Shown here one piece after another: positions 1-64,000 of a DNA stretch of 64,000 nucleotides. Under the pieces are notes generated by a model that was not told the origin of the DNA, searched no databases, and saw only the letters and a list, made by a program, of their open reading frames with translations. Where the stretch lies: the IMG/VR virus record IMGVR_UViG_3300047322_001237, positions 62,001 to 126,000 of that record; one strand, given 5' to 3'. Positions within the stretch are counted from its first letter, which is position 1. The number at the start of each line of letters is the position of its first letter. Both the position numbers and the translations under genes were made by a program.

Positions 1-459
1 AGCGCATCCGGTTGTGGACGCCGGGACGTTGTTGCAATAGGTGTCCCAGAGGCTGTTCACACGGATGCGACTGATCGCATTGGATTCGGCTTGTGCTGCG
101 CTGGCGGAAACGGGTTGACCTGCTACCGGCTCGTACTTCTTCTTGACGACTGCGATCTGAGCGTCCGCTTTGACGTCGACGGCGACCTGCGACGCCGCGG
201 TCGCAGCCTTCGCCTGGACATCGTCGGTCACAACCTGGTCGTTGACCTTCTCGGATTTCTTGGCGACGTCGAGCTGGCCCTTGAGGTTGTCGTTGGCGGA
301 CGTCAGGTCTTTGATCTGCTGCGTGGACTTGCCGGCCGCCTCAGTCAAGGACTTCACCTGGTGCGCCTCGTAGACACCAAAGGCGATCAGTCCCGCAACG
401 ACGACAGCGATGGCGGTACCGATGATGGCGGTTGCGTATTCCTTCACTTGGTCAAGCAT
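1..459 (-). CDS. Rz-like inner-membrane spanin candidate (3' end runs off window)
   Basis: Not in ORF track. ATG at 459 behind GGAGG: MLDQVKEYATAIIGTAIAVVVAGLIAFGVY (one N-terminal TM helix), then a long Ala/Lys/Asp coiled-coil and C-terminal LWDTYC..C; overlaps the RuvC stop. Confidence 0.5.
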   Translation of the reverse strand, partial: MLDQVKEYATAIIGTAIAVVVAGLIAFGVYEAHQVKSLTEAAGKSTQQIKDLTSANDNLKGQLDVAKKSEKVNDQVVTDDVQAKAATAASQVAVDVKADAQIAVVKKKYEPVAGQPVSASAAQAESNAISRIRVNSLWDTYCNNVPASTTGCA

Positions 460-1031
460 AGTTCCTCCAGATGGGCTCGCCAGCGGCCGTACGCCACTGC
501 CAGTGCATCGACAGAGTGTTCGTCGAGACGAGCGATTGGGATGTCCCCGTTGTATTGCAGATCGGGAAGTTTCATGAGCGCTTCCTTGACCTTCTCCTTA
601 TCCGCATTGCCGGATGCGCCGACTGCTTTTTTCACGGACGGGGGATCAATCAGGTACAGGGGCTTCCACATGTCGTAACGCATGACCGCACTACGAATCG
701 CGCAGATGACTTCGGTCAGTGCGCCGTATGCCTGTGGACGCCGCATGCTCATGAACGGGGACTCGGACGCGATCATGTACGGACTCACATTCACGAAGAG
801 ACGAAGCAGCTCGTCCTCCAATGATGAAATGCGGCCGATACGATCGCCGAACAACTCGGCTGTCCACAACTCTTTGGAGAGTCGATCGCCGTGATAGGTC
901 TTCGCGGAACTCGCGATGATCTTCATGATGGACAGATCGACCCAGAGAATCGAAGTACCCAGGCAGTTGCTGCCCGGGTCGATTCCGATGATGGAGATGA
1001 TGGATGCCGAATGCGCGGGCATTCTGAGCAT
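444..1031 (-). CDS. ruvC: Holliday junction resolvase RuvC
   Basis: IIGIDPGS (catalytic D), SESPF (E), VKKAV..G.ADKE and DEHSVDALAVAY motifs of RuvC. Confidence 0.9.
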   Translation of the reverse strand: MLRMPAHSASIISIIGIDPGSNCLGTSILWVDLSIMKIIASSAKTYHGDRLSKELWTAELFGDRIGRISSLEDELLRLFVNVSPYMIASESPFMSMRRPQAYGALTEVICAIRSAVMRYDMWKPLYLIDPPSVKKAVGASGNADKEKVKEALMKLPDLQYNGDIPIARLDEHSVDALAVAYGRWRAHLEELCLTK

Positions 1032-1045
1032 CGTGACTCCAGTGC

Positions 1046-1891
1046 TTACGCCGAGACCAGGTTGAACAGCGGCTCGGTCGAACCCACGTTCAGGTTGATC
1101 GTCGTGCCGTTGTTCTGATAGTTCATCGGCACGAAGGTATCGATGAACGAGCAGATCTGGGCGCAGATGACTTCGTTCATGTTGAACGAGCCACCGCTTG
1201 CCGGGACCGACACCACATCGTCCACGCCCGAGACCATGCCGATCTCCGAGATGATGGCGTAGCGCGGATCACCGTAGATAATGTTCGCGCAGTTCACCAG
1301 CTCGGCCGCGTCCTGAGCGCTGAACGACAGACCCACGACAGCGGCCGCCGACAGGTAGTCACCTGACACTACGTTGACGGAGCCGTTCGCCACCGTGGGC
1401 GCCGTCGGGTTCAAGTTCGACGAGTTCGCGCTGTACGGCGTCGTGGTCGTGTTGCCACCCGAGACCGTGTTCAGGTTGATCTGCGCAGCCACACCCGTAT
1501 AGTCGATGCGGCGCAGGAAGTAGCACGCGTAAGCGATGCCACCGTACGTGATCACCTGACGCAGTGCGTACTGAGCCATCTGGCTCGCCGACAGGTCCGA
1601 GCTCACCGGACGCATGATGAACGGCAGGTGATTGTAGAGCGCTGCGTCCGTTGCTTCGTGCTGAATCGGGGAGGGTGCCGCGATGCCGTCGGAGCCAGCC
1701 GTGATGGTGTGTCCGCCGTTGCCGATGCAGTAGTAGCGTTGCGCCGGCAGGACGCTTGAAGCGGGTGCGACGCCCGCCTGAATCCCAAACTTCTCGTTAA
1801 GCGTCGAGTTCGGCATCATGGTGAAGGGCAGCTTCTGCAGCAGACACGTTTGCAGATACGCGCCCCAAGCGGTGCGAGTGGAGTTCTCCAT
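1046..1891 (-). CDS. phiKZ-like virion structural (tail/baseplate) protein
   Basis: 281 aa; STRTAWGAYLQT...TLNEK and YYCIGNGGH pattern recalled from jumbo-phage virion proteins; lies in the portal/baseplate block. Confidence 0.6.
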   Translation of the reverse strand: MENSTRTAWGAYLQTCLLQKLPFTMMPNSTLNEKFGIQAGVAPASSVLPAQRYYCIGNGGHTITAGSDGIAAPSPIQHEATDAALYNHLPFIMRPVSSDLSASQMAQYALRQVITYGGIAYACYFLRRIDYTGVAAQINLNTVSGGNTTTTPYSANSSNLNPTAPTVANGSVNVVSGDYLSAAAVVGLSFSAQDAAELVNCANIIYGDPRYAIISEIGMVSGVDDVVSVPASGGSFNMNEVICAQICSFIDTFVPMNYQNNGTTINLNVGSTEPLFNLVSA

Positions 1892-1971
1892 TTGGAATCC
1901 TTAATTAATCAGAAAATGACTTAGACTGAATCCCTCACAGGATTCGTTTTCGGACGATCAATTTTTTAATG

Positions 1972-4287
1972 TCAACTCGTCGGAGGCGAGTAAACAAGTC
2001 CGCTCAAGGTCGTGGTCGGCCAGAGCTTGGCCATCTGCTTCATTGGCGTGGAGGACGTGTTGTAGTTCGGTGCGTAGACGCTGACAAGCGACTCAAGCTG
2101 ATTGGCTGGTGATAAATCCAACCACGTCTCAAGACCGATCACGGGAGGCACGCCGCGGTCATTTTCCTGCAGGGGCGTAACAGGCGACGGGTGCACACCT
2201 GACGCAAAAAGCATCTCGGTAATGATGAGCGGGTCTTTTGCGGGCACTGTGTCGATCGCAGCATGGTCCATCTTGTCAATCACGGACGACTCGTAGAGGA
2301 AGTTGGTCGTGGCAGCGTTGACGTCGTAGGAGGTCGATGCTTTGCCTTGTTCGCCAATATCCAGGACTTCGGCCACGGTGTCGGACTCGTACAGCATCAT
2401 CGCGCCGGCGTTCGTTACATCGCCAATACGAACCATGGGCCAGTCGATGTCTTTGATCGCGTTGTCGTTGATCTCTGAGAGGAACTGCACGCTGTAGCTC
2501 GATAGACGTTGCATCATCGAGACCATTGCCTTCTGGATGTTCGCGAGCGTGTTCGACGAGCTCAGATCCAGACCCGTAGCGGCTTCGACGAGGGACTGAT
2601 AGAGCAGCTCGTAGTCGCTGGCCGAGAAAATCGTCAAGTCGATGTTGCGCAGCTTGAACCACTCTGCGTAGGTCTGGTTCGCACCGTCCCCGAGTTGGAT
2701 CATGTTGTCGGAATACAGCCGCTCCACCATCCCGTAGACCATCCCGCGCCTAACCGCATGCTCCTGAAACGCGACCAGATTGCGCTGGGTGTTCGCCGCG
2801 GCATAGATTGACTGCGCCGTCGATACGAATGCGTCGACCGAAATCATCGGCTGGATCACCGGCTGATAAGAGATGGCCTGCTGGGCAATATCTTGTGTAA
2901 CCAGCTTCTTGTCGACCACTGACATCAGGTCAGCGACACCCGGTGTCGGTATGCGCTGCACGCGTTTGGCGAGCACGGCCGGCACCGGCTTATCGGTCAG
3001 GTCAACGCCGATTGACTGGCTGTAGCAGTACCACATGAAGACGTACCCATCCTTCGCGTTGATCGGTACGATCGGCTCGCCCGTCACCGGATTGTCGACC
3101 ACCAAGAACGCGGTGTACCAGTCCTTGCTGCTAAACAGCAGCCAGTGGTTCATCAGGATGTCTTCGATGGTGTACGGCGTCGAGTTCGACATGTCCAGCA
3201 TCGCGGAGTTGAGCACCTTCGTCTGCAACTGATTCGAAAGTGAGTTCTCCATGTCCTCGAGGATCTCCCCTTGGACGTCCACCTGGATGAGGGCATTGTC
3301 GGTGGCCGCGGTCTGCTCGTAGCTGAGCATCTCGTCGAGCGTCCAAGTCGTCTCCGGCAACAGGTTGTATCCGAAGTTGAGGGGATTTGACTCGAACGCG
3401 ATCGTCGGGTAGAGCGCATTGGGCATCAGCGACAGATCGTGCTTCATCAGGTACGCCGCAAGCGGGATGTTCCGATCGGTCAGCAGCTTCTGAATCAGCG
3501 TCTTGAACGTCGACTGCTTGCCGACGTTGCGCTCGATGTAGTTGATGTTCCGGTACAGCCACAGTGACTGCTCAAGCGTCATGTGATCCAGGAACTGATC
3601 AAGACCGAGATGGGAGGCGAGGTACTGCTGAACGTGGTAGCTGTGCGCCTCCGCCGTCCCACACGCTTCCTCACGGAAGTTGATGACCGCCATGAGGATG
3701 CCGTAGTACATGTTCGCGAGCTGGATCGTCGGATACAGCTCATCGCTGATTGCGTACTGCGGGTTGATCCACCGCGCTTTGAACCCATAGATCCAGCGCT
3801 GCAGCTTCTCCATCAGGCTGTACTCGTTGCGCTCAACGTAGGTCGTCGGGTAACCGAGGATCTGACCATCCTTCGCAGCGATCGCTGTGTCGATGTCGAC
3901 CGGATAAAGAATCCCGAGGATGAGCGATGCCTGACGCGGGTACTGCTGAACCAACGCCTTGTAGCTGCGCGTTCCGAACTGATAAGCCTCGGCAGTCGCT
4001 GTGTGCAGCTTCAGATTGTCCGCAGTGAAGTCGATCTGCTCGAGCGTATCGAGCGATGTCACCTGCATAACGGTATCGGAAAAATGATACTGGCCCGAGA
4101 CATTCATGTAGTACTTCCACGAAGTCGGGTCCGTCTCATCCACCGCCGATGGTCCGTAGTAGTCCGTCACGTACTGATTCAGGCCATTCACGCTTTCCAT
4201 TGATTTCACGGAAATCGTCTGTGCCAAAGCCATGCACTGACTGATGTAAACCGCGTACTCGTTTGAATTTGAATTGGTGGATGCCAC
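1972..4287 (-). CDS. phiKZ gp128-like baseplate/virion structural protein
   Basis: The true start is probably GTG at 4287 (GGGGAC RBS), not 5385, whose extension is antisense to the portal gene. WKYYMNVSG.YH..D..M.V.SLDTLE.I.FT and LWLYRNI.YI..N.GK motifs; divergent from the portal gene. Confidence 0.7.
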   Translation of the reverse strand: MASTNSNSNEYAVYISQCMALAQTISVKSMESVNGLNQYVTDYYGPSAVDETDPTSWKYYMNVSGQYHFSDTVMQVTSLDTLEQIDFTADNLKLHTATAEAYQFGTRSYKALVQQYPRQASLILGILYPVDIDTAIAAKDGQILGYPTTYVERNEYSLMEKLQRWIYGFKARWINPQYAISDELYPTIQLANMYYGILMAVINFREEACGTAEAHSYHVQQYLASHLGLDQFLDHMTLEQSLWLYRNINYIERNVGKQSTFKTLIQKLLTDRNIPLAAYLMKHDLSLMPNALYPTIAFESNPLNFGYNLLPETTWTLDEMLSYEQTAATDNALIQVDVQGEILEDMENSLSNQLQTKVLNSAMLDMSNSTPYTIEDILMNHWLLFSSKDWYTAFLVVDNPVTGEPIVPINAKDGYVFMWYCYSQSIGVDLTDKPVPAVLAKRVQRIPTPGVADLMSVVDKKLVTQDIAQQAISYQPVIQPMISVDAFVSTAQSIYAAANTQRNLVAFQEHAVRRGMVYGMVERLYSDNMIQLGDGANQTYAEWFKLRNIDLTIFSASDYELLYQSLVEAATGLDLSSSNTLANIQKAMVSMMQRLSSYSVQFLSEINDNAIKDIDWPMVRIGDVTNAGAMMLYESDTVAEVLDIGEQGKASTSYDVNAATTNFLYESSVIDKMDHAAIDTVPAKDPLIITEMLFASGVHPSPVTPLQENDRGVPPVIGLETWLDLSPANQLESLVSVYAPNYNTSSTPMKQMAKLWPTTTLSGLVYSPPTS

Positions 4288-4320
4288 GATGTCCCCAGGA
4301 AACAAAAAGAGGTGTAACAG

Positions 4321-7300
4321 ATGACGCAGAAAGCCTATAAGAGAGCCATTGAATTGGCTGGCACCGGGAAAAAGTTTCCGGTGATGCAATTGGTTCGGCA
4401 GGACCCGGGGATGGCGGCAACCATTGCCAAGCTGATTCCCTCGCAGCATCCCGTGCAATATGGCCATGACGGGAACCGCGAGACCACGCAACCGAATCTC
4501 TACAACTTCCGCAATACGGCGGAGCAGACGGCACAAAACGTCAATGACGCTGAAACCGTCATGCAGCTGCTGCCGGACATGGAGTTGGCGCAGCAGATTC
4601 TGGTTTCGAGCGTGGGTTCGCCGAAAGACATGATGTCGCTCGAGCTGACATATACGCCGCCGGAAGGACTCATGGCGCCCGATGTCAGCGCGGCCATGAT
4701 CGAGCGGTTCCGTCAGCATTTCGAGACGGTCCATAAAATAAAGCCGCTCATTCCCAAGATGTTGCGGGACATGCTCTTCGCTACCGGCTCGTATCCGATC
4801 GCGGTCATCCCGGAAAATTCGATTGACGAGATCATCAATGGACAGCAGCGCTTGTCGATGGAGGCGCTCTCTGAGCACATCTACTCGGACGGCACGATGA
4901 AGTCCGTGGGCCTGCTCGGACCAGCGGTTAAGGCGAAGCCAACTCAGCCGCGCCGCGCCGGCGTTTCGTTGGAGTCGTTCGCCGACTACAACTACGACAC
5001 GAACAAGGAGATGGGGGACGTCCGCTTTGAGCTGAGCCTGAAGCAACCGCTGCCGCCGGATGAGACGTTCTTGACCATCACCGACAACCCGTCCGTCCTG
5101 AAGATCCCCCAGATCAACCAGAAGATTCGTGAGCAGCGGATCTTCGGCGCGATGGGCAGCCGTGCGCTGGAATCGATCGGTCTCGGAAAGACATCTCAGG
5201 CGCATCGCTTGTCGGATCGTGAGCTGACCGGGATGCTTTACAAGAATCGGACGTTCGGCTATCAGCCCGTCGCGACCTTGAAGACGCAGGAGCAGCTTTC
5301 CCGCAATACGGTCGGCAACCCGATGGTGCTTCACATTCCGTCGGAAGCGGTGATCCCCGTTCACGTTCCGGGCTCGCCGCGACACCAGATCGGCTTCTTC
5401 GTGTTGCTAGATATGGACGGCCATCCGGTCGTGCGTCAGGAAATCACTGACCATTACCAGCAGCAAGCGCAGCGTATGTCGACGTCGGGTTCGTTCCCGT
5501 CAGCGATGCTCACGAAGGTCAAGAGCCAGATGAACGGCTTCGATCTGAGCAACAAGGACCACCTGGATTTCAGCTCACGCGTCTATGGCGAGATGGTCGA
5601 GCAGGATCTGCTGGCACGTCTGCGCAACGGCGCCTATGGCAACGGCGTGGAGCTGGCTAAACGGGAAGAGATCTACCGGATCATGTTCTCGCGCGCGCTT
5701 GCGAAGCAGCACACGCAGCTGCTGTTCATCCCGGCCGAATTCATGACGTACTTCGCGTTGCGATTCAGCAAGGACGGTATCGGCACCTCGTTGCTCGACG
5801 AGATGAAGATCCTGAACAGTCTGCGCTCGATGCTGCTCTTCGCCAACGTCATGGCCGGCATCAAGAACTCCATCGGCCGCACGGAAGTGAAGCTCAAGTT
5901 CGACGAGGACGATCCGAACCCGGAAAAATCCGCCGAGAACGCGATCCACGAGATCATCCGGTCGCGCCAGAACTTCCTGCCGCTGGGCGTGAACTCGCCC
6001 GCTGAAGTGGTCGACTTCATCACGCGAGCTGGCTTCGAATTCACGTTCGAAGGTCATCCGGGCATGCCTGACGTGTCCGTGGACTTCGGCGAGAAGAACT
6101 CGAACTACGTCCGGCCGGACACCGATCTGGAAGACAGTCTGCGCAAGCGGGCGATCATGAAGACCGGTATTCCGCCGGAAACGGTCGATGCGGCCTGGCA
6201 GCCGGAATTGGCCACGTCGGTCGTCACGAACAACATCCTGATGTCGAAGCGCGTCATGCAGATTCAGGACGAGTTCCATCCTCAGTTGGCATCGCACATG
6301 CGGATCCACGCCATGAACTCCGAGGAGCTGATGAGCGATCTCACGCAGATTCTGCGCGAGAACTTCTCGAAGCTGCGCCTGACGAATGACGATCGCGATG
6401 ATGCGAAGGGCAAGACCGCCCTGAGCCGTCAACAGAAGGCAGGTATCCCGATTGTCGACGAGAAGCAGCAGAACGGGAAGAACTTCACGGAGGAGCAGAA
6501 GGAGTTCCTGATTCAGCAAGTCTTGCGGGAATTCCTCATGAACGTGGAAGTCTCGCTTCCGCGCCCGAACTCTTCGACGCTCGAGAACCAGGTAACGGCG
6601 TTGGAGACATACGTGAAGGCGCTGGACATGGCGCTCGACGCATGGCTGTCGGAGAAGTTCTTCACGTCCGATACAGGCGGCGACGTTGCTGCGAAGATCG
6701 AGGTGTTGAAGGAAACCGCGAAGGCCTACTACGTCCGCCAGTGGATGTCCGAGAACGGGATGCTTACCGAACTTGCACAGCTCACAACGACGGGCGAAGA
6801 TGGCAAACCGGTGGTCGACGTGTTCAAGGTGCAAGCCGATCATATCGAGCAGCTGCAGAAGACCTTCGGCGACTTCTTCAAGACGCTCGTCCCGGCTACG
6901 AATCGTGCGAACGACAAGTACCAGGCGGCAGTCAAGAAGAGCAACACGCAGGAGGGCGGCTCGTCCTATTCGTCGGATACGGACAGCTCGTCGGGCGGCG
7001 GCACGGATGACTTCGGATTCGGTGGCGGCGACACTGGCGATGGAAATGGTGGCGGCGGTGGTGACGATGATCTGAATGGCGGCATGCCGGACTTCGGTGG
7101 CGGCGGTGGCGACACCGACACTAACGATACGGGTGCCGGTTCGGACAACAACACCGAATCCAACACTGAGACCAATCCCACGGACGAGAACTCTGAATCC
7201 AACTTGAACGGTGAGAACAACGACACCAACAAGGAAGAGGATAAGGAATCGAAGCCGGAGGACAACAAGTCGTCGGACGAAGAGAAGGACAAGGACGAGA

Positions 7301-7374
7301 AGAAGGATAAGGAAGACGAGAAAGACAAGGACAAGGACGCTGATAAGAAGGACAGCGCCTCGCCCAGCATCTGA
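4321..7374 (+). CDS. portal protein candidate (phiKZ gp129-like) with acidic low-complexity C-terminal tail
   Basis: 1017 aa; LLPDMELAQQILVSS..SPKDM and D.G.P motifs, SME/SLE/ALE cleavage-type sites, position in the conserved MCP-nvRNAP-portal block. Confidence 0.65.
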   Translation: MTQKAYKRAIELAGTGKKFPVMQLVRQDPGMAATIAKLIPSQHPVQYGHDGNRETTQPNLYNFRNTAEQTAQNVNDAETVMQLLPDMELAQQILVSSVGSPKDMMSLELTYTPPEGLMAPDVSAAMIERFRQHFETVHKIKPLIPKMLRDMLFATGSYPIAVIPENSIDEIINGQQRLSMEALSEHIYSDGTMKSVGLLGPAVKAKPTQPRRAGVSLESFADYNYDTNKEMGDVRFELSLKQPLPPDETFLTITDNPSVLKIPQINQKIREQRIFGAMGSRALESIGLGKTSQAHRLSDRELTGMLYKNRTFGYQPVATLKTQEQLSRNTVGNPMVLHIPSEAVIPVHVPGSPRHQIGFFVLLDMDGHPVVRQEITDHYQQQAQRMSTSGSFPSAMLTKVKSQMNGFDLSNKDHLDFSSRVYGEMVEQDLLARLRNGAYGNGVELAKREEIYRIMFSRALAKQHTQLLFIPAEFMTYFALRFSKDGIGTSLLDEMKILNSLRSMLLFANVMAGIKNSIGRTEVKLKFDEDDPNPEKSAENAIHEIIRSRQNFLPLGVNSPAEVVDFITRAGFEFTFEGHPGMPDVSVDFGEKNSNYVRPDTDLEDSLRKRAIMKTGIPPETVDAAWQPELATSVVTNNILMSKRVMQIQDEFHPQLASHMRIHAMNSEELMSDLTQILRENFSKLRLTNDDRDDAKGKTALSRQQKAGIPIVDEKQQNGKNFTEEQKEFLIQQVLREFLMNVEVSLPRPNSSTLENQVTALETYVKALDMALDAWLSEKFFTSDTGGDVAAKIEVLKETAKAYYVRQWMSENGMLTELAQLTTTGEDGKPVVDVFKVQADHIEQLQKTFGDFFKTLVPATNRANDKYQAAVKKSNTQEGGSSYSSDTDSSSGGGTDDFGFGGGDTGDGNGGGGGDDDLNGGMPDFGGGGGDTDTNDTGAGSDNNTESNTETNPTDENSESNLNGENNDTNKEEDKESKPEDNKSSDEEKDKDEKKDKEDEKDKDKDADKKDSASPSI

Positions 7375-7402
7375 TCGGAACCAAAAAAAATAGATCGACC
7401 TT

Positions 7403-7452
7403 GCGGCATAAAGCCCAGACCCCCGAAAGGAGGTCTGGGCGATTATGCCGTC
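7403..7452. terminator. bidirectional hairpin flanked by GGCATAA / TTATGCC
   Basis: gcggcataa-agcccagacc...ggtctgggc-gattatgccgtc between convergent genes. Confidence 0.8.
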
Positions 7453-7453
7453 T

Positions 7454-7771
7454 TCAGAGCCTGAATTCGATCGCGGTCCGGCAGTGCAAATGCTCGCTGT
7501 CTAGACTCGTGAGTGAGAACCTTGCCATCTTGATCTGCAAGACTTTAAGTCCTTTGCAGAACGTGAGCCAGCTCATCGCGGGACTTGCGAGCTCCCGGTA
7601 GAGCACCGAACGGGCATGCGCTTGCACCATGGGCACAGCGGGGATACCGTGCTCCGGATCAGCGATGTACTCGTCGAGCAGCTGGTTGTAGCGCTGTTCG
7701 TCGATATGCAGGTTATGAAGAAGCTGACGAAACTGCTGGGACAGGATTACTTCCGGATAAATGTCTTCCAT
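7454..7771 (-). CDS. hypothetical protein
   Basis: 105 aa ORF bounded by terminators, phage-like codon use. Confidence 0.65.
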   Translation of the reverse strand: MEDIYPEVILSQQFRQLLHNLHIDEQRYNQLLDEYIADPEHGIPAVPMVQAHARSVLYRELASPAMSWLTFCKGLKVLQIKMARFSLTSLDSEHLHCRTAIEFRL

Positions 7772-7785
7772 TGGTTGTCCGGGTT

Positions 7786-7828
7786 GAATAAAAAAGCCCA
7801 GGTCATGGACCTGGGCGCTTATGCCGTC
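7786..7828 (-). terminator. intrinsic terminator with TTATGCCGTC on the opposite flank
   Basis: gcccaggtc-atg-gacctgggc hairpin followed by TTTTTTATT on the minus strand. Confidence 0.8.
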
Positions 7829-7843
7829 AGCTCGGGAGCAGAC

Positions 7844-8221
7844 TTAGAACGGGGCGTCTTCAATGACCGGTTCGTCGCTCGACTCTGCGCTGGGCTCGAC
7901 TGCGGCGTCGGTCGTGCCGTAGACGATGCGACCGATGTCGAGATTGTCCGGGTTGTCACACATCTTCAGGACGTCGTCGGCGTGGGCGTTCTGCTTAACC
8001 GTGATCGGCGTATCGAAGATGGTCGGACGGTCAGCGCGCAGCACGTCGAGCAGCGAGGGGATTTCGCCGACGACAGCCTCCGTGTTGCCTTCCGGCGAAT
8101 GCACCGTGACTTCCGTGAAGCCGGCTTCCGACAGCGCGTGCTGAACGACCCCGTACACGACTGCGTTCACTTCAACCGGGCCACCTTGAACGATGACTTC
8201 GAGGGCGTCTTTTTGGGACAT
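7844..8221 (-). CDS. hypothetical acidic protein
   Basis: 125 aa ORF with AAGGA RBS. Confidence 0.7.
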   Translation of the reverse strand: MSQKDALEVIVQGGPVEVNAVVYGVVQHALSEAGFTEVTVHSPEGNTEAVVGEIPSLLDVLRADRPTIFDTPITVKQNAHADDVLKMCDNPDNLDIGRIVYGTTDAAVEPSAESSDEPVIEDAPF

Positions 8222-8285
8222 GATGCGTTCCTTGGTCTAAGGGTGGTACAACGAAGAAGGGCGTATCGATGCGAATACGCCCGGA

Positions 8286-8408
8286 TTAGGCGAAGCGCAG
8301 GCCTTTCCGGTAGGCGCGGCCGCGTCTTGCTTGCCGGCGTACCCATTGGGTGTTAGCGCTGCGCATTTCGGGCGTCTTGGTACGCCGCTTGATGAATCGA
8401 ATCTTCAC
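8286..8408 (-). CDS. small very basic protein (40 aa)
   Basis: GTG at 8408 directly after the upstream TGA (TGAcGTG); MKIRFIKRRTKTPEMRSANTQWVRRQARRGRAYRKGLRFA. Confidence 0.45.
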   Translation of the reverse strand: MKIRFIKRRTKTPEMRSANTQWVRRQARRGRAYRKGLRFA

Positions 8409-8409
8409 G

Positions 8410-8682
8410 TCAGACAGCCTTCCACGGCTGGGGCTCGATCTCGACGCCGAGATGCTTGGCGTAGCCGTTGCCGATGAAGTCTGCGTCCTTCTCTTCTGCG
8501 ACGTCTGCCACCCACATTGCTTCGGCGTTGGGCTTGCGCAGGTAGACGGCCCAGCCTTCCGTTTCGGCAGTCGGACCTTCGGGCTGGGCGAGGACGTCGT
8601 AGGTGCCGTCGACGCTCTTCCACGGCAAGACCTGCACGCTGATGATGTTGTCGGGATTGTTGGTTGCTTGTGCTGTGGACAT
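8410..8682 (-). CDS. hypothetical protein
   Basis: 90 aa ORF with AAGGA RBS. Confidence 0.7.
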   Translation of the reverse strand: MSTAQATNNPDNIISVQVLPWKSVDGTYDVLAQPEGPTAETEGWAVYLRKPNAEAMWVADVAEEKDADFIGNGYAKHLGVEIEPQPWKAV

Positions 8683-8728
8683 CTTGTTTTCCTTGTTAGA
8701 AGCGAGAGCGCGGCTCCCTCATAAGTTT

Positions 8729-9253
8729 TCACGCAGCGGAGGAGTTGATGCCAACCAGCGGCGGGATGCGGAAAAGCATGTCGCCCCCCACGAGACGCTG
8801 GAAGAGAAATACGAAACGCCGGCTGCCGTTACGATCGGGTCGACTGAAGCAACCTGTCCGTTCAATCACGTTGTAGACGCCCATGCCCAACTTGAACACC
8901 GCCTCCTTGAGTCGACTGAAGTCAGCCGCTGCTTGGCTAACGCTGTGATACTCGCTATCGTCAGCGAGGTCGACTTCTTGAGTGGGGCGCAGGTAACGCA
9001 GCCCGTGCGGAGTTCGATCGAACTGGGGGATCTTCACGCGATCGAGGCGCGGCAGCAATTTGAGATTGTGCTCGATGCCGTCGATCTGGTCGCCGTAGAC
9101 CATGATGGGAATCATGATCTCGTGCAGAAGCTGAACGACAAACTCGTCGCTGAAAACCATTCCTTGGGTGTTGTTGCGGAAATCGTTGACGAGAGATGCG
9201 GTGGGAAGAATGAGGTGATCCGGGTAATGAGGCTCCTGCGGAGAGGGGATCAT
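8729..9253 (-). CDS. hypothetical protein (conserved jumbo-phage type)
   Basis: 174 aa ORF in the minus-strand operon. Confidence 0.7.
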   Translation of the reverse strand: MIPSPQEPHYPDHLILPTASLVNDFRNNTQGMVFSDEFVVQLLHEIMIPIMVYGDQIDGIEHNLKLLPRLDRVKIPQFDRTPHGLRYLRPTQEVDLADDSEYHSVSQAAADFSRLKEAVFKLGMGVYNVIERTGCFSRPDRNGSRRFVFLFQRLVGGDMLFRIPPLVGINSSAA

Positions 9254-9268
9254 GGTCGTTCCGTTTGG

Positions 9269-9451
9269 TCAGTGAGGCCACACGAGATAACGCTGCTTGC
9301 AGCATGAGCACGACTCTTTCGTAGGACCATCGACGTGAGAAGGGTTAGCGTCGAGGAGGGTGCGTGCCCCGCATAGCGTGCAAGTCGTCTGGTAGTCCTC
9401 GGAAGCGAGGATGTCCTTGACCGGCTCTTTGCTTCTGTCTGTTTGGCTCAT
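9269..9451 (-). CDS. small Zn-ribbon protein
   Basis: Probable start MSQTDRS; CTLC ... CSCC motif pair. Confidence 0.5.
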   Translation of the reverse strand: MSQTDRSKEPVKDILASEDYQTTCTLCGARTLLDANPSHVDGPTKESCSCCKQRYLVWPH

Positions 9452-9509
9452 GACGGTTCGAATCCAGACGGCATACGGTGGGGAGCGAGTGCCCCCCACA
9501 CGCAACGCC

Positions 9510-11483
9510 TTACTTGACGAGGCGAAGCACGAACATGTCCTCGCCGATGAAGCCGACGTCGACTTCAAGCACCTTTCCATCGAGCGTCTGGATCAGCTGA
9601 CGATCGACAGTCGTGGTGAACGAACCGGTCTCTTCGGTGATGTCCTTCACGAGCTGATGCAGCACCGGCGAGACCGACTTCATGATCACGGCAGTTTCGC
9701 CCGCAGCAAACTCGATGGAGAGTTCGTGAGAGAGACAGTTCAGGTAAGTGAAGCTCACGTTCGAGACCAGGAAGGCCAGCTTTGGCTCCTTGCCGTCGAT
9801 CTTCACATCACCGATGAGCTCTTCGGTCAGCGGCTCTTGCACCTCTGCCGGCAGTTCTTCGAACGTGGCCGCAATCAGACGACGCTGGTTACGGACAAAT
9901 GCCTTCAGGATCACATCGCCGAAGCTGTCGCGCAGCACCGTAATCAGTTCGTCGATGTCATGCACGAACGAGTCGATCGAAACGCCCGAGAGTGCGAGGT
10001 TCAGGGAGAGCACACGGTTGACCATCTCGGTCGCGCGCGCATTCGCCTTGTACCAGAGCGCCTGCGATGCTTCGCCATAGGCGTCGTCGAGCAGCTCCTT
10101 CAGGTGGATAAAGGTACCAGCATCGCGGAACTCCTCGATGAAGTGCGTTTCATCTTCGAGGCTGATCGTCGCGTCGACGACCTGACCGTACTGACGGAAG
10201 ATGTCGGGACGCTTGCCGTCTTCTGTCGACTTCGCCCATTCGATCGCGCCCTTCAGCCAGCACGACTCGATCGACGTGTCCGCATACCACGCAGCACGCA
10301 CGCGCGTGGAGAACTTCGGCTCCGTTTCCTCGCGACGCGCTTCCTTCTCCTCGGCGATTTCCGCCAAGCCTTGGCTCAGGTTCTGCATCACCTGATCCGT
10401 GTTGGCCAGGTCCAGCGCCGGCGGAATCGGACCGAAGACGCTGCGGGTTTTGTGACGATCGTAGTCCATGATGTTCTCACGTTGTTTGATCACCGCGTTG
10501 ACCGTCCCGTTGGCGAGCTGCTGATAGAACAGCTGGTGCGTGACCGGGTTGTAGGCGGGGTGATACGGTTGATGATCCGAACGCGTCCACTTGAGGCTGG
10601 AGGTATCTGCGTCCTCGAGCGGGCCGTCCGTGTTTTGTTGTTTTGACATCGTGGTGGTCTCCTGCGCGACCGTAGTGACCGGAGCCTGATACGGTTGTGC
10701 GGGCTGTGTTACGGGAGTCGCCATGTCGGGCATGTTCTGATACCGATCGCCCATGCTGCGACCTTGCGCGCTCACCGGCTGCTGCGCGTTCATGCCGCCG
10801 TTGTTGAAGATGCTGCCACCCTGAGGCGCCATCGACATGCCTTGCGGACCGTAGGGCTGATGTCCGCCACCGTTACCGAAGCGCGGATCGCCGCCGGGAT
10901 GCTGCTGCACGTATCCCTGCTGCGGCTGCATGTATCCGCCGCCGAACGACTGCTGCTGTTGCTGCTGGCCCGGAGGCACCTGCAGATAGCCGAACTGGTT
11001 GCGGAACTGCGAGATCTTGTACGAGATCGCGTCGAAGCTACGGATGTGGTTCTCGAATCCGGCCTGCAAGTGCGGCTGGATGTAATTGCGCAGGGCAGGG
11101 TAGACCTTGATCATCGTGGCCACCATCAGTTCGATGATCTGCGACACCGACGTTTCGATGACCTGTTCGGGACGCATCTGCGGCCGCTCGGCGAGCGTCA
11201 GCACCACGAAATCCAGAATGCCCTTCACGAGCGAACTGAACTCGTCGTTCGCGAAGTTGTTGTTCGAGAACAGATTGAAGAAGAACCGACGCAGGGGATT
11301 GGATTCCGCCAGGCTCTGAATCTCGCTGGCGGCCATTCCTGCCACCAGCGGCACGTAGCCGGTCAGCCACGGCTCGATCTGGATCTGCGGCACGAACGGC
11401 GGGTTCTGTACCGAGATCTGGATAAACGGGCGCTGAATCATGTCCGCGCTCACCGGCAGGTGCATTTGGTGGTTGGAGTACAT
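9510..11483 (-). CDS. conserved phiKZ-like protein with central Q/G/P-rich low-complexity linker
   Basis: 657 aa, directly downstream of the nvRNAP subunit gene as in phiKZ-like gene order. Confidence 0.75.
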   Translation of the reverse strand: MYSNHQMHLPVSADMIQRPFIQISVQNPPFVPQIQIEPWLTGYVPLVAGMAASEIQSLAESNPLRRFFFNLFSNNNFANDEFSSLVKGILDFVVLTLAERPQMRPEQVIETSVSQIIELMVATMIKVYPALRNYIQPHLQAGFENHIRSFDAISYKISQFRNQFGYLQVPPGQQQQQQSFGGGYMQPQQGYVQQHPGGDPRFGNGGGHQPYGPQGMSMAPQGGSIFNNGGMNAQQPVSAQGRSMGDRYQNMPDMATPVTQPAQPYQAPVTTVAQETTTMSKQQNTDGPLEDADTSSLKWTRSDHQPYHPAYNPVTHQLFYQQLANGTVNAVIKQRENIMDYDRHKTRSVFGPIPPALDLANTDQVMQNLSQGLAEIAEEKEARREETEPKFSTRVRAAWYADTSIESCWLKGAIEWAKSTEDGKRPDIFRQYGQVVDATISLEDETHFIEEFRDAGTFIHLKELLDDAYGEASQALWYKANARATEMVNRVLSLNLALSGVSIDSFVHDIDELITVLRDSFGDVILKAFVRNQRRLIAATFEELPAEVQEPLTEELIGDVKIDGKEPKLAFLVSNVSFTYLNCLSHELSIEFAAGETAVIMKSVSPVLHQLVKDITEETGSFTTTVDRQLIQTLDGKVLEVDVGFIGEDMFVLRLVK

Positions 11484-11531
11484 CGCTTAATCCTTGTTTA
11501 ATTTGAAGTTGTTCTGTTGCTGCTTGATTCG

Positions 11532-13175
11532 TTACCGACGACGACGGATCTCTTCCTGGATGCGGTCGAGCCTCGGGGCAAGGCGCGGATTCCGCAGGAC
11601 GAGACCAGACGGGTCGATCTGCACCCACGGCGAAATACGGGAATCGCCGGTCGGTGCTGCTTTCGGGAGGTTGCTGTAGCCGCCGACTTCGGCGAAGGAG
11701 ACGTGGAGGAAGCGCGTCGGGTCGTCGAGGTTCGCGCGATCCTTGCGGCCGCCCTGACGAGAGCTGCTCGACTGCGGAATCATCCAGCCCGTGATCTTGA
11801 GCGCCTTGTTGTCGCCCGAGCTCGCGATGTTGGCCACTTCCGCGTGCTGCTTCGTGATCCGGTAGATCAGACCTGTACTGATGGTCTTGTTCATCCGGTC
11901 CTCGATGTCCTTCTTCGTCAGTTCCTTCTTCGACGCAGCTTTCAGCTTGAAATACAGCTTGAAGATTTCCGTCGTGATGTCCTTCAGCACGAAGTAGAGG
12001 ATCGACAGCTCCTTGTCGTAGAGACTGTTGACCTTGTCCGACGCCTTGAAGAGCCAGTCGCTGATCTTCTCGATGACGATCGCGAAGAACTGGTAGAGGT
12101 CCGTGGCCCCGATCCCGATCTCCTTGAACTTCATCAGCACGATGCTATCGATGTATTCATCCAGCGAGCGGATGTGATCTTCGACGTCATCGGCCAAGCG
12201 TCCTTCAGGCAGGCTGCCGGAGAACAGCACGTGACCCATCAAAATGATCCAGGTCCGCGTGTTGTCCATGTACTTCGGATCGGTGTTGTTCACGTACTCG
12301 GGCTTCACACGGGACGGGAAGTGATCGACGACATAGAACAATCCGCCGATCATGTTCCGCACCATCGTGCGCTCGTAGTCTTCGCGGCGCACCGCAATGC
12401 GCAGGTTCGACGGTTCGTAGAGGCCACGACCGAAGCCCTTGGGTTTGATCTGCGTGCTGCTGCAAACGACCCACTGATCCGCTGGGTAGGTGTGCTCGTT
12501 GATTTCGAGTCCACCGACGACAGGGGTGCAGCCGCCGAACATCTCGAACGTCTTCATGAGGCCATACTTGCAGAACAAGTAGTGCATCATCGTCGAGTGA
12601 GCCTTCACCGTCGGCCGGATCTTCTTCATCTTCGCCGACTTGTGATAGATCATCGCCCATGCAACGTTTGCCTGCTCACGCTGACCGTTCGCATTGAAGT
12701 TCTGCGGTACGCGCTCAAACGTCAGGACGTCGCGCAGCAGACGCACGAACACCGTGTTCGTCCCAACGCTGATGACGCGGTCAGAGAGAACCGGCACGAT
12801 GTTGAAGCGCGAACCGCTCACGAAGATCGAGCCAGCCTCACCAACGAACGGCAGGTACATGTAGCGGTCGATCTTCTCGCCGCGATACGTGAACATGTAT
12901 TTCATCATGTACAAGTCGGACCGGGCGACGTCATACATGCGCTTGTTGTTGCCCTTCTTGCGGGAGGCCTCGTTCAGCTCCTCCTGCGGCGTGCAGCGCT
13001 TGCAGCCTTCGTACGTCAGACCTTCCGGGAAGCCCTTAGCTGCGGATCGAAACACCGAATCGATGTACTTGACGACGTGAATCTCCTGCATGTGCTCCAC
13101 TGCCAATCCGTTCGCAATGGACGGATTGATTTTGGGCATGTGATTGTCCATCAATCGTTCGATTTCGGGATCCAT
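11532..13175 (-). CDS. non-virion RNA polymerase beta subunit, N-terminal part (phiKZ gp123-like)
   Basis: 547 aa; MPKINP...G, YLPFV..AG..FVSGSRF..VPVLSDRVIS, AEVGG..NLPK..P motifs; next to MCP/DnaB; early promoter upstream. Confidence 0.8.
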   Translation of the reverse strand: MDPEIERLMDNHMPKINPSIANGLAVEHMQEIHVVKYIDSVFRSAAKGFPEGLTYEGCKRCTPQEELNEASRKKGNNKRMYDVARSDLYMMKYMFTYRGEKIDRYMYLPFVGEAGSIFVSGSRFNIVPVLSDRVISVGTNTVFVRLLRDVLTFERVPQNFNANGQREQANVAWAMIYHKSAKMKKIRPTVKAHSTMMHYLFCKYGLMKTFEMFGGCTPVVGGLEINEHTYPADQWVVCSSTQIKPKGFGRGLYEPSNLRIAVRREDYERTMVRNMIGGLFYVVDHFPSRVKPEYVNNTDPKYMDNTRTWIILMGHVLFSGSLPEGRLADDVEDHIRSLDEYIDSIVLMKFKEIGIGATDLYQFFAIVIEKISDWLFKASDKVNSLYDKELSILYFVLKDITTEIFKLYFKLKAASKKELTKKDIEDRMNKTISTGLIYRITKQHAEVANIASSGDNKALKITGWMIPQSSSSRQGGRKDRANLDDPTRFLHVSFAEVGGYSNLPKAAPTGDSRISPWVQIDPSGLVLRNPRLAPRLDRIQEEIRRRR

Positions 13176-13193
13176 ATTCCTTGTTCCTTTTAA

Positions 13194-14375
13194 TCACGCT
13201 TTTGCTTGTTTATTTGCATTGATGGTCGCGGTTTTATACGCAAGCCATGCAACGCCTAATGCACCCAGAATGGCCGGCAATTGCTTGAGCCATTCAGAAG
13301 TTTCTTTCCTTCTCTCCTGACTCATTTTGTTATCCAGCATTTGCCGTTCGTAAAAAGCTTTCAAGCGCTCCAATTCCATCTTGGCCCGATACGCTTCATC
13401 GGCGTACGCGGCCTGCTGGCGTTCGACTTCACGCTGGAGCGCGGTCTTTTCAAGTTCCCATTCGTGCTGTGCTTTCTGGTGGGCGAGTTTCTGCTCGTTG
13501 AGTTCGTTGCGGGCGCGGATCAACCGCTCCTCTTGCGCGAGAAGCTCATGCTTACGCTTTGTTTCCCCATCACCACAATGTTCAGCTTCTGCGTAAGTTT
13601 TGTACAAATCGAGCAGCTCGTCGGCCTCTTGCAGCGTGTAACGCCGCCAGCCGACGGTGGAAGGTAGACGTGTGTTTTCGAACGGCTTGTTGCGAATTAC
13701 CCATACGCCCTCTTCACGCGATGGATCGTGCGTGCCTTGGATGCGGTAGATATTGCCATTTCGATTGATAAACCGGTCGCCAAACTGGCCAGTATTATCC
13801 ACGATCTTGATCGTTTCAGAGAATGCCTCCTCTTCATTACGTGTTGCATTTTCGTTTAATAGGGCCAGTGCGCGTCCAATTTCGGAGAAGGGATGTGGAC
13901 CTGATTCCATCCCGCGATAAAGCGAGATGACAACATCATGGTCGTGGTCGTATATCTCACCCCGATACCGTTCCAGATCGTCTAACGACACCGCACGCTC
14001 AGTTCTGAAGAGCAAATACTGTTCGTAAGCTGTCGGTTGATGCCGTGCGGCGATATCCCGCAGCTCTCTGATCAGTTTCGAGTCGTTCTCCCGAACGATC
14101 TTGATCCATGCGAAGAACTCACGATGCATGTCCTTATGGACCCGCCACTCCGTCTCGATGACGAAGCTCGCACGCTGCACATCGGGGATCGCGGGGAACT
14201 CCCACTGCATCCCGTTTCGCTCGAGCACGGTAACCGGTCTGGAAAGGAAGTTGTAATATCTGACCTTCCTCTCGAATAGCTCGTCCTTCCGATTGGCGCT
14301 TAAATGACCCAGGCCGACCTGACATAGTTCGACCTTCCCAAACAACGTGTCGGGAATGAAATGGTCAAGTGACAT
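13194..14375 (-). CDS. conserved phiKZ-like protein with C-terminal coiled coil and membrane anchor
   Basis: 393 aa; Glu/Lys/Gln heptad region, then LPAILGALGVAWLAY. Confidence 0.7.
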   Translation of the reverse strand: MSLDHFIPDTLFGKVELCQVGLGHLSANRKDELFERKVRYYNFLSRPVTVLERNGMQWEFPAIPDVQRASFVIETEWRVHKDMHREFFAWIKIVRENDSKLIRELRDIAARHQPTAYEQYLLFRTERAVSLDDLERYRGEIYDHDHDVVISLYRGMESGPHPFSEIGRALALLNENATRNEEEAFSETIKIVDNTGQFGDRFINRNGNIYRIQGTHDPSREEGVWVIRNKPFENTRLPSTVGWRRYTLQEADELLDLYKTYAEAEHCGDGETKRKHELLAQEERLIRARNELNEQKLAHQKAQHEWELEKTALQREVERQQAAYADEAYRAKMELERLKAFYERQMLDNKMSQERRKETSEWLKQLPAILGALGVAWLAYKTATINANKQAKA

Positions 14376-14496
14376 AGAGAAATCCCATTACTTTAATTCT
14401 GGCGACTCTTAATCGCTGTGGTGCGCGCTGCTAATGCCTATTTCCTCCACCTGAATGCGGTTGAAACGAAAACTCCGTTATTCCTTCATCGGGTAG

Positions 14497-14520
14497 GTAA
14501 TATGTAACCGAGATTTAATA
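14497..14520 (-). promoter_or_regulatory. phiKZ-type early (virion RNAP) promoter
   Basis: minus strand TAAATCTCGGTTACATATTAC resembles the phiKZ early consensus TATATTAC; upstream of the nvRNAP operon. Confidence 0.65.
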
Positions 14521-14586
14521 GAGCGTCATAAGCCAGCGGCGTGGACCGCTAGCGGACGAGCGCCCGGGGGAGAGGTGTGTAGGGAA

Positions 14587-15123
14587 CTAGAAGCAGTCGT
14601 CTTTCATGACGTCTGGCAAATCTGGATCAGCGTGACAGTCGCTCTCTTTCGGCGCGGGCTTCGGTTGCGGCTTCGGTTGCGGTCTCGGAGGGGGATTCTT
14701 GTTTGCCAGACGGCTGAGGCATGTGTACTCACCCTTGTCGATCCGCGGGAAGCATACCTTCACCTCCCCGGTCCATTTGTCGACTTTCACAAGGTGCTCG
14801 TAGTTGACCTGGTTAGAACCGGGAATCAGGCCGCGGAGGTTCTCATTGCCGTCTTCCCCCTCCACCATGCTCGCAGGTATCTTGCTGTCGTAACAGTACG
14901 AGCTAGGTTCGCTCCAGCGGTCATTCGCATTGTGATAGATAAAAATGCACTCAACTAGGACGTGTCGCGGTCGATCAAGAACCATCACCCGAACAGTAGG
15001 ACTGTTTGGGAAGGACCAGACGCTCTTATGATCTAAAAGCTCAAAAAAAGGCGTTGAATGCGCTTGCGGTGCTGCGAAGACTGAGACACATAGCGCGAAC
15101 GTCCACCCCATTCTTCTGACCAT
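14587..15123 (-). CDS. exported protein with Pro-rich C-terminus
   Basis: signal-peptide-like N-terminus (FALCVSVFAAPQAHS); PPPRPQPKPQPKPAPK tail. Confidence 0.6.
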   Translation of the reverse strand: MVRRMGWTFALCVSVFAAPQAHSTPFFELLDHKSVWSFPNSPTVRVMVLDRPRHVLVECIFIYHNANDRWSEPSSYCYDSKIPASMVEGEDGNENLRGLIPGSNQVNYEHLVKVDKWTGEVKVCFPRIDKGEYTCLSRLANKNPPPRPQPKPQPKPAPKESDCHADPDLPDVMKDDCF

Positions 15124-15202
15124 GTCGTTCCCCCGGCCCTTAAGCGCAGCTTACAGAAGAATAGGCGATAGTTTGCCGTTTGCAATCTTGCTCAGGCGAA
15201 GA

Positions 15203-15250
15203 GGCGGCATAAATGGTCCTCCCAGGTCCCGAAGAACCCAGGAGGACCAC
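15203..15250 (-). terminator. capsid-operon hairpin followed by TTTATGCCGCC
   Basis: tggtcctcc(c)aggtccc/gggttct..ggaggacca long stem downstream of the MCP gene. Confidence 0.7.
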
Positions 15251-15332
15251 CAGCCCCAGTGACTTTTTTGCTGCTCCGGGTGGTGACCCTAGTGAAACGA
15301 GTCACCTACGTCACTCACCCGCCAAGCCGTCC

Positions 15333-17540
15333 TTAGACGGTATGGAAGTTGACCGGCACCTTCGAGGCCGCAGCCGCGCTGATACCCGTCACGTCGATGA
15401 CGCCCATCACCGGCAGGTTCGTGATGTGCAGGAACGACGGCTGAACCGTCAGTTCCTTCGACTGTGCGCCGTTGCGGATCATCGGCAGGACGACCGTGTA
15501 TTCCGGCTTCCATGCCATGTTGCCGAAGTGCAGCGGGTTGGGCACGCCAGCACGCTCTGCCGAGAAGTCGCCGAACGACATCACGATCTTGCCCGACATG
15601 CGCTCGTTGAGCGTCGAGACGATCTTCACGTCGAACTGACCACCCAGCGTACGCAGGTCGCCCGTCACCATCAGGTAACGCGCGATGTACGGATCCGTAC
15701 CGATGATCACGGTCGGAACCGGTGCGACGCCGCCAGCGAGTGCATCGGCCGCTGCCTTGTAGCCCGACTGGACGTACAGGGTGTAAGCCATGTCGCGCAG
15801 TGCGTTCACCAGGGTAGCCTGGATGTCCGCAGCACGCTGATGCGCCGACAGCGAGTCGAGCGAGGTGCTGATGTTCAGCGGCTTGTACATGTAAGCCGGT
15901 TGAACGACGAAACGCGACACGCCCATGATCTCCGGCGTATCTTGCGCGCTGTTCGGCGTAGCCGACGTGTTCAGTGCGCTGGTCGTTTCTGCGAGCAGGT
16001 CTTGCACGCGGAGCAGTTCGTCGACAGCTGCGTTCGACGTACGGATGCGCGTCGTGGTGATGAGCGCAGCCAGATCCGACGAATCGTTCGAGTCGCCGTT
16101 TTGCATCGGGCGCGGAATGGTGATCGGAGCCAGCAGGGGCACCGTGTACACCTGGTTGTAGAAGTTCGTGTTCAACAGCTGGCCGCGCTGACGGCGGTTG
16201 CTGTTGGTACGACGCGCGTCGAGATCGTAGCCGATGACCTTGGCGTTCGCGAACAACGCAGCCAGGGTTGCGCCCGTGCCGGTCGAGATGTCCAGCGTGG
16301 CATCGCTGTTGTTCTTGATCGAAGCGATCGAGACGCTCGATGCGTTCAGTTCCGTGTTGCCCAGTTCGAGGTTGATCGAACCGAACACCGAGAAGCCGAT
16401 GCGCGCTTCGTAGCCGCCCGAGATGACCGGAGCCAGGATCGTCGATGCCGAGCCGTCAGCCAGAACCGTGTTCGGACCGACCAGGAGGGTCTGGGTCTCG
16501 TACTGGAGGTTCATCTGACGGTACGTGTTCTGCACCGCGAAGTTGAACGTCGCCAGCGGCAGTTGACGCGTGTTGAACTTCACGACTTCGGTCGTCGGCG
16601 TTGCGCCGCCCGTCGTGAATTCGACGTACACCGCGTCGAGCGCGAGCTGCGTGTCGATTGCGTCGGTGACGTCGAGCAGGCCCGTGTCGAGCAGCGCTTC
16701 GGTCTGCGAGATGCCGAGCAGCGAGAACTTCTTGCCGATTGCCAGCGGCGCGGTCGTCACAGCAGTGTCGTCCGAGAGCATCACGCTGTACGGAGCAACT
16801 GCAGCCGACGGCACGAAGTAGCCGGTGGATTCGTCGTTCACGACCGGGACGATCTTCGTCTGGTCGTTGCGCAGGATCGTCGGATCGATGACGGCCTGCA
16901 CGATGTTCTTACGGCCGAAGTTGGCCGTCGGTGCGCCCGAGATGGGACGCTTCGTTTCGTTGTACACCTCGATCAGGCGGATCGACACGGTGTAGCCAAC
17001 CTGGTCCGGCGTCACGACGACGGTCGGATAGAACGCTTCGCCGAACTCGTCTTGGCGAGCGGCTTGCATGTTGTACGCGACGGAGTAGACCACCGCGTTC
17101 TTGTTTTCCTTCTCGTCGTACGCTTCCAGCGCCGGCTTGATGCGCTCGAGCATCTTGTCTTCGCCTTGCGGGACGATGAACTTCATGCTTTCCGTCGAGA
17201 CGCGGTCGTGCTTGATGCTCTGGCGCAGGCCGCCTTCGATGTCGCCCGACATCGTGGCTGCTGCGAGCGCTGCGTCGCGCTGAGCTTGCGTGAGGTCACG
17301 CAGGCCGTGTTCTTGCACGATGTGTTCGAGCGCGGCGTTCAACGATTGCACCGAGCTGTTCAGCTCGTTTTGCATCGTGTCGCTGATGCCTTCCATCGCG
17401 AATGCAGCGCGCGAAACTGCTTGCGAAGCGAATGCGAGGCCGCGATCGTTTTGTTCATGGCGCAGCGATTGGACGATGGTGTCCAGTTGCGTCATCGGCT
17501 GCACGCCGCCGCGGTTCTTGTTTGCGAACAGAGTGGTCAT
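15333..17540 (-). CDS. major capsid protein (phiKZ gp120-like)
   Basis: 735 aa; AME/ALE propeptide sites, PALEAYD, QDEFGEAFYPTVVV, RQRGQLL, IIGTDPYIARYL, LHFGNMAW.PE motifs. Confidence 0.9.
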   Translation of the reverse strand: MTTLFANKNRGGVQPMTQLDTIVQSLRHEQNDRGLAFASQAVSRAAFAMEGISDTMQNELNSSVQSLNAALEHIVQEHGLRDLTQAQRDAALAAATMSGDIEGGLRQSIKHDRVSTESMKFIVPQGEDKMLERIKPALEAYDEKENKNAVVYSVAYNMQAARQDEFGEAFYPTVVVTPDQVGYTVSIRLIEVYNETKRPISGAPTANFGRKNIVQAVIDPTILRNDQTKIVPVVNDESTGYFVPSAAVAPYSVMLSDDTAVTTAPLAIGKKFSLLGISQTEALLDTGLLDVTDAIDTQLALDAVYVEFTTGGATPTTEVVKFNTRQLPLATFNFAVQNTYRQMNLQYETQTLLVGPNTVLADGSASTILAPVISGGYEARIGFSVFGSINLELGNTELNASSVSIASIKNNSDATLDISTGTGATLAALFANAKVIGYDLDARRTNSNRRQRGQLLNTNFYNQVYTVPLLAPITIPRPMQNGDSNDSSDLAALITTTRIRTSNAAVDELLRVQDLLAETTSALNTSATPNSAQDTPEIMGVSRFVVQPAYMYKPLNISTSLDSLSAHQRAADIQATLVNALRDMAYTLYVQSGYKAAADALAGGVAPVPTVIIGTDPYIARYLMVTGDLRTLGGQFDVKIVSTLNERMSGKIVMSFGDFSAERAGVPNPLHFGNMAWKPEYTVVLPMIRNGAQSKELTVQPSFLHITNLPVMGVIDVTGISAAAASKVPVNFHTV

Positions 17541-17592
17541 GAGTGATCCTAACCGTTACAGTTAAAAAAGAGACTACTGGGGCTTGTTGACC

Positions 17593-18162
17593 TCAAACCG
17601 TCAACTGCTTTGCAGACAACAGATCGAGATAACGCTTGAACAGAGGTGTGGCTGCCACCTCGTGATATGCGTTGTACGCATACAATACCTTTAGGATCTG
17701 CACGATCAGCGCGGCCTGATAACCTTCAGTGCCTGCCTCTTGCGTGAAGAAACCCGGATTAATCACGACACCCGCGACTTCGCGTGTGATGTCATAGATA
17801 TAAAAGGGCTCCGCGTGGTGCGGCATGCGCGACTCCGGCGCAAACAGCCGTGCCTGCAATTCCGCCTGGACGTTCAAGGAACGCTCCAGAGGACAAATCG
17901 TTTGCTCGAAGAACGTCTTGTTCTGACCATGAGCACTTGAAGCCCACTGCAAGAACAAACTCCAGTCGCTGCCCTCGACTCCCATGAGCTGAGCGCAGTA
18001 CTTCTGCATTCCCAAGAAGCACACCAAATCATTCGCGCTCGAAAGCGGCTTGAGCACGTCGAAATTCAAGCATTCCGACAGCGGAAGGTTTTTGCGGGCG
18101 AGCGTCTCATGCACCCAATAGGGAATGAGGATCACCTGCTTGAGTGGGCGGGCATTGGACAC
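17593..18162 (-). CDS. virion-associated protein upstream of MCP (phiKZ gp119-like position)
   Basis: 189 aa, between MCP and the divergent DnaB gene. Confidence 0.6.
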   Translation of the reverse strand: MSNARPLKQVILIPYWVHETLARKNLPLSECLNFDVLKPLSSANDLVCFLGMQKYCAQLMGVEGSDWSLFLQWASSAHGQNKTFFEQTICPLERSLNVQAELQARLFAPESRMPHHAEPFYIYDITREVAGVVINPGFFTQEAGTEGYQAALIVQILKVLYAYNAYHEVAATPLFKRYLDLLSAKQLTV

Positions 18163-18257
18163 TTTGTTTGCTCCAGCAGATAGAGGGACCAGTAAATAAA
18201 AAAGTCACCGGGTCTTTTCTATGACCCAGAAAAAGCTTTCTCACAGTATTTACAAAC

Positions 18258-19832
18258 ATGAACCACAAACTGCTGCTGGTGAAGTGCATCACTCTCATGT
18301 TCCGCGAGAGCCAGCTGCCGGGCGCCCATGAGAATTCGGGGGCACTCGTCAGGAGCATCATCAACGAGATAAAGGAACCGCAACTGGCCATCGGTCTGGA
18401 TCATGAGCGCGATATAACCGCAGCGCTGAAAAAGACCGCGTTGTCTATGTGCGAAGCACCGCTCGATCACGAATACGAGCCGGGCGAAATACTTCAACAA
18501 TTGAAGGTGGATTGCGGCGAAGACGAAAAGCTGTACGAGTCGTTCGTCGAAGGCATCGAAAGGGAATTGACGGAAGGGAAGATCAAGAAGACGGCGGTGA
18601 ATCTGCGTCGTTCATTGAACGAGTATTTCCGTGAGCAGAAGATCCAGGAAATCATTTTCCAGGCATCGAACAAGCTGCGGTTCAACCGCACGCAGGTCAC
18701 GAACATGAAGCAGTTCGTGGCTGAAGTCTGCACGGAGCTGGAACCCTATCAGGTGGACGCTACGGCTAAGGATCCCGCGATCGTGGCTGAAGTCGATCTG
18801 TCGCGCATCGATGAAGTGAAGCACATCTTCAGCGAAGTGCAGAAGACGGAGAACGGCGGCGGGATTTTGAGGACGGGCTGGCAGGGCGTGAACCGGATGT
18901 TGCGCGGCGGATTTCGTCGCGGCCAGCAAACCGTGATCGGCGCGCTGCAGCACAACTTTAAGACGGGCTTCAGTCTCGGCGCTTTCATCGGCGTGGCGCT
19001 CTTCAACGAGCCGGAAATGATCGACCCGGTGAAGAAACCGCTTCTGCTCCGTATTTCCTTCGAAGATGATCTGGAACTCAATTTCCAGTACATGTACGAA
19101 GTGCTCATGGCTTTCGACGGTCGAGAAGCAGAGATCGTCAAGAAGACCAAGGAAGACTTCGAGGCGATGTCGCCGGAAGAGCTGGACGCATACATCACGA
19201 AGATCGCCGCCTACGTGCAAGAGCGCATGCGGGTTAACGGTTACGAGATCAAGATGCTCCGGGTCAACCCGTCGGAGTGGACGTACAAGGATCTGTGCAA
19301 CAAGATTCTCGAGCTGGAAGCCGATGGCTACGAGATTCACATGTGCATGGTCGACTACCTCCCGATGATGCCGACCACGGGCTGCCTGCAAGGACCGACC
19401 GGCACCGACGTGCAGGACCTCTACCGTCGTGTTCGTAACTTCTGCTCGCCGCGCAAGATCGCCTTCGTTACACCGCACCAGCTGTCGACGGATGCCAAGC
19501 AGATGATTCGAGACGGCAAGAGCGACTTCGTGAAGGAACTGGTAGGTAAGGGCTACTACCGCGGTTGTAAACAGATTGACCAGGAAGTGGACCTGGAGAT
19601 TTTCATCCACATTGAGAAGAGTAACAATGAAAGCTTCCTCACCATCCAGCGAGGCAAGCACCGCATCATCGGTCAGACCGATCACCGCGATCTCTTCTGC
19701 GTGCTGCCGTTCTCGAAGTTCGGCATCTTGTTCGACGTCAATGGCGCCGACACAACACGCAAGAAGGTTGGGGGTGGTCCGATTGGATCAAATGACGAGA
19801 CGCCGTTCTGGGCCTTCGACGAGGCCGCCTAA
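18258..19832 (+). CDS. dnaB: replicative DnaB-like helicase (phiKZ gp118-like)
   Basis: TGWQGVNRML.GGFRRG, variant Walker A GALQHNFKTG, CMVDY, TPHQLS, IDQEVDLE, RGKHR. Confidence 0.9.
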   Translation: MNHKLLLVKCITLMFRESQLPGAHENSGALVRSIINEIKEPQLAIGLDHERDITAALKKTALSMCEAPLDHEYEPGEILQQLKVDCGEDEKLYESFVEGIERELTEGKIKKTAVNLRRSLNEYFREQKIQEIIFQASNKLRFNRTQVTNMKQFVAEVCTELEPYQVDATAKDPAIVAEVDLSRIDEVKHIFSEVQKTENGGGILRTGWQGVNRMLRGGFRRGQQTVIGALQHNFKTGFSLGAFIGVALFNEPEMIDPVKKPLLLRISFEDDLELNFQYMYEVLMAFDGREAEIVKKTKEDFEAMSPEELDAYITKIAAYVQERMRVNGYEIKMLRVNPSEWTYKDLCNKILELEADGYEIHMCMVDYLPMMPTTGCLQGPTGTDVQDLYRRVRNFCSPRKIAFVTPHQLSTDAKQMIRDGKSDFVKELVGKGYYRGCKQIDQEVDLEIFIHIEKSNNESFLTIQRGKHRIIGQTDHRDLFCVLPFSKFGILFDVNGADTTRKKVGGGPIGSNDETPFWAFDEAA

Positions 19833-19868
19833 TCTTGTGTAGTAGCAATTCTCTGTTTGTCGGGGTTG

Positions 19869-19925
19869 GCTCAAGGATCCTCTTGCGATTTCGAGGATTC
19901 TTGAGCTTTTCCCTTTTATGCAGTC
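19869..19925 (+). terminator. dnaB terminator followed by TATG late-promoter-like site
   Basis: gctcaaggatcctc...gaggattcttgagc + TTTT, then TTTTATGCAGTC about 30 nt before a head-protein gene. Confidence 0.7.
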
Positions 19926-19948
19926 TATTTATCAATCTTGGGTGGCTT

Positions 19949-21178
19949 ATGGCTTTGGAATTTTCACAAGTAGTCCACGGTCGGGAATTTGACGAATCCG
20001 GGACCGACCCGTTGAAACTGGAACTGGACCATTTCGTTCTCGACTGCAAGGACGCGGATCACAGCGTGGTCCTCTTGGGCGAGATCGGTGAATATCACGA
20101 ACAGATCGGGCAGGTGCAGGCCGAGATCCATCAGATCCTGGCGCCAGCGATCGAATCGAACCAGACCGATAGCATCGCTCTCGAAGGCTTCGGCGACACG
20201 TTCAAGCAATACTGGGACAAGCTCGTCGAGTTCCTGAAGAAGGTCTGGGCGAAGATCGTTCAGTTCTGTGAGTTGCATTTCACAATCCTGGGTCGCCGCC
20301 GGCTGTACATCAACCGGATGATCAAGAAGGTGAAGTCGCTGAGCACCAATCCGAACACCTATCAGGAACTGGCGAAGCAAGGTCCCTTCCGAATCACGGA
20401 CGGGCATGCGCGATACTTCGTGGTTGGTGGCCATGAGTGTTCGAACTTCGGTGAGCTGAACCAAGGCTTCGTGAAGACGGGCGAGGTCGTGGACTTCGTC
20501 ACCGGGGATTACGCCAAGACGATCGCGGCCCGCGCATCGGTGCTGGAAAGCGCCATCCAGGGCGCCACCGTCGAAAGCGCCGACGAGGTCTGGAGCAAAC
20601 TTTTCGCCGACATCGAAAAGCATTACAGCTTCCATAACCTGAAAGTCGACATGCTGGGCAATGTCTCTGTCATGTACGGCGCCGTCGTCGAGAAGGTGAA
20701 GGGAGAAACCCCGGGTCGGGGCCTCAAAGACCTGAAGCTGACTATTGGGGATTTGGAAGAAAGGTGGAAGGTCAAGCCCGATGGCCGCGGCTTCACTCCC
20801 ATGAAGATCGACGAGCTCGCAAAGATCTACGGCGCCATGGATTCGATGCTGGCAAAGATCGATGCGTTCAAGAACGGCGAATACAAGGAGATCATCAAGC
20901 ATTCGAGCACGATGATCTCAAGCACTGACAAGTTCGTGAATCTCGTGAGCGCCTACTTCAAGTCCGGAAAGGGCGGCGAAGGGAGTGGCGTGAGTGCGTA
21001 CCGCGAAATCATGAGTCTCAACCGGTTTTATCTGGAATGGATCAAGAGCCCGCTGACCGATCTCATCAAGTACATCACCGCGATTTTCCATTCCGTCAGC
21101 ATTGAGCTGGAAAAGAACATCCAGATGTATGCGCCGAAGCCAGCATCGAACATCTTCACCGTGATGGGCGTCGTCTAA
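19949..21178 (+). CDS. internal head (ejection) protein with propeptide
   Basis: Probable start MALEF; IALE followed by GFGDTFKQYWDKLVEFLKKVWAKI, typical of phiKZ inner-body paralogues. Confidence 0.7.
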   Translation: MALEFSQVVHGREFDESGTDPLKLELDHFVLDCKDADHSVVLLGEIGEYHEQIGQVQAEIHQILAPAIESNQTDSIALEGFGDTFKQYWDKLVEFLKKVWAKIVQFCELHFTILGRRRLYINRMIKKVKSLSTNPNTYQELAKQGPFRITDGHARYFVVGGHECSNFGELNQGFVKTGEVVDFVTGDYAKTIAARASVLESAIQGATVESADEVWSKLFADIEKHYSFHNLKVDMLGNVSVMYGAVVEKVKGETPGRGLKDLKLTIGDLEERWKVKPDGRGFTPMKIDELAKIYGAMDSMLAKIDAFKNGEYKEIIKHSSTMISSTDKFVNLVSAYFKSGKGGEGSGVSAYREIMSLNRFYLEWIKSPLTDLIKYITAIFHSVSIELEKNIQMYAPKPASNIFTVMGVV

Positions 21179-21196
21179 GATTTTTCGAAAAAAGGT

Positions 21197-21874
21197 TTGA
21201 AAATGTTCAGTTCATTATTGGGCCGTGCTCTTTTCTCGATTTCGATGGAGGAAGTGATCAACGGCCGCGAAGCAGAGTCCTACATTTCGGAAGACCCCGT
21301 GCTGGCAGGCATGGGCGGCGCTTGCGTATTTGTTTACCAGCCGTTCGTCAGGCAGCGCTGCATTAACTTCTTAATGTCGGTCGAGAAGAATCCGGACGAG
21401 GCGAGCAGCACCAACAACCCGTCGCTGGTGAAGGAGATCAAGGACATCGTCAAGATTCCGAGCGGTCTCAATCTCATGCTGTTCAGCAAGGCGCTGAAGG
21501 AGATGTTGTCGCCAGCGGAGTTCGATGCGGTGTTTCAGCACGAGTGCGGACACGTCCACCATCGCCATACCGAGACGCCGAGCTCCGGAACGCACGAGGA
21601 GTTCATCCAGCGTGAACTGGAGGCGGATCAATACTCGGTCGACAAGACGGGTGATCCAGAGGCGCTGATGACGGGGCTGGAAAAGTGCCTGAGATTCGGC
21701 ACCCAGCAAGCCGCGCTTTGGGAGCATGGAACGTCGGACTCATACATCCGCAAGCTGATCGACAGCGACATCATCGACGCCTTCACGTTCAAGAAGGTCT
21801 ACCTGATGGGCAAGGCACTGCACAAGAAGCGCTTCGACGCGCTCGAGCGCCTGGTCAAGGCAAAGAAGAAGTAA
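21197..21874 (+). CDS. zinc metallopeptidase (M48/zincin-like)
   Basis: FDAVFQHECGH (HExxH) plus ELEAD third-ligand motif; N-terminal SME site. Confidence 0.7.
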   Translation: MKMFSSLLGRALFSISMEEVINGREAESYISEDPVLAGMGGACVFVYQPFVRQRCINFLMSVEKNPDEASSTNNPSLVKEIKDIVKIPSGLNLMLFSKALKEMLSPAEFDAVFQHECGHVHHRHTETPSSGTHEEFIQRELEADQYSVDKTGDPEALMTGLEKCLRFGTQQAALWEHGTSDSYIRKLIDSDIIDAFTFKKVYLMGKALHKKRFDALERLVKAKKK

Positions 21875-21927
21875 CCAAAAAAAAAATAGGTAGCCGGAGC
21901 CATGGGTGCAAACCCATGGCCGTGGCA

Positions 21928-22089
21928 TCAACCGTCCTCTTTTTGTTTCTTCTCCTTCTGTTCCTCCCCGTCGTCAGCGTGATCGGTTTCTCCTAACTGA
22001 CGGTTCAGGATGATGTAGTCCGGTCTGAATCCTCGTGTTTTTTGATATTGAAAGAGTTTTTCCAGCAAGAATGATTTCAAGGACATCAT
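21928..22089 (-). CDS. small protein (53 aa), not in ORF track
   Basis: GGAG RBS; MMSLKSFLLEKLFQYQKTRGFRPDYIILNRQLGETDHADDGEEQKEKKQKEDG; own early promoter. Confidence 0.55.
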   Translation of the reverse strand: MMSLKSFLLEKLFQYQKTRGFRPDYIILNRQLGETDHADDGEEQKEKKQKEDG

Positions 22090-22112
22090 AGGCTCCGGGA
22101 TTTGTCAATTTA

Positions 22113-22135
22113 GTGATATATATTTCTAAAAAGAT
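22113..22135 (-). promoter_or_regulatory. phiKZ-type early promoter
   Basis: minus strand CTTTTTAGAAATATATATCAC. Confidence 0.55.
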
Positions 22136-22140
22136 AAGAT

Positions 22141-24267
22141 ATGTTTTCAGCACTGCGACGGCTGATCGGCCTCATTCGGGTTGAAGAATCAGGCGACTTA
22201 ATCAAGGTTTCAGGTTTGCCCGGCGACTCGGTCGCCAAAACGATCTTCGAAGTGTGGGGCACCAGCAAGATCGTGAACAACATGTTCACCAAAGTAAGCC
22301 CATCCGACGTTGTATTCAACAGGTTCTTCGCCCCTGACGTGGTTTATGCATTCACCCGCATCGTCAACGAGAAAAAGAAAGGACACAACATCCGGGCATT
22401 GAAGAAGGTGATCGAAGGCATCTACGAGCACACGTGGATGAAGACGACGATCATCAAGCATCCGGACATTCTGGACAAGTCTCAGCTCGGACAGCTCAAG
22501 TGGAGCCCGCTGGAGCACCAGGACGGCTTCTTCAAGTGGTTCAATGAGATGGTGCCGCGTTTCGGTTTGAAAGGCGCCATGCTCGGCGCAGGACCCGGTA
22601 CGGGCAAGACGTACATGGGGATCGCACTCGCTCTCCAGCTGCACGCGGATGTCGTGATCATCATCTGCCCGAGCCGCGCTGTGAAGAAGGTCTGGGAGGA
22701 CACGATCGTCACGCAGTTCAAGCGGCCGCAGCCCTACTGGCATTCCAAGATGGGGACGCCGCCGAAGCCCAAGCAAAAGTATTACATCGTCCACTACGAC
22801 TCGCCGCAATCGCTCCAGCGGTTCATGGAGTTCGCCAAGACGCAAAGCTGGCACAAGCCCGTCATCCTGCTGGACGAGTCGCACGGTCTGAACGAAGAGT
22901 CGGCGTTCCGCACGCAGCTCTTCATCGACCTTTGCGCGCTGGTGCGCTGCCAGTTCGTGTTGTGGGAGTCGGGGACGCCCGTGAAGGCCATTGGTGGCGA
23001 GATGGCGCCGCTCTTCCGGACGATCGACCCGTTGTTCGATCCAGACGCTCAGGAGCGGTTCCGGGCCATCTACGGCAAGGCGACTGCGCGTGCGAACGAC
23101 ATCCTCTCGCACCGTCTGGGCAAGGTGACGTACAAGGTCGACAGCAACAACGTGGTGAAGATCTCGGTGCACCATCCCGAATCGAAGATCAAGATCCCGA
23201 ACGGTGATCAATACACGCTCGCGTCGATCCGTACCGAAATGCGGACGTTCATCGACGAGCGGATCAAGCATTACACCAGCAACATGCGGATGTACGAGCG
23301 CATGTTCGATAACGCGTTGAGCTACTTCTACAAGACGCTGGTGACGGCCGAGCAGAAAAACGCCTTCAAGATCTACGAGCGGAACATCAAGCTGATCCGC
23401 AAGGGTTATGACCCGTCGGTAATGAAGGATGCCGCGGCCTACTGCAACAACTACGAGAAGAAGGTCATCATCCCGGCCTTGCCGAAGGAGCTGAAGGAGG
23501 ACTTTAAGACGTCGAAGTCGGTCGTCAAGTACCACAAGCTGAAGGTGCAGGGTGAGGCACTCGGACGGATTCTCGGCCGCAAACGTGCTCAATGTGTGAT
23601 CGACATGATTCCGTACATGGGGCTGGAGCACAAAATCGACACTGGCCTCAAGAAGACCCTGATGTTCACTAGCTACGTGACAGCGGTCGACGCGGCCGCG
23701 GACTACCTGAAGCAGCGCGGATACGGTCCGCTGCGCGTCTACGGCGAGACGAACAACGAGCTCGCACAGATGGTCACGGAGTTCGGCAAGAACGATGATG
23801 CCAACCCGATGATTGCAACCTATCAGTCTCTTTCGTCAGCGGTGCCGCTCATCATGGCCAACACCATGGTCATGTTCAATTCGCCGTTCCGTTCGTTCGA
23901 ATACGACCAGGCTGTGGCGCGCTGCAAGCGTCTCGGTCAGGACGAGGACGTCTACGTGTACGACATCGTGCTCGACACGGGCGAGGAGCCGAACATCTCA
24001 AGCCGCACGATCGACATCATGCACTGGAGCCGGGAGCAGGTGGACGAAATCCTGGGGTTCGAGAATACCCAGCTGATCGCAGCGGAGGCCTTGCAGGACA
24101 TGTCGCCGGTTGAGCAACACGGTTACAGGCTGGCAACTGAGGAAATCATCGAGCAGGAGTTTGAACAGGAGATGGCAATCATGGAAGGTCTGGATGTGGC
24201 TGAGGTCTCCGAGCGTCGTGATCCCGCCTGGGCGCACTGGGCGAGTCAATTTGGCCGGGCAGCTTGA
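22141..24267 (+). CDS. superfamily 2 (SNF2/DEAD-like) helicase
   Basis: GAGPGTGKT Walker A, ILLDESH Walker B, SGTP motif III, QAVARCKRLGQ motif VI. Confidence 0.85.
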   Translation: MFSALRRLIGLIRVEESGDLIKVSGLPGDSVAKTIFEVWGTSKIVNNMFTKVSPSDVVFNRFFAPDVVYAFTRIVNEKKKGHNIRALKKVIEGIYEHTWMKTTIIKHPDILDKSQLGQLKWSPLEHQDGFFKWFNEMVPRFGLKGAMLGAGPGTGKTYMGIALALQLHADVVIIICPSRAVKKVWEDTIVTQFKRPQPYWHSKMGTPPKPKQKYYIVHYDSPQSLQRFMEFAKTQSWHKPVILLDESHGLNEESAFRTQLFIDLCALVRCQFVLWESGTPVKAIGGEMAPLFRTIDPLFDPDAQERFRAIYGKATARANDILSHRLGKVTYKVDSNNVVKISVHHPESKIKIPNGDQYTLASIRTEMRTFIDERIKHYTSNMRMYERMFDNALSYFYKTLVTAEQKNAFKIYERNIKLIRKGYDPSVMKDAAAYCNNYEKKVIIPALPKELKEDFKTSKSVVKYHKLKVQGEALGRILGRKRAQCVIDMIPYMGLEHKIDTGLKKTLMFTSYVTAVDAAADYLKQRGYGPLRVYGETNNELAQMVTEFGKNDDANPMIATYQSLSSAVPLIMANTMVMFNSPFRSFEYDQAVARCKRLGQDEDVYVYDIVLDTGEEPNISSRTIDIMHWSREQVDEILGFENTQLIAAEALQDMSPVEQHGYRLATEEIIEQEFEQEMAIMEGLDVAEVSERRDPAWAHWASQFGRAA

Positions 24268-24325
24268 GATCAATCTTTTGATGAAGAACTCATCCTCAAC
24301 ACGACTATCCCATTAAGGACAGGAC

Positions 24326-25663
24326 ATGGACATTTTGCGCATGGCGCTGGAGAGCGGCGACGAAGCCGTCGAAGCGGAAGAAACCCTCGATCAAACGGTG
24401 CCGGAAGGCGATGATCAGTCCATCACGCATCTCGCGGAAGCCTGCGACGGCCACTTCGAGGCGGACGAACAAGTGTCGGTCGCCGCGGAGGCCATCTTCG
24501 GTTACTACGACGACCTCGCGTCGATGATCAAGAACAAGACGACATCGCCCATCGCTACGGGCCTGGTCATCAGGGGCGTGAACACGCACCTGCGCAGCGT
24601 CGGGCTGGAAGAAATCAGCTTCGTCGCGGTCGAGAACTATGGCACGCTCAGCTCCGAGCAGCAGGCCAAGATCGCGCTCGAAAGCGTTGGCACAACGCTG
24701 AAGACGTGGTTCTTCCAGGACACGGTATTGCACTTCAAGCACTGGAAGGACATCGTCCTCGACTCCTTCAAAAGCGTGGGCAGCAAGCTCGCCAAGTACG
24801 AGAAGAAGTGCGCGCAGAACAAGGCCGAGTTCGAAGCGAAGAAAGGAAGTCTGGACTCGACGATCGAGGTGAACCTGCACGGGCTCTCGTACTTCTTCAT
24901 GACGCGCGACGGCCAGCCGAAGAACTTCATGAGCTCGCTCGCGAAGGACTTGTCGATGTCGACGTATGTGCTCACACGCTATCCGGCGGCAGTCATCGCC
25001 GAAATCGAAAAGCTGACCAGCACGGTCAAGTCCGGCAACGCGAAGTCGAAGGCGAACATCGAGGCACTGGCGAAGAAGGTTGCTGCAATGAAGTCGCCGG
25101 CAGAGCTCTTCGACGGTTCTTACCTGGGTGAGGGCAAGTACTTCAACGTGACCAGCCTGAATGCCGAAGCAGGCAACGGCGGTGGCGACCGGCTCAACCA
25201 GTTGGGTCGCACCGGCACCGTCGTGGAAAGCACGTCCGGCGGTCACACGGCCGGTAAGGTGGCAACGTTCGCTATTCGCCAAGGCGCGTTCGGTCCGATC
25301 GGCAAGGCTGCATCCGCAGCCGCCTCCATCGCATTGTCCGAAGAGGTGCACCTGAGCGTGCGTGAGCTCGGCGAGGTGTTCGAGGCCGCGCAAGCCTACC
25401 TCAACAACGTCAAGACGTTCCTCGCCATGGAATCGAAGTTCGGCCAAGCAGTCGACGCGCTCGGCGCGGCGATGGCCGCACTCGGCAAGACGGCCGGCGA
25501 GCACCCTGACGCGGAGATCGGAAGCATCGGCGACAAAATCGAAGCATATGGCAAGACCTTGACGCGCGCGTTCCAACGTCCCGCTTTGCAGGAAGTGGCC
25601 CGTTCCATCCGTGCGAGCAAGTACTGCAACTACTTCGGCCTGCGCGGCATCTTCAACGGGTAA
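24326..25663 (+). CDS. internal head protein with propeptide
   Basis: MALES, AVE, IALES cleavage-type sites after an acidic leader. Confidence 0.7.
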   Translation: MDILRMALESGDEAVEAEETLDQTVPEGDDQSITHLAEACDGHFEADEQVSVAAEAIFGYYDDLASMIKNKTTSPIATGLVIRGVNTHLRSVGLEEISFVAVENYGTLSSEQQAKIALESVGTTLKTWFFQDTVLHFKHWKDIVLDSFKSVGSKLAKYEKKCAQNKAEFEAKKGSLDSTIEVNLHGLSYFFMTRDGQPKNFMSSLAKDLSMSTYVLTRYPAAVIAEIEKLTSTVKSGNAKSKANIEALAKKVAAMKSPAELFDGSYLGEGKYFNVTSLNAEAGNGGGDRLNQLGRTGTVVESTSGGHTAGKVATFAIRQGAFGPIGKAASAAASIALSEEVHLSVRELGEVFEAAQAYLNNVKTFLAMESKFGQAVDALGAAMAALGKTAGEHPDAEIGSIGDKIEAYGKTLTRAFQRPALQEVARSIRASKYCNYFGLRGIFNG

Positions 25664-25744
25664 ACCGCACGGTTGCTCAATCTTCGAGACAGGGGCTTCG
25701 TGCCCCTGTCTTTTTTGTTCTGCCCGAAAAGAGGCATTCTCATC

Positions 25745-27061
25745 ATGGAAACAAAATCGCCGGAGAGCGTCGATCTGGTTTCGCTGGAATCCCAGATCCA
25801 AACACTCGAGGGGCTGCGAGATCGTCTCGTGACCACTGGGACGTTCGACACCCGAATCGCACTCGAAGCGGACGCGCTCGATGGCAGCAGCAACATGGCG
25901 CGCTTGGTGTTTAGCGGCAGCTCTCGTGATCGCAAGCTTGGGCTTGCCATCGAGGGCATTGGGCGCTCGATCTGGGAAGCGATCAAGAAGATATACAGCA
26001 AGATCGCGGACTATTTCAAGCGGCTCTGGAATTGGCTGACCGCGAAAGAAAAGGCGGGACCGACGGAAGCACAAGCCGAGGAGGCTCATAAGGCCGCCGA
26101 GGAGTTCGTGCAGTCGGCCGACGAGATCCTTCGGGAGTCGGGTGGCGCCACGCACCATCAATCTGCTCAAGCGGCTTCCGCGCACACCGAGCAGAGCCAG
26201 ACTGCGCCGCCGAAGTCCGCGGGATCTGGCACCTGGTCAATGCAGGAGCTGTATGAAGCGTGGGACGCGGAATTCCCAACCTTCTCGCGCGCGTTTTCTC
26301 CGCTCGAACTCCGAATGTTTACGGAGCCGGACTACTACGAAAAGACCAACGGCATTCTGCGACAGGCGCTGCGAGACTTTGATGCCCACAAGGTCTTCGG
26401 AAACATCCGCGACCTCTTCGAGTCCGAGATGCGTGTTGCTGAGCAGCAGGATAAGCAAGGGAACGGCGCGCGCTTCGAGATCGATGCATATGTCCATAAG
26501 CGACTTGAGGACGCCTTGCCGGAAGGGCGGGCGGACAAGCTGGAAGGACTGATCGAGGGTGCACGGCAAGAGCGGGAGGAGTCCCTGAAAGGAGGCGCGA
26601 ACGCGCTGCCCAAACACCTGGAAGAGTGCAAGGAGCGGATGGAGCGGATGATCGAACGGGGATGGCGCGCGATGAAGGAAAACGACCGCGTGCGACACTA
26701 CTTCAATCTGAAGGACCTTGAGATGGTGACCGAGATGGTGAACGGTCAACTGAAAACCGTCGAGAAGATTGAGCAGTCTGGCGGTCCCGCTGACGCACAG
26801 TTGAAGGTCGCTCGGTTCTTCAGTCAATACCTGCGTACGGTCATCCCGTTTGTGCACAAAAACATGGAAGCGAGCAAGTTCGTCCGCGAGCTGGAATATG
26901 CGTACTGGCGAGCGATCGTCCACGTCGAAGTGCAGATCTCCGCAGCCATCCACAAGGTGTCGAAAGGCCGGGTCATTAGCGACCATACCAAGGCACTCTT
27001 GGAAAAGATGGACCGCACGATCAGCCAGCACAAGAGCTTCGGCGCGCTCTTCAGCAAATAA
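25745..27061 (+). CDS. internal head protein (paralogue of 27110..28375)
   Basis: Probable start METKSP; SLE..IALEAD..AIEG..IWEAIKK. Confidence 0.7.
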   Translation: METKSPESVDLVSLESQIQTLEGLRDRLVTTGTFDTRIALEADALDGSSNMARLVFSGSSRDRKLGLAIEGIGRSIWEAIKKIYSKIADYFKRLWNWLTAKEKAGPTEAQAEEAHKAAEEFVQSADEILRESGGATHHQSAQAASAHTEQSQTAPPKSAGSGTWSMQELYEAWDAEFPTFSRAFSPLELRMFTEPDYYEKTNGILRQALRDFDAHKVFGNIRDLFESEMRVAEQQDKQGNGARFEIDAYVHKRLEDALPEGRADKLEGLIEGARQEREESLKGGANALPKHLEECKERMERMIERGWRAMKENDRVRHYFNLKDLEMVTEMVNGQLKTVEKIEQSGGPADAQLKVARFFSQYLRTVIPFVHKNMEASKFVRELEYAYWRAIVHVEVQISAAIHKVSKGRVISDHTKALLEKMDRTISQHKSFGALFSK

Positions 27062-27109
27062 CAGGCTTGCGTAGCCTAGTTCTAGGCTGCCGGCGAGGAA
27101 GAGAAACCC

Positions 27110-28375
27110 ATGGAAATTATTAAAGATTCAACCGAATATCTCGCGCTGGAGTCGCAGCTCGATGCTTTGGTGACGGTCCGTAGCCAGCTGATGCAAAGCG
27201 GCTCTCTAAGCACGACGATCGCGCTTGAGGCCGACGCTGCACTCGGCGGCAGTCACTACGCAGCGCTGCAGTTCAGCAGCAAGACAAAGAGTGAACGCAC
27301 CCGCATCGCGCTCGAAGGGGTCGTCAGCACGGTCTGGGACACGATCAAGAAGCTGATCCGCAAGTCGGTCGATATGCTCAAGCGTTTCATCGGATGGCTG
27401 CGTGGCGACGGCAAGAAGTTCGACGAGGCGCACCTTCGCGGCGTGGAAGAGGCGGGCAAGAAGCTTGCCGATGGTATCGAGCGACTTGCGAAGATCCTCC
27501 AGACGGAGCATCTGCGTCAGCGGTACGAGGAGAAACTGTATTCGAAACTGATGGCAGATTCGCCGGCACAAACACGCGCGATCCTCGACGCCAACTCCGA
27601 GTACAGCAAGGCGATGGTGAGCCTGAGTCAGTCGTTCGATAAGGGCGACTACACGGAGATCATCGAGAAGGGCGTAGCGTCCCTGGTGGCCTGGTACGAG
27701 AAGGAAACCAAGCGCGCCGAGGAGATGGATGCGTCGGGTCAAGCCACGCATCAGGATCTCGAAGCCTTCGCGAAGGAACTGGACACCCAGGTCAGCACCC
27801 AGGAGGAAGGCAGCGGCACGATGTCGAGCCTTACCGCCCGTAATGCGTTGGAGCTCACGAAGGGACGCTACGACGCCATCAAGCAGGCGAAGACGTCCGT
27901 CAGTGGTGGTCAGTACGCCAGCATCCCGAAGGAAGTCTCTGCGCTCAAGAACACGGTTTTGAGTGCACAGACCCGCATCGGTGTGGCGGGCGCGTCGCGC
28001 TCCATGCGACAGGCCCAGCAGGCGCTCGAGCAGATGACGCAGCACCTCAATACCGTCTCCGTCAAGATTGACCGGCTGTCGTCGGAAACGGAGCAGGGCA
28101 AGGTGCTCGTGGCTCAGCAAGCCGTGGCGCGCGCCTTCGTCAAGCATCTCCGTGAACTGATGGACAGCTATCACGTCGTCATCGTTGCCCATGAGTTCCT
28201 GTATCAGGTCTGGATCGAGACGCAGAAATCGATGCTGAAGATTTGGCAGGAGATGGTCAAGATGTACGATGAAACGGTCGTGGATGAGCCGATGTCGGAT
28301 GCTCAGCGCAAGGACCGCGCCGAAGTTGAGAAGCAGGTTCGTACGACGCTCAAGGAGTACGCGGGTCTGCTCTGA
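27110..28375 (+). CDS. internal head protein (paralogue of 25745..27061)
   Basis: ALE..IALEAD..IALEG..VWDTIKK; N-terminus aligns by eye with the previous gene. Confidence 0.7.
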   Translation: MEIIKDSTEYLALESQLDALVTVRSQLMQSGSLSTTIALEADAALGGSHYAALQFSSKTKSERTRIALEGVVSTVWDTIKKLIRKSVDMLKRFIGWLRGDGKKFDEAHLRGVEEAGKKLADGIERLAKILQTEHLRQRYEEKLYSKLMADSPAQTRAILDANSEYSKAMVSLSQSFDKGDYTEIIEKGVASLVAWYEKETKRAEEMDASGQATHQDLEAFAKELDTQVSTQEEGSGTMSSLTARNALELTKGRYDAIKQAKTSVSGGQYASIPKEVSALKNTVLSAQTRIGVAGASRSMRQAQQALEQMTQHLNTVSVKIDRLSSETEQGKVLVAQQAVARAFVKHLRELMDSYHVVIVAHEFLYQVWIETQKSMLKIWQEMVKMYDETVVDEPMSDAQRKDRAEVEKQVRTTLKEYAGLL

Positions 28376-28382
28376 CCTGCGA

Positions 28383-28432
28383 GACGGCATAAGAGCCCAG
28401 ACCTCCTCCCGGGGGTCTGGGTTTTATGACGT
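28383..28432. terminator. bidirectional hairpin element at the core/accessory boundary
   Basis: gacggcataa-gagcccagacc...ggtctgggt-tttatgacgt. Confidence 0.8.
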
Positions 28433-28444
28433 TACTTTTGCGGA

Positions 28445-28552
28445 TCAGATCGACGACAACCAATTGAGGAAGTACGCGAGGCCTGCGATGATCGGCACGG
28501 CAAGGCATGTGTGATCAAGCGCGGTCAACTTCCTCGGTGTATCGCTTTCCAT
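28445..28552 (-). CDS. 35-aa membrane peptide
   Basis: GAGGA RBS; MESDTPRKLTALDHTCLAVPIIAGLAYFLNWLSSI. Confidence 0.4.
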   Translation of the reverse strand: MESDTPRKLTALDHTCLAVPIIAGLAYFLNWLSSI

Positions 28553-28563
28553 GATGTCCTCGC

Positions 28564-29403
28564 TTAGGCAGCTGCTTTGACCAAGTCGGGTTGTGCTTTC
28601 GGCGCCTCGGCGGACCGCATGAACTCGATCATCTTCGAGCACGCTTCGCCGATGCGTTTCTTTTCGAAGCGGTTTCGCCAGCCACACAAATAGTGCGCGG
28701 GTGTGTGCCACACGGCCCACGTCTGAAGCGTCAACGAGTTACCGTGAACGACCGTCGCTGGAATGCCGAGGAGGGCCAGTTGCACGTACGCCATATGCAC
28801 GCAGGTCGGATCGACGTCAGTGCAGGTTGCGTGCAGCATGGTGGGGTAGTTCAGGCCTTTCTCGTGCATGGCCTGTGCGACTGCGACGACCATTCCCGCC
28901 GATCCGCATGCCGGCTCGTCCATGGTGATGAATCCGCGCTTCCGGATCTCCGAACCGTCGCCGACCGTGACCATCTTGGCCATCATCAGGGAAACCTCAT
29001 ACGGCGTGAAGAATTGCCCCGCCCGTTCATTTCCCAGGTCAAGCGCCATGAAGATCTGGCCCAGTACGTCCCCGATGCTGTCGACCGACTCCCTCAAGCC
29101 TGCGTCGCCCAGAAGGTCGAGCCGCGACTGATAACACGCTTGGAGCTGGCCGAGTGTGCGCGCGAACAGATCCAGCTCTTCCTTCTTGTAGTTCTTGATG
29201 ACCTCCATATAGCGCTTCTCGCGCCTGTCGTAGTTGATCAAGTCGAACTTGTTGCTGAGCGCGAGCGCCGACATTTCGATGAAGTCGCAAAACACTTTGT
29301 ACGGGTTGTGGCGGATGGAGAACTGCTGTAGCGACTTAACCACCTCGCCCTTGTAGGGGTCCGTCCAGACGGGCGATCGATTCAGCTTCGCGCGCCTGCT
29401 CAC
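28564..29403 (-). CDS. N6-methyltransferase (HsdM-like) SAM-binding protein lacking the NPPY/F motif
   Basis: GQFFTPYEVS, EPACGSAGM, DVD, HGNSL motifs present; no NPP(Y/F); probable GTG start at 29403. Confidence 0.75.
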   Translation of the reverse strand: MSRRAKLNRSPVWTDPYKGEVVKSLQQFSIRHNPYKVFCDFIEMSALALSNKFDLINYDRREKRYMEVIKNYKKEELDLFARTLGQLQACYQSRLDLLGDAGLRESVDSIGDVLGQIFMALDLGNERAGQFFTPYEVSLMMAKMVTVGDGSEIRKRGFITMDEPACGSAGMVVAVAQAMHEKGLNYPTMLHATCTDVDPTCVHMAYVQLALLGIPATVVHGNSLTLQTWAVWHTPAHYLCGWRNRFEKKRIGEACSKMIEFMRSAEAPKAQPDLVKAAA

Positions 29404-29744
29404 GATGCGTTCTCCGCAGCCTTCGCCTTTTCCTTCTCCTCGGCTAACTTCTTCTTGGTCGCCTCGGACTTCTCCTGACATTCCTTCTGAAGCTTGCCGT
29501 AGACGTCATTGCTGGCGCTGTCGATCTCCCCAACGTTGCAGAGGAACGCCATCTGGTGGACGATCATTCGGATGGCTGCGTCGTCACGGACCTGCTGCGT
29601 ACCCATGTTCTCCTGATGCTGGCACTGGTTGATGGCCCGCACTAGCGAGCGCGCGACACCGCTGAGATTGCATGCGCCTTCCTGAATGAAGAGGGCGTCA
29701 CTGTGACGGTTGATGGCATCTTGGTTCATGTTGTCGAGGCTCAT
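29400..29744 (-). CDS. hypothetical protein
   Basis: coupled operon, about 114 aa. Confidence 0.65.
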   Translation of the reverse strand: MSLDNMNQDAINRHSDALFIQEGACNLSGVARSLVRAINQCQHQENMGTQQVRDDAAIRMIVHQMAFLCNVGEIDSASNDVYGKLQKECQEKSEATKKKLAEEKEKAKAAENAS

Positions 29745-29805
29745 TTGCTTTCCCTGAAATGACAACGCCCGCTTGTCGCGGGCGCTTCGTTCGTGAAACC
29801 GCTTA

Positions 29806-30144
29806 TTAGACCCAGGAGCACCGGTAGCTGTCGCGCAACTCGCAGCAGACCGTCCAGAGCGTTCGTCGGATGTTTGCTTGATGGTCTTTCAGTTCCTCCT
29901 CACTCCACGCACCGAATTCCCGGAGGTTTGCAGCGACCGCCTCGGGCTCCCAGTACGCGGTTTGGTCGAGCACGTCCGGATATTCTGAGAGTTTCAGGAT
30001 CTCCCGATCGCGAGGCCCAGCCATGCTCACCGAGAAAATCTGAGCTGCGGTCAGGTCGATCTCCAGCCTGCCGCATGCTGACGTCCAAGCGCTCGTCCTG
30101 TTCGGCTTTCCCCATCTGAGGCGCACGGTTCCCGGAGCGGTCAT
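29806..30144 (-). CDS. hypothetical protein
   Basis: coupled operon ORF. Confidence 0.55.
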   Translation of the reverse strand: MTAPGTVRLRWGKPNRTSAWTSACGRLEIDLTAAQIFSVSMAGPRDREILKLSEYPDVLDQTAYWEPEAVAANLREFGAWSEEELKDHQANIRRTLWTVCCELRDSYRCSWV

Positions 30145-30434
30145 CACGACTGAGCCTCCTTTACAGTGACGCCGAAGGACGCCGGCCAATCGCAGATCTT
30201 GGTGTCCGAGCTGGCGACGTAGAAGTGACCTCCCGCGTTTTGCACATACAGGCGCTTCTTTCCGCCATAGCCGTCAGGCGCGACCGCCACGAGCGTTTCA
30301 TAGCCGACCTTGGGCGTCGGATACATCCCGCACAGCGCTCGCGCTGAAGTCACGGAGATGCGCTGCATGTGCTCTGGTCCGTAGCTCCAGTGATTCCCAG
30401 CCGGTGGCTTTGCTAGCGATTTGACTTCGATCAC
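30144..30434 (-). CDS. hypothetical protein
   Basis: GTG start overlapping the upstream stop. Confidence 0.55.
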   Translation of the reverse strand: MIEVKSLAKPPAGNHWSYGPEHMQRISVTSARALCGMYPTPKVGYETLVAVAPDGYGGKKRLYVQNAGGHFYVASSDTKICDWPASFGVTVKEAQS

Positions 30435-30766
30435 GCGGCCTCCCGCTCTTCTTCCTCCCAGTACGTCACACCCCCCGAGATGTCGATGAACCACGAGTCC
30501 GGCATGTCGCTTCCGTCGATCATCAGCTTCTGATGGTTCACGCCAAATGCTCGGGAGCCGATCTCAATGTAGGTGTCGAAGGGCGCCGTCTGCGTTTTTA
30601 CAAAGTTATAGCGTGTCATCGTGCTCGAGACTGCGATCACAAACGGCGTCGGTTTGCCATGTCGGTAGACCGTGTATCTCGTGCGCGGGTCTGCCCGTAG
30701 GGGCGTGAGAAACTTGCGCACGTTGATCGGCTTCGGCATCATGAACTTAGGCAAGTTCGACTTCAT
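30431..30766 (-). CDS. hypothetical protein
   Basis: probable start MKSNLPK overlapping the upstream stop. Confidence 0.5.
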   Translation of the reverse strand: MKSNLPKFMMPKPINVRKFLTPLRADPRTRYTVYRHGKPTPFVIAVSSTMTRYNFVKTQTAPFDTYIEIGSRAFGVNHQKLMIDGSDMPDSWFIDISGGVTYWEEEEREAA

Positions 30767-31035
30767 GCCTTTGCTTTCTTGTGCTGATCGGCCACGACTG
30801 TTCCTCCGTCGTGCGGCGGGCATGGATTCCTCCTGATGTAGGCGCGGACAATCGGGTCGAGCTCCGGACGGTAGGGGACTGCTCGGACGTATCGGGCTGG
30901 TCGTCCGAGCACACGCATCCAGACTCTTCCAGCGACCTCCGCTCGCTCCACGTTGCGGGCTCGAACAAAGACTGAAGGCCCGCACCGCTTACTAGCGCTG
31001 TTGATCGGAAAGACTTCGAAAGAAGGCATCGTCAA
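30763..31035 (-). CDS. hypothetical protein
   Basis: ATGA-coupled ORF. Confidence 0.5.
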   Translation of the reverse strand: MTMPSFEVFPINSASKRCGPSVFVRARNVERAEVAGRVWMRVLGRPARYVRAVPYRPELDPIVRAYIRRNPCPPHDGGTVVADQHKKAKA

Positions 31036-31343
31036 CGAGCCCGGTGGATGATTCCCGTCGATGTCGGTTGCGTGTTGCTACGCGTCCCGTTGCCGATCTG
31101 TTTGACTTCGGCCGATCCAGTGTTTTCCGGCGCGGGCAGTTCAGACGGCGTGCCCGGAGGCGTCATGAACGGCGAGCGGCCGTTGCCGCCGATCGCACGG
31201 ATGTACTCGACCTCCACCTTCGCCGTCTCGACCGCCACTGCGGCGACCTGTGCAACTGCGCGAGCCCGATCCACTTCCATCGGTCTGTCCCGGTCACGCA
31301 GGGCGCTAAGCGTATTCATCAGGTGTTCACGCAAATCGTTCAT
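31032..31343 (-). CDS. prophage-type hypothetical protein accompanying HNH
   Basis: MNDLREHL..L..LRD...RA.AVAQVA..AVETAKVEV pattern. Confidence 0.6.
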   Translation of the reverse strand: MNDLREHLMNTLSALRDRDRPMEVDRARAVAQVAAVAVETAKVEVEYIRAIGGNGRSPFMTPPGTPSELPAPENTGSAEVKQIGNGTRSNTQPTSTGIIHRAR

Positions 31344-32073
31344 GTGGCTCACGGTCTTTCTCCTTTGCTTCACGGACAATACGGTTCAACTGGCGCGTGA
31401 TCGCGCCCTTGAGCTGTGTCAGCTTCGCTAGCTCCGGCGATTTGTTGATTGGGTGATTGCGGTACGCGCGTTCCCGACGGCTCACCAGTTCGAGGATGTC
31501 GATGGTGATCTCGGATGCGACGTTGGTCTTCTTCCCGGGAAGAAAGCAGACCATGTGGCCCTTGGGGACAGGACCGTGGACTGATTCCCAGACGAGGCGA
31601 TGAACACCGACCCATCTGCGTTGAAACTGGACAGCAGGATCGTCGGTCACCTTCCGCTCGAGATAACCCTCCTTAGACAAGCGCTCCGTGCCGATGGGCA
31701 CCCAGTTCTTGTGCGCGGCGCCGGTGCGTTCGCCTTTCTTGAATTGCGTGCGGCGACAATTGGGATGGGTTCCCGTACTGCCTTTGACGCCGTCATTCCA
31801 CGCTTTCTGTCCTTTCTTGAACTGGTTGGCCTTGAGTGCGGGATGGACCTGACCACGCGCGATGCGCAGCTGGCGATCCGCCTCCCAGTACTCGTCGGTC
31901 TTCCTGACGCCTAACGCTGCGGCGTGCTGATACAGCGGACCGACGCCGACCCCCATCTCGTCTGCCATCTCCTTGGTGGATCGATGCGGGTACTCCCTTC
32001 GGATCTTCTCCTTTTCCTCCTCAGTCCACATGTGACGGACTTTTACGCGAGACGTAGACTTTCGTTTTGGCAC
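31327..32073 (-). CDS. HNH endonuclease-family protein
   Basis: N-terminal Myb/HTH-like WTEEEKE..RREYP, repeated QFKKG..WN units, then GYLERK...VHRLVWE..HGPVP. Confidence 0.75.
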   Translation of the reverse strand: MPKRKSTSRVKVRHMWTEEEKEKIRREYPHRSTKEMADEMGVGVGPLYQHAAALGVRKTDEYWEADRQLRIARGQVHPALKANQFKKGQKAWNDGVKGSTGTHPNCRRTQFKKGERTGAAHKNWVPIGTERLSKEGYLERKVTDDPAVQFQRRWVGVHRLVWESVHGPVPKGHMVCFLPGKKTNVASEITIDILELVSRRERAYRNHPINKSPELAKLTQLKGAITRQLNRIVREAKEKDREPHERFA

Positions 32074-32458
32074 TGTCTGCCTCCTCTTCGAATCGAGTCC
32101 ACACGGGGATGCTGAACTCACCAGCCAGCAAGATCGCGTCACCTGTCACGAAGTCGTGACCCTGTATCGTTTTCGAGAAGTCGTATCCTCCACAGGCTCG
32201 GATCTCCGACACTTCCGGATGCATGGCTTCAACGAGGGAGATCACGTAGTCAAAGTCCCGAGCGGAGAATTCCGCCCAGCGCTTGTTTTCGGCTCGAGGT
32301 TCGGACGGCTCGCCAAACATGTCATAGGTCATGAAGCCGGCACCGCGGCTCCTGAGCACACCGGCACCAAGTTCGTGGTGCAGCTCTTCTGCGAGTTTGT
32401 TGCTGACCGTCGCGACCCGAGCACGAATCTCACCGAACGTGCTAAATAGTTTTGGCAT
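32021..32458 (-). CDS. hypothetical protein
   Basis: probable start MPKLFST. Confidence 0.5.
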   Translation of the reverse strand: MPKLFSTFGEIRARVATVSNKLAEELHHELGAGVLRSRGAGFMTYDMFGEPSEPRAENKRWAEFSARDFDYVISLVEAMHPEVSEIRACGGYDFSKTIQGHDFVTGDAILLAGEFSIPVWTRFEEEADSAKTKVYVSRKSPSHVD

Positions 32459-32819
32459 CGTTGGATTTGCGCGGAACACCACCGTGCTTTTCGAATAGGA
32501 ACCAGAACTCGGCTTCAATGCGCCGTTTGTTCGTGCCATCCCCTTCGATCCAAGCAAGGGCGAGATTCTTTTCAAATCCGCTGTAGGACTTGCTCATGTG
32601 CTGCATAGCGCGCAGCTTCATGTCGTGGACCCAGCCCCACAGTGGATCGACTGTGCGATAGCGCGGCATCGTGTCTGCGAGATAGCCGCGCCCGACCACG
32701 ATGTAGTCGTCCACAGTGACAGCCAAGTTCTCTGCGTCGCTCGGTTTTTCGAATCCGGCAATGATCTGTTTTGTTGTCCGATGAATGACGTAGTGGTTGA
32801 AGTTCGGGTTGGATGTCAT
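32442..32819 (-). CDS. hypothetical protein
   Basis: 125 aa coupled ORF. Confidence 0.55.
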   Translation of the reverse strand: MTSNPNFNHYVIHRTTKQIIAGFEKPSDAENLAVTVDDYIVVGRGYLADTMPRYRTVDPLWGWVHDMKLRAMQHMSKSYSGFEKNLALAWIEGDGTNKRRIEAEFWFLFEKHGGVPRKSNDAKTI

Positions 32820-33193
32820 TTGCGTTTCTTCTTCTTGTCACCCTGCAACTGTTGATTGGCTTCTCGAATCAAGTCGGTAACGTACGTCCATTCTTCAGCG
32901 CAACGATGCATCTCGGCACGACGGTAGGCGGGCCAGATAAGCAAATCTCCGAGACCGTTACCTTCGAGCAGGGCATACACGTTGGCGGCCGCTGATAGAC
33001 AGCCTTTCTCGGATGCCGGGTTTGCCAGCGCCAGTTCAAGTAGTGCGTCGCATACGTCAGACATCGAGACCGACATATCGGCAGCTCTTGGCTCACCGCG
33101 CTGACGCAACTCCTCGGCGTTCTGACGCAGACTATGCCCACACCGCTTGACATTCTGCTTCAGGCAGTTTTTCCAATAGGTCTCCATAGTCAA
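32816..33193 (-). CDS. hypothetical protein
   Basis: 125 aa coupled ORF with GGAGG RBS. Confidence 0.6.
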   Translation of the reverse strand: MTMETYWKNCLKQNVKRCGHSLRQNAEELRQRGEPRAADMSVSMSDVCDALLELALANPASEKGCLSAAANVYALLEGNGLGDLLIWPAYRRAEMHRCAEEWTYVTDLIREANQQLQGDKKKKRK

Positions 33194-33202
33194 GCGTCCT
33201 CC

Positions 33203-33385
33203 TTATGGCAGGGTTGCAAGAAAGCCAGTGAAACGGCCCCACAACTCCGGACGGCGCTCGATGTTGCGCTCGAGTTCTTTGCGTGTTAGCCCCTCACGGA
33301 CCAAATCAAGAAACGCTTCATTACCTCTCGCGATGTTCCTACCGGCCTGATAGAACAGCTGCGCCTGTGTAGGGATGGCAAGCAT
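33203..33385 (-). CDS. small hypothetical protein
   Basis: MLAIPTQAQLFY... 60 aa. Confidence 0.5.
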   Translation of the reverse strand: MLAIPTQAQLFYQAGRNIARGNEAFLDLVREGLTRKELERNIERRPELWGRFTGFLATLP

Positions 33386-33408
33386 GGGACGGACCCAGAC
33401 ACAAGTCC

Positions 33409-33876
33409 TCACGCGACCCTCCCACTGAACTGGTGAACGTTGCGAGATCCGACAGACGGACCCACGCTGTAGCGTCGCCTCACCTCCCAGATCTTCGCCA
33501 TCTCCGAGTTCTCTCGAACGAACTCCTCGTACGTTGCGACCTTTGCCTCCGTGAAAAGACCCACCAACGTGGCTTTGTTGCGGATCATGACTGCCAGTGC
33601 GCCTTTGCGATACATGATGAATTCGGCGAGCGGCAGCAGCTGGCTCGGGTGCAGCATGAAGCTCGCGACCGTGAGCTCTTGGGCAATTCGGGGATTCCAC
33701 GAAGGGGAGAGAGGGGTGTGCGGAGGAAGACCGAGGTAGTCGAGCAGAATGTCACGGCCTTGTTCCGTGACGTCGCAGAGTCCTCGCATGCTGTATGCGC
33801 AGGCCTCGCCGGTCAGATAGCGAATGCCAAACTGCTCGAGTGATTGCCAACAATCAACCTGAATTGCTTCGTCCAA
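33409..33876 (-). CDS. hypothetical protein
   Basis: 155 aa, TTG start, GGAG RBS. Confidence 0.6.
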   Translation of the reverse strand: MDEAIQVDCWQSLEQFGIRYLTGEACAYSMRGLCDVTEQGRDILLDYLGLPPHTPLSPSWNPRIAQELTVASFMLHPSQLLPLAEFIMYRKGALAVMIRNKATLVGLFTEAKVATYEEFVRENSEMAKIWEVRRRYSVGPSVGSRNVHQFSGRVA

Positions 33877-34061
33877 GTTTGTTCTCCGGGAAAAGAACTA
33901 CTGAATGGCACGGGTCTGTGGACCCAATGGAACTGCTGAAACATAAGGGGGAAGAAACAAAAAAAGAGGGCCCCGGGAAAGGCGTGCTCTTTTTGAAACG
34001 AGACGTCATAAAGCCATGGGTCGGGATGTGACTCCGCGATACCCAGGCTTCATGTGTTCGA

Positions 34062-34427
34062 TTACGATTGACCGATCGGGCTACCGAGTTGCGCGTAGCT
34101 GATGGTCTGGAGTGTGGCGGGCTGAATAGCGTAGGCGCCATTCGAGACCGTCATCGTTGCGTTGACAGCAACATCCCAATGACTCATGGGATTGTCTTCA
34201 CCGCGAAAGATGTCGATCTGCAGCACCAAGGCACCGCTGAGGTTCTGGTAGGAACCAACGCCGTAGTGCAAGGTGTCATTCGGAAACAGCGTTTGTACGG
34301 AGGTCGTCGCCGACTGCAAGGCCGTGTTCAGGGTGGTGGCGTCAGCTGCACTGCCCGTCACCTGTGGCACGACCGCGTCCTTAACCTGCGCGAGCGTCAT
34401 GAAGACTTGGCGCTTCGTGAGATCCAT
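34062..34427 (-). CDS. hypothetical protein (Ala/Thr/Ser-rich, possibly virion-associated)
   Basis: 121 aa with AGGAG RBS. Confidence 0.65.
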   Translation of the reverse strand: MDLTKRQVFMTLAQVKDAVVPQVTGSAADATTLNTALQSATTSVQTLFPNDTLHYGVGSYQNLSGALVLQIDIFRGEDNPMSHWDVAVNATMTVSNGAYAIQPATLQTISYAQLGSPIGQS

Positions 34428-34456
34428 GTTGCGTTACTTCTCCTAATGTGGAAGGG

Positions 34457-35083
34457 TTAGACTCCGGCGAGCACTGCCCGAACCTTGTCGGCCGGATTGC
34501 TGTAGCCCGTGTTGATCTTGATTCCGTCCTTGCCGATCGAGAGCTTCACATCGAAGCGCTTGCTATCCAGCGCCTGCAAGGCACGGGCTGCTTCGATCAG
34601 CTTGTTGATCGCTTCCAGTTCGGCCTCGCTGGCGCTCCACCTCTGCTCGCGCGCCAGTGCTTCAGCCGGCGCTTCGGGAGGCAGCGACATCGTCAGCCCG
34701 CCATGCTCTGTGAACTTGAGATCGAGAATAAGTTCGCCAACCAGCTTCGCGTTGTGGAAGTGGTTACCCGGCATCAGCAGATGCAGATAAACTTTCGGCT
34801 GCTGCGTGTCGATCCCGGTCACGCGATGGAAGCGATACTTCGGGTTGAAGGCTCGACCGCTGTTGGCAATCACGGCTTTGTCGTACAGATACTCCAGACG
34901 CTTCTGGACAGCATCGAAGGTCTCGTTGTCCATGAATTCTTCCATCTCATTGCGGAAGAACCACGTCCCGCTGATTTCTTTCTCGAGCAGCTTATCGATC
35001 GCTGCGGTCGCGAGTACGCCATTGATTTGCGGCATGATCAATTTAAGATTTAGTTGAGGATTACGAATCTCACTGCTCGTCAT
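34457..35083 (-). CDS. hypothetical protein
   Basis: 208 aa ORF. Confidence 0.65.
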   Translation of the reverse strand: MTSSEIRNPQLNLKLIMPQINGVLATAAIDKLLEKEISGTWFFRNEMEEFMDNETFDAVQKRLEYLYDKAVIANSGRAFNPKYRFHRVTGIDTQQPKVYLHLLMPGNHFHNAKLVGELILDLKFTEHGGLTMSLPPEAPAEALAREQRWSASEAELEAINKLIEAARALQALDSKRFDVKLSIGKDGIKINTGYSNPADKVRAVLAGV

Positions 35084-35184
35084 ACCATCGGGAGGTGGAG
35101 TCAGAATTGCCCAGACGACATAAAGCCCAGTCCCGACGACGGGGTCGGACTGGGCGCTAGTGAGTGAAGGGTTGAACTACAGAA

Positions 35185-35568
35185 CTACAAAGAGGGGCGG
35201 TTGATGATGCGCTGACAGTGGGCGACGAATGGTGAGAGGCAGTTATCGTCGATTAGATCGGCAACGATGATGGTGTTGTTTTCTTCGCCTCTGTGATCCT
35301 TGCGTCCGTTGCAGGCACGGTAGGTGATCAGGACGTCGGGGCCGATGAACGACTGAGTGATCCACATATACAGCTTGTCATGCCGCAGGTAGATCTCCCC
35401 TGATACAGCATCGCCTCCCATATTCGATCGAACGTGATGTGTACCGCGCTCAAGGCCAATTTTGACGGCCAACGATCTCAGCAGCTTGGCTCCGTAGTAG
35501 TGGAAGTCTCGTTTGGCGTAGTAGCCAGCGATCCACTCCCGCGTGGTCAGAATCGGGGCTATCTCCAT
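35185..35568 (-). CDS. hypothetical protein
   Basis: 127 aa, AGGAG RBS. Confidence 0.65.
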   Translation of the reverse strand: MEIAPILTTREWIAGYYAKRDFHYYGAKLLRSLAVKIGLERGTHHVRSNMGGDAVSGEIYLRHDKLYMWITQSFIGPDVLITYRACNGRKDHRGEENNTIIVADLIDDNCLSPFVAHCQRIINRPSL

Positions 35569-35576
35569 GCCGTCTC

Positions 35577-36866
35577 CTAAAGTGTTGCCGCGCGTGCCCC
35601 CGTCTCCTTGTGGGCTTCCCAGGCGTAGCGCAGGGTCGTGTCGAATTCGCCTTCAGTGGTCTCGTCGTACACGAATGAGCCGCCGGCGTAGCGCAACTCG
35701 ATCATGAGGTATGTCTTCAGGATGTCCGGCGAGATCTCCCCCTTCAAGTTCAGCGTCATCGTCTCCACGGGCGAGGTGGAATTAAGCAACTTCGCCATTT
35801 CTTCCCACATCCGCTGTATTCGTGATTCGACGCCCGGGAAGTAGATGGCGAGACCCGTCATAAACGGTTCGAGCTCCGACCAGGAGGCTGCTTCGACCGA
35901 CATCTCCAGCTTGCGCGCGTACGCCGGCACTGGACGTGCGGCCGACTCCAGCACCTGTCGCGTTAGCGCCGACGCTCGTGCCTCCCGCGTCATGTCGGCT
36001 GCCGGCACGTGCTCGATCTCGGAGATCACCATCATCGAGCCGGGCTTGAGGTAGAGCGCGTCGTCCCCCGGCCCATGCTCAAGCATCAGTGTGGCCTCAA
36101 ACCAGGGATGCTTGTAATTCGCTCCCGGTACGTGACTCTGATAGCGGATGTTGAGCGTTTTTGCGTGACCGTTTGTGGTCGCCCCGGCCGGATACACGCC
36201 AGTGACCGACAGGTGGAAGAGCGGGGCATGGGTATCGATGATCGCTAGGTCCTGCTTGCTCTTGATGCGTGCTCGGATCGCCAACACGACCTCAGCCGCC
36301 TCGTTCTCATCGCCCTGAAACGCAGGAACCAACAGCTGCCGGATTCCCTTGAGGGAGAAGGTGCGCAGGCGGTTGACCATATCGATCCAGTAGTTGGGGT
36401 CGGTAGGAACCAAAGCCGGGACCGATGAGTCTGGCGGTATCGCTTGGAGGGTAGGCTGGGCTTCGATCAACCAACGACGCAAGTGCGCTGCTTCGGGATC
36501 AATGAAGAGGTACGTTGCACCGCCCTCCGTCTCCGCAAGCACCAGATCGAAGACAATCACGATGTCCTTCACGGACGGATCGTCATCCAGCGGTCGCACC
36601 CGCATGAGGATCTTGTCCTTCTTGCCCTCCGGGTCCGGTCCCATCTGTCCTTCAAACCGGAAGGTGTAGCTCGACGGGTTTTCAGCCAGCCATCCGTGGG
36701 GTTTGGACAGCAGCCGGTTGAACGCCGCGAGGCTTTTCTTGTCTGCCAAGACGCGCTCCAGCTTGGGCTGGAGCTCACTCCACGTCCACTTGCCCTGTGT
36801 CAGTTCGCGCAGGAACGTCGTGAGGCGAAGATGTTCCTCCTGCTGTATGGGCGTCGGCATTGTCAT
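35577..36866 (-). CDS. hypothetical protein
   Basis: 429 aa ORF. Confidence 0.75.
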   Translation of the reverse strand: MTMPTPIQQEEHLRLTTFLRELTQGKWTWSELQPKLERVLADKKSLAAFNRLLSKPHGWLAENPSSYTFRFEGQMGPDPEGKKDKILMRVRPLDDDPSVKDIVIVFDLVLAETEGGATYLFIDPEAAHLRRWLIEAQPTLQAIPPDSSVPALVPTDPNYWIDMVNRLRTFSLKGIRQLLVPAFQGDENEAAEVVLAIRARIKSKQDLAIIDTHAPLFHLSVTGVYPAGATTNGHAKTLNIRYQSHVPGANYKHPWFEATLMLEHGPGDDALYLKPGSMMVISEIEHVPAADMTREARASALTRQVLESAARPVPAYARKLEMSVEAASWSELEPFMTGLAIYFPGVESRIQRMWEEMAKLLNSTSPVETMTLNLKGEISPDILKTYLMIELRYAGGSFVYDETTEGEFDTTLRYAWEAHKETGARAATL

Positions 36867-36984
36867 TGCGAATATCTCTCATCAATTCTTGATTAAATTG
36901 TTGAGTCTCGAACCACTTCTCGAAGCCATCATCCGTGAAGTGTCCAGCCTCGTCGTAATATCGTTCCATTTTCGTCCCTTGATG

Positions 36985-37099
36985 TCATAAGGGGAGAGCC
37001 GATGGCCCTCCCTCATTAACCAGATTCCGGTTCGAAGCAGCCTCCTTTCTCTCTCGAACCGTGGAACAAATCAGAGAACTTCGGGACGTTGCACCGTCC
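36985..37099 (-). ncRNA. candidate small RNA with SD-like loop
   Basis: TATG start site, GGACG-gtgcaa-CGTCC hairpin, TTCC-CGGTTCGA/TCGAACCG-GAA stem presenting GAGAGAAAGGAGG, terminal hairpin+TTATGAC. Confidence 0.4.
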
Positions 37100-37141
37100 A
37101 TACAAAGAGGCTGGTCAATAAGTTTTACCTGGACAATCCTG

Positions 37142-37471
37142 TTACTGCTCGCGCCTGAAGCCTTTCGGCGTGATCCAGTCGTAGCGATCAGGCTCGTCGT
37201 TCAACGGCTCGACGTCGAGAAACTTGCAGGGGTCGGCCGCATCCGCCCAGTGGAAGACCGGAATCCACTCGTCCGTCTCACGGATGTAGCGCCACTTCGT
37301 CTGCGCGAAGCCCGGCACCGACAGCAGCTCGTTGTCCGTCAAATGGGAGTTCTGCACGCAGCTCATCTTCGCGTTCAGCTGGACCATCAGGGCCGGAGAG
37401 TCACGCAAGTACAACTCGCGCGTGATCTGTTCCAGCGTGTAGACCTCGCCGCCGCGGGGATAGTTACGCAT
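37142..37471 (-). CDS. hypothetical protein
   Basis: probable start MRNYPRGG behind AGGAG. Confidence 0.6.
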   Translation of the reverse strand: MRNYPRGGEVYTLEQITRELYLRDSPALMVQLNAKMSCVQNSHLTDNELLSVPGFAQTKWRYIRETDEWIPVFHWADAADPCKFLDVEPLNDEPDRYDWITPKGFRREQ

Positions 37472-37491
37472 GATCTCTGCTCCTTTTACGC

Positions 37492-37522
37492 AAATAAAAA
37501 AGCCGACCCACGAAGGGCCGGC
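37492..37522 (-). terminator. intrinsic terminator
   Basis: gccggccc-ttcg-tgggtcggc + TTTTTTATTT. Confidence 0.75.
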
Positions 37523-37542
37523 ATCAAGAGAGGGAGGAAGTA

Positions 37543-38385
37543 TTACGCTTTGATCGCGGTTTCGAACGGATGGAAGTTCGACAGCAGCACCTCGAACGTA
37601 GCGCCCGGCATCGAACCGCTTTCGACGCCGCGCATCACTTTGAACACACCCTGCAGCTCGCCTGACACCTTGCTCACATTCCCCTGCACCGAGACCGCGA
37701 AAAAGTTGCCTTCCCGAACGCTGGTGCGATCGATCCATTCACGCATGAGCCCAATGTCTTCCGTCTGATTCGGCTTACAAGCAAGCACCATATCGAAAAT
37801 GTGCTGCACCTCGTCGAGTGACCTAAAGATCAGTTCGATATTCGTGCCTGCTCCTCGATACGCGCGCGAGTGCTGCGGCACGCTCCCGAGCTGAGGATAA
37901 AATCCTGGCGGCTGTGGGAACATGCCGGACCGCATTTGAGGCTGATACCCGCGCATGGATCTGGCTTTCAACGCGTTAGAGCGGATCGGACTGTCCTTTT
38001 CGGCTGTGTCGCAGCCAGTCTGTCCTTCCACGTGCTCGACCGCCACCGGCTTAGAGGGCAGCATGAACCCGGAGCCAGTCGTACCTGACATAGCCCGACG
38101 AATTTCGAAGTAGGCCGAGCGCTCGCCCGCCTCCAAGGTCAGTCGCGCGACAGTATCCGTAGGTCCGGTCGGCCAGATCGAGGGAAGGATGACGTCGACT
38201 TCGACGGTTCCATCCGTTTCACCTTCAGGAAGACCCAGCATTTCCGTGCGGACATACGCAAAGAACTCGTTGGCAGTTGCGAGAGATTGGAAGAAGGTCC
38301 CCAGCACGATGCTGAGATTGACCACGTCGTAGGTCCCGGCAACCTTCGACTTGAGTTCCGCGATGATGTCATGGAGTTCGGACAT
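37543..38385 (-). CDS. hypothetical protein
   Basis: 280 aa, AAGGA RBS. Confidence 0.75.
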   Translation of the reverse strand: MSELHDIIAELKSKVAGTYDVVNLSIVLGTFFQSLATANEFFAYVRTEMLGLPEGETDGTVEVDVILPSIWPTGPTDTVARLTLEAGERSAYFEIRRAMSGTTGSGFMLPSKPVAVEHVEGQTGCDTAEKDSPIRSNALKARSMRGYQPQMRSGMFPQPPGFYPQLGSVPQHSRAYRGAGTNIELIFRSLDEVQHIFDMVLACKPNQTEDIGLMREWIDRTSVREGNFFAVSVQGNVSKVSGELQGVFKVMRGVESGSMPGATFEVLLSNFHPFETAIKA

Positions 38386-38421
38386 TTTGATCTTGTTCCT
38401 TGGATCTGGTTGTTTGTTGAC

Positions 38422-38450
38422 AAATAAAAAGCCGGCCCGATGAGGCCGGC
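38422..38450 (-). terminator. intrinsic terminator
   Basis: gccggcc..ggccggc + TTTTTATTT. Confidence 0.75.
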
Positions 38451-38477
38451 TGTTTCGCTAGACAGGGATGCTTCGGA

Positions 38478-39551
38478 TTACAGTTCGACGGCCTTCGAAA
38501 CGTCAATGCCAAAATCGCCGATCTTGCCGACGAGCTGGTTCAACTCCTCGTGCGTGAAGTCCACGCCCTTGATGTTGTACGACGCCTGTACCAGACTCTT
38601 CTTCGCAGGCGCGCCAACAGCGAAGCCACTGGCCGTGAGTTCGGAGTACAGCTCTTTGACCTCACCGAGCGTGAAGTCCACGCCGCGAATCTTCATCGAG
38701 ACTTCGAACAGCGGTTGATTAGCCAGCACTGCGGGCGGTGCGCTCGATACCAGGTCTGCTTTCACTTCTTCTTCCTTGTTTTCGTTGTTGGATTGCACTT
38801 CAGATTCGTTCACTGCCGCCTTCTGCCAGCGCGCGGGCATCGGCAGGTCATTGAGTCGGTAAACGAAGTAGGGACGCTTCGGCAATTGCTCGACTGCACG
38901 ACGGGTCACGTAACCCGCCTTGAAGAAGATCGACAGCTTCGGCGAGATGCTGACCGGGTTGTAGTCGTAGTCCGCAAGGAACACAGCCAGGTCGGCTGCG
39001 GAATACTCACCGAAATCCGCCATCAACTTCCAGATGGCGACGTCGAGCGTATCGCCAGGCAGGATCTCGCCCAACTTCTGCGGCACGGGTTGCTGTTCTT
39101 CCACCGCCACCGGCGTGATGACCTCGACTGCCGGTTCTTCAAACACCTCCGGCATGGCCGGCTGTTCCATCGGTTCGTCCTTCTCGTTTGCGGGGATGGG
39201 CATGGGGATATGCGCCTTCAGTCGGTACACAGTGCGGGGACCCTCGCCGCGACGATCGTAGATGCGGTTGCTTCGTACGAGCGAGGCGGTGCGGTTTTCC
39301 ACTTGCGCCGGATCGAAACCGAAGTCCTTGATTGCCACAACGATCTCCTTCGCGCCACGCCACTTGCGATCGGACATCAACTTCCAAATTGCTACGTCAA
39401 TACCTTCTTCAACCAGGATGCGATTGATCGACACGCGCTTGCGCACGGTGACGGTCGGTTGTTGCAACTTGCTGCCCTTTTGACCATTGGCAAAGAACAG
39501 GTCGCGGAGGTCAGTCAGCGAATTGCCAGCGGTACCCAGTGCATTCAACAT
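38478..39551 (-). CDS. early protein with two winged-helix-like repeats and two C-terminal short repeats
   Basis: DVAIWKLM...VYRL twice; I(R/K)GVDFT twice. Confidence 0.7.
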   Translation of the reverse strand: MLNALGTAGNSLTDLRDLFFANGQKGSKLQQPTVTVRKRVSINRILVEEGIDVAIWKLMSDRKWRGAKEIVVAIKDFGFDPAQVENRTASLVRSNRIYDRRGEGPRTVYRLKAHIPMPIPANEKDEPMEQPAMPEVFEEPAVEVITPVAVEEQQPVPQKLGEILPGDTLDVAIWKLMADFGEYSAADLAVFLADYDYNPVSISPKLSIFFKAGYVTRRAVEQLPKRPYFVYRLNDLPMPARWQKAAVNESEVQSNNENKEEEVKADLVSSAPPAVLANQPLFEVSMKIRGVDFTLGEVKELYSELTASGFAVGAPAKKSLVQASYNIKGVDFTHEELNQLVGKIGDFGIDVSKAVEL

Positions 39552-39609
39552 GTAAAACTCCAGCCTTGTTTAAGTGTTATTAAGAGCATCTGGATTGATG
39601 CTCGTACAC

Positions 39610-39635
39610 GTCATATAGGTCTCAGATATTTTTCG
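39610..39635 (-). promoter_or_regulatory. phiKZ-type early promoter
   Basis: minus strand AAAAATATCTGAGACCTATATGAC. Confidence 0.6.
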
Positions 39636-39694
39636 TTCCGTTTTAACGGGACGAGCGAAGGCGGCATAAGGGGAGGCACGAAGCCTCCCGATTA

Positions 39695-40189
39695 TTACCA
39701 TGCGAGATATGAGGGACGCCCCTTCTCGTCATCGTCGAAAGCGAATTGAAGCTTTTTCGGAGCGAGCCAGGCAACGAGATCGATCTGTTCTTGCTTGATA
39801 ATGCCGCCCGTAATCGTGGATTGTGTTTTCCACTCGGTTAGCAGTTTGTTGTGCTCATTGTCGTTCTTGACCCAGTCGTCCTGAGCCAGGATTACGATTG
39901 TGTAAAGGAAGAGTTCGAGCTTCTCAATCTCTCCGCGCGGAGGGATTCGATTTTCGGGAACGGTGAGTTCAATGACATTGCCGCGCGCGCTGTAGCGCGT
40001 CGTGCCGTGCGTCTTTTCCATCATGGAGGCGAAGGCTTGACCAATCGCCTCTTGCTTGTCTGTCGTGGCGTAAAGCCACTCATTTGATTCAGTTTCATCC
40101 CAGCGGACAATCTTACCGGTTCGCTTAAAGCCCGGCATTAACTCGCGCTGATTATAGCCGGATCCATGGTAAAGCAACTTGGTGGTCAT
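39695..40189 (-). CDS. ADP-ribosyltransferase-fold candidate (Arr/DUF952-like H-Y-E)
   Basis: LLYHGS..L.PG ... WLYATTDKQEAI ... EW pattern; probable start MTTKLL. Confidence 0.45.
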   Translation of the reverse strand: MTTKLLYHGSGYNQRELMPGFKRTGKIVRWDETESNEWLYATTDKQEAIGQAFASMMEKTHGTTRYSARGNVIELTVPENRIPPRGEIEKLELFLYTIVILAQDDWVKNDNEHNKLLTEWKTQSTITGGIIKQEQIDLVAWLAPKKLQFAFDDDEKGRPSYLAW

Positions 40190-40205
40190 GTTGTATTCGC
40201 GCAAA

Positions 40206-40246
40206 AGGGCATACAGGACAGGGGCGGGGTCCCCTGTCCCTTTTTT
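40206..40246. terminator. hairpin closing the ncRNA locus
   Basis: ggacagggg-cggggt-cccctgtcc; followed by TTTTTT on plus and TGTATGCCCTTTT on minus. Confidence 0.75.
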
Positions 40247-41119
40247 GTACGCCTGAAGACAGTGGAGTCAGATCACTTGGGTTTTGGTATGTCCGTTACG
40301 CACGCGCCCGGCGTCGACTGAGGTCAGAAAACCAGCGATACTGCGATCCGTCTTGCCTTCCAGTTGCTTCCTCGTGAGAAGAAACACTAAGCGGGCAAGA
40401 CCGGAGACTGAAGCTAAAGAACAATAACGGCAGTGCGCCAGAGTTCTTGATGCGGCGATTGTTGCTAATACAGCAATGGATTAGTGCGCTTCCCATAGAA
40501 GACTGGCGTGAAGCAGATCCGTCTATTTCGCGGGGAGACAACCGCTCTAATAGAGTTACCCTGGTTCCAGCGTCTCGTAGACGCTGACTCTTACGAAGGT
40601 GTGCAACCCATCGCACAGAACGCCAAGACTTCTACAGGCTGCGCACTGAGAGCATGGCTCGATCAGCTGCATGGGCGCACCGCACGGCGCCACACGCACA
40701 AGGCACAACTTCCCGGGCTACACCCAGGCTTACCGATACAGGAGTGAAGTGGGCTCCTGACAGTCCGCTTTCGCAAGCGTTTCCGTAACCGGTGTTTGAT
40801 TCGGTGAACTGTGATCCTGAGCAACTAAAACAGCCAGTGAACAAATGGGATTCCCGTCCCTATAGCGCATCATTTCGCTGTCTCACGACAGTGCACGTAG
40901 CGTCTCACGACGAGTACGGCTGAATGCGCAGATCACTAACAACTACCCGGTGCTTTAGCGGGGCACTGGTGCTACTCAGGATTTCGCAGGCGTTTCACCT
41001 GGACATGGTTCCGGCCATCAGCGTTGCGCCTATGCCTTCTCCGTGCTGCGGACTTGCACCGCTCATCAGACAGTATCTAAGACCATCGATCTACAAGACA
41101 GAGCGATCTGTCTCGTCGC
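40215..41119 (-). ncRNA. candidate large (about 900 nt) structured non-coding RNA
   Basis: No credible ORF. TATG start at 41122-41119; 5'/3' closing helix 41102-41114 with 40265-40277; nested helices with G-U pairs; GUGA, GUGA, GCGA tetraloop hairpins; T-loop-like loops; 3' hairpin. Confidence 0.75.
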
Positions 41120-41132
41120 ATACGATAGGGGT

Positions 41133-41675
41133 TCAGGCATTTTTTACTGCGTCCGTCCTATTGCTATCAGGAAGCGCAGCGGCGACGCCGTGCTGCTTGC
41201 GCCACAGTTCGAATTCGTGTTCCTCACCGAGATGCTTGATGAACTCGCCGGCGTCGGAGAGCTCGGCAACTTGTCGCTTGATGCGCTGGTTCTGCTGAGA
41301 CAGACCAACGTTGGCGACTTCAAGCATCTCGCAGATGTCACGCCACTCCGCATCCGGCTTGACGTCCGGGAAGATCAGTCGCGGCATGAACGACAAATCT
41401 ATCGCGCACTCGCCGAACTTGACACTGATTGTCCAGCGCTCGCGTCCATGATGCGTTACATCAGGCTCGCCGACCGTCCTGATCGCGAAGGTCGTGGTGA
41501 TCTCCGACACAACCTCAGCGGGCAGGCCTGGCTTCTCGGTCCATGGGATGCAGATAAGATCGAAGTCTCGAGCAAGACTTCCGTGGATTGCCATCGCGTA
41601 ACCATGCTTGCGGGCGATTTCCGCCAACTGCGGATAAAGCGCGCAGTAGACGGGAGCGTAGTTAGCATCCTTCAT
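41133..41675 (-). CDS. nucleotidyltransferase-like protein (pol-beta-type motif)
   Basis: AIHGSLARDFDLICIPW (hGS..DxD) and a later IDLS acidic strand. Confidence 0.45.
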   Translation of the reverse strand: MKDANYAPVYCALYPQLAEIARKHGYAMAIHGSLARDFDLICIPWTEKPGLPAEVVSEITTTFAIRTVGEPDVTHHGRERWTISVKFGECAIDLSFMPRLIFPDVKPDAEWRDICEMLEVANVGLSQQNQRIKRQVAELSDAGEFIKHLGEEHEFELWRKQHGVAAALPDSNRTDAVKNA

Positions 41676-42318
41676 TGCCCTTCTCCTTTTCCGGATAAGC
41701 GATGTTGAAGACCGCGGACAGCGCGCGGTCGAGCTGCTCCCGCTTCTCGGCTGTCATCACGATAGGCGTGCCGTCCGGCCGGAAACAGTAGTGACCGCCT
41801 TCGCACCCGATCGCGCTGCAGCCGCCCGGCTTGCACGTATCCTTCTTCTCCACTTGCTTTTCGACAGGGGGCAAGCCGACTACCGCGCGCAGATCGTTGG
41901 CCAGCAGGTCGACCACCTTGCCATCTTCCAACACCACGCCCATGATCTCGTCATCCATGTCGGTCGTCGAATAAGCTTCCACGAAGGCCTTGATGCGTTC
42001 GATGGCTTGCGCAGGCTTTGCTTCTTCTGCCCGTGCGAGTCCCGAGCGAACGCCTGCGTCGAAGATCTCTTGCTCCGTAGGCTTCCGACCCTTCGCCACG
42101 TAGAAAGCGCCGCTGAAACCGCCGTACGTCCGCGGCGTCAGGAGCAACGGATTGGGCGCGACTTCTTCGGCGTGCTTTGCCGGCGTGGAGAAGAACACCG
42201 AGCCGACCGCATAGTCGGTCCAGTGCCCGAACCATTTGAGGATCGGACCGTATTCATCGAGCCCTGCAACCACTGCCGCCGGCACGTAGTCGCTCTTGTC
42301 TTGTGGTGTTGTTGTCAT
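41662..42318 (-). CDS. hypothetical protein with C-terminal Cys cluster
   Basis: 218 aa; CKPGGCSAIGCEGGHYC. Confidence 0.6.
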   Translation of the reverse strand: MTTTPQDKSDYVPAAVVAGLDEYGPILKWFGHWTDYAVGSVFFSTPAKHAEEVAPNPLLLTPRTYGGFSGAFYVAKGRKPTEQEIFDAGVRSGLARAEEAKPAQAIERIKAFVEAYSTTDMDDEIMGVVLEDGKVVDLLANDLRAVVGLPPVEKQVEKKDTCKPGGCSAIGCEGGHYCFRPDGTPIVMTAEKREQLDRALSAVFNIAYPEKEKGNEGC

Positions 42319-42345
42319 CTGCTTGTGTCGTTGATGAGGTGTTTG

Positions 42346-42666
42346 TTACTTCTGTACGTCGCGAGGCATCGGGACTTCCGAGCCTTGCTTCCAGCGAACG
42401 CCGCCGGCGGCTGCCATCACAGAACCCGAGATCGCGACGATCCCGGTGGAGAAGCTCATGCTGTCGAAGTGGTGAGAGCGGAGGGTGTCGTAGAGCGTGA
42501 GGCCGAGAAACTCCAGACCGCCCAGCATCACGAAGCCGTAGCCGATCAGACGGGCCGGATCGACGTCGCCGTTCCAGTTGGTGAAAATGTCACCCGCTGT
42601 CTTCTTGAGCAGCGCGCGAGCGTTAGCCAGGGTTACGAGGTTCTTGAGTGTTTGCCACATGGTCAT
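42346..42666 (-). CDS. two-TM membrane protein (holin-like)
   Basis: LIGYGFVMLGGLEFLGLTLY and FSTGIVAISGSVMAAAGGV helices. Confidence 0.5.
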   Translation of the reverse strand: MTMWQTLKNLVTLANARALLKKTAGDIFTNWNGDVDPARLIGYGFVMLGGLEFLGLTLYDTLRSHHFDSMSFSTGIVAISGSVMAAAGGVRWKQGSEVPMPRDVQK

Positions 42667-42708
42667 TCTCCGAGGGGGTATCCAAAGGATTCGTCGACGG
42701 GCATGACC

Positions 42709-42742
42709 AAAAAAAAAACAGTTCACGCGAAGCGAACTGTTT
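42709..42742 (-). terminator. intrinsic terminator
   Basis: aacagttc-gcttcgcgt-gaactgtt + T10. Confidence 0.8.
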
Positions 42743-42756
42743 GAAGCAGGGAACCC

Positions 42757-42966
42757 TTAGATGTCCCAGTCCCAGTCGGGACGCGACTGCTCTGCTGCGA
42801 GGCGTCGACGCGCCTCGTCAGAGATCACCACGGAGGAGGACTCCAGCGGTTGCAATTGCGCCCTTACTACTCGATGGGAAACGGGTTGGGGTTCTTGCTG
42901 CTTCGCCCTTCGCATGTAATCGTGGAAGGGCTCAAACACGGGCGTAGCACTGAACACTCGGACCAT
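42757..42966 (-). CDS. small hypothetical protein
   Basis: 69 aa, GGGAG RBS. Confidence 0.5.
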   Translation of the reverse strand: MVRVFSATPVFEPFHDYMRRAKQQEPQPVSHRVVRAQLQPLESSSVVISDEARRRLAAEQSRPDWDWDI

Positions 42967-42984
42967 GGCGCGCTCCCTTGTCTG

Positions 42985-43407
42985 TTAAGCGACGTTGGGA
43001 AGCGGACCTTGCTGGGATTCCTCGCGCGGTTCTTTCAGCACGCGGGCCAGCGTGAAGCTCATGTACAGGGTCGACGCGAGACAGAGCACGATCGAAACCA
43101 TGAGCACCGCATACCAGTGCATCATGAACAGACTGCCGAGATACACGATCGCAGCGCCCGCAAACCGAGCAGCGATCATCCAGACGCCCTTGGCGCCGAG
43201 GTTCTGATAGCTCGTGTGCCGGACCGTACGGATGAAGACCGCGATACCCGTCTTGCTCTGATGCGACCAGATCAGGTACGGGCCCATGAGCGAGATCTGG
43301 AAGGCGACCAGTGCGAGGTAGAGCGACTGCGCGGTCGAGAGATTCGAGAAGTTCGATTGAACGAACGAGAAGATAGTGTTCAACATGGTCGGTATCCTTG
43401 AATGCAA
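42985..43407 (-). CDS. multi-pass membrane protein
   Basis: three hydrophobic segments. Confidence 0.65.
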   Translation of the reverse strand: MHSRIPTMLNTIFSFVQSNFSNLSTAQSLYLALVAFQISLMGPYLIWSHQSKTGIAVFIRTVRHTSYQNLGAKGVWMIAARFAGAAIVYLGSLFMMHWYAVLMVSIVLCLASTLYMSFTLARVLKEPREESQQGPLPNVA

Positions 43408-43472
43408 AAAGAAAGGGCCACTGCGATGAGTGGCCCTAGGGTTGATGCTGTTTCGTGTTAGGCGAGCTTGTC

Positions 43473-43637
43473 TTAGCGTCCCGGATCCTTCTTGACGAAC
43501 ACGCCGAACAGACGGGTGGACACGTCTTTCGCGGTGGTCATAGTGTTTGGTTCTCGGGATTTATTTACAGCGGGTATGGATTTCTCGGGAACAGTCGGCA
43601 CCTTGCGACCGAACACGATTGGAGGACGTTCCTTCAT
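43473..43637 (-). CDS. small hypothetical protein (54 aa)
   Basis: GGAGG RBS; MKERPPIVFGRK...; not in track. Confidence 0.45.
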   Translation of the reverse strand: MKERPPIVFGRKVPTVPEKSIPAVNKSREPNTMTTAKDVSTRLFGVFVKKDPGR

Positions 43638-43652
43638 GGCTCCTCCAGGGAT

Positions 43653-43757
43653 TCACTTGACGTCGTACTTGAAGGTTCCGCTGTAGATCGTCTTGACGGC
43701 CAAGCCGAAGAGGACCCCGAGGCCCACATAGCCGGCCGCTTTCAATGCCTTTTCCAT
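43653..43757 (-). CDS. 34-aa single-TM protein
   Basis: AGGA RBS; MEKALKAAGYVGLGVLFGLAVKTIYSGTFKYDVK. Confidence 0.55.
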   Translation of the reverse strand: MEKALKAAGYVGLGVLFGLAVKTIYSGTFKYDVK

Positions 43758-43771
43758 TTCCTGCTCCTTGG

Positions 43772-43918
43772 TTACTTGGTGTCTTCCGTTTCGTTCTTCT
43801 TCGGTTCCTCGTCCTTGCCAAACTTCAGAGCGATCGGCAGGGAGAGGGCCAGCAGTACGCCAGTGGCGAAGTAACAGATCGCGGCACCGTTGGAGATGCC
43901 GTCGTCAAAATCTTCCAT
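43772..43918 (-). CDS. 48-aa single-TM protein
   Basis: AAGGA RBS; MEDFDDGISNGAAICYFATGVLLALSLPIALKFGKDEEPKK... Confidence 0.55.
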   Translation of the reverse strand: MEDFDDGISNGAAICYFATGVLLALSLPIALKFGKDEEPKKNETEDTK

Positions 43919-43932
43919 GATTGATCCTTGTT

Positions 43933-44238
43933 TCAGAGAGCCCGAATAGCATCCAGGCGTCGGTAGTACTCAGCCACGAGGTGATAGCCGTCCAGATCGC
44001 ACACCTTGAATGCGAGCTCGAGGGCCAACGGCCACTTGTCGGTACCGGTCAACTTGTCGACTTCCTGCTCGACTTGAGCGAGCAAGCTGGCGGCAACATC
44101 CATCGCCTCGATCGTTTCTTCTGCACGACTGAGTTGCTCCTCGGCTCTCGGTGGCCGCGGATGGTACTGATCCTTAAGGTCGCGCAGTACAGCCTTCGCT
44201 TCATGGATCGTGCGCAGCATTTGGGCTTCGGTTTGCAT
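43933..44238 (-). CDS. hypothetical coiled-coil protein
   Basis: 101 aa. Confidence 0.6.
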   Translation of the reverse strand: MQTEAQMLRTIHEAKAVLRDLKDQYHPRPPRAEEQLSRAEETIEAMDVAASLLAQVEQEVDKLTGTDKWPLALELAFKVCDLDGYHLVAEYYRRLDAIRAL

Positions 44239-44257
44239 GATGGTTCGCTAGAAGTTG

Positions 44258-44479
44258 TTAGGGATTGGTGCGGGTGTCGGAAATTGCGCGCTGCAGGTTG
44301 GCCATCGCGGCCTTGACCCATTCCTCCTCTTGAGCGACGTGGCTGGACAGCTTGTCCACGAGAAACGGAATCACGAAGAATGCCAAGACCACGCTCACCG
44401 CGAGGACCGACACCAGCGCTTCGCCGTTCATTGCCAACTGGATCATCAGGTACTTCATTGCGGAAATTACTGCGTGCAT
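44258..44479 (-). CDS. single-TM protein
   Basis: probable start MHAVIS behind AAGGAG; LVSVLAVSVVLAFFVIPFLV. Confidence 0.55.
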   Translation of the reverse strand: MHAVISAMKYLMIQLAMNGEALVSVLAVSVVLAFFVIPFLVDKLSSHVAQEEEWVKAAMANLQRAISDTRTNP

Positions 44480-44552
44480 CTCGCTTCTCCTTAATTGGTT
44501 CATTGAGCCGGGTGAGCGCCTGCTCACCCCGCGCTCATCGAAGATGACCGGC

Positions 44553-44714
44553 TTACGAAGCGGTCGACTGGGGCTGCTGGGGTTGCGGTTGCGCCGGGGC
44601 GGCGTTCTTGTCGCGATTGCAATACTTCTCGATCTGCTGGACGACCTTGTAGCCGGCATAGCAACCGAGGATGAAGCCGGCGGCGCCGCCGAAGGAACGT
44701 GCAAAGCTACCCAT
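44553..44714 (-). CDS. 53-aa single-TM protein
   Basis: AAGGAG RBS; MGSFARSFGGAAGFILGCYAGYKVVQ...PAQPQPQQPQ. Confidence 0.55.
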   Translation of the reverse strand: MGSFARSFGGAAGFILGCYAGYKVVQQIEKYCNRDKNAAPAQPQPQQPQSTAS

Positions 44715-44779
44715 GACTTACTCCTTAATTAGGATTACTACGCTTAATGGTGGTGATGCTTTCTGAGATCGGTCGCAAC

Positions 44780-45211
44780 TCAAGCAGCGTTCGTGGCGCT
44801 GCCGTCGTTGGACTGACCCTTCTTGAGCAGATCCTGAGCATTAGCGATCGCTTTTTCCAGATCCTCTGCTGCCTGCTTTGCACGAGCTGCCGGATCGTCC
44901 GTCTTCGGAGCCGCTTCCTGCGCGGGCTTCGCTTCAGTTGCCGGCTTCGCTTCGTCCTTCGTCTCGTCCTTCTTTCCGTCCTTTGCGGCAGCGTCACCCT
45001 TCGTTGCTTCCGCCTTGTCGCGGTTGGTGTACCAGTAGGCGACGCCACCAACGACAGCTGCGGCGCCCAGACCGATCGCTGCGTACTTCAGGTTGTCTTC
45101 GGTGAAGATCGTCGACGGTTCCTGGCTGGTGGTCGTCGTGTTGCCGGCGTCAGCGTTCTCTGCGGTTTCTTGAGCAGCGTCGAAAGCGAACTTAGCGAGG
45201 GATGCGAACAT
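44780..45211 (-). CDS. single-TM early protein with charged C-terminal tail
   Basis: AAIGLGAAAVVGGVAYWY; AAGGAG RBS; first gene after an early promoter. Confidence 0.7.
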   Translation of the reverse strand: MFASLAKFAFDAAQETAENADAGNTTTTSQEPSTIFTEDNLKYAAIGLGAAAVVGGVAYWYTNRDKAEATKGDAAAKDGKKDETKDEAKPATEAKPAQEAAPKTDDPAARAKQAAEDLEKAIANAQDLLKKGQSNDGSATNAA

Positions 45212-45278
45212 GGTGATTCTCCTTTCAGGTGGTTTAGAGGTTTAAATCAGATCCAGATTGGTTCTTGATTCACGCCGG

Positions 45279-45300
45279 GAATATATGTTTGAGTTTTTTT
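45279..45300 (-). promoter_or_regulatory. phiKZ-type early promoter
   Basis: minus strand AAAAAAACTCAAACATATATTC. Confidence 0.55.
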
Positions 45301-45331
45301 AGAATCGTTGTTTTAGAGTAAAAAAAGAAAA

Positions 45332-45373
45332 GACGGCATAAAGGCCCGGGTCGCCCCGGGCTCCTATGCCGTC
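45332..45373. terminator. hairpin flanked by GACGGCATA / TATGCCGTC
   Basis: gacggcataa-aggcccggg..cccgggct-cctatgccgtc. Confidence 0.75.
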
Positions 45374-45386
45374 TGCACTCGAGGAA

Positions 45387-45692
45387 TTACAAAATGGCGC
45401 GGCGCACGCGCTCTTGATACTTGCTCAGTTTCTGCTCGGTATCCGCAGCTTGAGGGAAGAGCACGTAAAACCCGTCGCGCCCATTCCCCACTTCCTCACC
45501 GTCATTCAAGTCCTTACAGATTCCTTGCCTGCAGCGCACGATCGTCCCACCGTCATGCACGACGTCCTCCAGGACATCTCGCAGTTGCTGCGGTCCATCC
45601 GGGTGACGGTGTTTGAAAGCGTTGATGGCGATGAAGATGACTGCGCATGCTACGACGACCGGCACAATGCGACGGCCCCGAATGGAAAACAT
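45387..45692 (-). CDS. membrane-anchored hypothetical protein
   Basis: IVPVVVACAVIFIAINAF N-terminal TM. Confidence 0.55.
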   Translation of the reverse strand: MFSIRGRRIVPVVVACAVIFIAINAFKHRHPDGPQQLRDVLEDVVHDGGTIVRCRQGICKDLNDGEEVGNGRDGFYVLFPQAADTEQKLSKYQERVRRAIL

Positions 45693-45739
45693 GGTGCTCC
45701 TCGTGAAGCGTGGTTTTGTGAAGTGGCAGAGGGGGTAAA

Positions 45740-46186
45740 TCAGAAAATCGCCGCAGACCACTCGGTTTGCGGTTGATACGCTTGCGGCCTCATCGCCGTG
45801 GTGTTCTTCAGAATCTGGTCTGGTGCTGTGACGTCTTCAGGTTTGATCTGCGGTTCGACGTGATCAGGGTAATTGGTTCGCATGAACTTCAGATCAGCCG
45901 AAACTGCGGAATCCGTCAGCCCGAGCAACTCAGCGACTTCGCATGCTTTGCAACCGGACTTAAAGACGGCGGCAACCAGTCGGCGACGATCAGACGTCTC
46001 CAGGTAATACGCGTAAATCGGCGACTGATCCAAGAACCAGCGACGGCAGATTTCGCCATTCACTTCGCTCATGATGAGCGTATAGCGACCGAAGTGCGTC
46101 ATCTCAACGCGACCTCGGTGCGGCGGTTCACATTGAATTGCTTGTTGGGAAACGCTTGCGAAGTATTCGAAAAGTGCGCTGAGCAT
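45740..46186 (-). CDS. HTH-containing protein
   Basis: KACEVAELLGLTDSAVSADL helix-turn-helix; probable start MLSALF. Confidence 0.6.
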   Translation of the reverse strand: MLSALFEYFASVSQQAIQCEPPHRGRVEMTHFGRYTLIMSEVNGEICRRWFLDQSPIYAYYLETSDRRRLVAAVFKSGCKACEVAELLGLTDSAVSADLKFMRTNYPDHVEPQIKPEDVTAPDQILKNTTAMRPQAYQPQTEWSAAIF

Positions 46187-46261
46187 GATGAGGAATGAAT
46201 TTGATTGGTGACCGGCATTGGATTCGATTGGGCAGTGAGAATTACCAGGAATCTCAGAGTA

Positions 46262-46285
46262 GTGATATAGGTCTGTAAGTAACTG
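46262..46285 (-). promoter_or_regulatory. phiKZ-type early promoter
   Basis: minus strand TTACTTACAGACCTATATCAC. Confidence 0.6.
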
Positions 46286-46485
46286 CAGCGCCAATGGGAT
46301 ATCGCTTGGAACGGTGAAATAGCGGACTACTTAATACCGTCCCGAAACGCTTCCGACCGATCGTTATTTTTGCTATTGTCGTCGGCAATTCTGCATGGAC
46401 TGCCGCAAATTCATTCCGCAAAATCATGGGCCGGAAGGGCGTCGGCGCGTATACTCCTTCGTCGAGTTGGATGGGAGGGATTCCG

Positions 46486-47013
46486 ATGAGTCGCGTCATA
46501 TCTGCGCTTTTCTTTCTTTTCGCTTGCGAGGTGGCGTGCGGTGCGCAAGTGGACAGCTACGGAGGGGAAGTTACCTCATCGGTCCAGTCCTTTTATCCTA
46601 TCAAACCGGTGGTTGTCTATCGAGGACCTGCTTTCACTTCGCCTTCTAAATCGAACGATAAGTTTGTCGCTGACGACCATGTAGCACAGTTGTGGCCGTT
46701 CATCAAACCTGGGGAATCTATAGCTGCATATTCCGCCGTCTTGAAGGTTGGTAAATGGACGCATAAGCACTTCAATGGCAGCACAGTCCTTGAGCAAAGA
46801 CGGACGATTGCAAACGAGCTTGTATTGGGTGGTCGAGCCTCTCGATCAATGACAATGTTTCCCGTGCGGGCGGCTACCCGTTGGCGTGTAATCAGAGGCA
46901 TCCCAGTCGCGTTGATGGCCGGGGCCATAGGCGGAATCGTCGAGGAGGTCAACGAGGTTGAACAATTAGCGTTAGACAGGACGCCTCTCCCACCTGTTGA
47001 AACCGGTCAATAA
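46486..47013 (+). CDS. exported hypothetical protein (AT-richer)
   Basis: MSRVISALFFLFACEVACGA signal-like N-terminus. Confidence 0.45.
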   Translation: MSRVISALFFLFACEVACGAQVDSYGGEVTSSVQSFYPIKPVVVYRGPAFTSPSKSNDKFVADDHVAQLWPFIKPGESIAAYSAVLKVGKWTHKHFNGSTVLEQRRTIANELVLGGRASRSMTMFPVRAATRWRVIRGIPVALMAGAIGGIVEEVNEVEQLALDRTPLPPVETGQ

Positions 47014-47162
47014 AGAATGCGCACGAGCCTAATTGTTTTTCTTGTGGTGTTTTTCGTCTCGTTACTCATTTACCCCGTGCTGAAAAAATGGGGTATTTTT
47101 AGATAATCCGCGTTTCCGGCACAAAAGCCAGAGCGAGAGATCCTCGCTCTGGCATCGAACAT

Positions 47163-47555
47163 TTATTTCTGGATAGTCGAAACGTCGACGCCGGCCGCGG
47201 CCGCGGACTGACTCGCACTGGAAATCGGCGCGTCCTCACCGACGACCTGCTTGGCTTTGGCGAGCAACTGTTTCCAGAGTACGAGGTAATACCCGGTGCG
47301 GAATAGGTAATACAAGCCCGGGATCAACGGTGCCCAGAACGGAATCGCGACCTTCAGCACGTAGAGTGCGACGAAGAACGCAATCACCAGGACCCGCGTG
47401 GTGATGAGGGACGGTGCGAGGCCGATCTTTGCAGCGAGGCCCTGCAGCTGCGTGACCGCTTGGGTCGCCTGCTGGTTGGCGCTGATCCACTGACCGATGC
47501 CGCTCGTGAACTGGAGCGCGATCATGGCACAGAAAGCGCAAAGCAGAAGAAACAT
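47163..47555 (-). CDS. multi-pass membrane protein
   Basis: GGAGG RBS before MFLLL; ATCGTATG site upstream; three hydrophobic segments. Confidence 0.65.
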   Translation of the reverse strand: MFLLLCAFCAMIALQFTSGIGQWISANQQATQAVTQLQGLAAKIGLAPSLITTRVLVIAFFVALYVLKVAIPFWAPLIPGLYYLFRTGYYLVLWKQLLAKAKQVVGEDAPISSASQSAAAAGVDVSTIQK

Positions 47556-47751
47556 GAAACACCTCCATCGGTTTCGCAGGGAAGTCTGCATACGATGGGG
47601 TCCGGAAAACTTTTCTGATCGCGTTTGATTTGGTCAGTTTTCACCAACGCGAGGCCCGGTAAGGCTCTGCGGGGAACTTAAGCCCTAACTTGACACCGAC
47701 CGTTGGAACTAAGTAAGATCGCTGCCTTTCGTCGTACGGTAGGGTTTACGC

Positions 47752-48795
47752 GTGGTAACGAGTAGGCTGCAGCGCAATGTGGATCAGGGCTTGCGTGAGC
47801 GCGCGCATATTTTCTTCGACACCAAGGGGCGGGTTCAGCGGCACAGCGCACAGGAGGAGAACGAGCTCGTCGGGCAGTTCCTCGAGCTGTTCGAACTGGC
47901 CGAGCGACTGCGCAAGCACGTAGGAGATGTGCTCACCCTGCGTGAGAATCCCCACAGCGGCATTCGATTTGTCCCTTCTTCCAAGCTGGCGCTTCTCGTG
48001 CGTAGCTGGCTGAACATCAACGTCCATCTCGCACACCAGCTCTTCCCGCAGCACCGGTTTCATCCGCTTATCGAGATATTCATGCGACGTGTCCCGGTCT
48101 TTCACGAATATCGCTTTTTCATTTTTACGCCGGGTTCCGTTCCCAATGAGATTCTCGATCAGATCGTATCCAAGGTGAATTTCAGTTTGGTCGAGATTCG
48201 GAAAGAATTGGCGAGCCAAGTGGTCAAGAAGGCAGCGGGCGAGTTTATTCGGCCAGTGAATAAGAACCACAAGAGCCTTACGGATTATGTCGATGCGCTC
48301 GTAGAGCAGCATGGTTCAATGCAGGCGGTGCGACTTGACCTTGGATATACGGAGCGAATCACGTACTCGTCACGGGCCGCGCGCAAAATCTCTTTCGAGG
48401 AGACAAGCGACCACCGAAAAAAACTTCTGATTCACATGCGGCGGTGGTTTCCGGAGAATATGCTTGGCTATTCGTGGAAACTGGAACACGGCCTACAAAG
48501 TTCTTACCGCTATCACTGGCTCTTTTTCTTTCCGGGCAACACGCTGCGCGGCGACATGGAAATTGGGAAACTGATCGGTGAGCAGTGGTCGAAGAGTGTG
48601 ACGGACGGGAAGGGCGCGTACTTCAACTGGAATGATTCGGCAGGCAGTGGAATCAAACGTCCGGGTACGGGAAAGATCGCATCCTCGACGCCATTGAAGA
48701 ATCCGATTCAGTACATGACGAAACTGGACCGGTATATCAAACTCGGCGTGCCGGCCGGCGGTCGGACGTTTGATAAAGGGAATATGCCAAAATAA
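47752..48795 (+). CDS. YagK/YfjJ (inovirus Gp2)-family HUH-like protein
   Basis: AVRLDLGY, YSWKLEHG, YHWLFFFPG, GAYFNWN, YMTKLD..IKL motifs characteristic of this family. Confidence 0.75.
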   Translation: MVTSRLQRNVDQGLRERAHIFFDTKGRVQRHSAQEENELVGQFLELFELAERLRKHVGDVLTLRENPHSGIRFVPSSKLALLVRSWLNINVHLAHQLFPQHRFHPLIEIFMRRVPVFHEYRFFIFTPGSVPNEILDQIVSKVNFSLVEIRKELASQVVKKAAGEFIRPVNKNHKSLTDYVDALVEQHGSMQAVRLDLGYTERITYSSRAARKISFEETSDHRKKLLIHMRRWFPENMLGYSWKLEHGLQSSYRYHWLFFFPGNTLRGDMEIGKLIGEQWSKSVTDGKGAYFNWNDSAGSGIKRPGTGKIASSTPLKNPIQYMTKLDRYIKLGVPAGGRTFDKGNMPK

Positions 48796-48821
48796 AGATT
48801 GGATTGCGGCGTCTACACGGC

Positions 48822-49289
48822 CTACTTGCTTGAGCCAGAACGCGTCCCTGCACGTCCGGGGCCGCCGGCACCCACGCGCCGCACTGTCGCGCGTTGAAGA
48901 TTGAAAGCCTGCTGCTTCAGCCAGTCAACCATCCCCGATGAACGGCGGTCCCCAAAATCGATCGCCGTCGCCACGGTCGACTCGGAGGCCACCTGCGCGG
49001 CGATCTCCTCCGGCAGCTCACCGCAGGCGACCAATACAGCTTTGCCCAACAGGACTTGTTCGGTCTCTTGCCCGCGGTACGTTAGCCGGAGGCGACACTG
49101 GCAATCCGTGTCGTCAGCAGCATCTGGTGCGAAAATTAGACTCACAGACGACTCGGCGTCGACGAGGCTTTCCCAGAGGTTGGTGACGTCGATGTCGCCA
49201 GTTCCGATGAGCGCCGCGGCGTTGTCGAAACCGTCAGACACATTGCGAACGGTGCGGTCGCCGGGATCTATCAAATAGGAAAGGAACAT
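48822..49289 (-). CDS. hypothetical protein
   Basis: 155 aa, in the foreign-looking island. Confidence 0.5.
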   Translation of the reverse strand: MFLSYLIDPGDRTVRNVSDGFDNAAALIGTGDIDVTNLWESLVDAESSVSLIFAPDAADDTDCQCRLRLTYRGQETEQVLLGKAVLVACGELPEEIAAQVASESTVATAIDFGDRRSSGMVDWLKQQAFNLQRATVRRVGAGGPGRAGTRSGSSK

Positions 49290-49295
49290 TTCTGC

Positions 49296-49829
49296 TTAGC
49301 ACGTGCCCTCATGATTAGAATCATAGGTTCCATCGATCCGCGCGAATGTGATCGAATCAAAGTTAACGTTCCCAACACCCGGGCCCGGGCCGATCGCAAA
49401 CGACCAAACTACAGGCGTCCAAATATTGTTGTAGTTGCACTTCCGCCGATCGACGACGTAGTCGTTCACTCCACCGGCTACGACGTTATGAGAGTTGTCC
49501 GATAAATAGACGAACAGGTGAACGGATTGTAGATAGTTCACCCCTTCAGAAGTACGGTCGAAATATTCAAAAGACAAAACTCCGGTTGCCTGCGGTGGAG
49601 CACCGGGTGAGACCGTTACAGTAAGATGGACTTTTTGAAATTCAGTAGCTATTATCTGACCGTCGTCTAACAGATAGAAGTAGGGGAAATCGCAGATAAA
49701 AACCCTGGTGTTGGGGGGCGGAGAATTCTGTTGACTGAGAGCGCATTCAACAGAATTGCTTGTACGAGCATACACGTCGTTGGTAACAACCATACATGCT
49801 ACGAGAACCACCAAAGCGATTTTGTTCAT
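49296..49829 (-). CDS. exported beta-rich protein (AT-richer)
   Basis: MNKIALVVLVACMVVTNDVYA signal peptide; Cys pairs. Confidence 0.6.
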   Translation of the reverse strand: MNKIALVVLVACMVVTNDVYARTSNSVECALSQQNSPPPNTRVFICDFPYFYLLDDGQIIATEFQKVHLTVTVSPGAPPQATGVLSFEYFDRTSEGVNYLQSVHLFVYLSDNSHNVVAGGVNDYVVDRRKCNYNNIWTPVVWSFAIGPGPGVGNVNFDSITFARIDGTYDSNHEGTC

Positions 49830-50027
49830 GTCAGCGCCCCGATTGGTCAGTGCAAGCCTAGGATAGCAGGAAAAGCCTTCCGGATTCCGTTAGGCTCCGG
49901 TCGCGGCCAAGACGGCCTGCGACGTGTTCATCGTGTTCTCATTTTTTTTCGGCGTCAAACCGGTCTATCGTTCGTCAGCGCACAGAACGGAATATTTCCC
50001 GGGCGATGCCCGGGAACTTTATGCTGC

Positions 50028-50531
50028 TTACCTGTCTATCGATTCGCACTTCAGTTTAAGCGCGACTGCATCCCAATACGCATTGTGCTGAATCGCGCCC
50101 GGGATGTTGTTCGGCCATGCATCGACGCGGACCACTTCGAACGTGATACCAGGAATGGCGATCATGGTGCCTGGTCCGGTAATCAGCTCCTGACAGAAGT
50201 ACTTGATGTCATCCGGCCAGTCCGAGATCACGTGCGGCGCCTTATCCCCCTCGAAGAACTGCTGGAGGTAGTTCGCCGTCGTGGGCATGTAGTAGCCTTC
50301 GGGTCCCAGCTTCACCGACGGGTCACGTTGATCAGACCAGTTCGCGAGATTGATTCCCATCTCGACCGGCACGTTACAAATCACCGGCACGGCGTTCTCA
50401 GCCACCCAGTCGGTGTAGCTCGTCAAGGTCGGGTACACGAGATAGATGCCGATGCCATCTTCCCGCACCAATCCCATCGAGATCAGATCGCCACCGAAAC
50501 CGTTGAACTCGGTGTCAAGGTAATAGCGCAT
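50028..50531 (-). CDS. DEDD 3'-5' exonuclease-family protein
   Basis: YYLDTEF (ExoI), DWPDD, HNAYWDA (ExoIII). Confidence 0.8.
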   Translation of the reverse strand: MRYYLDTEFNGFGGDLISMGLVREDGIGIYLVYPTLTSYTDWVAENAVPVICNVPVEMGINLANWSDQRDPSVKLGPEGYYMPTTANYLQQFFEGDKAPHVISDWPDDIKYFCQELITGPGTMIAIPGITFEVVRVDAWPNNIPGAIQHNAYWDAVALKLKCESIDR

Positions 50532-50549
50532 TTGTACGCGCCTCCGTAG

Positions 50550-50756
50550 TCAAAGCTTCATCAACTTGGGGATCAGCGCCAATGTGCCGGCGAACACCAG
50601 CGAGAATGCGATTGATCCAAGGAAAGCCCACAACGCGAGCGCAAACCAATCCCCATGTATGCTGCAATCGAACACATGCTTACAGGTCATGACGCCCAGA
50701 GCAATCGTGGCGACCACCATCCAGAGAAAACCAGCCAGCGTAAAGTACTTCTTCAT
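50550..50756 (-). CDS. two-TM small membrane protein
   Basis: probable start MKKYFTL. Confidence 0.55.
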   Translation of the reverse strand: MKKYFTLAGFLWMVVATIALGVMTCKHVFDCSIHGDWFALALWAFLGSIAFSLVFAGTLALIPKLMKL

Positions 50757-51168
50757 CCTTGTTTCCTCTTCAGTATCGACCCGGGCTGATGTGGCAGCAA
50801 AGCCGATTACTCCAGCGCCGGTTCGTGTGCTTCTTGCCCAGCTTGGTGCGCCTGAACCGCACCTGCAGCGTTTTGCATTTGCTGTAGTCGAAGAAAGCAG
50901 GGCCATAGACGCCGACGTTATGCCTCGGTGACCGCTTTCCCATCGCAATCAGCTTTAGCCAGCGCGGATTGTTCCTGACTTTCATGCTCGGACTCCCAGC
51001 GAAGCACGTCGTATTTGCCCGTAAATACGGCCCACGCCAGCCGCAGCCGTGTCCTCAGGGCGATACCCTGAAAGCCCAGCGGCCGCGCCGGCACCCACCC
51101 CCTGTGTTTCGTTTCGGTCCACATATTCGTGTTGCGAATCTGATGGGTCCAGAAGAGCTGGGGCGTTC

Positions 51169-51687
51169 TCATGCCAGTACCTCGGCCGGCAGCACTGATG
51201 CCTTCTTGATGACAATGTCGATCAGCGGCCAGTCCTGATGGAACCCCTTGTTGCCGGTCTTGACGTTCGCGATCGCGTCGCAGATGTCCTTGCCCTCGAC
51301 GACCTCGCCGAATACTGCGTAGCCCCAGCCGGCCGGGTGCTTCGCGATGTGGTTAAGGAAGTTGTTGTCGAACACGTTGATGAAGAACTGCGCAGTCGCC
51401 GAGTGCGGCTCGTTCGTGCGCGCCATGGCCACCGCGTACTTCGTGTTCTTCAGGCCGTTGTTCGCTTCGTTCTCGATCGGCTTCTGCGTGGGCTTTTGCT
51501 TGCCGTCGGCCATGAAGCCACCACACTGGATCATGAAGCTCGGGATGACGCGGTGGAAGATCGTGTTCTCGTACTGACCACGGTTGACGTAGTCGAGGAA
51601 GTTGGCGACCGTCTTCGGTGCCTTCTCAGCATTCAGGGCGAGGACGATGTTGCCCGCGTTCGTTTCCAGCAGTACTTTGGTGTTCAT
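51169..51687 (-). CDS. ppiB: cyclophilin-type peptidyl-prolyl cis-trans isomerase
   Basis: [53 protein letters not shown]. Confidence 0.95.
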
Positions 51688-51825
51688 CTTGTTCGTCTCA
51701 TGCTTGGTGGAAGAAGATCGACCGCAGCGGGTCGTTCAGAGCATGAGTCGAGGCAGCAAAAAAATACCGGCATAAAGACCAGAGGACCTACAGTCCCCTG
51801 GTCTGGATGCGGCGTCGTTTCCGAC

Positions 51826-52749
51826 CTACTGCGCAGCGTGCGGGTCGTCGAACAGCTTCTCTCCACCGCACAGCAACGTCGCCCAAGCGATCGCAGCGAC
51901 GATCGTGTCCTGGTAGTCGTACAGCGAGAAACGCAACTCGCTGGACGCTTCGTCCGGAATGCCTTGCTCGTAGAAGAAATCACCGATGCGACTCACTCGA
52001 AGGCGCTGGCCCTTGTAGTCCGGCTTGTCCTCCCAGAACTCCTCGTCGAAGTCTGAGGTAGGCAATCGCATCCACGCCTTCTGGCGATACTCCTTGAGCA
52101 CGTCGAGGGCGTTCATCACTGCGGCGCCGGTGCGAACGATGTCGTCTTGCGTGAGTTGAGGCAACTCGGCGCCATGCATCTGGCGTGACGCTTCTCGACG
52201 CACTCGGTCTTCATGGCGCTTGGTCTGATCGTGCTGCTTCTGTCCCGGCACCTTGATCTTTGCAATGACCTCCCCGGCGAACTTCTCGACGACTTCAACT
52301 TTGGGCGGGTGCTGCGACTTGTAGAACGCCTCGATCTCCTTCAATCCATTGCTCAGCGCAGCTGCGTAAGCTTCGAATTCGCCGGCACCATTTTGAGCGT
52401 GATCTACATGTTCCATCTTTCGATGGGCGAACTCCATAGCCTCGACTGGCTTCACGATCTTGCCGTTGACGATCAGGTGCTCCAGATCCCGCTTACCGAC
52501 GTGAATCTGGCGGTTTTCGAAGTGCTTTGCTACCCAGCTGCCGTTCGCAATCGTCTCGTGCACGTGACTCTTCAGCTCGTCCGATTTGTGCCATACCTTG
52601 CTCAGGTCCTCGCGGTGAATTGCTTTGATCTTGCGGAATACCAGGTCATGAAGGAAGTCTCGGAAGCCTTCGATCGCAATAGCTGTCGGTCGCTGGACGG
52701 GGTATCCTTCCATGGCTGCCACGAGCCCTTGTCGTTGTAGTTGTCGCAT
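51826..52749 (-). CDS. head protein with propeptide
   Basis: probable start MRQLQRQ; AME and AIE sites; ATCGTATG late-type site upstream. Confidence 0.6.
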   Translation of the reverse strand: MRQLQRQGLVAAMEGYPVQRPTAIAIEGFRDFLHDLVFRKIKAIHREDLSKVWHKSDELKSHVHETIANGSWVAKHFENRQIHVGKRDLEHLIVNGKIVKPVEAMEFAHRKMEHVDHAQNGAGEFEAYAAALSNGLKEIEAFYKSQHPPKVEVVEKFAGEVIAKIKVPGQKQHDQTKRHEDRVRREASRQMHGAELPQLTQDDIVRTGAAVMNALDVLKEYRQKAWMRLPTSDFDEEFWEDKPDYKGQRLRVSRIGDFFYEQGIPDEASSELRFSLYDYQDTIVAAIAWATLLCGGEKLFDDPHAAQ

Positions 52750-52814
52750 GTGCCACCAAAGAAAAAAAGAAGTCACATACGATTGCCGGGGCACACGGCC
52801 CCGGCCTACATCGA

Positions 52815-53270
52815 TCAGTTGGACGCCATGATCCGCACAGCTTCCATCCGGTCGACTTGCTTCTCGACGAGCTTCGCGTATTGACGACGGAACTTAGGCG
52901 TCTCAGAGTGATAGGCGCCGATCGCTTTCCAGTTGTTGCCGTGTTCGTCGATCTTGCGGCGCAGTAGCCATGCGCCCGTGTAGATGTTCTTGCAAGCGTT
53001 CATCAGATCCTTGCGCTTCACGCCATACTTCTTGAGCTCGCGCAGGTGAACGGAGTTGATTTGCATCGTGCCCAGATCGACCGTTCCGTTGCGGTTGCGA
53101 TTGACCGCATGCGGATTGTTGCCGCTCTCGACTTCGGCGATCGCGCGCAAGACAGTGGGACTGACGTGATGCTGCTTGGCCGCAGCGTCGAAGCAGTCCG
53201 CGCGGCAGGTGGTTGAAGCAAAGGCCAATACGAGGAGGGCGAGATAGAGTTTGAGTGTCGTTGCTACCAT
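52815..53270 (-). CDS. lytic transglycosylase (SLT domain) with signal peptide
   Basis: LRAIAEVES (catalytic E), DLGTMQINS, NIYTGAWLL, AIGAYHS. Confidence 0.9.
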   Translation of the reverse strand: MVATTLKLYLALLVLAFASTTCRADCFDAAAKQHHVSPTVLRAIAEVESGNNPHAVNRNRNGTVDLGTMQINSVHLRELKKYGVKRKDLMNACKNIYTGAWLLRRKIDEHGNNWKAIGAYHSETPKFRRQYAKLVEKQVDRMEAVRIMASN

Positions 53271-53300
53271 CTTTCTGGTTCTTCCTTTTTGTTGTCACTG

Positions 53301-53327
53301 AAAATAAAAAGCCGCCCGAAGGCGGCT
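53301..53327 (-). terminator. intrinsic terminator
   Basis: gagccgcc-ttcg-ggcggc + TTTTTATTTT. Confidence 0.8.
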
Positions 53328-53347
53328 CTACTTGCTCTTGCCGAAGT

Positions 53348-53755
53348 TCAGCTCGCCGGAGCCGTCTCTTCTGCGATCTTGTGTGCGGTCCAGTCCCAGT
53401 AGCCGCTGATCGTTTCCTGCTGCGCCACGGCTTCTCGCCACGTCTGACGGGAGATGACCGGATGCTCGCCGTCGCCTTCCGGGTTGTACTTGTCGTCCAG
53501 CGCGCTTCCGGGCAGACCGCAGTCCTGTTCCAGAGTTGCCATCTGGTCGGCAGTGAACGTCTCCACAACCTCGGCCGGCTCAATCACCTGCTCAGTCACG
53601 AGCTTCAGCTCCGTGTCGCAGCCATCGCAGTGCCCGCCGTCGTGGATCCCGCTAAGACCCCAGGATTGGTTGTTAATGTCCCAACGGACGGTCGCGTCTG
53701 CGGAGACATCTTCGCTGCCGCAATAAGGGCAGACCATTTTGTATCGAGCTGTCAT
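53348..53755 (-). CDS. Zn-ribbon-containing hypothetical protein
   Basis: CPYCGS ... CDGC. Confidence 0.65.
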   Translation of the reverse strand: MTARYKMVCPYCGSEDVSADATVRWDINNQSWGLSGIHDGGHCDGCDTELKLVTEQVIEPAEVVETFTADQMATLEQDCGLPGSALDDKYNPEGDGEHPVISRQTWREAVAQQETISGYWDWTAHKIAEETAPAS

Positions 53756-53767
53756 TGCTGCTCCCTT

Positions 53768-54274
53768 TTATTCGGTTAGCGCTGGTGCGGCCGTCTGCTC
53801 GGCAATTTTCTTGGCACGCAGTTCGTCCAGGTACTTCAGATACGCCGCGGCACCTGCGTCGTCTCTCCCAAACTCGGGATAGACCCTCTCGTCCCATTGC
53901 TGAACGAAACTGGGATCGTTGAACCAGTTGCGCGTGTGAAAGAAGAACCGCGCGATGAGGGCGGACGCCGTGGTCACGATCAATTCGTGCGGTGTTCCCG
54001 CAGCCATGGTGTAGCTGCCGAAGTCGAGCAATTCGGGCTTGTATTCAGGCACTCCACGGAAGTAGACGAATGTTTCGCCCGTTTTCTCGTTGACCGACAC
54101 CATCGCGTTCAGGTTCTCCGGCGAGATCGCCAGCGAGGGAACCGGCTGCTTGCGCAGTCGTAGCTTCGAAGATTCGAAGACACCGATGTTCGGTAAGTTG
54201 CGTTTGCCCAGATCGCGAATGATGTCGACCATCAGGTCTTGTTCGCGGTAATTCTCGATGCGGAAGATTTCCAT
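53768..54274 (-). CDS. hypothetical protein
   Basis: 168 aa coupled ORF. Confidence 0.65.
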   Translation of the reverse strand: MEIFRIENYREQDLMVDIIRDLGKRNLPNIGVFESSKLRLRKQPVPSLAISPENLNAMVSVNEKTGETFVYFRGVPEYKPELLDFGSYTMAAGTPHELIVTTASALIARFFFHTRNWFNDPSFVQQWDERVYPEFGRDDAGAAAYLKYLDELRAKKIAEQTAAPALTE

Positions 54275-54792
54275 TACTGCGCTCCTGTTTCTTGCATCAT
54301 CGAGCGGACCAGTTCTTCGGCACCGGCCATGTGCCTCCAGTTGGCCCGCGAACCGTAGCGCTCGTGCGCCAGGGAGGCATCGCTCGGATCGTTGAGGTCG
54401 TAGACGATCTCCTCATATGCGCAAGCCACATGACGCGCCCACGGATCCACCAGCCATCGGCCATCGATGATGGCGAAGTCGTGGCCGCCCGGGTGCCACT
54501 GCTTTCGCGCGAAATCGCAATCGGGGTTGGCTGCGTTGGTGAAGCCGAAGATCTGGGTATGTGACGGGAAGCGGCGATAGACCTGCATCGCATAGTGGGT
54601 GCAACGCACTGCATCCGTGCCGTCCGGGAACTGCGATTCCACGTCGTCCATCGGTTTTCCGTGGCGGACGTAGTACTCCGTTACCTGCGTCGGGGTATAC
54701 AGCTTGCCCGCTTGGTCGATGTATCGGATGCCGAGCGCCTCTTCGTGTCCGAAAAACTCATGGATGACGCGCTTATCGAGATTCAAGTTCAT
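54274..54792 (-). CDS. papain/transglutaminase-fold protein candidate
   Basis: Cys-His-Asp order: RCTHYA ... GGHDFAII ... LVDPW. Confidence 0.5.
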   Translation of the reverse strand: MNLNLDKRVIHEFFGHEEALGIRYIDQAGKLYTPTQVTEYYVRHGKPMDDVESQFPDGTDAVRCTHYAMQVYRRFPSHTQIFGFTNAANPDCDFARKQWHPGGHDFAIIDGRWLVDPWARHVACAYEEIVYDLNDPSDASLAHERYGSRANWRHMAGAEELVRSMMQETGAQ

Positions 54793-54866
54793 TTGTGATG
54801 TTCCTTGTTAGTCCTGCTTAATAGAAATCATGTGCTTCACCTTGTTTCACCTTCTAGGAAAAGCAC

Positions 54867-55649
54867 ATGACGCATGTTGTTTCGAAGCACCCGTATCGCC
54901 GTCGCAAGGACCGCCCTGATTCCCGCGACCACAAGTACCGTCTCCATCTGACGGCGCCTGTCCCCTCGCAAGATCTACCGCGCCAGGTGGACCTTCGTCC
55001 CGGTTGCTCACCCATCGAGAACCAGGGCGATCTTGGCTCCTGCACCGGTCACGCCATCGTCGGCGCGCTCGAATACGAAGAGAACGCTCAGCAGGAGCAG
55101 GTGGTCCAGCTCTCGCGTCTGTTCGTCTACTACAACGAGCGGGCTATCGAAGGCACGATCTACGAAGACGCCGGCGCGGAGATCCGCGATGGCATCAAGG
55201 CGATTGCACAGTACGGCGTGGCCAAGGAAAATCTGTGGCCGTACGACCCGGCGCAGTTCACGGTCAAGCCGTCGCTCGAGGCGTACAACGACGCGATGAA
55301 CCGTCGCGCGCTGCAGTATCAGAGCGTGGCGCAAACGCTGGACGCGATGACGCACTGCCTGGCAGTGTTCAAGCGCCCGATCGTGATGGGCATCCAGGTC
55401 TTCGAGAGCTTCGAGTCGGAGGAGGTGGCTCGTACGGGCGTGGTGCCGATGCCGCGGGTGGGCTACGAGCAGTGTCTGGGCGGACACGCGGTGCTGTGTG
55501 TGGGATACGACCTCGACAAGGAGGTCTTCATCTTCCGCAACAGCTGGGGACCGGAGTGGGGCGATGCGGGGTATTTCTACCTGCCGTTAAACTACGTTTT
55601 GAACCCGAACTTGGCAGAAGACTTCTGGATTATTCAGAAGATCAGCTGA
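54867..55649 (+). CDS. C1A (papain) family cysteine peptidase
   Basis: QGDLGSCTGHA (Q, C), GGHAVLCVGY (H), RNSWG (N). Confidence 0.95.
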   Translation: MTHVVSKHPYRRRKDRPDSRDHKYRLHLTAPVPSQDLPRQVDLRPGCSPIENQGDLGSCTGHAIVGALEYEENAQQEQVVQLSRLFVYYNERAIEGTIYEDAGAEIRDGIKAIAQYGVAKENLWPYDPAQFTVKPSLEAYNDAMNRRALQYQSVAQTLDAMTHCLAVFKRPIVMGIQVFESFESEEVARTGVVPMPRVGYEQCLGGHAVLCVGYDLDKEVFIFRNSWGPEWGDAGYFYLPLNYVLNPNLAEDFWIIQKIS

Positions 55650-55690
55650 TGCAGTAGCTTTTGGCAAAGGGGCGCAAGTCCCCTTTGCTA

Positions 55691-56065
55691 TTATGCCGTC
55701 AGTTCACCAGAGCTAATGAAGAAAAAGCGATCCTTCTCCGACGAATAGCACAGGCCGCACCGAACCAGATCGTGAACAATCCCCAATGTCGCCACTTGCT
55801 TGAAGCGCTCGGTGTCGGCGGTGTACCAAACGTGGGAGGAGCGCACGCACTCAATCATCGGTTGCAGTGAATAGTTTTGCAAATTGGGGCAGAGACGATC
55901 GAGCACGATCATCGCGTGAACGTCAGGTCGACTTGCCAGCTTGAGCGCAACCTTATCGAAGTCGCAATAATCATCGAGCGACTTGAAAAGATCAGCCAAC
56001 TCCTCGTTGGTCATGTCCTTGATGAGCTTATTCATGCTGTTTCCTTTCTCGTTGGTGTCGTTCAT
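55691..56065 (-). CDS. hypothetical protein
   Basis: about 115-124 aa. Confidence 0.55.
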   Translation of the reverse strand: MNDTNEKGNSMNKLIKDMTNEELADLFKSLDDYCDFDKVALKLASRPDVHAMIVLDRLCPNLQNYSLQPMIECVRSSHVWYTADTERFKQVATLGIVHDLVRCGLCYSSEKDRFFFISSGELTA

Positions 56066-56338
56066 TTGCTTTTATGCCGTCAGCGCGAGATCTACTTCTT
56101 CCGTCTCACGCGGCTCGGTCAATGCGTTGATCCAGTTCTGCATGAAGTTGGTGACCGGTATCCCATACGACTCCGTCCAGTGAAAGATGACCGGTCGCGC
56201 GCCTCGGCGATGAGGATACCGTACCCGCTTCTTCAGTGGCTCTCGTGTAAGGCGATGCGACACCACGCGAACGTGTGTTTCACGATGCGCCTTCGAGGGC
56301 CGACGCTTTCTTAGGCTTGTATATCGAATCATGTTGCT

Positions 56339-56899
56339 TCAATAAAGCTTAGAGATGACATACGCGCCGTCCTTGCCGGAAGGCTCGACCTTGTGCATGG
56401 TGCAGTTGTCCTCACCCCAGTTATCGCAGAACGCGACACCGACGTTCGAACGGTTCCCGTTCTCGTCGAAGCAGTTGGACTCCGACGACTTGCGAACTTC
56501 ATACGCAAGCTGCTTGTCCGTCGAAACGAAGCCCTCGGTCTTCGCCTCATTCCAGACAAGGTAAAACTCCTTCCCCTCGCTCTGGTGCTGAGCCGCGGCC
56601 GTCAATGCGTCTCGATGCGTGTCCATGAAGCCGCTGACCGCTGCGCCGAGGTTCTTCAGTCCCGCTTGCAGGCGCTCGATCATCGTCTCGATGTCTTCTT
56701 TCTCCAACACCACCCAGTACTCGCCGTTCATGCGCAGCACGCGCCAGTCCGGGTCATCGAGAAGGCCTTTGTCGGCAGCCGTGCCTTCCGGTGTGGTTCT
56801 TTTCTCTACACCGAAGCGTTCCTTGTTATAAATGTCGTAGGGGAAGTAGATGGACCCTTCAGGGAGGCCTCCCAGTTCGTGGCGTGCAACGAGTTTCAT
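56339..56899 (-). CDS. hypothetical protein
   Basis: 186 aa. Confidence 0.6.
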   Translation of the reverse strand: MKLVARHELGGLPEGSIYFPYDIYNKERFGVEKRTTPEGTAADKGLLDDPDWRVLRMNGEYWVVLEKEDIETMIERLQAGLKNLGAAVSGFMDTHRDALTAAAQHQSEGKEFYLVWNEAKTEGFVSTDKQLAYEVRKSSESNCFDENGNRSNVGVAFCDNWGEDNCTMHKVEPSGKDGAYVISKLY

Positions 56900-56905
56900 T
56901 TTTAT

Positions 56906-57307
56906 TTATTCCAAAGGTCCAAAGCCCATCAGGCGTGATTGTTTGCGGACCGCTTCCCGGAAGGCGGTCATGTCGACTTCGTCCTTTCCCTGTGGCCAGT
57001 GGCAACCCAGAAAGAAATGAGCGACGGCATCGAGGACGAGATCGTCCACTTCGGTATCGCGTTCGTACAACGCCAGCTTGATGCGGGCGTGCGGGTAGAG
57101 GCTCAGGATGCTCTCGACCTTCTCCGGATTGAAAGACAGGTCAGTGTGTTCCTTCAGAAAGCGCGCGACGTCCTGATAGAGTTCAGGCCGTGGCGTCGCT
57201 TGGCGGTTGTCGTGAAGGAGGCGGGAGATGTTTCGCTGGATCGACAGAAACGCGCTACGGTCGTCGCTCGCTTCTTTCATCACGAATTCGGGTGTCGTGC
57301 TGAACAT
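56906..57307 (-). CDS. hypothetical protein
   Basis: probable start MFSTTPE behind AGGAG. Confidence 0.6.
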   Translation of the reverse strand: MFSTTPEFVMKEASDDRSAFLSIQRNISRLLHDNRQATPRPELYQDVARFLKEHTDLSFNPEKVESILSLYPHARIKLALYERDTEVDDLVLDAVAHFFLGCHWPQGKDEVDMTAFREAVRKQSRLMGFGPLE

Positions 57308-57317
57308 GGCATGTCTC

Positions 57318-57542
57318 CTATTCCTTACGCAGACGCACACCGAAGACGTCGCCCTTATGCCAGCCGCGCGCCATGAAGTCCGCGTAGCTCGTGTACCCCG
57401 AGGTCGTCGGTGCCCAGGGCGTGATGACCGGGGCGCGCTGCACGCGGGAGATAATCAGGAAGCTCGGCTTCGGTGCCTTCAGGCGCGAATCGCGACGCAT
57501 GCGGTTGAACTTGATGCGGAGCTTGGTGGTTTTGCTATGCAT
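57318..57542 (-). CDS. small basic hypothetical protein
   Basis: 74 aa, first gene after an early promoter. Confidence 0.5.
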   Translation of the reverse strand: MHSKTTKLRIKFNRMRRDSRLKAPKPSFLIISRVQRAPVITPWAPTTSGYTSYADFMARGWHKGDVFGVRLRKE

Positions 57543-57594
57543 GGTGTTTTCTGCTTATTGGGTCACGAAACATCGAGGTCGATGTACCGTGTTG

Positions 57595-57615
57595 GTGATA
57601 TGCGTCTGAGATGAT
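57595..57615 (-). promoter_or_regulatory. phiKZ-type early promoter
   Basis: minus strand ATCATCTCAGACGCATATCAC. Confidence 0.6.
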
Positions 57616-57667
57616 CTTGAATAAAAAAAGGGACCGAGGTCCCCTGTGTCATTGAACGCGGGATGTG

Positions 57668-58030
57668 TTACTCGTCGACCGACAACGGATACGCCGCCTG
57701 CCGGTGGTGTTTGACCGAGAGGAAAACGATGCGAGTGTCGGAATGGCCGTATAGGAGGGAGTGGTGCTGCAACACGCGTTCACGCAGGTGGTCGAGCTTG
57801 AATTCTTTCATGAGACTCGCCAACTTTACTTTTTGCTCATCCGTGGCTTCGGGGGGATCATAGTGCTTGCAGAGGCCGGGGCGGGCTACGACGAGTCGCG
57901 CGAATCGATCTAGTTCCTCTTCGAGTGCTGCGGACCTGCGGGGAGCGGAATTCACGTCTTGGTCGAGCATGAATTCCGCGATTGCATCCATCGATCGATG
58001 GTAACTTCGGGCCTGCGTGATTTTTATCAT
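57668..58030 (-). CDS. RelE/ParE-family toxin candidate
   Basis: N-terminal strand-helix MIKITQARSYHRSMDAIAEF and C-terminal LLY....RIVFLSVKHHRQ; ATGA-coupled to the antitoxin; terminator at 57620-57644. Confidence 0.6.
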   Translation of the reverse strand: MIKITQARSYHRSMDAIAEFMLDQDVNSAPRRSAALEEELDRFARLVVARPGLCKHYDPPEATDEQKVKLASLMKEFKLDHLRERVLQHHSLLYGHSDTRIVFLSVKHHRQAAYPLSVDE

Positions 58031-58353
58031 CCTTTCGCTTGCGCCTCCGCAGCTCGACGGCGCACGCGCTCAAGGCGTTCTTGAGAGAGTTGACGACCTT
58101 CCTCTTCCGAGATGGTTCCTTCGCGCAGTGATTCCAATGCCCCGATTACCTCGTCCACCGAGAACGCGCTTGGGGCGTTATCCTGCGGATGGAGGAGTTG
58201 ATCGTAGGTCTCGGCGTCGATCACGACGGCGCGCGGCGTGCCGTCCTTCTCCCGAAGCAACTTGACGCTGCCGCCGTGCATTCCATCAACCAGCTCGCGC
58301 ATAGGCGCGCCAAGCGCGTCAATCGAGACGTCTTCCACGATGGGAGTTGCCAT
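58027..58353 (-). CDS. Phd/YefM-family antitoxin candidate
   Basis: MRELVDGM..GSVKLLREKDGTPRAVVIDAETYDQL pattern, acidic C-terminus. Confidence 0.65.
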   Translation of the reverse strand: MATPIVEDVSIDALGAPMRELVDGMHGGSVKLLREKDGTPRAVVIDAETYDQLLHPQDNAPSAFSVDEVIGALESLREGTISEEEGRQLSQERLERVRRRAAEAQAKG

Positions 58354-58385
58354 TGTTCAAGCTCCTGTAACTTGCTGATTTCACG

Positions 58386-58414
58386 ACATTACTTGAACGG
58401 GGCAGCGCGGTCAA
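58386..58414 (-). promoter_or_regulatory. host sigma70-like promoter for the TA pair
   Basis: TTGACC-17 nt-TAATGT on the minus strand. Confidence 0.45.
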
Positions 58415-58483
58415 TGCTCTGTCCCTTTTTTGTCGTTTCGATCGTTAGCAAACGTTTCCCGTGAAACTATTAGGGACGCGACC

Positions 58484-59014
58484 CTAAAAGCGCATCACCT
58501 CTAAGTCCGTATGTTCCGCCTTTTTGGCGACGGGTGCGAGGTCGGCCCATTCGATCGGCCGCAGCAATCCGTCGCAGGTCGTGTTCGGCACAACCTCCTT
58601 GCACTCCACACCGTCGAACCGCAGCGATTCCTTGGCCGGTACCAGAACATGACCGCACTTCGGACAGGCCACCCAGCGCGAGTGGATCTCCAGACCTGGT
58701 CGGTCCTCGAACAGCAGGTCGGTGGCAAACCGGAAGAAGTTCCGGTGCATACTCTCCGCGTCGAAGCCCTCGCTCACCGCGTCGAGTGCCTGCTGGCCCA
58801 TCTCGAACCCACGCGCGCCGCGCCCGCTTTTCCAGAACGGGTTTTCCGTATCCTTCGTCCGGAACGCGTTTGCGACGTCATGCAGTCGCTGCGTTGCCAG
58901 GTAGAGACGCTGGCAGTGACGGATCAACTCGTCACGCGTCATGTTGTCGAACGGCGACTCGCCCCATTCGAGCTTCTTCGGCTCTTGCGTTTCGTCCTTC
59001 GTGAAATAGCTCAC
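58484..59014 (-). CDS. Cys-containing hypothetical protein
   Basis: 176 aa; CPKC ... C ... C. Confidence 0.6.
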   Translation of the reverse strand: MSYFTKDETQEPKKLEWGESPFDNMTRDELIRHCQRLYLATQRLHDVANAFRTKDTENPFWKSGRGARGFEMGQQALDAVSEGFDAESMHRNFFRFATDLLFEDRPGLEIHSRWVACPKCGHVLVPAKESLRFDGVECKEVVPNTTCDGLLRPIEWADLAPVAKKAEHTDLEVMRF

Positions 59015-59394
59015 CCTTTCTCCTCGATTCTTCGAAATATCACCGACTTCCCCAGCAGGCCGCTGTAGGCATAAGGGAAACGTCCATCGTCCGGCGTGAA
59101 GATTCCTTTCTGTCTAAGTTGATCGACCATCGCTAAGCCAAGACCTAATGCCGCGTCGGCGAACTTCTCCATGATCTTCTGGTCCAGATCGTTGTCCGAG
59201 CTGATGATGTCCATCACGGCGTTATCGACCTCGTCGTCGGCATGAGCGTAGCTATCGACGTAGCATGACAACCAGCTCACCATCGAAGCGGGCTGAGTGT
59301 CCAGCACGTCTTCGAGGCCCTTGACTTCTTTTTCGTATTCACTAATCGGCTGCTGCAAATCCAGAATCACTGCGTCGGGGTAACGCACTGCCAT
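59011..59394 (-). CDS. hypothetical protein (paralogue of 62385..62867)
   Basis: PD..ILDL..P...YEK.VK and VFRR shared. Confidence 0.7.
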   Translation of the reverse strand: MAVRYPDAVILDLQQPISEYEKEVKGLEDVLDTQPASMVSWLSCYVDSYAHADDEVDNAVMDIISSDNDLDQKIMEKFADAALGLGLAMVDQLRQKGIFTPDDGRFPYAYSGLLGKSVIFRRIEEKG

Positions 59395-59466
59395 AGCTTT
59401 GCTCCACGTCGTAAATAACGGACGGAATAGAAGCCTTCGACCCGATGCAGAGTCGAAGGCAGAGGG

Positions 59467-59901
59467 TCAAGCAGATTTCTGATCGGCGTCGATCAAGCCG
59501 TTTGAGAAGAGAACCGTGCCCGGTGCGACGTGTTCCAGATCGTAGGGACCGTACGTCTCGACGCGCGACGTCCATTCGTTGTTGCTGTCCGGTGCACTGC
59601 GCACGACCTTGCCGATCGGCTGGAACGAACCGGCGCCTTTCGTCTTGATGCCGCGAAGGAGCGCCGTATCCAAATCCTTGCGGGAGTCGAGACCGAGCGT
59701 TTCGCTGCGGCCGTGGCAGCGACCCTCATCGTCGACGAAGCCCGCCGAGATGACTTCACCGTCACGGAACTTGCGACGCCAGTTGCGCTCGGAACCGAAG
59801 CGAATGCATTCGATGGCTTCCTTCATGCGATCGTGGTCTACGTCACGCGGGAACACAAAGATCGACTCGGCCCCGTCGACCACTGCAACGATGTATTTCA
59901 T
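59467..59901 (-). CDS. hypothetical protein
   Basis: 144 aa; ISAGFV...CHGRSETLGL. Confidence 0.65.
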   Translation of the reverse strand: MKYIVAVVDGAESIFVFPRDVDHDRMKEAIECIRFGSERNWRRKFRDGEVISAGFVDDEGRCHGRSETLGLDSRKDLDTALLRGIKTKGAGSFQPIGKVVRSAPDSNNEWTSRVETYGPYDLEHVAPGTVLFSNGLIDADQKSA

Positions 59902-60383
59902 TGTTCTTTTTCTCCTTGATAGTTCTTCCGCATGCTGTAAAGGTTGCGCAACGTGAGGTCGAAGCCGCCGATGAACTGGGCGACGGTCGTGTACATCTCC
60001 GCCTGCTGACGGCTCGTGGTGACGTCGTGCATGTCGTCAGTGAGATTTAGCGCATCCTTCAGACTGCGTAGCTCGTCTCCGCTGGCACCGAACGTCTCCA
60101 GACGCTTGTAGCGTTCGCCGACTGCGATTAGGCTATCGACCGCGGCCTTGTACACATCCTCGAGCGGTTCACGGTTGTCGGCGTACTCCGTCATGGCAGC
60201 GCCGACGATCACGCGAAACGCTATCGAGGCGAACTCAGGCTTGCCGCCGCGCCCTTCGACGATGGCTTGCAGATGCTGATGCGGAATAAGCTTGAGCTTC
60301 AGTTCGTCCGCCTTCGAATGGCGAATGATCATCGGCAGGCGCGCAGCGGGTTTGCGCGATTGATAGAAATGTTGTTTAGTCAC
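59898..60383 (-). CDS. hypothetical protein
   Basis: 161 aa coupled ORF. Confidence 0.65.
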   Translation of the reverse strand: MTKQHFYQSRKPAARLPMIIRHSKADELKLKLIPHQHLQAIVEGRGGKPEFASIAFRVIVGAAMTEYADNREPLEDVYKAAVDSLIAVGERYKRLETFGASGDELRSLKDALNLTDDMHDVTTSRQQAEMYTTVAQFIGGFDLTLRNLYSMRKNYQGEKEQ

Positions 60384-60413
60384 GATGCTTCTTTACAGCG
60401 ATGAGTTGTTGAC

Positions 60414-60626
60414 TTACTGCCGAGCGGTGCATGAGAGCGCACCGGAGACGCCTATGCCGCCAGTATGGACGTAGGTGCAGTGCTGATAGGTCGTATCGAA
60501 CTCTACGTACGGAACGCCTTCTTCGGCCTGTGCTTCCTTCGTGCCGGAAGCAACCATGAAGACCGTAAACGCGATCCCGCACGCGACGCCCACCATGAAC
60601 AAAGCGGTAGCGATTGACTTCTTCAC
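60414..60626 (-). CDS. small membrane/exported protein
   Basis: N-terminal TM helix, Cys pair. Confidence 0.55.
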   Translation of the reverse strand: MKKSIATALFMVGVACGIAFTVFMVASGTKEAQAEEGVPYVEFDTTYQHCTYVHTGGIGVSGALSCTARQ

Positions 60627-60629
60627 GCC

Positions 60630-61451
60630 TTAGACCTTCGGGCAGACAGGCTGATCACCCTGGTTCATGTACTTGCCGCCGCGGTCCTTGTAGGAGACGT
60701 CGCAAGCTTCGTCGGACTGGAGGAAGAGCACCTGAGCAACGCCTTCGTTGGCGTAGATCTTTGCGGGAAGTGGGGTCGTGTTCGAGAACTCCAGAGTCAC
60801 GTAGCCTTCCCATTCCGGCTCAAAGGGAGTGACGTTCACGATGATACCGCAGCGCGCGTACGTGGATTTCCCGAGGCAGATCGTCAGCACATCGCGTGGG
60901 ATCTTGAAGCGCTCCACCGTGCGGGCCAGAGCGAACGAGTTCGGCGGGATGACACAGACATCGCCCTTGAAATCCACGAACGATTTCTCGTCGAAGTTCT
61001 TCGGGTCGACCACCGTCGAGTTGATGTTGGTGAAGATCTTGAACTCGTCCGCACAGCGCACGTCGTAGCCATAGGAGGAGAGCCCGTAGCTGACGATCTT
61101 CTCCTGCAGATGCATGCGACCCTTCAGATGCACGACTTCGCCTCGCATCCGAGACCCATAATGGAGGTAAGCCGTCTGCTCGTCGTCCGTCGCAAGGCGA
61201 GGGCGATGGCGAACCTGACCCGGGACGAACGGTTCGATCAAGACTCCGTTCATCTGCAGCCAGGCTCGCTTCTCTTCTTCGGTCAACGGCACCATCGTTC
61301 CGCTGTAGTGCTCGACCGGGATACCGCCGTCGCGCGTCACCCACTGGCCATCGTCGTTCCTTGATGCGAAGAACCGATTGTCACCCGTATGGATGATCGC
61401 GTCGGGTGCTTGACACATGCGCTTGATCCACGCGTCACTCTTGATGCTCAT
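60630..61451 (-). CDS. dcd: dCTP deaminase with two N-terminal insertions
   Basis: [44 protein letters not shown]. Confidence 0.95.
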
Positions 61452-61660
61452 GCTTGTCCTCGTGATGCTTGTTGATTGTTGTTTAACCTATTGATTTCCG
61501 TTGCCGTCCAATTCCAGTAGTCGTACACGACCGACTGAATGTCAGCGATGATGTCTTCTCTGCTTTTTGGAGCCGGGGCCAGCCACTCAATCCTGATGTG
61601 TGGGTATATGCGCCGGTTCTTATTGGCCCTGATGCGGGCTTTGACTTTCTTGCTCAGCAT
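61448..61660 (-). CDS. small basic protein
   Basis: 70 aa, ATGA-coupled to dcd. Confidence 0.5.
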
Positions 61661-61665
61661 GCTTG

Positions 61666-62040
61666 TTACGCCGGTACTGCGGCGAGGAACGGATTCTTGA
61701 CGATGAGCGCACCCTTTCGGTTCGCACTCCAGGTACCGATACGACCGTTTGAAAACTTCCGAGCGGATTCGACATGCACTTCGGCACGCTCAACGCGCTG
61801 TGCTTCCGTGGCACCGAACTTGAAGAGCATCGGGCGCAAGCGATTGAAGAACCCGTCTCTGCCACCCTGAGCCGTCACAATGCCGTGCGCCGTCGTGAGC
61901 GCGGCGCCTTCCGTGGTAAAACGGTCTGCCTGCTCTGCATCAGTCGACAACGCCCGGGTGGGACTCATCGCGTTGATGAAGAACAGATCCGCTGCACCCG
62001 CTCGAGCGATGCGTATGCGATAGACGAAGGCCTCATTCAT
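61666..62040 (-). CDS. hypothetical protein
   Basis: probable start MNEAF. Confidence 0.5.
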   Translation of the reverse strand: MNEAFVYRIRIARAGAADLFFINAMSPTRALSTDAEQADRFTTEGAALTTAHGIVTAQGGRDGFFNRLRPMLFKFGATEAQRVERAEVHVESARKFSNGRIGTWSANRKGALIVKNPFLAAVPA

Positions 62041-62326
62041 GGACGAGCTCCTTCTCAGTATCACGGAGCTTTGCGTTCGGATCCTCTTCAAGCGGCTCCA
62101 GCCAGTCTTCCGCGCAATCCACCTCCATCCCGATTCCGCCGTGCTCGGAGATGAACTCCCCGCCATCGGCTGACACCACACGCCAGATCTCGCCCCACAG
62201 GGAATGCGGCGGGCGATCCGTATAAAGGAACTTCGCGCGGCAGATACGGCCGACCGAAACTCCCTTGGGTCCGTTGGCCGAGCCAATGATCCGGCACAAC
62301 GCGCCGGGCGTTACTCGCTTAGACAT
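62033..62326 (-). CDS. SH3-like hypothetical protein
   Basis: probable start MSKRVTPGALCRII; ..EDWLEPL C-terminal pattern. Confidence 0.5.
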   Translation of the reverse strand: MSKRVTPGALCRIIGSANGPKGVSVGRICRAKFLYTDRPPHSLWGEIWRVVSADGGEFISEHGGIGMEVDCAEDWLEPLEEDPNAKLRDTEKELVHE

Positions 62327-62384
62327 CGTTGTCCTCGTAGTTTGGAAATGAAAAGGGGCGCTTGTCGGCGCCCCTGTTGATGGG

Positions 62385-62867
62385 TTAATCGTCTTCGTCG
62401 TCTGGAGCGGATTCGTCCTTCTCTTTCGGCGTTCGCTCGTCACGCCACATCCACATGGTCATCGACGGTTCTTCTCGTCGGCGAAACACGGCAGCTTTGT
62501 CGCTTGCCCAGCCGGCGAAGTAGAAGTCGAACCGAGCATCGTTCGGATCGTAGAGACCGAAGTCGTTGAGCTGCTTCACCATCGCCGTGCCCAGCTTCAT
62601 CGCGGCGTCAGTAAAGCAGTTCGAGACATTCGGCGGAACACCCGCGTCTTCCATGTTGAATTGGATCTCGGCGACCGCGTCATACAGTTCGGTTTCGTCG
62701 TAATCTTTGGAAGAGATGTGGTCCGTGATGTAGTTGACCATGTGGCTGACATCGGTCTGAACCTTGTTCCCGATCGGCTTCACCTGCTTTTCGTAGGCTG
62801 CCACCGGTTCACCGAGATCCAAGATGAACGAGTCAGGGATGCGGAGCTTGTCTTTTTCGTCGGGCAT
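62385..62867 (-). CDS. early hypothetical protein (paralogue of 59011..59394)
   Basis: 160 aa, GGAGG RBS, early promoter upstream. Confidence 0.7.
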   Translation of the reverse strand: MPDEKDKLRIPDSFILDLGEPVAAYEKQVKPIGNKVQTDVSHMVNYITDHISSKDYDETELYDAVAEIQFNMEDAGVPPNVSNCFTDAAMKLGTAMVKQLNDFGLYDPNDARFDFYFAGWASDKAAVFRRREEPSMTMWMWRDERTPKEKDESAPDDEDD

Positions 62868-62919
62868 GACTTCCTCCGTTAGTCAATGAGCCGTTGACGA
62901 TCCTCCGTTGTCCATGTAC

Positions 62920-62945
62920 GTGATATGTAATCGAGATCCAGTTGA
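62920..62945 (-). promoter_or_regulatory. phiKZ-type early promoter
   Basis: minus strand TGGATCTCGATTACATATCAC. Confidence 0.65.
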
Positions 62946-63024
62946 ATCGAGTTCATGCTGCGCTCCTTCTGTTCAGTAAGAATCAAGCAGCCTCGTATTG
63001 GCCTGTATGTGTGCTTTGACGCGT

Positions 63025-63546
63025 CTAGTGCGCGTTCACCACGTTCTGACCTGACTCGAACGAAAACTCGGGGATATGCAGCACGTCACGCGCGAACACG
63101 CGCAGCACATCTGCGTAGGAAGGATCCTCGACCACCTCCGGGTAGAACTTGTTGAACTTGTTCAAGCTCCAGCCGGTGAGGTCCAGCTCGTCCAGTTGCT
63201 TGTTGATGAACTGGGTTGCAAAGAAAGAAAGGAGGGCGGTCTGATTTGCCGGAACCACGATGCGACCGAAGATGCGAGCGGGACCGTACTGACGACCACC
63301 GACACCGAATTGCAACTCCAGCATTCCCGCTTCAACATCGATGCGATGCAGGATCATGCGCGCGTAACGATCGTAGACAGCCAGTGCGTAGGCTGAGCCG
63401 GGATCGGTCGCACTGGGGACGGTCACAGTAGGCGCGAAGTAGGGGATGTTTCGGTTCTTGATGTCTTCGAGGATTGCTGCGAGGATCGGGGATAGCTCCA
63501 AGTACTGAGATCCCGGGAACGGCTCCGGGGTCTGGATGTCTGACAT
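63025..63546 (-). CDS. hypothetical protein
   Basis: probable start MSDIQTP behind AAGGAG. Confidence 0.65.
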   Translation of the reverse strand: MSDIQTPEPFPGSQYLELSPILAAILEDIKNRNIPYFAPTVTVPSATDPGSAYALAVYDRYARMILHRIDVEAGMLELQFGVGGRQYGPARIFGRIVVPANQTALLSFFATQFINKQLDELDLTGWSLNKFNKFYPEVVEDPSYADVLRVFARDVLHIPEFSFESGQNVVNAH

Positions 63547-63659
63547 TTTCTCTCCTTGTTGGGTGACAACCAGACGATTACTGGGGAGCGTAAGAACTTC
63601 CCTGAACCTGTGGACGGAACAAAAAAAAGAGTCAGACTTGCGCTCTGACTCTCTTGATT

Positions 63660-63998
63660 TCACCAGCCACGATCTTGTCGATGCGGCCACACGGGATGGT
63701 AGCCTCGCGGCCACTGACCGGTTGGCAACGCTCGATAGAAGGGGATGCCCACACTCACGACAATGCGCGGTGCCGGCGGCGGGGCGTAGACGTATTGTTG
63801 GGGAGGCGGCGGCGCATAGATCGGCTGAGGCTGCTGCACATATTGAACGGGCGGCTGCGGGTATGCTGGAAGCGGCGGATTCGCTTGCACATAGTCCGTG
63901 GTTGCATCGTTACGTGCGTTTTGTTCGGCGATGATGCGCCGTTGGCGCTCGACTTCCTGCTGCCGTCCTACGATGAGTCCGTTGCGATAGGCACGAGC
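63660..63998 (-). CDS. Pro/Gln/Tyr-rich protein (5' end outside window)
   Basis: open frame from the window edge: ARAYRNG...PPPQQYVYAPPPAP. Confidence 0.5.
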   Translation of the reverse strand, partial: ARAYRNGLIVGRQQEVERQRRIIAEQNARNDATTDYVQANPPLPAYPQPPVQYVQQPQPIYAPPPPQQYVYAPPPAPRIVVSVGIPFYRALPTGQWPRGYHPVWPHRQDRGW

Positions 63999-64000
63999 CA

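Follow-up and report, generated by a model that had tools for sequence, protein, structure and literature searches.

The closest described counterparts of the RNA reported here are GOLLD and ROOL, which are likewise large, highly structured and phage-borne (PMC5737381; 10.1101/2024.12.08.627333). Structures of these large phage RNAs have been solved, and what they lack is a known function and a known protein partner. To our knowledge, no conserved transferase gene has been reported as linked to RNAs of this type. As for the enzymes, Tpt1/KptA performs NAD-dependent ADP-ribosyl transfer on RNA and tRNA, and a phage precedent for a transferase working with RNA is provided by T4 ModB, an ADP-ribosyltransferase that attaches NAD-capped RNAs to host proteins, a reaction termed RNAylation (PMC10468400).

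The locus compared here with these systems was found in a 279-kb soil phage, in which an enzyme gene stands on each side of a large folded RNA gene. The window, i.e., the whole stretch of DNA analyzed, comprises 64,000 nucleotides, and its relevant features are listed below, where related contigs and genome records are given by our working labels (L015, G001 and the like).

38478..39551, minus strand: gene of a 357-aa protein directly downstream of gene B (phrog_2030, E 9.5e-4)
39695-40204 from TTG, or 39695-40189 from ATG, minus strand: gene B, 164-169 aa, ADP-ribosyltransferase-like
40205-41132, minus strand: non-coding stretch between genes A and B, about 930 nt
40205-40400, minus strand: 3′ extension of the RNA, present only in the window's clade and L015/L016
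40216-40240, minus strand: terminal G+C-rich hairpin, separated by 26 nt from the gene B ATG at 40189
~40401-40480, minus strand: variable hairpin of the RNA
~40440 to 41132, minus strand: RNA core
41046..41064, minus strand: T-arm-like hairpin (7-nt loop), which is the best-conserved motif of the RNA and the anchor of our searches
41133-41149, minus strand: conserved 17-nt stretch at the 5′ edge of the RNA, including the gene A TGA stop (41133-41135)
41133-41675, minus strand: gene A, 180 aa, nucleotidyltransferase-like
41662..42318, minus strand: 218-aa gene located 5′ of gene A
42346..42726, minus strand: 126-aa gene, a marker of the ancestral backbone (tblastn, 45-59% identity, and ORF maps)

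Gene A, the RNA and gene B thus share the minus strand, as stated in the initial annotation, which had also placed the stop codon of gene A in the outer segment of the RNA and the start of gene B 26 nt past the terminal hairpin. Both placements were borne out, the former by the TGA lying inside the 17-nt stretch at the 5′ edge, and the latter when gene B is read from the ATG at 40189, which is its probable start and the one that homologues use.

The stretch between the two enzyme genes is a real structured non-coding RNA of an undescribed family. The 928-nt intergenic sequence folded well below its shuffled controls (z = -5.0), and compensatory changes were found in 46 of 117 pairs in an alignment of nine RNA sequences. 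When the 3′ half of the core was modelled, changes on both sides were seen at 29 of its 59 pairs, versus 12.9 in shuffles, and the stem of the T-arm-like hairpin covaries through CGG/CCG, GGG/CCC, GAG/CUC and CCG/CGG. Substitutions were distributed over the three codon positions as 13:10:11 in the RNA stretch, i.e., without bias, compared with 7:11:47 in gene B, while nucleotide conservation amounted to 89-94% in the RNA stretch against 77-87% in the flanking genes. Two ORFs of 106 and 70 aa in this region were rejected as coding sequences, as they exhibited no third-position bias and contained indels that are not multiples of three. The RNA is a single-copy element of the genome and measures about 600-950 nt across lineages, with abundant GNRA-type loops and long-range helices. 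The 17-nt stretch at its 5′ edge is conserved even in relatives in which another ORF terminates at this point. The terminal hairpin is conserved in L010, L013, L008, L015 and L016, and it forms a canonical intrinsic terminator on the plus strand only, the T-run on the RNA strand being weak and displaced. Exact contigs of the RNA core, and nothing else from 39000-42400, were present in two metatranscriptomes from two studies, where such RNA-library contigs are neither proof of transcription nor a source of transcript ends.

The likeness to GOLLD and ROOL lies in size and structure and extends to the position of the RNA directly behind tRNA genes in three lineages (L026, L029/L030 and L031). Unlike them, the RNA reported here is carried by jumbo phages of soil Pseudomonadota and is not recognized by their covariance models. 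A scan of the whole window with Rfam 15 gave no match to it at the gathering threshold, and nine homologues gave no match except the neighbouring tRNAs, at cut-offs of E up to 1 (window region, L026, L030 and L031) or up to 10 (L004, L009, L016, L023 and L024). GOLLD, ROOL, OLE, HEARO, raiA, RNase P, tmRNA and the group I/II introns were all among the Rfam 15 models that failed to match. Several stretches of the RNA, which we took to resemble hammerheads (CUGAUGAG) and RNase P (AAGUCC and GGUGAAA), were dismissed since the corresponding Rfam models match on neither strand. A chromosomal host RNA was likewise dismissed, as a search of 150 further genomes sampled from the host family did not find the sequence. 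No homologue was obtained by blastn from 50,697 deposited phage genomes, nor did exact 19-20-mers find anything in IMG/VR, in which homologues were reached only via a degenerate 29-nt motif. One or two conserved motifs underlie these RNA searches. A model of the 3′ half of the core (R1) missed a true diverged homologue in L026 that was recovered by nhmmer and a further model (R2). Absences called by R1 alone are soft because of this miss, and both presence and absence of the RNA are therefore under-sampled.

The downstream protein, encoded by gene B, belongs to phrog_13483 (E 2e-40) and carries the motifs YHGS (residues 12-15), WLYAT (43-47) and TEWKT (123-127), of which Y12, H13, S15, Y45 and E124 are invariant in 55 aligned relatives. 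The H-Y-E residues H13, Y45 and E124 fall in the predicted strands 10-15, 44-47 and 124-127, so that the His is on strand 1 (xHG[ST]), the Tyr on the following strand, and the Glu where a later strand begins. The structure predicted for gene B (pLDDT 90.3, pTM 0.83) is a single-domain ADP-ribosyltransferase fold with the H-Y-E pattern. In a fold search of 48,161 representative chains, all 16 that scored Z >= 5 were ADP-ribosyltransferases, and the best match was the NAD lobe of Tpt1/KptA (Z 8.5-8.8, rmsd 1.7-2.3 Å, 80-81 residues; closest Tpt1 superposition, Z 8.8 and 1.7 Å over 81 residues), with up to 21% identity to this NAD+-binding C-terminal lobe. The resemblance stops there: only residues 88-186 of the Tpt1/KptA chain are aligned, gene B has no counterpart of the N-terminal RNA-binding lobe, and none of its invariant residues is an Arg able to form the Arg-His-Arg-Arg tetrad of Tpt1. 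The pattern of Tpt1 is H-H-h, versus H-Y-E in gene B, and PF01885 (Tpt1/KptA) matched neither gene B nor anything else in this genome. With the second lobe, the tetrad and the PF01885 match all missing, true membership in Tpt1/KptA was rejected.

The size and fold of gene B also resemble those of Arr, DarT and the diphtheria-toxin/PARP clade, and superposition gave Z 6.5-7.4 over ~107 residues for Arr and Z 5.2-5.8 for DarT. In these Arr/DarT-type H-Y-[ED] transferases, the His, Tyr and acidic residue occupy strands equivalent to those predicted for gene B, but a sequence-profile match between them was not obtained, and DarT has the antitoxin partner DarG, whereas nothing of that sort stands beside gene B. 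A ModB-type RNAylating transferase was rejected because the invariant residues are H-Y-E and do not give the R-S-E pattern. ModB itself falls in the R-S-E clade, and its substrates are many NAD-capped RNAs, not a single dedicated RNA that is genetically linked to it. A Pfam search of the gene A and gene B proteins and their family members gave nothing significant, and profile searches of PDB sequences with the two proteins gave noise only. In 2 of the 55 members of the gene B family, ART-PolyVal, which is found in phage polyvalent proteins, was matched below threshold.

The upstream protein, encoded by gene A, belongs to phrog_35913 (E 7e-47), and its residues 29-41 read AIHGSLARDFDLI. H31, G32, D37, D39 and D93 are invariant in 48 aligned relatives, and H31-G32-S33, D37-x-D39 and D93 lie at the ends of the predicted strands 26-31, 39-44 and 90-96, which gives hG[GS], DxD on the next strand and a third carboxylate on a later strand, as in nucleotidyltransferases of the Pol-beta superfamily. 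The spacer from GS to DxD consists of just 3 residues, while 9-13 are usual in this superfamily. The predicted structure (pLDDT 82.9) retrieved exclusively Pol X enzymes (Pol mu and Pol beta) or Cid1 among the top 50 Foldseek matches, and its palm was superposed on that of Pol mu with Z 8.6 over 96 of 99 residues. An exhaustive fold search with residues 1-99 gave best matches that were all of the Pol-beta fold at a middling Z of 6-7.4, headed by Cid1 (Z 7.4), and the neighbours included the 3′-end tailing enzymes Cid1, TUT7, GLD-2 and Trf4, the CCA-adding enzyme, and MenT1. Catalytic palms of MNT antitoxins, MenT toxins and terminal uridylyl, adenylyl and CCA transferases are thus superposable on residues 1-99 (Z 6-8.6). 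Residues 1-100 are accordingly modelled as a minimal nucleotidyltransferase-like domain of the Pol-beta superfamily with an alpha/beta palm, which has the invariant GS, DxD and third Asp but, unlike its relatives, comprises only ~100 residues and lacks a substrate-recognition domain. Residues 109-161 are predicted to form a single long helix, a coiled-coil tail that is present only in the window's clade. No curated nucleotidyltransferase profile of Pfam (PF01909, PF18765 and the like) matched any of the 48 members, and the language-model neighbours in the ESM Atlas (0.79) are weak leads only. More than 500 relatives of gene A were found, mostly of ~105 aa and in varied contexts, beside which neither HEPN nor another conserved partner was found. 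The motifs quoted for both proteins in the initial annotation are therefore present, invariant across each protein family and not due to chance, and its assignment of the two folds agrees with structure prediction and fold searches, for gene A within the first 100 residues.

Comparison of the RNA-bearing lineages separates the two enzymes. Gene B is located downstream of the RNA and co-oriented with it at every RNA locus found, which represents eight lineages, at spacings from adjacent to within about 2.5 kb and down to 40% identity of the gene B protein. The two are adjacent in the window's clade and in L015/L016; the distance is 1.1 kb from the RNA end to the gene B start in L009/G003, 1.45 kb in L026, and about 2.4 kb in G002, G001 and L023, while in L029/L030 and L031 gene B begins about 1.8 kb past the 5′ motif of the RNA. 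Searching with RNA motifs alone yielded seven contigs, every one of which carries gene B. The gene B of L029-L031 is 40-42% identical to the protein in the window and is the sole gene in common with the window's neighbourhood. Depending on the lineage, none to four genes separate the RNA from gene B, consisting of weakly 2OG-Fe(II) oxygenase-like genes and DUF6817 or of unrelated ORFs, and in the genome of the window these have been lost altogether with the RNA-gene B pair being kept. Other neighbours likewise turn over while gene B stays by the RNA. Gene B was also found without a detectable RNA, namely in G004, which is 98% complete and has two gene B copies, and in L027 and L028, where the RNA was looked for within 10 kb on either side of the gene. 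The gene B tree does not resolve at its base. On the far side of gene B, the 357-aa protein weakly matches a phage transcriptional-regulator family (phrog_2030), and tblastn located a homologue of its gene after gene B in L010, L013 and L009/L020.

Gene A behaves differently. The order of gene A, RNA and gene B is kept in L010, L013, L014 and L008, the closest relatives of the window, and the five contigs of the window's clade that keep it count as a single observation because of their close kinship (91% identity in gene B). The RNA-bearing jumbo-phage records G001, G002 and G003, two of which are complete genomes, lack gene A; it is not alongside the RNA homologues of L015/L016, and in G008-G010 a distant relative of gene A is located 32-36 kb from the RNA. 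Conversely, gene A is widespread in phages without the RNA, such as G004 and G005. Homologues of the 218-aa gene are confined to the window's clade, apart from a remnant of 67 aa in L015/L016, and the backbone gene at 42346-42726, which abuts the RNA in other lineages, has homologues upstream of it in L024, L009, L004 and L023. Gene A and the 218-aa gene have jointly split the RNA from this ancestral upstream neighbour. Since a different ORF overlaps the 5′ edge in the same manner in L015/L016, the overlap with the stop codon reflects the RNA sequence and not gene A. Gene A is very probably a passenger that was inserted beside the RNA together with the 218-aa gene in the window's clade only, and its function most likely does not involve the RNA.

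The initial annotation had proposed that both enzymes and the RNA might constitute a three-part system, chance linkage being equally likely, to be checked by conservation of the order in related phages and contradicted by unrelated neighbours of the RNA homologues. Conservation of the order held within the window's clade and broke down in the other RNA-bearing lineages tested, in which gene A is absent or distant. RNA homologues with no adjacent nucleotidyltransferase gene were found, but none without a nearby ADP-ribosyltransferase-like gene; the data therefore fit a conserved pair of RNA and transferase, with no sandwich. A system in which all three act together, the RNA being tailed or capped by gene A and modified or used by gene B, could appeal to the shared order in five contigs, to the RNA 3′-end tailing enzymes among the structural neighbours of gene A, and to its stop codon overlapping the conserved 5′ edge. 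It is largely refuted by the comparative data and very improbable, given that those contigs amount to one observation, that three RNA-bearing records lack gene A and three more have it far off, that more than 500 relatives occur in varied contexts, and that another ORF makes the same overlap in L015/L016.

We put even chances on the RNA and gene B being functionally linked, with gene A outside that link. A sizeable possibility, though short of even, is that only inherited gene order is seen, in which case the RNA, gene A and gene B would be unrelated accessory elements of a not-yet-scrambled block, and gene B would modify a host protein or host nucleic acid unrelated to the RNA. As all RNA-bearing phages are related, inherited order can explain the linkage without function, and it is favoured by a partly conserved wider backbone (69-aa gene, 126-aa gene, RNA, gene B and 357-aa gene), by the RNA-less gene B of G004, L027 and L028, and by the two sub-threshold ART-PolyVal matches. 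A survey also found ADP-ribosyltransferases to be encoded by >40% of jumbo phages (PMC9503650). However, L029-L031 keep gene B ~1.8 kb behind the RNA on the same strand with no other neighbour of the window, and the genes between the two have been replaced several times, both of which speak against inherited order alone. Another conceivable relation is that the RNA acts in cis as a very long leader, or as a processed 5′ part, of the operon behind it and so controls the downstream genes, gene B among them, for instance via the hairpin 26 nt ahead of the gene B start. The RNA is always upstream of, and co-stranded with, the genes that follow, no sigma-70-like promoter was found between it and gene B, and in the window's clade the strong hairpin right before gene B is accompanied by no obvious gene B ribosome-binding site. 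Such a leader is nevertheless quite unlikely, since the first downstream gene differs in other lineages (oxygenase-like or unknown), in which the 3′ extension with its hairpin is missing as well; the hairpin would terminate sense transcription poorly, RNA libraries show core contigs only, and a core of 600-950 nt with such long-range covariation far exceeds known leaders in size.

A mobile self-splicing intron, or its remnant, might be suspected from the many GNRA-type loops and long-range helices, and from L008, where an I-TevI-like homing endonuclease of 251 aa with GIY-YIG, NUMOD3 and I-TevI DNA-binding domains is encoded between the RNA core and the 3′ extension. It is common, though, for free-standing endonuclease genes to settle between phage genes. 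No gene is interrupted by the RNA, as the flanking ORFs differ by lineage and are full length in comparison with RNA-lacking relatives; group I/II models remained unmatched even at E up to 10, and the sequencing runs examined contained no splice-like joints, the sole joints being DNA variants of the variable hairpin. We consider an intron very unlikely.

Functional linkage is the reading that we favour. Together, the RNA and gene B make up a two-part neighbourhood that is conserved in a single family of soil and rhizosphere jumbo phages, whose hosts are probably Burkholderiaceae, and the system may be two-part rather than three-part because only gene B stays near the RNA and gene A is a recent insertion. 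A related phage contig of 286 kb is contained in the assembly of Paraburkholderia sp. BCC1886. The RNA would be made as a stable stand-alone transcript, behind phage tRNA genes in three lineages, and gene B would use NAD+ to ADP-ribosylate something in its pathway. By analogy with Tpt1/KptA, whose substrates include tRNA, ADP-ribose might be transferred to a phosphate end or 2′-phosphate of the RNA or of a tRNA-like substrate, a specific reaction that we regard as rather doubtful. Equally tentative is a ribonucleoprotein-like system of jumbo phages, in which the ornate RNA of 600-950 nt, often made behind phage tRNAs, would be the specific substrate, guide or cofactor of the minimal Tpt1/Arr-like gene B, which might cap its phosphate end with ADP-ribose or join it covalently to a host protein.

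These results give a fold to each of two PHROG families catalogued with unknown function, where phrog_35913 is predicted to be a minimal nucleotidyltransferase and phrog_13483 a compact H-Y-E ADP-ribosyltransferase, and they illustrate that a tidy gene sandwich can be a recent insertion and not a system. An undescribed RNA of the GOLLD/ROOL size class is consistently trailed by one enzyme gene, and the nearest structural relatives of this enzyme use NAD+ on RNA, which turns the role of large RNAs into a question that can be tested at the bench. If true, the ribonucleoprotein-like reading would give one large orphan phage RNA both a protein partner and a chemistry.

All motif and layout details described in the initial annotation were present in the window, including the gene A stop within the conserved 5' edge of the RNA. 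The elements of the locus are as follows:

41133–41675, minus strand: gene A, nucleotidyltransferase-like, 180 aa, with AIHGSLARDFDLI at residues 29–41
40205–41132, minus strand: the RNA, large, structured and non-coding
40216–40240: G+C-rich terminal hairpin, ending 26 nt before the gene B ATG
39695–40204 (TTG start) or from the ATG at 40189, minus strand: gene B, ADP-ribosyltransferase-like (homologues use ATG)
38478–39551, minus strand: 357-aa protein after gene B, with two internal repeats in two copies each

The proposal that these two genes and the RNA form a three-part system was refuted by the comparative data. The same order in related phages was retained in the window's clade (contigs L010, L013, L014 and L008), near relatives with 91% identical gene B that therefore represent one observation, and did not hold in contigs L015/L016 or in virus genomes G001–G003 and G008–G010. 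In L015/L016 (gene B 75% identical), gene A is missing; the RNA is preceded instead by a 67-aa ORF, a remnant of the 218-aa gene, whose stop is the same conserved one within the RNA 5' edge. Since another ORF shares this stop, the overlap stems from the RNA rather than from gene A. No gene A occurs anywhere in the records of the Paraburkholderia phage (L009, L020, L022 and G003) or in the complete genomes G002 (285 kb) and G001 (324 kb), and its relative in G008–G010 (37–39% identical) lies 32–36 kb away from the RNA. The 559 matches to gene A have varied upstream partners, and neither RNA model detected anything in G004 and G005, which are nearly complete and carry gene A relatives. The direct upstream neighbour of the RNA in L024, L009, L004 and L023 is a homologue of the window's gene at 42346–42726, and in the window the 218-aa gene and gene A have been inserted between this gene and the RNA. 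Gene A is thus very probably a passenger, being absent or far from the RNA elsewhere, plentiful without the RNA and inserted here. Relatives of the 218-aa gene (41662–42318) are longer, at 260–320 aa (L010:100–999, L013:337–1119 and L008:4042–5004), and their extra C-terminal segment, which the window copy lacks, looks by eye like an Xre/HigA-type helix-turn-helix.

RNA homologues were collected via flanking proteins, with nhmmer, and with a degenerate motif of 29 nt built around a T-arm-like hairpin, both in its first form and in relaxed versions; one or two motifs underlie the RNA searches, many of the contigs are fragmentary, and the RNA-bearing lineages are interrelated. At all RNA loci found, gene B was located downstream on the same strand, arranged as follows:

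Window's clade and L015/L016: gene B adjacent to the RNA
L009: gene B start 1.1 kb after the RNA end
L026: gene B start 1.45 kb after the RNA end
G002, G001 and L023: gene B start ~2.4 kb after the RNA end
L029/L030 and L031: gene B start ~1.8 kb after the RNA's 5' motif
L024:1797–4194, L009:3878–5004 and the contig of P0129: one to three oxygenase-like paralogues and DUF6817 between the RNA and gene B

Seven contigs (G001, G002, G003, L023, L029, L030 and L031) were found by the RNA motifs alone, so that there is no ascertainment bias towards gene B. The interval contained nothing, one or three weak 2OG-Fe(II) oxygenase-like genes together with DUF6817, or unrelated small ORFs; the window's genome has no DUF6817, no such oxygenase-like genes and no Tpt1. 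A Tpt1 (PF01885) gene was observed ~5 kb upstream of gene B in L009. In L029–L031, whose gene B is 40–42% identical, gene B is the sole gene in common with the window's neighbourhood. No RNA was detectable in G004, which has two gene B copies, or in the 10 kb to each side of gene B in L027 and L028, and these relatives count against a strict dependence of gene B on the RNA. The gene B tree did not resolve at its base and is therefore silent on a single origin of the linkage.

The 928-nt region between gene A and gene B gave a folding z of −5.0 and matched no family in Rfam 15. RNAalifold predicted 117 pairs for nine RNA sequences, with compensatory double changes in 46 of them. For the 3' half of the RNA core, both-sided changes were found in 29 of 59 pairs as against 12.9 ± 2.4 in shuffled sets (0/500 as high), and fell to 2–7 pairs when the partners were slid; likewise, 93.5% of cells pair, as against 34–51% when slid. 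Substitutions by codon position were unbiased in the RNA region (13:10:11) as opposed to gene B (7:11:47), indels were not multiples of three, and close relatives shared 89–94% nucleotide identity in the RNA as against 77–87% in the flanking genes. The core spans ~580–690 nt in most lineages and ~940 nt in L026, and the 3' extension (~200 nt), which includes the terminal hairpin, occurs only in the window's clade and L015/L016. The RNA is present in one copy in its genome, and the same motif model did not find it in any of 150 further genomes sampled from the host family. It constitutes an undescribed family among the large, ornate RNAs of phages.

Metatranscriptomes from two studies (soil and plant) each contained one exact core contig (40566–40798 and 40493–40717), and nothing from the rest of 39000–42400. 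Being contigs, these matches place the core in RNA libraries but neither define the ends of a transcript nor demonstrate transcription itself. None of the joints observed resembled splicing; all were DNA variants of the variable hairpin at 40401–40480. An intron was rejected, as no gene is split by the element, intron models do not match it and splice joints are lacking.

The RNA 5' edge (41117–41149, minus strand) contains two short conserved stretches, AGTAAAAA-like and TAT.GTATGCG, which are kept in L004, L009, L016, L023 and L024. The ORF ending there is not always the same, and the stop codons of such ORFs, including the TGA of gene A, fall within the conserved stretch. The UGCG of this edge pairs with an invariant CGCA ~480 nt downstream, and the edge may be a phage promoter or the first helix of the RNA. 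The terminal hairpin scored as a canonical terminator for the opposite (plus) strand only; its T-run is clean on that strand, antisense to every local gene, and weak and displaced on the RNA's own strand. This hairpin (40216–40241) may be a stop for antisense transcription or a 3' stability element.

In three distant lineages (L026, L029/L030 and L031) the RNA lies 3' of phage tRNA genes, with tRNA-Ser gct / tRNA-Asn gtt directly 5' of it (L030:3545–3810, L029:6113–6379, L026:7076–7257 and L031:2394–2475). Only 4 nt separate the tRNA-Asn end from the conserved RNA region in L030, a spacing suggestive of joint transcription followed by processing; tRNA genes are absent from the window. A 251-aa I-TevI-like homing endonuclease with GIY-YIG, NUMOD3 and I-TevI DNA-binding domains is encoded at L008:6269–7024 (FCOG02000098, Caballeronia arationis), between the RNA core and the 3' extension at the spot of the window's variable hairpin (40401–40480), and is most plausibly a free-standing gene that has invaded a variable spacer. 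L008 also has a Tn5-type transposase directly 3' of gene B.

Neither protein matched Pfam, and their PHROGs (phrog_35913 for gene A and phrog_13483 for gene B) are both listed with unknown function. H31, G32, D37, D39 and D93 of gene A are invariant across 48 relatives, as are Y12, H13, S15, Y45 and E124 of gene B across 55, where YHGS, WLYAT and TEWKT start at residues 12, 43 and 123; the motifs are family signatures rather than chance. The AlphaFold2 model of gene A, built on the family alignment (pLDDT 82.9), has an alpha/beta domain (residues 1–100) and a single long helix (109–161); relatives are mostly ~105 aa, and the helix is found only in the window's clade. All of the top 50 Foldseek matches were Pol mu, Pol beta or Cid1, and a second-look aligner gave Z 8.6 over 96 of residues 1–99. 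An exhaustive comparison of these residues with 48,161 chains was led by Cid1, TdT, GLD-2, CapRel, TUT7, URT1, Pol beta, Trf4, Rel, a cGAS-like receptor, CCA-adding enzyme, poly(A) polymerase, CdnE and MenT1, all of the Pol-beta nucleotidyltransferase fold at middling Z values (6–7.4); the call depends on the uniformity of the matches and on the invariant GS, DxD and D. The nucleotidyltransferase fold first proposed from motifs was thereby borne out.

The ADP-ribosyltransferase fold and H-Y-E pattern proposed for gene B also stood. Its model (pLDDT 90.3, pTM 0.83) retrieved exclusively ADP-ribosyltransferases as leading Foldseek matches, and all 16 chains with Z of at least 5 among the same 48,161 belonged to this class (KptA, PltA, Scabin, TreX, Arr, heat-labile toxin, pertussis toxin, CARDS toxin, mouse Tpt1, DarT and a diphtheria-toxin homologue). 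Structurally, gene B aligns best with the NAD lobe of Tpt1/KptA (81 residues at rmsd 1.7 Å, Z 8.8), and sequence identity reaches 21% for an archaeal KptA. Gene B was nevertheless rejected as a Tpt1, since it lacks the RNA lobe and arginine tetrad and has no PF01885 match. On these predicted structures, genes A and B each represent a new, unannotated member of a known superfamily. The 357-aa protein weakly matches a phage transcriptional-regulator family, and its first repeat, judged from sequence, looks like a winged helix. Gene B is also followed by a homologue of this protein in L010, L013 and L009/L020, which makes it a candidate nucleic-acid-binding partner.

The source record (278,988 bp, of which the window is bases 62001–126000) has direct terminal repeats and is therefore a jumbo phage. 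The stretch was present in rhizosphere, root and soil metagenome runs, and the Caballeronia arationis and Paraburkholderia sp. BCC1886 assemblies include contigs that carry close relatives of the locus, pointing to a host in the Burkholderiaceae. The BCC1886 isolate assembly holds a related jumbo phage as a ~286-kb contig (L022 / G011:C11), a possible route to a host–phage pair that can be cultured; G003 is classed as a provirus by IMG/VR. Within the window, genes lie on the minus strand from ~28.5 kb to past the 57-kb point. This array includes a 271-aa protein (31327–32142, minus strand) with an HNH_3 endonuclease domain (E 1.2e-7), likely another homing endonuclease, and two stretches, 36867–37542 (676 nt) and 48313–48821 (509 nt), without a minus-strand ORF of at least 50 aa.

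We know of no earlier description, in the literature searched or elsewhere, of a dedicated RNA gene in linkage with a minimal ADP-ribosyltransferase. The comparison leaves two readings of the pair. In one, which we consider the less likely but still plausible, it is a slowly decaying remnant of inherited gene order; against this stands its survival despite the turnover of all other neighbours. We favour a functional link between the RNA and gene B, giving it an even chance, because of this same persistence, because the closest structural relatives of gene B are RNA-directed NAD enzymes, and because the RNA has a T-arm-like hairpin and adjoins tRNA genes. Under such a functional link, the chemistry that we would place first, though only as a tentative and rather improbable choice, is ADP-ribosylation by gene B of a phosphate end or 2'-phosphate of the RNA or a tRNA-like substrate. 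Alternatively, the RNA might be joined covalently to protein, by analogy with ModB RNAylation (PMC10468400), or might control the downstream operon.

Follow-up and report, generated by a model that had tools for sequence, protein, structure and literature searches.

What is encoded by a gene-free gap of 0.9 kb in an otherwise densely coding region of a phiKZ-related jumbo phage? The gap lies in a 64,000-nt stretch of DNA (hereafter the window; positions 62,001 to 126,000 of IMG/VR record IMGVR_UViG_3300047322_001237), where only short ORFs lie between the genes ending at 41133 and starting at 40189. A first-pass annotation, made from the sequence alone, had proposed that the gap encodes a large, highly structured non-coding RNA read from the minus strand. 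We find that this observation holds: window 41119-40215 (minus strand) encodes a real, conserved, highly folded non-coding RNA of uncultured jumbo phages, and its front half carries the sequence hallmarks of an oversized hammerhead ribozyme that, if it cleaves as predicted, would release a conserved RNA domain of unknown function.

We first asked whether the proposed structural features exist. All were present: the helix proposed to close the molecule (12/13 pairs), a second helix just outside it (9/9), the helix of 40982-40972 with 40824-40814 (11/11), AGUGCGC with GCGCACU (7/7), the GUGA hairpins, and the hairpins at 40779-40766 and 40759-40739. Folding was far beyond chance, with z = -5.46 for the minus strand and -2.84 for the plus strand, and -6.66 and -3.99 in a second run, against a mean of -0.51 (sd 1.05, minimum -2.64) for 28 control 936-nt windows of the same phage. 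The region is non-coding and under selection, as it is 91% identical to the homologous locus L007 (labels of this form denote related loci), against 86% and 79% for the flanking genes; mismatches by codon position were 23/22/30, against 6/10/52 and 23/16/75 in the genes; and indels were 1, 1, 1, 53 and 2 nt.

We next searched for relatives, and found about 16 homologues, nearly all in 150-325 kb phage contigs or Paraburkholderia/Caballeronia assemblies. blastn and megablast searches of GenBank phages with the RNA, its hammerhead part, a 10-kb flank and a distant homologue returned no real match. No Rfam 15 family matched at gathering score on the 64-kb window or on 8 related loci, nor at E<=10 on 39900-41500 or on small variants. 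A search of IMG/VR with the pattern CGGTANGCC..GGAAGTTGT gave 61 hits, about the number expected by chance, of which only the already identified contigs were real; the single metagenome scan found only small hammerheads, with no further large homologues; and the closest cultured relative, pPa_SNUABM_DT01, has no homologue within 12-20 kb of the syntenic gene.

The 5' edge of conservation coincides with a TATG motif (41122-41119), from which we infer transcription to start at G41119. TATGCG is invariant at this edge in 10 homologues, and TATG with G as +1 is the phiKZ late promoter consensus (PMC4666361), although TATG is frequent and L132, L170 and L171 lack it. The sequence ATCGTATG occurs three times in the window, always on the minus strand and always intergenic (41126, 47596 and 52783). 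The RNA opens with a 5'-terminal hairpin, P0 (41113-41096, AGACAGA-UCGC-UCUGUCU), also present in the MFE fold; a hairpin sits at this position in every homologue with entirely different sequence, for example GGGGU-GAAA-ACCCC and GCGAUG..CAUCGC. P0 competes with the proposed closing helix, which is unlikely because its 5' arm forms this local covarying hairpin and its 3' arm lies in a tail that distant homologues lack. One arm of the outer helix, 41140-41132, lies upstream of the predicted start. Comparative data do not support either long-range helix, although the complementarity itself is real.

The feature missed by the first-pass annotation is that RNA positions 67-333 have the layout of a type I hammerhead. 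Stem I pairs ACUGU (41074-41070) with ACAGU (40812-40808) across about 260 nt; it is 100% paired in 11 large RNAs, with AU to GC and UA to CG changes at two covarying pairs, and further variants in related hammerheads bring the total to ten different stem I sequences. The core C3-A9 (CUGAUGA, 41069-41063) is invariant except at N7 (U, C or A), exactly the hammerhead pattern, and G12 A13 A14 (40985-40983) is invariant in all homologues. Stem III (40982-40971 with 40825-40814), which corresponds to domain 1 of the first-pass annotation, has an invariant A15.1-U16.1 pair at its base (AU in 18/18 sequences), a 15.2-16.2 pair that is CG, GC, UA or UG, and a covarying distal stem; it encloses a 145-nt inserted domain that includes the invariant hairpin CUGUC-GUGA-GACAG (40891-40878). 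Position 17 (C40813) is C in 9, U in 6 and A in 3 of 18 sequences, never G, which places the predicted cleavage site between 40813 and 40812 by the hammerhead consensus. Stem I and stem III cells were 97% paired, against 65% after permutation; for the small variants the cleavage site was chosen by maximizing pairing, which inflates their counts, but on the 11 large RNAs alone, in which the site is fixed by alignment rather than by search, 98.3% were paired, against 32-46% when slid, with compensatory changes in stem I, stem III and hairpin A.

In contrast to these elements, stem II is not a canonical helix but is replaced by a multi-helix junction (41062-40986). G10.1 (41062) and C11.1 (40986), present in all large RNAs, enclose two or three hairpins: T-loop-like hairpin A (41062-41048), which covaries (GCGG/CCGC, GGGG/CCCC, GGAG/CUCC, GUGG/CCAC, GCCG/CGGC), a variable middle helix, and hairpin B (41001-40987), which is almost invariant. 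The same module occurs in independent small phage hammerheads, which have short stems III and are predicted to cut just upstream of ribosome-binding sites; in some of these position 10.1 is A, C or U, and in several it cannot pair with C11.1, so that the catalytic competence of this architecture is inferred only. No Rfam hammerhead model scored the window, L015, L094, L097 or L116 at gathering score or at E<=10, which the 35-75-nt stem II module and the stem III insert plausibly explain.

Downstream of the predicted cut lies a conserved 3' core domain of 330 nt (40812-40484), which includes domain 2 of the first-pass annotation. It contains the helix ACCGGU/AUCGGU, a GCC..GG hairpin, the invariant single-stranded GGAAGUUGU (40713-40705), the CUGAU/UCAG helix, the GCAGCCUG motif (40642-40635), and a long helix closing a four-way junction (40650-40482). 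An alignment of this domain gave 51 pairs, 30 with changes on both sides; 94.9% of cells were paired, against 34-52% when slid, and 0/500 shuffles reached the observed values, with further covarying helices seen in additional comparisons. In the most divergent members (L132, L170, L171, L017 and L096) homology of this domain rests on short motifs in the same order, not on an nhmmer hit. Pairing of GGAAGUUGU with the 5' end of the 3' product was ruled out because L017 has a different stem I (GGCGU/ACGCC) but keeps the motif, and a switch helix ACAGUUC/GGACUGU (40812-40806 with about 40755-40749) is possible in most homologues but lacks covariation and crosses a covarying helix.

The conserved unit is about 640 nt, not the 900 nt first proposed, and this phage adds a 270-nt tail. 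The lineage-specific 3' tail (40483-40241) is present only in the close relatives L007, L168, L010 and L011, and includes the hairpin called domain 3 (40401-40350), which shows compensatory changes in L168 and L011. Distant homologues lack the tail, and in L126, L127, L130 and L002 a hairpin plus U7 follows directly after the core. In the window a GC-rich terminator-like hairpin (40240-40215), invariant in the four close relatives, lies at the end of the transcription unit; however, it scores as a terminator on the plus strand, where its clean T-run lies, and on the RNA strand it is followed by UGUAUGCCCUUUUG, a weak U-tract. The TATG of the next gene follows at 40213-40210.

Other identities were examined and set aside. 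A second hammerhead at UCUAUC-GAAA-CGG...CCG-GAUGA-GAUAGA lacks U4 and the stem I/cleavage strand, and is a GA-rich internal loop; a hairpin-ribozyme-like AGAAGUC in the window is not conserved in relatives; and RNase P-like strings gave no model hit. ARAGORN found no tRNA or tmRNA in the window and Rfam gave no RNase P or tmRNA hit, with only hairpin A resembling a T-arm (GG-UUCGAGU-CC in L006, L010 and L011). A decayed copy of relatives' upstream genes left no tblastn trace, and Pfam returned no hit for the gene after the RNA in L132.

With moderate confidence, we suggest that this locus is a stand-alone gene for a structured non-coding RNA of a clade of phiKZ-related jumbo phages. In this view, the ribozyme would cut its own chain between C40813 and A40812, giving a 307-nt 5' piece ending in a 2',3'-cyclic phosphate, and a 3' piece starting with a 5'-OH and the 3' strand of stem I, which folds into the 330-nt multi-helix domain. 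We read the cut as a maturation step that frees and defines this domain as a stable late RNA acting in trans, and the stem I of only 5 bp would let the two pieces part. Our analysis establishes the conservation, the absence of coding signal, the covarying helices and the hammerhead signature, whereas the start site, late timing, cleavage itself and every step after it are inferred in the absence of transcript, cleavage or expression data. The interpretation in the first-pass annotation is thus partly supported: the RNA is large, structured, read from the minus strand with a TATG late-type motif at its predicted start, and absent from Rfam, and domains 1, 2 and 3 and both T-loop-like hairpins are supported by covariation or conservation; but the suggested relation to GOLLD, ROOL or OLE is not supported, with no Rfam hit even at E<=10, the RNA is probably cut in two rather than being one closed molecule, and the description of the phage as nucleus-forming is an inference from gene relatedness.

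The alternative that survives best, although we consider it unlikely, is that the RNA is a cis-acting leader, in which the hammerhead trims a long late transcript and the 3' domain is a protective or regulatory 5' UTR for downstream genes, with readthrough of the terminator. Small hammerheads with the same stem II module sit immediately upstream of Shine-Dalgarno sequences, the stem I 3' strand in L014 being GGAGG; phage hammerheads flanking genes have been proposed to process polycistronic RNAs (PMC3088659); the RNA always lies upstream of the same gene neighborhood; and in L168 an I-TevI-like homing-endonuclease ORF lies within the unit, downstream of the core, so that the 3' product can also serve as an mRNA leader. 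Against this, a strong hairpin plus U7 terminator follows the core in distant relatives, the next gene in the window has its own TATG motif after the hairpin, the genes downstream differ between lineages, and a 330-nt domain with 30 covarying pairs and invariant single-stranded motifs is far more than a protective leader needs.

Less likely still is that the hammerhead-like core is a relic or mimic that no longer cleaves, and that the RNA functions as one uncut 0.6-0.9 kb molecule. The lack of an Rfam hammerhead hit, the non-canonical stem II, and the very large stem II and stem III inserts are consistent with this, but all catalytic-core positions, the A15.1-U16.1 pair and the non-G rule at position 17 are kept across lineages whose flanking protein is only about 50% identical while stems I and III covary, a pattern expected only if catalysis is selected. 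A remnant or variant of a mobile self-splicing group I or II intron, possibly with its endonuclease lost, is very unlikely: a GIY-YIG/NUMOD3/I-TevI-type endonuclease gene is inserted in the homologous RNA of L168 and jumbo phages carry introns (PMC11620839), but no group I or II Rfam model matched at E<=10, both flanking genes are complete and align end to end with uninterrupted homologues, so there are no exons to join, the position is syntenic rather than scattered, and the endonuclease sits at the variable core/tail junction in a single relative. A decaying protein-coding gene is refuted for practical purposes, since although stop-free stretches of 60-170 codons exist in some frame in each homologue, substitutions show no codon periodicity, indels are not multiples of three, identity exceeds that of the neighboring genes, compensatory changes are abundant, and relatives' neighboring genes leave no tblastn trace.

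The closest known system is the type I hammerhead ribozyme (Rfam Hammerhead_1 and related models), including the phage and prophage intergenic hammerheads of Perreault et al. 2011 (PMC3088659), with which this RNA shares the 13 conserved core nucleotides, the strand order of stem I, CUGANGA, stem II, GAAA, stem III, UH and stem I, and an intergenic phage location. It differs in that stem II is a three- or four-branch junction with two T-loop-like hairpins (loops UGCAAGU or UUCGAGU, and UGAAAC), stem III carries a conserved insert of 110-190 nt, the ribozyme spans about 270 nt instead of 50-80, and it is fused to a conserved 330-nt domain in what we infer to be its own late gene. With the large ornate RNAs GOLLD, ROOL and OLE it shares size class (0.6-0.9 kb), many covarying helices, absence of coding capacity, phage association (GOLLD and ROOL) and unknown biochemical function, but these, like HEARO, raiA and other large Rfam RNAs, gave no match to Rfam 15 models at gathering score in the window or at E<=10 in 39900-41500; it contains a predicted self-cleaving module, which GOLLD, ROOL and OLE lack, it is found in proteobacterial (Burkholderiaceae-linked) jumbo phages, and nothing here bears on multimeric cage formation. 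A third comparison is with ribozyme-defined RNA ends in phage, such as tRNA-adjacent minimal HDV-like “theta” ribozymes, and ribozyme insulators, in which, as predicted here, a self-cleaving module is placed so that its cut defines the 5' end of the functional downstream RNA; in L171 the RNA starts 10 nt after a tRNA gene. Here, however, the ribozyme class is different, and the product that would be released is a large domain rather than a tRNA or an mRNA.

Hammerheads themselves are known; the one predicted here has a replaced stem II and is embedded in an undescribed large phage RNA. Neither a jumbo-phage review nor our literature searches turned up a conserved large non-coding RNA or a hammerhead in phiKZ-related jumbo phages. 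A possible but tentative further reading is that the hammerhead is the processing module of a previously undescribed class of large phage non-coding RNA, whose 3' domain, with its four-way junction, invariant GGAAGUUGU and GCAGCC...GGGA(A/U)GC motifs, and GUCUCC loop, is a trans-acting late RNA of nucleus-forming jumbo phages, for example a protein-binding scaffold or a decoy against a host factor; the two T-loop hairpins would then define a new hammerhead architecture in which a tRNA-elbow-like module replaces stem II.

If the hammerhead cleaves, it would be among the largest natural hammerheads, and would show that stem II can be swapped for a T-loop junction, a variant that current covariance models miss; similar ribozymes may therefore be under-counted in phage genomes. 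At 0.3 + 0.33 kb with dense covariation, the RNA is a tractable target for cleavage assays, structure probing and cryo-EM, and two bacterial assemblies that carry related phage contigs, Paraburkholderia sp. BCC1886 and Caballeronia arationis LMG 29324, suggest where a culturable host-phage pair might be found. The RNA is more conserved than its neighboring genes across lineages whose proteins have diverged to about 50% identity, which points to an important late function.

The region lies on the 279-kb IMG/VR contig 3300047322_001237. The gene downstream of the gap (39698-40189, minus strand) belongs to phrog_13483, and among cultured phages its only homologues are in 65 phiKZ-type records, 63 from Pseudomonas and 2 from Erwinia, including 201phi2-1, PhiPA3, Noxifer and PA7. 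Neighboring loci of relatives also carry phiKZ_IP domains, and description of the source as a phiKZ-related jumbo phage is therefore well founded; that the phage is nucleus-forming, as the first-pass annotation implied, is an inference. Only the first 100 residues of the upstream gene (41136-41675, minus strand) match phrog_35913, a module also found in unrelated Vibrio, Klebsiella, Burkholderia and PaBG phages at 55-64% identity, while the C-terminal 80 residues have no match.

We first verified the observation that this gap, filled only by short ORFs, encodes a highly structured RNA read on the minus strand. It held: every helix listed by the first-pass annotation is complementary at the stated coordinates, and the folding signal is real and strand-biased. 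An initial estimate gave folding z-scores of -5.46 for the minus strand and -2.84 for the plus strand, and a second run gave -6.66 and -3.99, in contrast to 28 control windows of 936 nt from the same phage, which had a mean of -0.51, a standard deviation of 1.05 and a minimum of -2.64. One control, window 49000-49935, folded better than its shuffles on both strands (z about -2.6 and -2.3), and tied with window 6000 on the plus strand (-2.64) as the most negative of the controls.

We next searched for homologs. blastn against GenBank phages found nothing, so we searched with the flanking protein and retrieved contigs for its relatives (given L numbers here). nhmmer then found the RNA in L007 (86% identity), L010 and L011 (75-80%), L006 (a 286-kb contig in the Paraburkholderia sp. 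BCC1886 assembly), L002 (324 kb), L126 (285 kb), L127, L130, L131 and, more distantly, L132 (202 kb). Pattern scans added L168 (a Caballeronia arationis LMG 29324 contig), L170 (245 kb), L171 (159 kb), L017 (223 kb) and L096; the distribution described here covers only what these scans reached. Relatives L003, L004 and L133, and the closest cultured phage, pPa_SNUABM_DT01, lack the RNA near the syntenic gene. Gene content around the RNA varies. In the distant relatives, three tandem paralogous 2OG-Fe(II)-oxygenase-like genes plus a DUF6817 gene lie between the RNA and the phrog_13483 gene (L126:7598-9995, L127:3594-5971 and L130:5537-7922), all four of which the window lacks there, while L006 encodes PemK-like and RelE-like toxin domains and an RNA 2'-phosphotransferase (PTS_2-RNA/Tpt1) within a few kb of the RNA gene (L006:1-1195 and 8291-8942).

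Comparison of the window with L007 indicated that the RNA is non-coding and under selection. The RNA is 91.2% identical, with mismatches by codon position of 23/22/30 and indels of 1, 1, 1, 53 and 2 nt; the downstream gene, in contrast, is 86% identical with mismatches of 6/10/52 and indels of 3 and 3 nt, and the upstream gene is 79% identical with mismatches of 23/16/75 and a single indel of 3 nt. No frame is open throughout in any homolog.

An initial alignment of homologs revealed the invariant blocks GA-ACUGUCUGA-GAG, CAGGUG-AA-GCCUGCGAAA and U-AC-GU. Scanning with the second block found short elements of about 90-120 nt in unrelated phage and metagenome contigs (L014/L092, L015, L094, L097, L110, L116, L118 and L120) that read as textbook type I hammerheads, share a stem II module of two T-loop-like hairpins, and sit just upstream of ribosome-binding sites. 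L015 has stem I UCGCA/UGCGA, followed by CUGAUGA, the module, GAAA, stem III ACCC/GGGU and GUC; L014 has stem I CCUCC/GGAGG, whose GGAGG 3' strand doubles as a Shine-Dalgarno sequence; and L094, L097 and L116 follow the same plan.

The same layout fits the window. On the minus strand, stem I is formed by 41074-41070 with 40812-40808, C3-A9 by 41069-41063, G12-A14 by 40985-40983, and stem III by 40982-40971 with 40825-40814, the 11-bp helix that the first-pass annotation called domain 1; H17 is C40813. Across 18 sequences only N7 varies in the core, H17 is C, U or A and never G, and stem I and stem III cells are 97% paired, compared with 65% after permutation, although for the small variants the site was picked by best pairing, which inflates their part of that count. 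In an alignment of the 11 large RNAs alone, where the site is fixed by alignment, 98.3% of cells pair, against 32-46% when partners are slid, and compensatory changes occur in stem I (AU->GC, UA->CG), in the 15.2-16.2 pair (CG, GC, UA, UG) and in hairpin A of the stem II module. L017 adds stem I GGCGU/ACGCC and stem III ACACACAUG/CGUGUGUGU.

This predicted hammerhead has unusual features. Between A9 and G12 there is a junction, not a helix, holding hairpin A (loop UGCAAGU, or the tRNA-like UUCGAGU), a variable helix, and the nearly invariant hairpin B. Stem III holds a 110-190-nt insert with an invariant CUGUC-GNGA-GACAG hairpin. No Rfam hammerhead model detects any of these elements, even the short ones. 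We therefore call it a hammerhead variant, an assignment in which we have high confidence; our confidence that it actually cleaves is lower.

Downstream of the predicted cleavage site the RNA is conserved from 40812 to 40484. For 40650-40482, RNAalifold predicts 51 pairs in seven helices, comprising a long closing helix and then a four-way junction. Thirty of those pairs show changes on both sides, 94.9% of cells are paired against 34-52% when slid, and 0/500 shuffles reach the observed paired fraction or covariation score, confirming what the first-pass annotation had proposed as domain 2. Upstream of it, the ACCGGU/AUCGGU helix, the GCC..GG hairpin and the CUGAU/UCAG helix also covary, while GGAAGUUGU (40713-40705) and the GUCUCC loop are invariant and unpaired. 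In the most divergent members nhmmer does not find the domain, which is recognizable only by these motifs in the same order and by the closing helix seen by eye. Two such lineages, the 223-kb contig L017 (3300-3830, minus strand) and the 36-kb contig L096 (1090-1960), carry predicted hammerheads with 139-189-nt stem III inserts followed by AAGUUGU and GCAGCC motifs in the same order, and by inspection alone look like divergent members of the same large-RNA family.

The 5' edge of the RNA is marked by a TATGCG that is invariant in 10 homologs; in phiKZ, TATG with G as +1 is the late promoter (PMC4666361). ATCGTATG occurs three times in the window, always on the minus strand and always intergenic, and a covarying 5' hairpin (41113-41096) follows the predicted start. 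In several relatives a tRNA-Ser(GCU)/tRNA-Asn(GUU) pair lies near the RNA gene (L171:3545-3810, L170:6113-6379, L132:7076-7257 and L127:6507-6692), and in L171 the RNA begins 10 nt after tRNA-Asn with no TATG motif, suggesting co-transcription with tRNAs there.

At the 3' end, a hairpin plus U7 follows directly after the core in L126, L127, L130 and L002, and the ancestral gene is therefore about 550-640 nt. The window's tail (40483-40241) is shared only with L007, L168, L010 and L011, and includes the hairpin that the first-pass annotation named domain 3, which shows compensatory changes in L168 and L011. The junction between core and tail is variable: the window has 90 nt there and L011 about 5 nt, while in L168 a gene for a 251-aa homing endonuclease with GIY-YIG, NUMOD3 and I-TevI-type DNA-binding domains (L168:2991-3746) is inserted exactly at this point. 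The tail ends at an invariant GC hairpin (40240-40215) whose clean T-run is on the plus strand (hairpin 40216-40239), although all neighboring genes are on the minus strand, and the next gene's own TATG follows at 40213-40210. The first-pass annotation had also proposed two long-range helices, one closing the whole molecule and an outer one just outside it, but the closing helix uses the 5' hairpin arm and a tail segment, the outer helix uses bases upstream of the predicted start, and neither survives comparison. Its interpretation is supported in part, for the structured domains but not for these helices.

Of the alternatives to a self-cleaving, stand-alone RNA, the one that survives best, though we consider it unlikely, is that the RNA is a processed leader for downstream genes: the small variants next to ribosome-binding sites and the L168 insertion support it, while the predicted terminators and separate promoters argue against it. 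Less likely still is a relic that does not cleave. An intron remnant is very improbable, and a dead gene can be all but dismissed.

We suggest, as somewhat more likely than not, that this is a late, stand-alone RNA that cuts itself at 40813/40812. The conservation, absence of an open frame, covarying helices and hammerhead signature are shown by the comparative analysis, whereas expression, cleavage and any function of the products are inferred from sequence alone. In this view, cleavage would release a 3' domain with a 5'-OH as the mature product, and the 307-nt ribozyme piece may have a role of its own.
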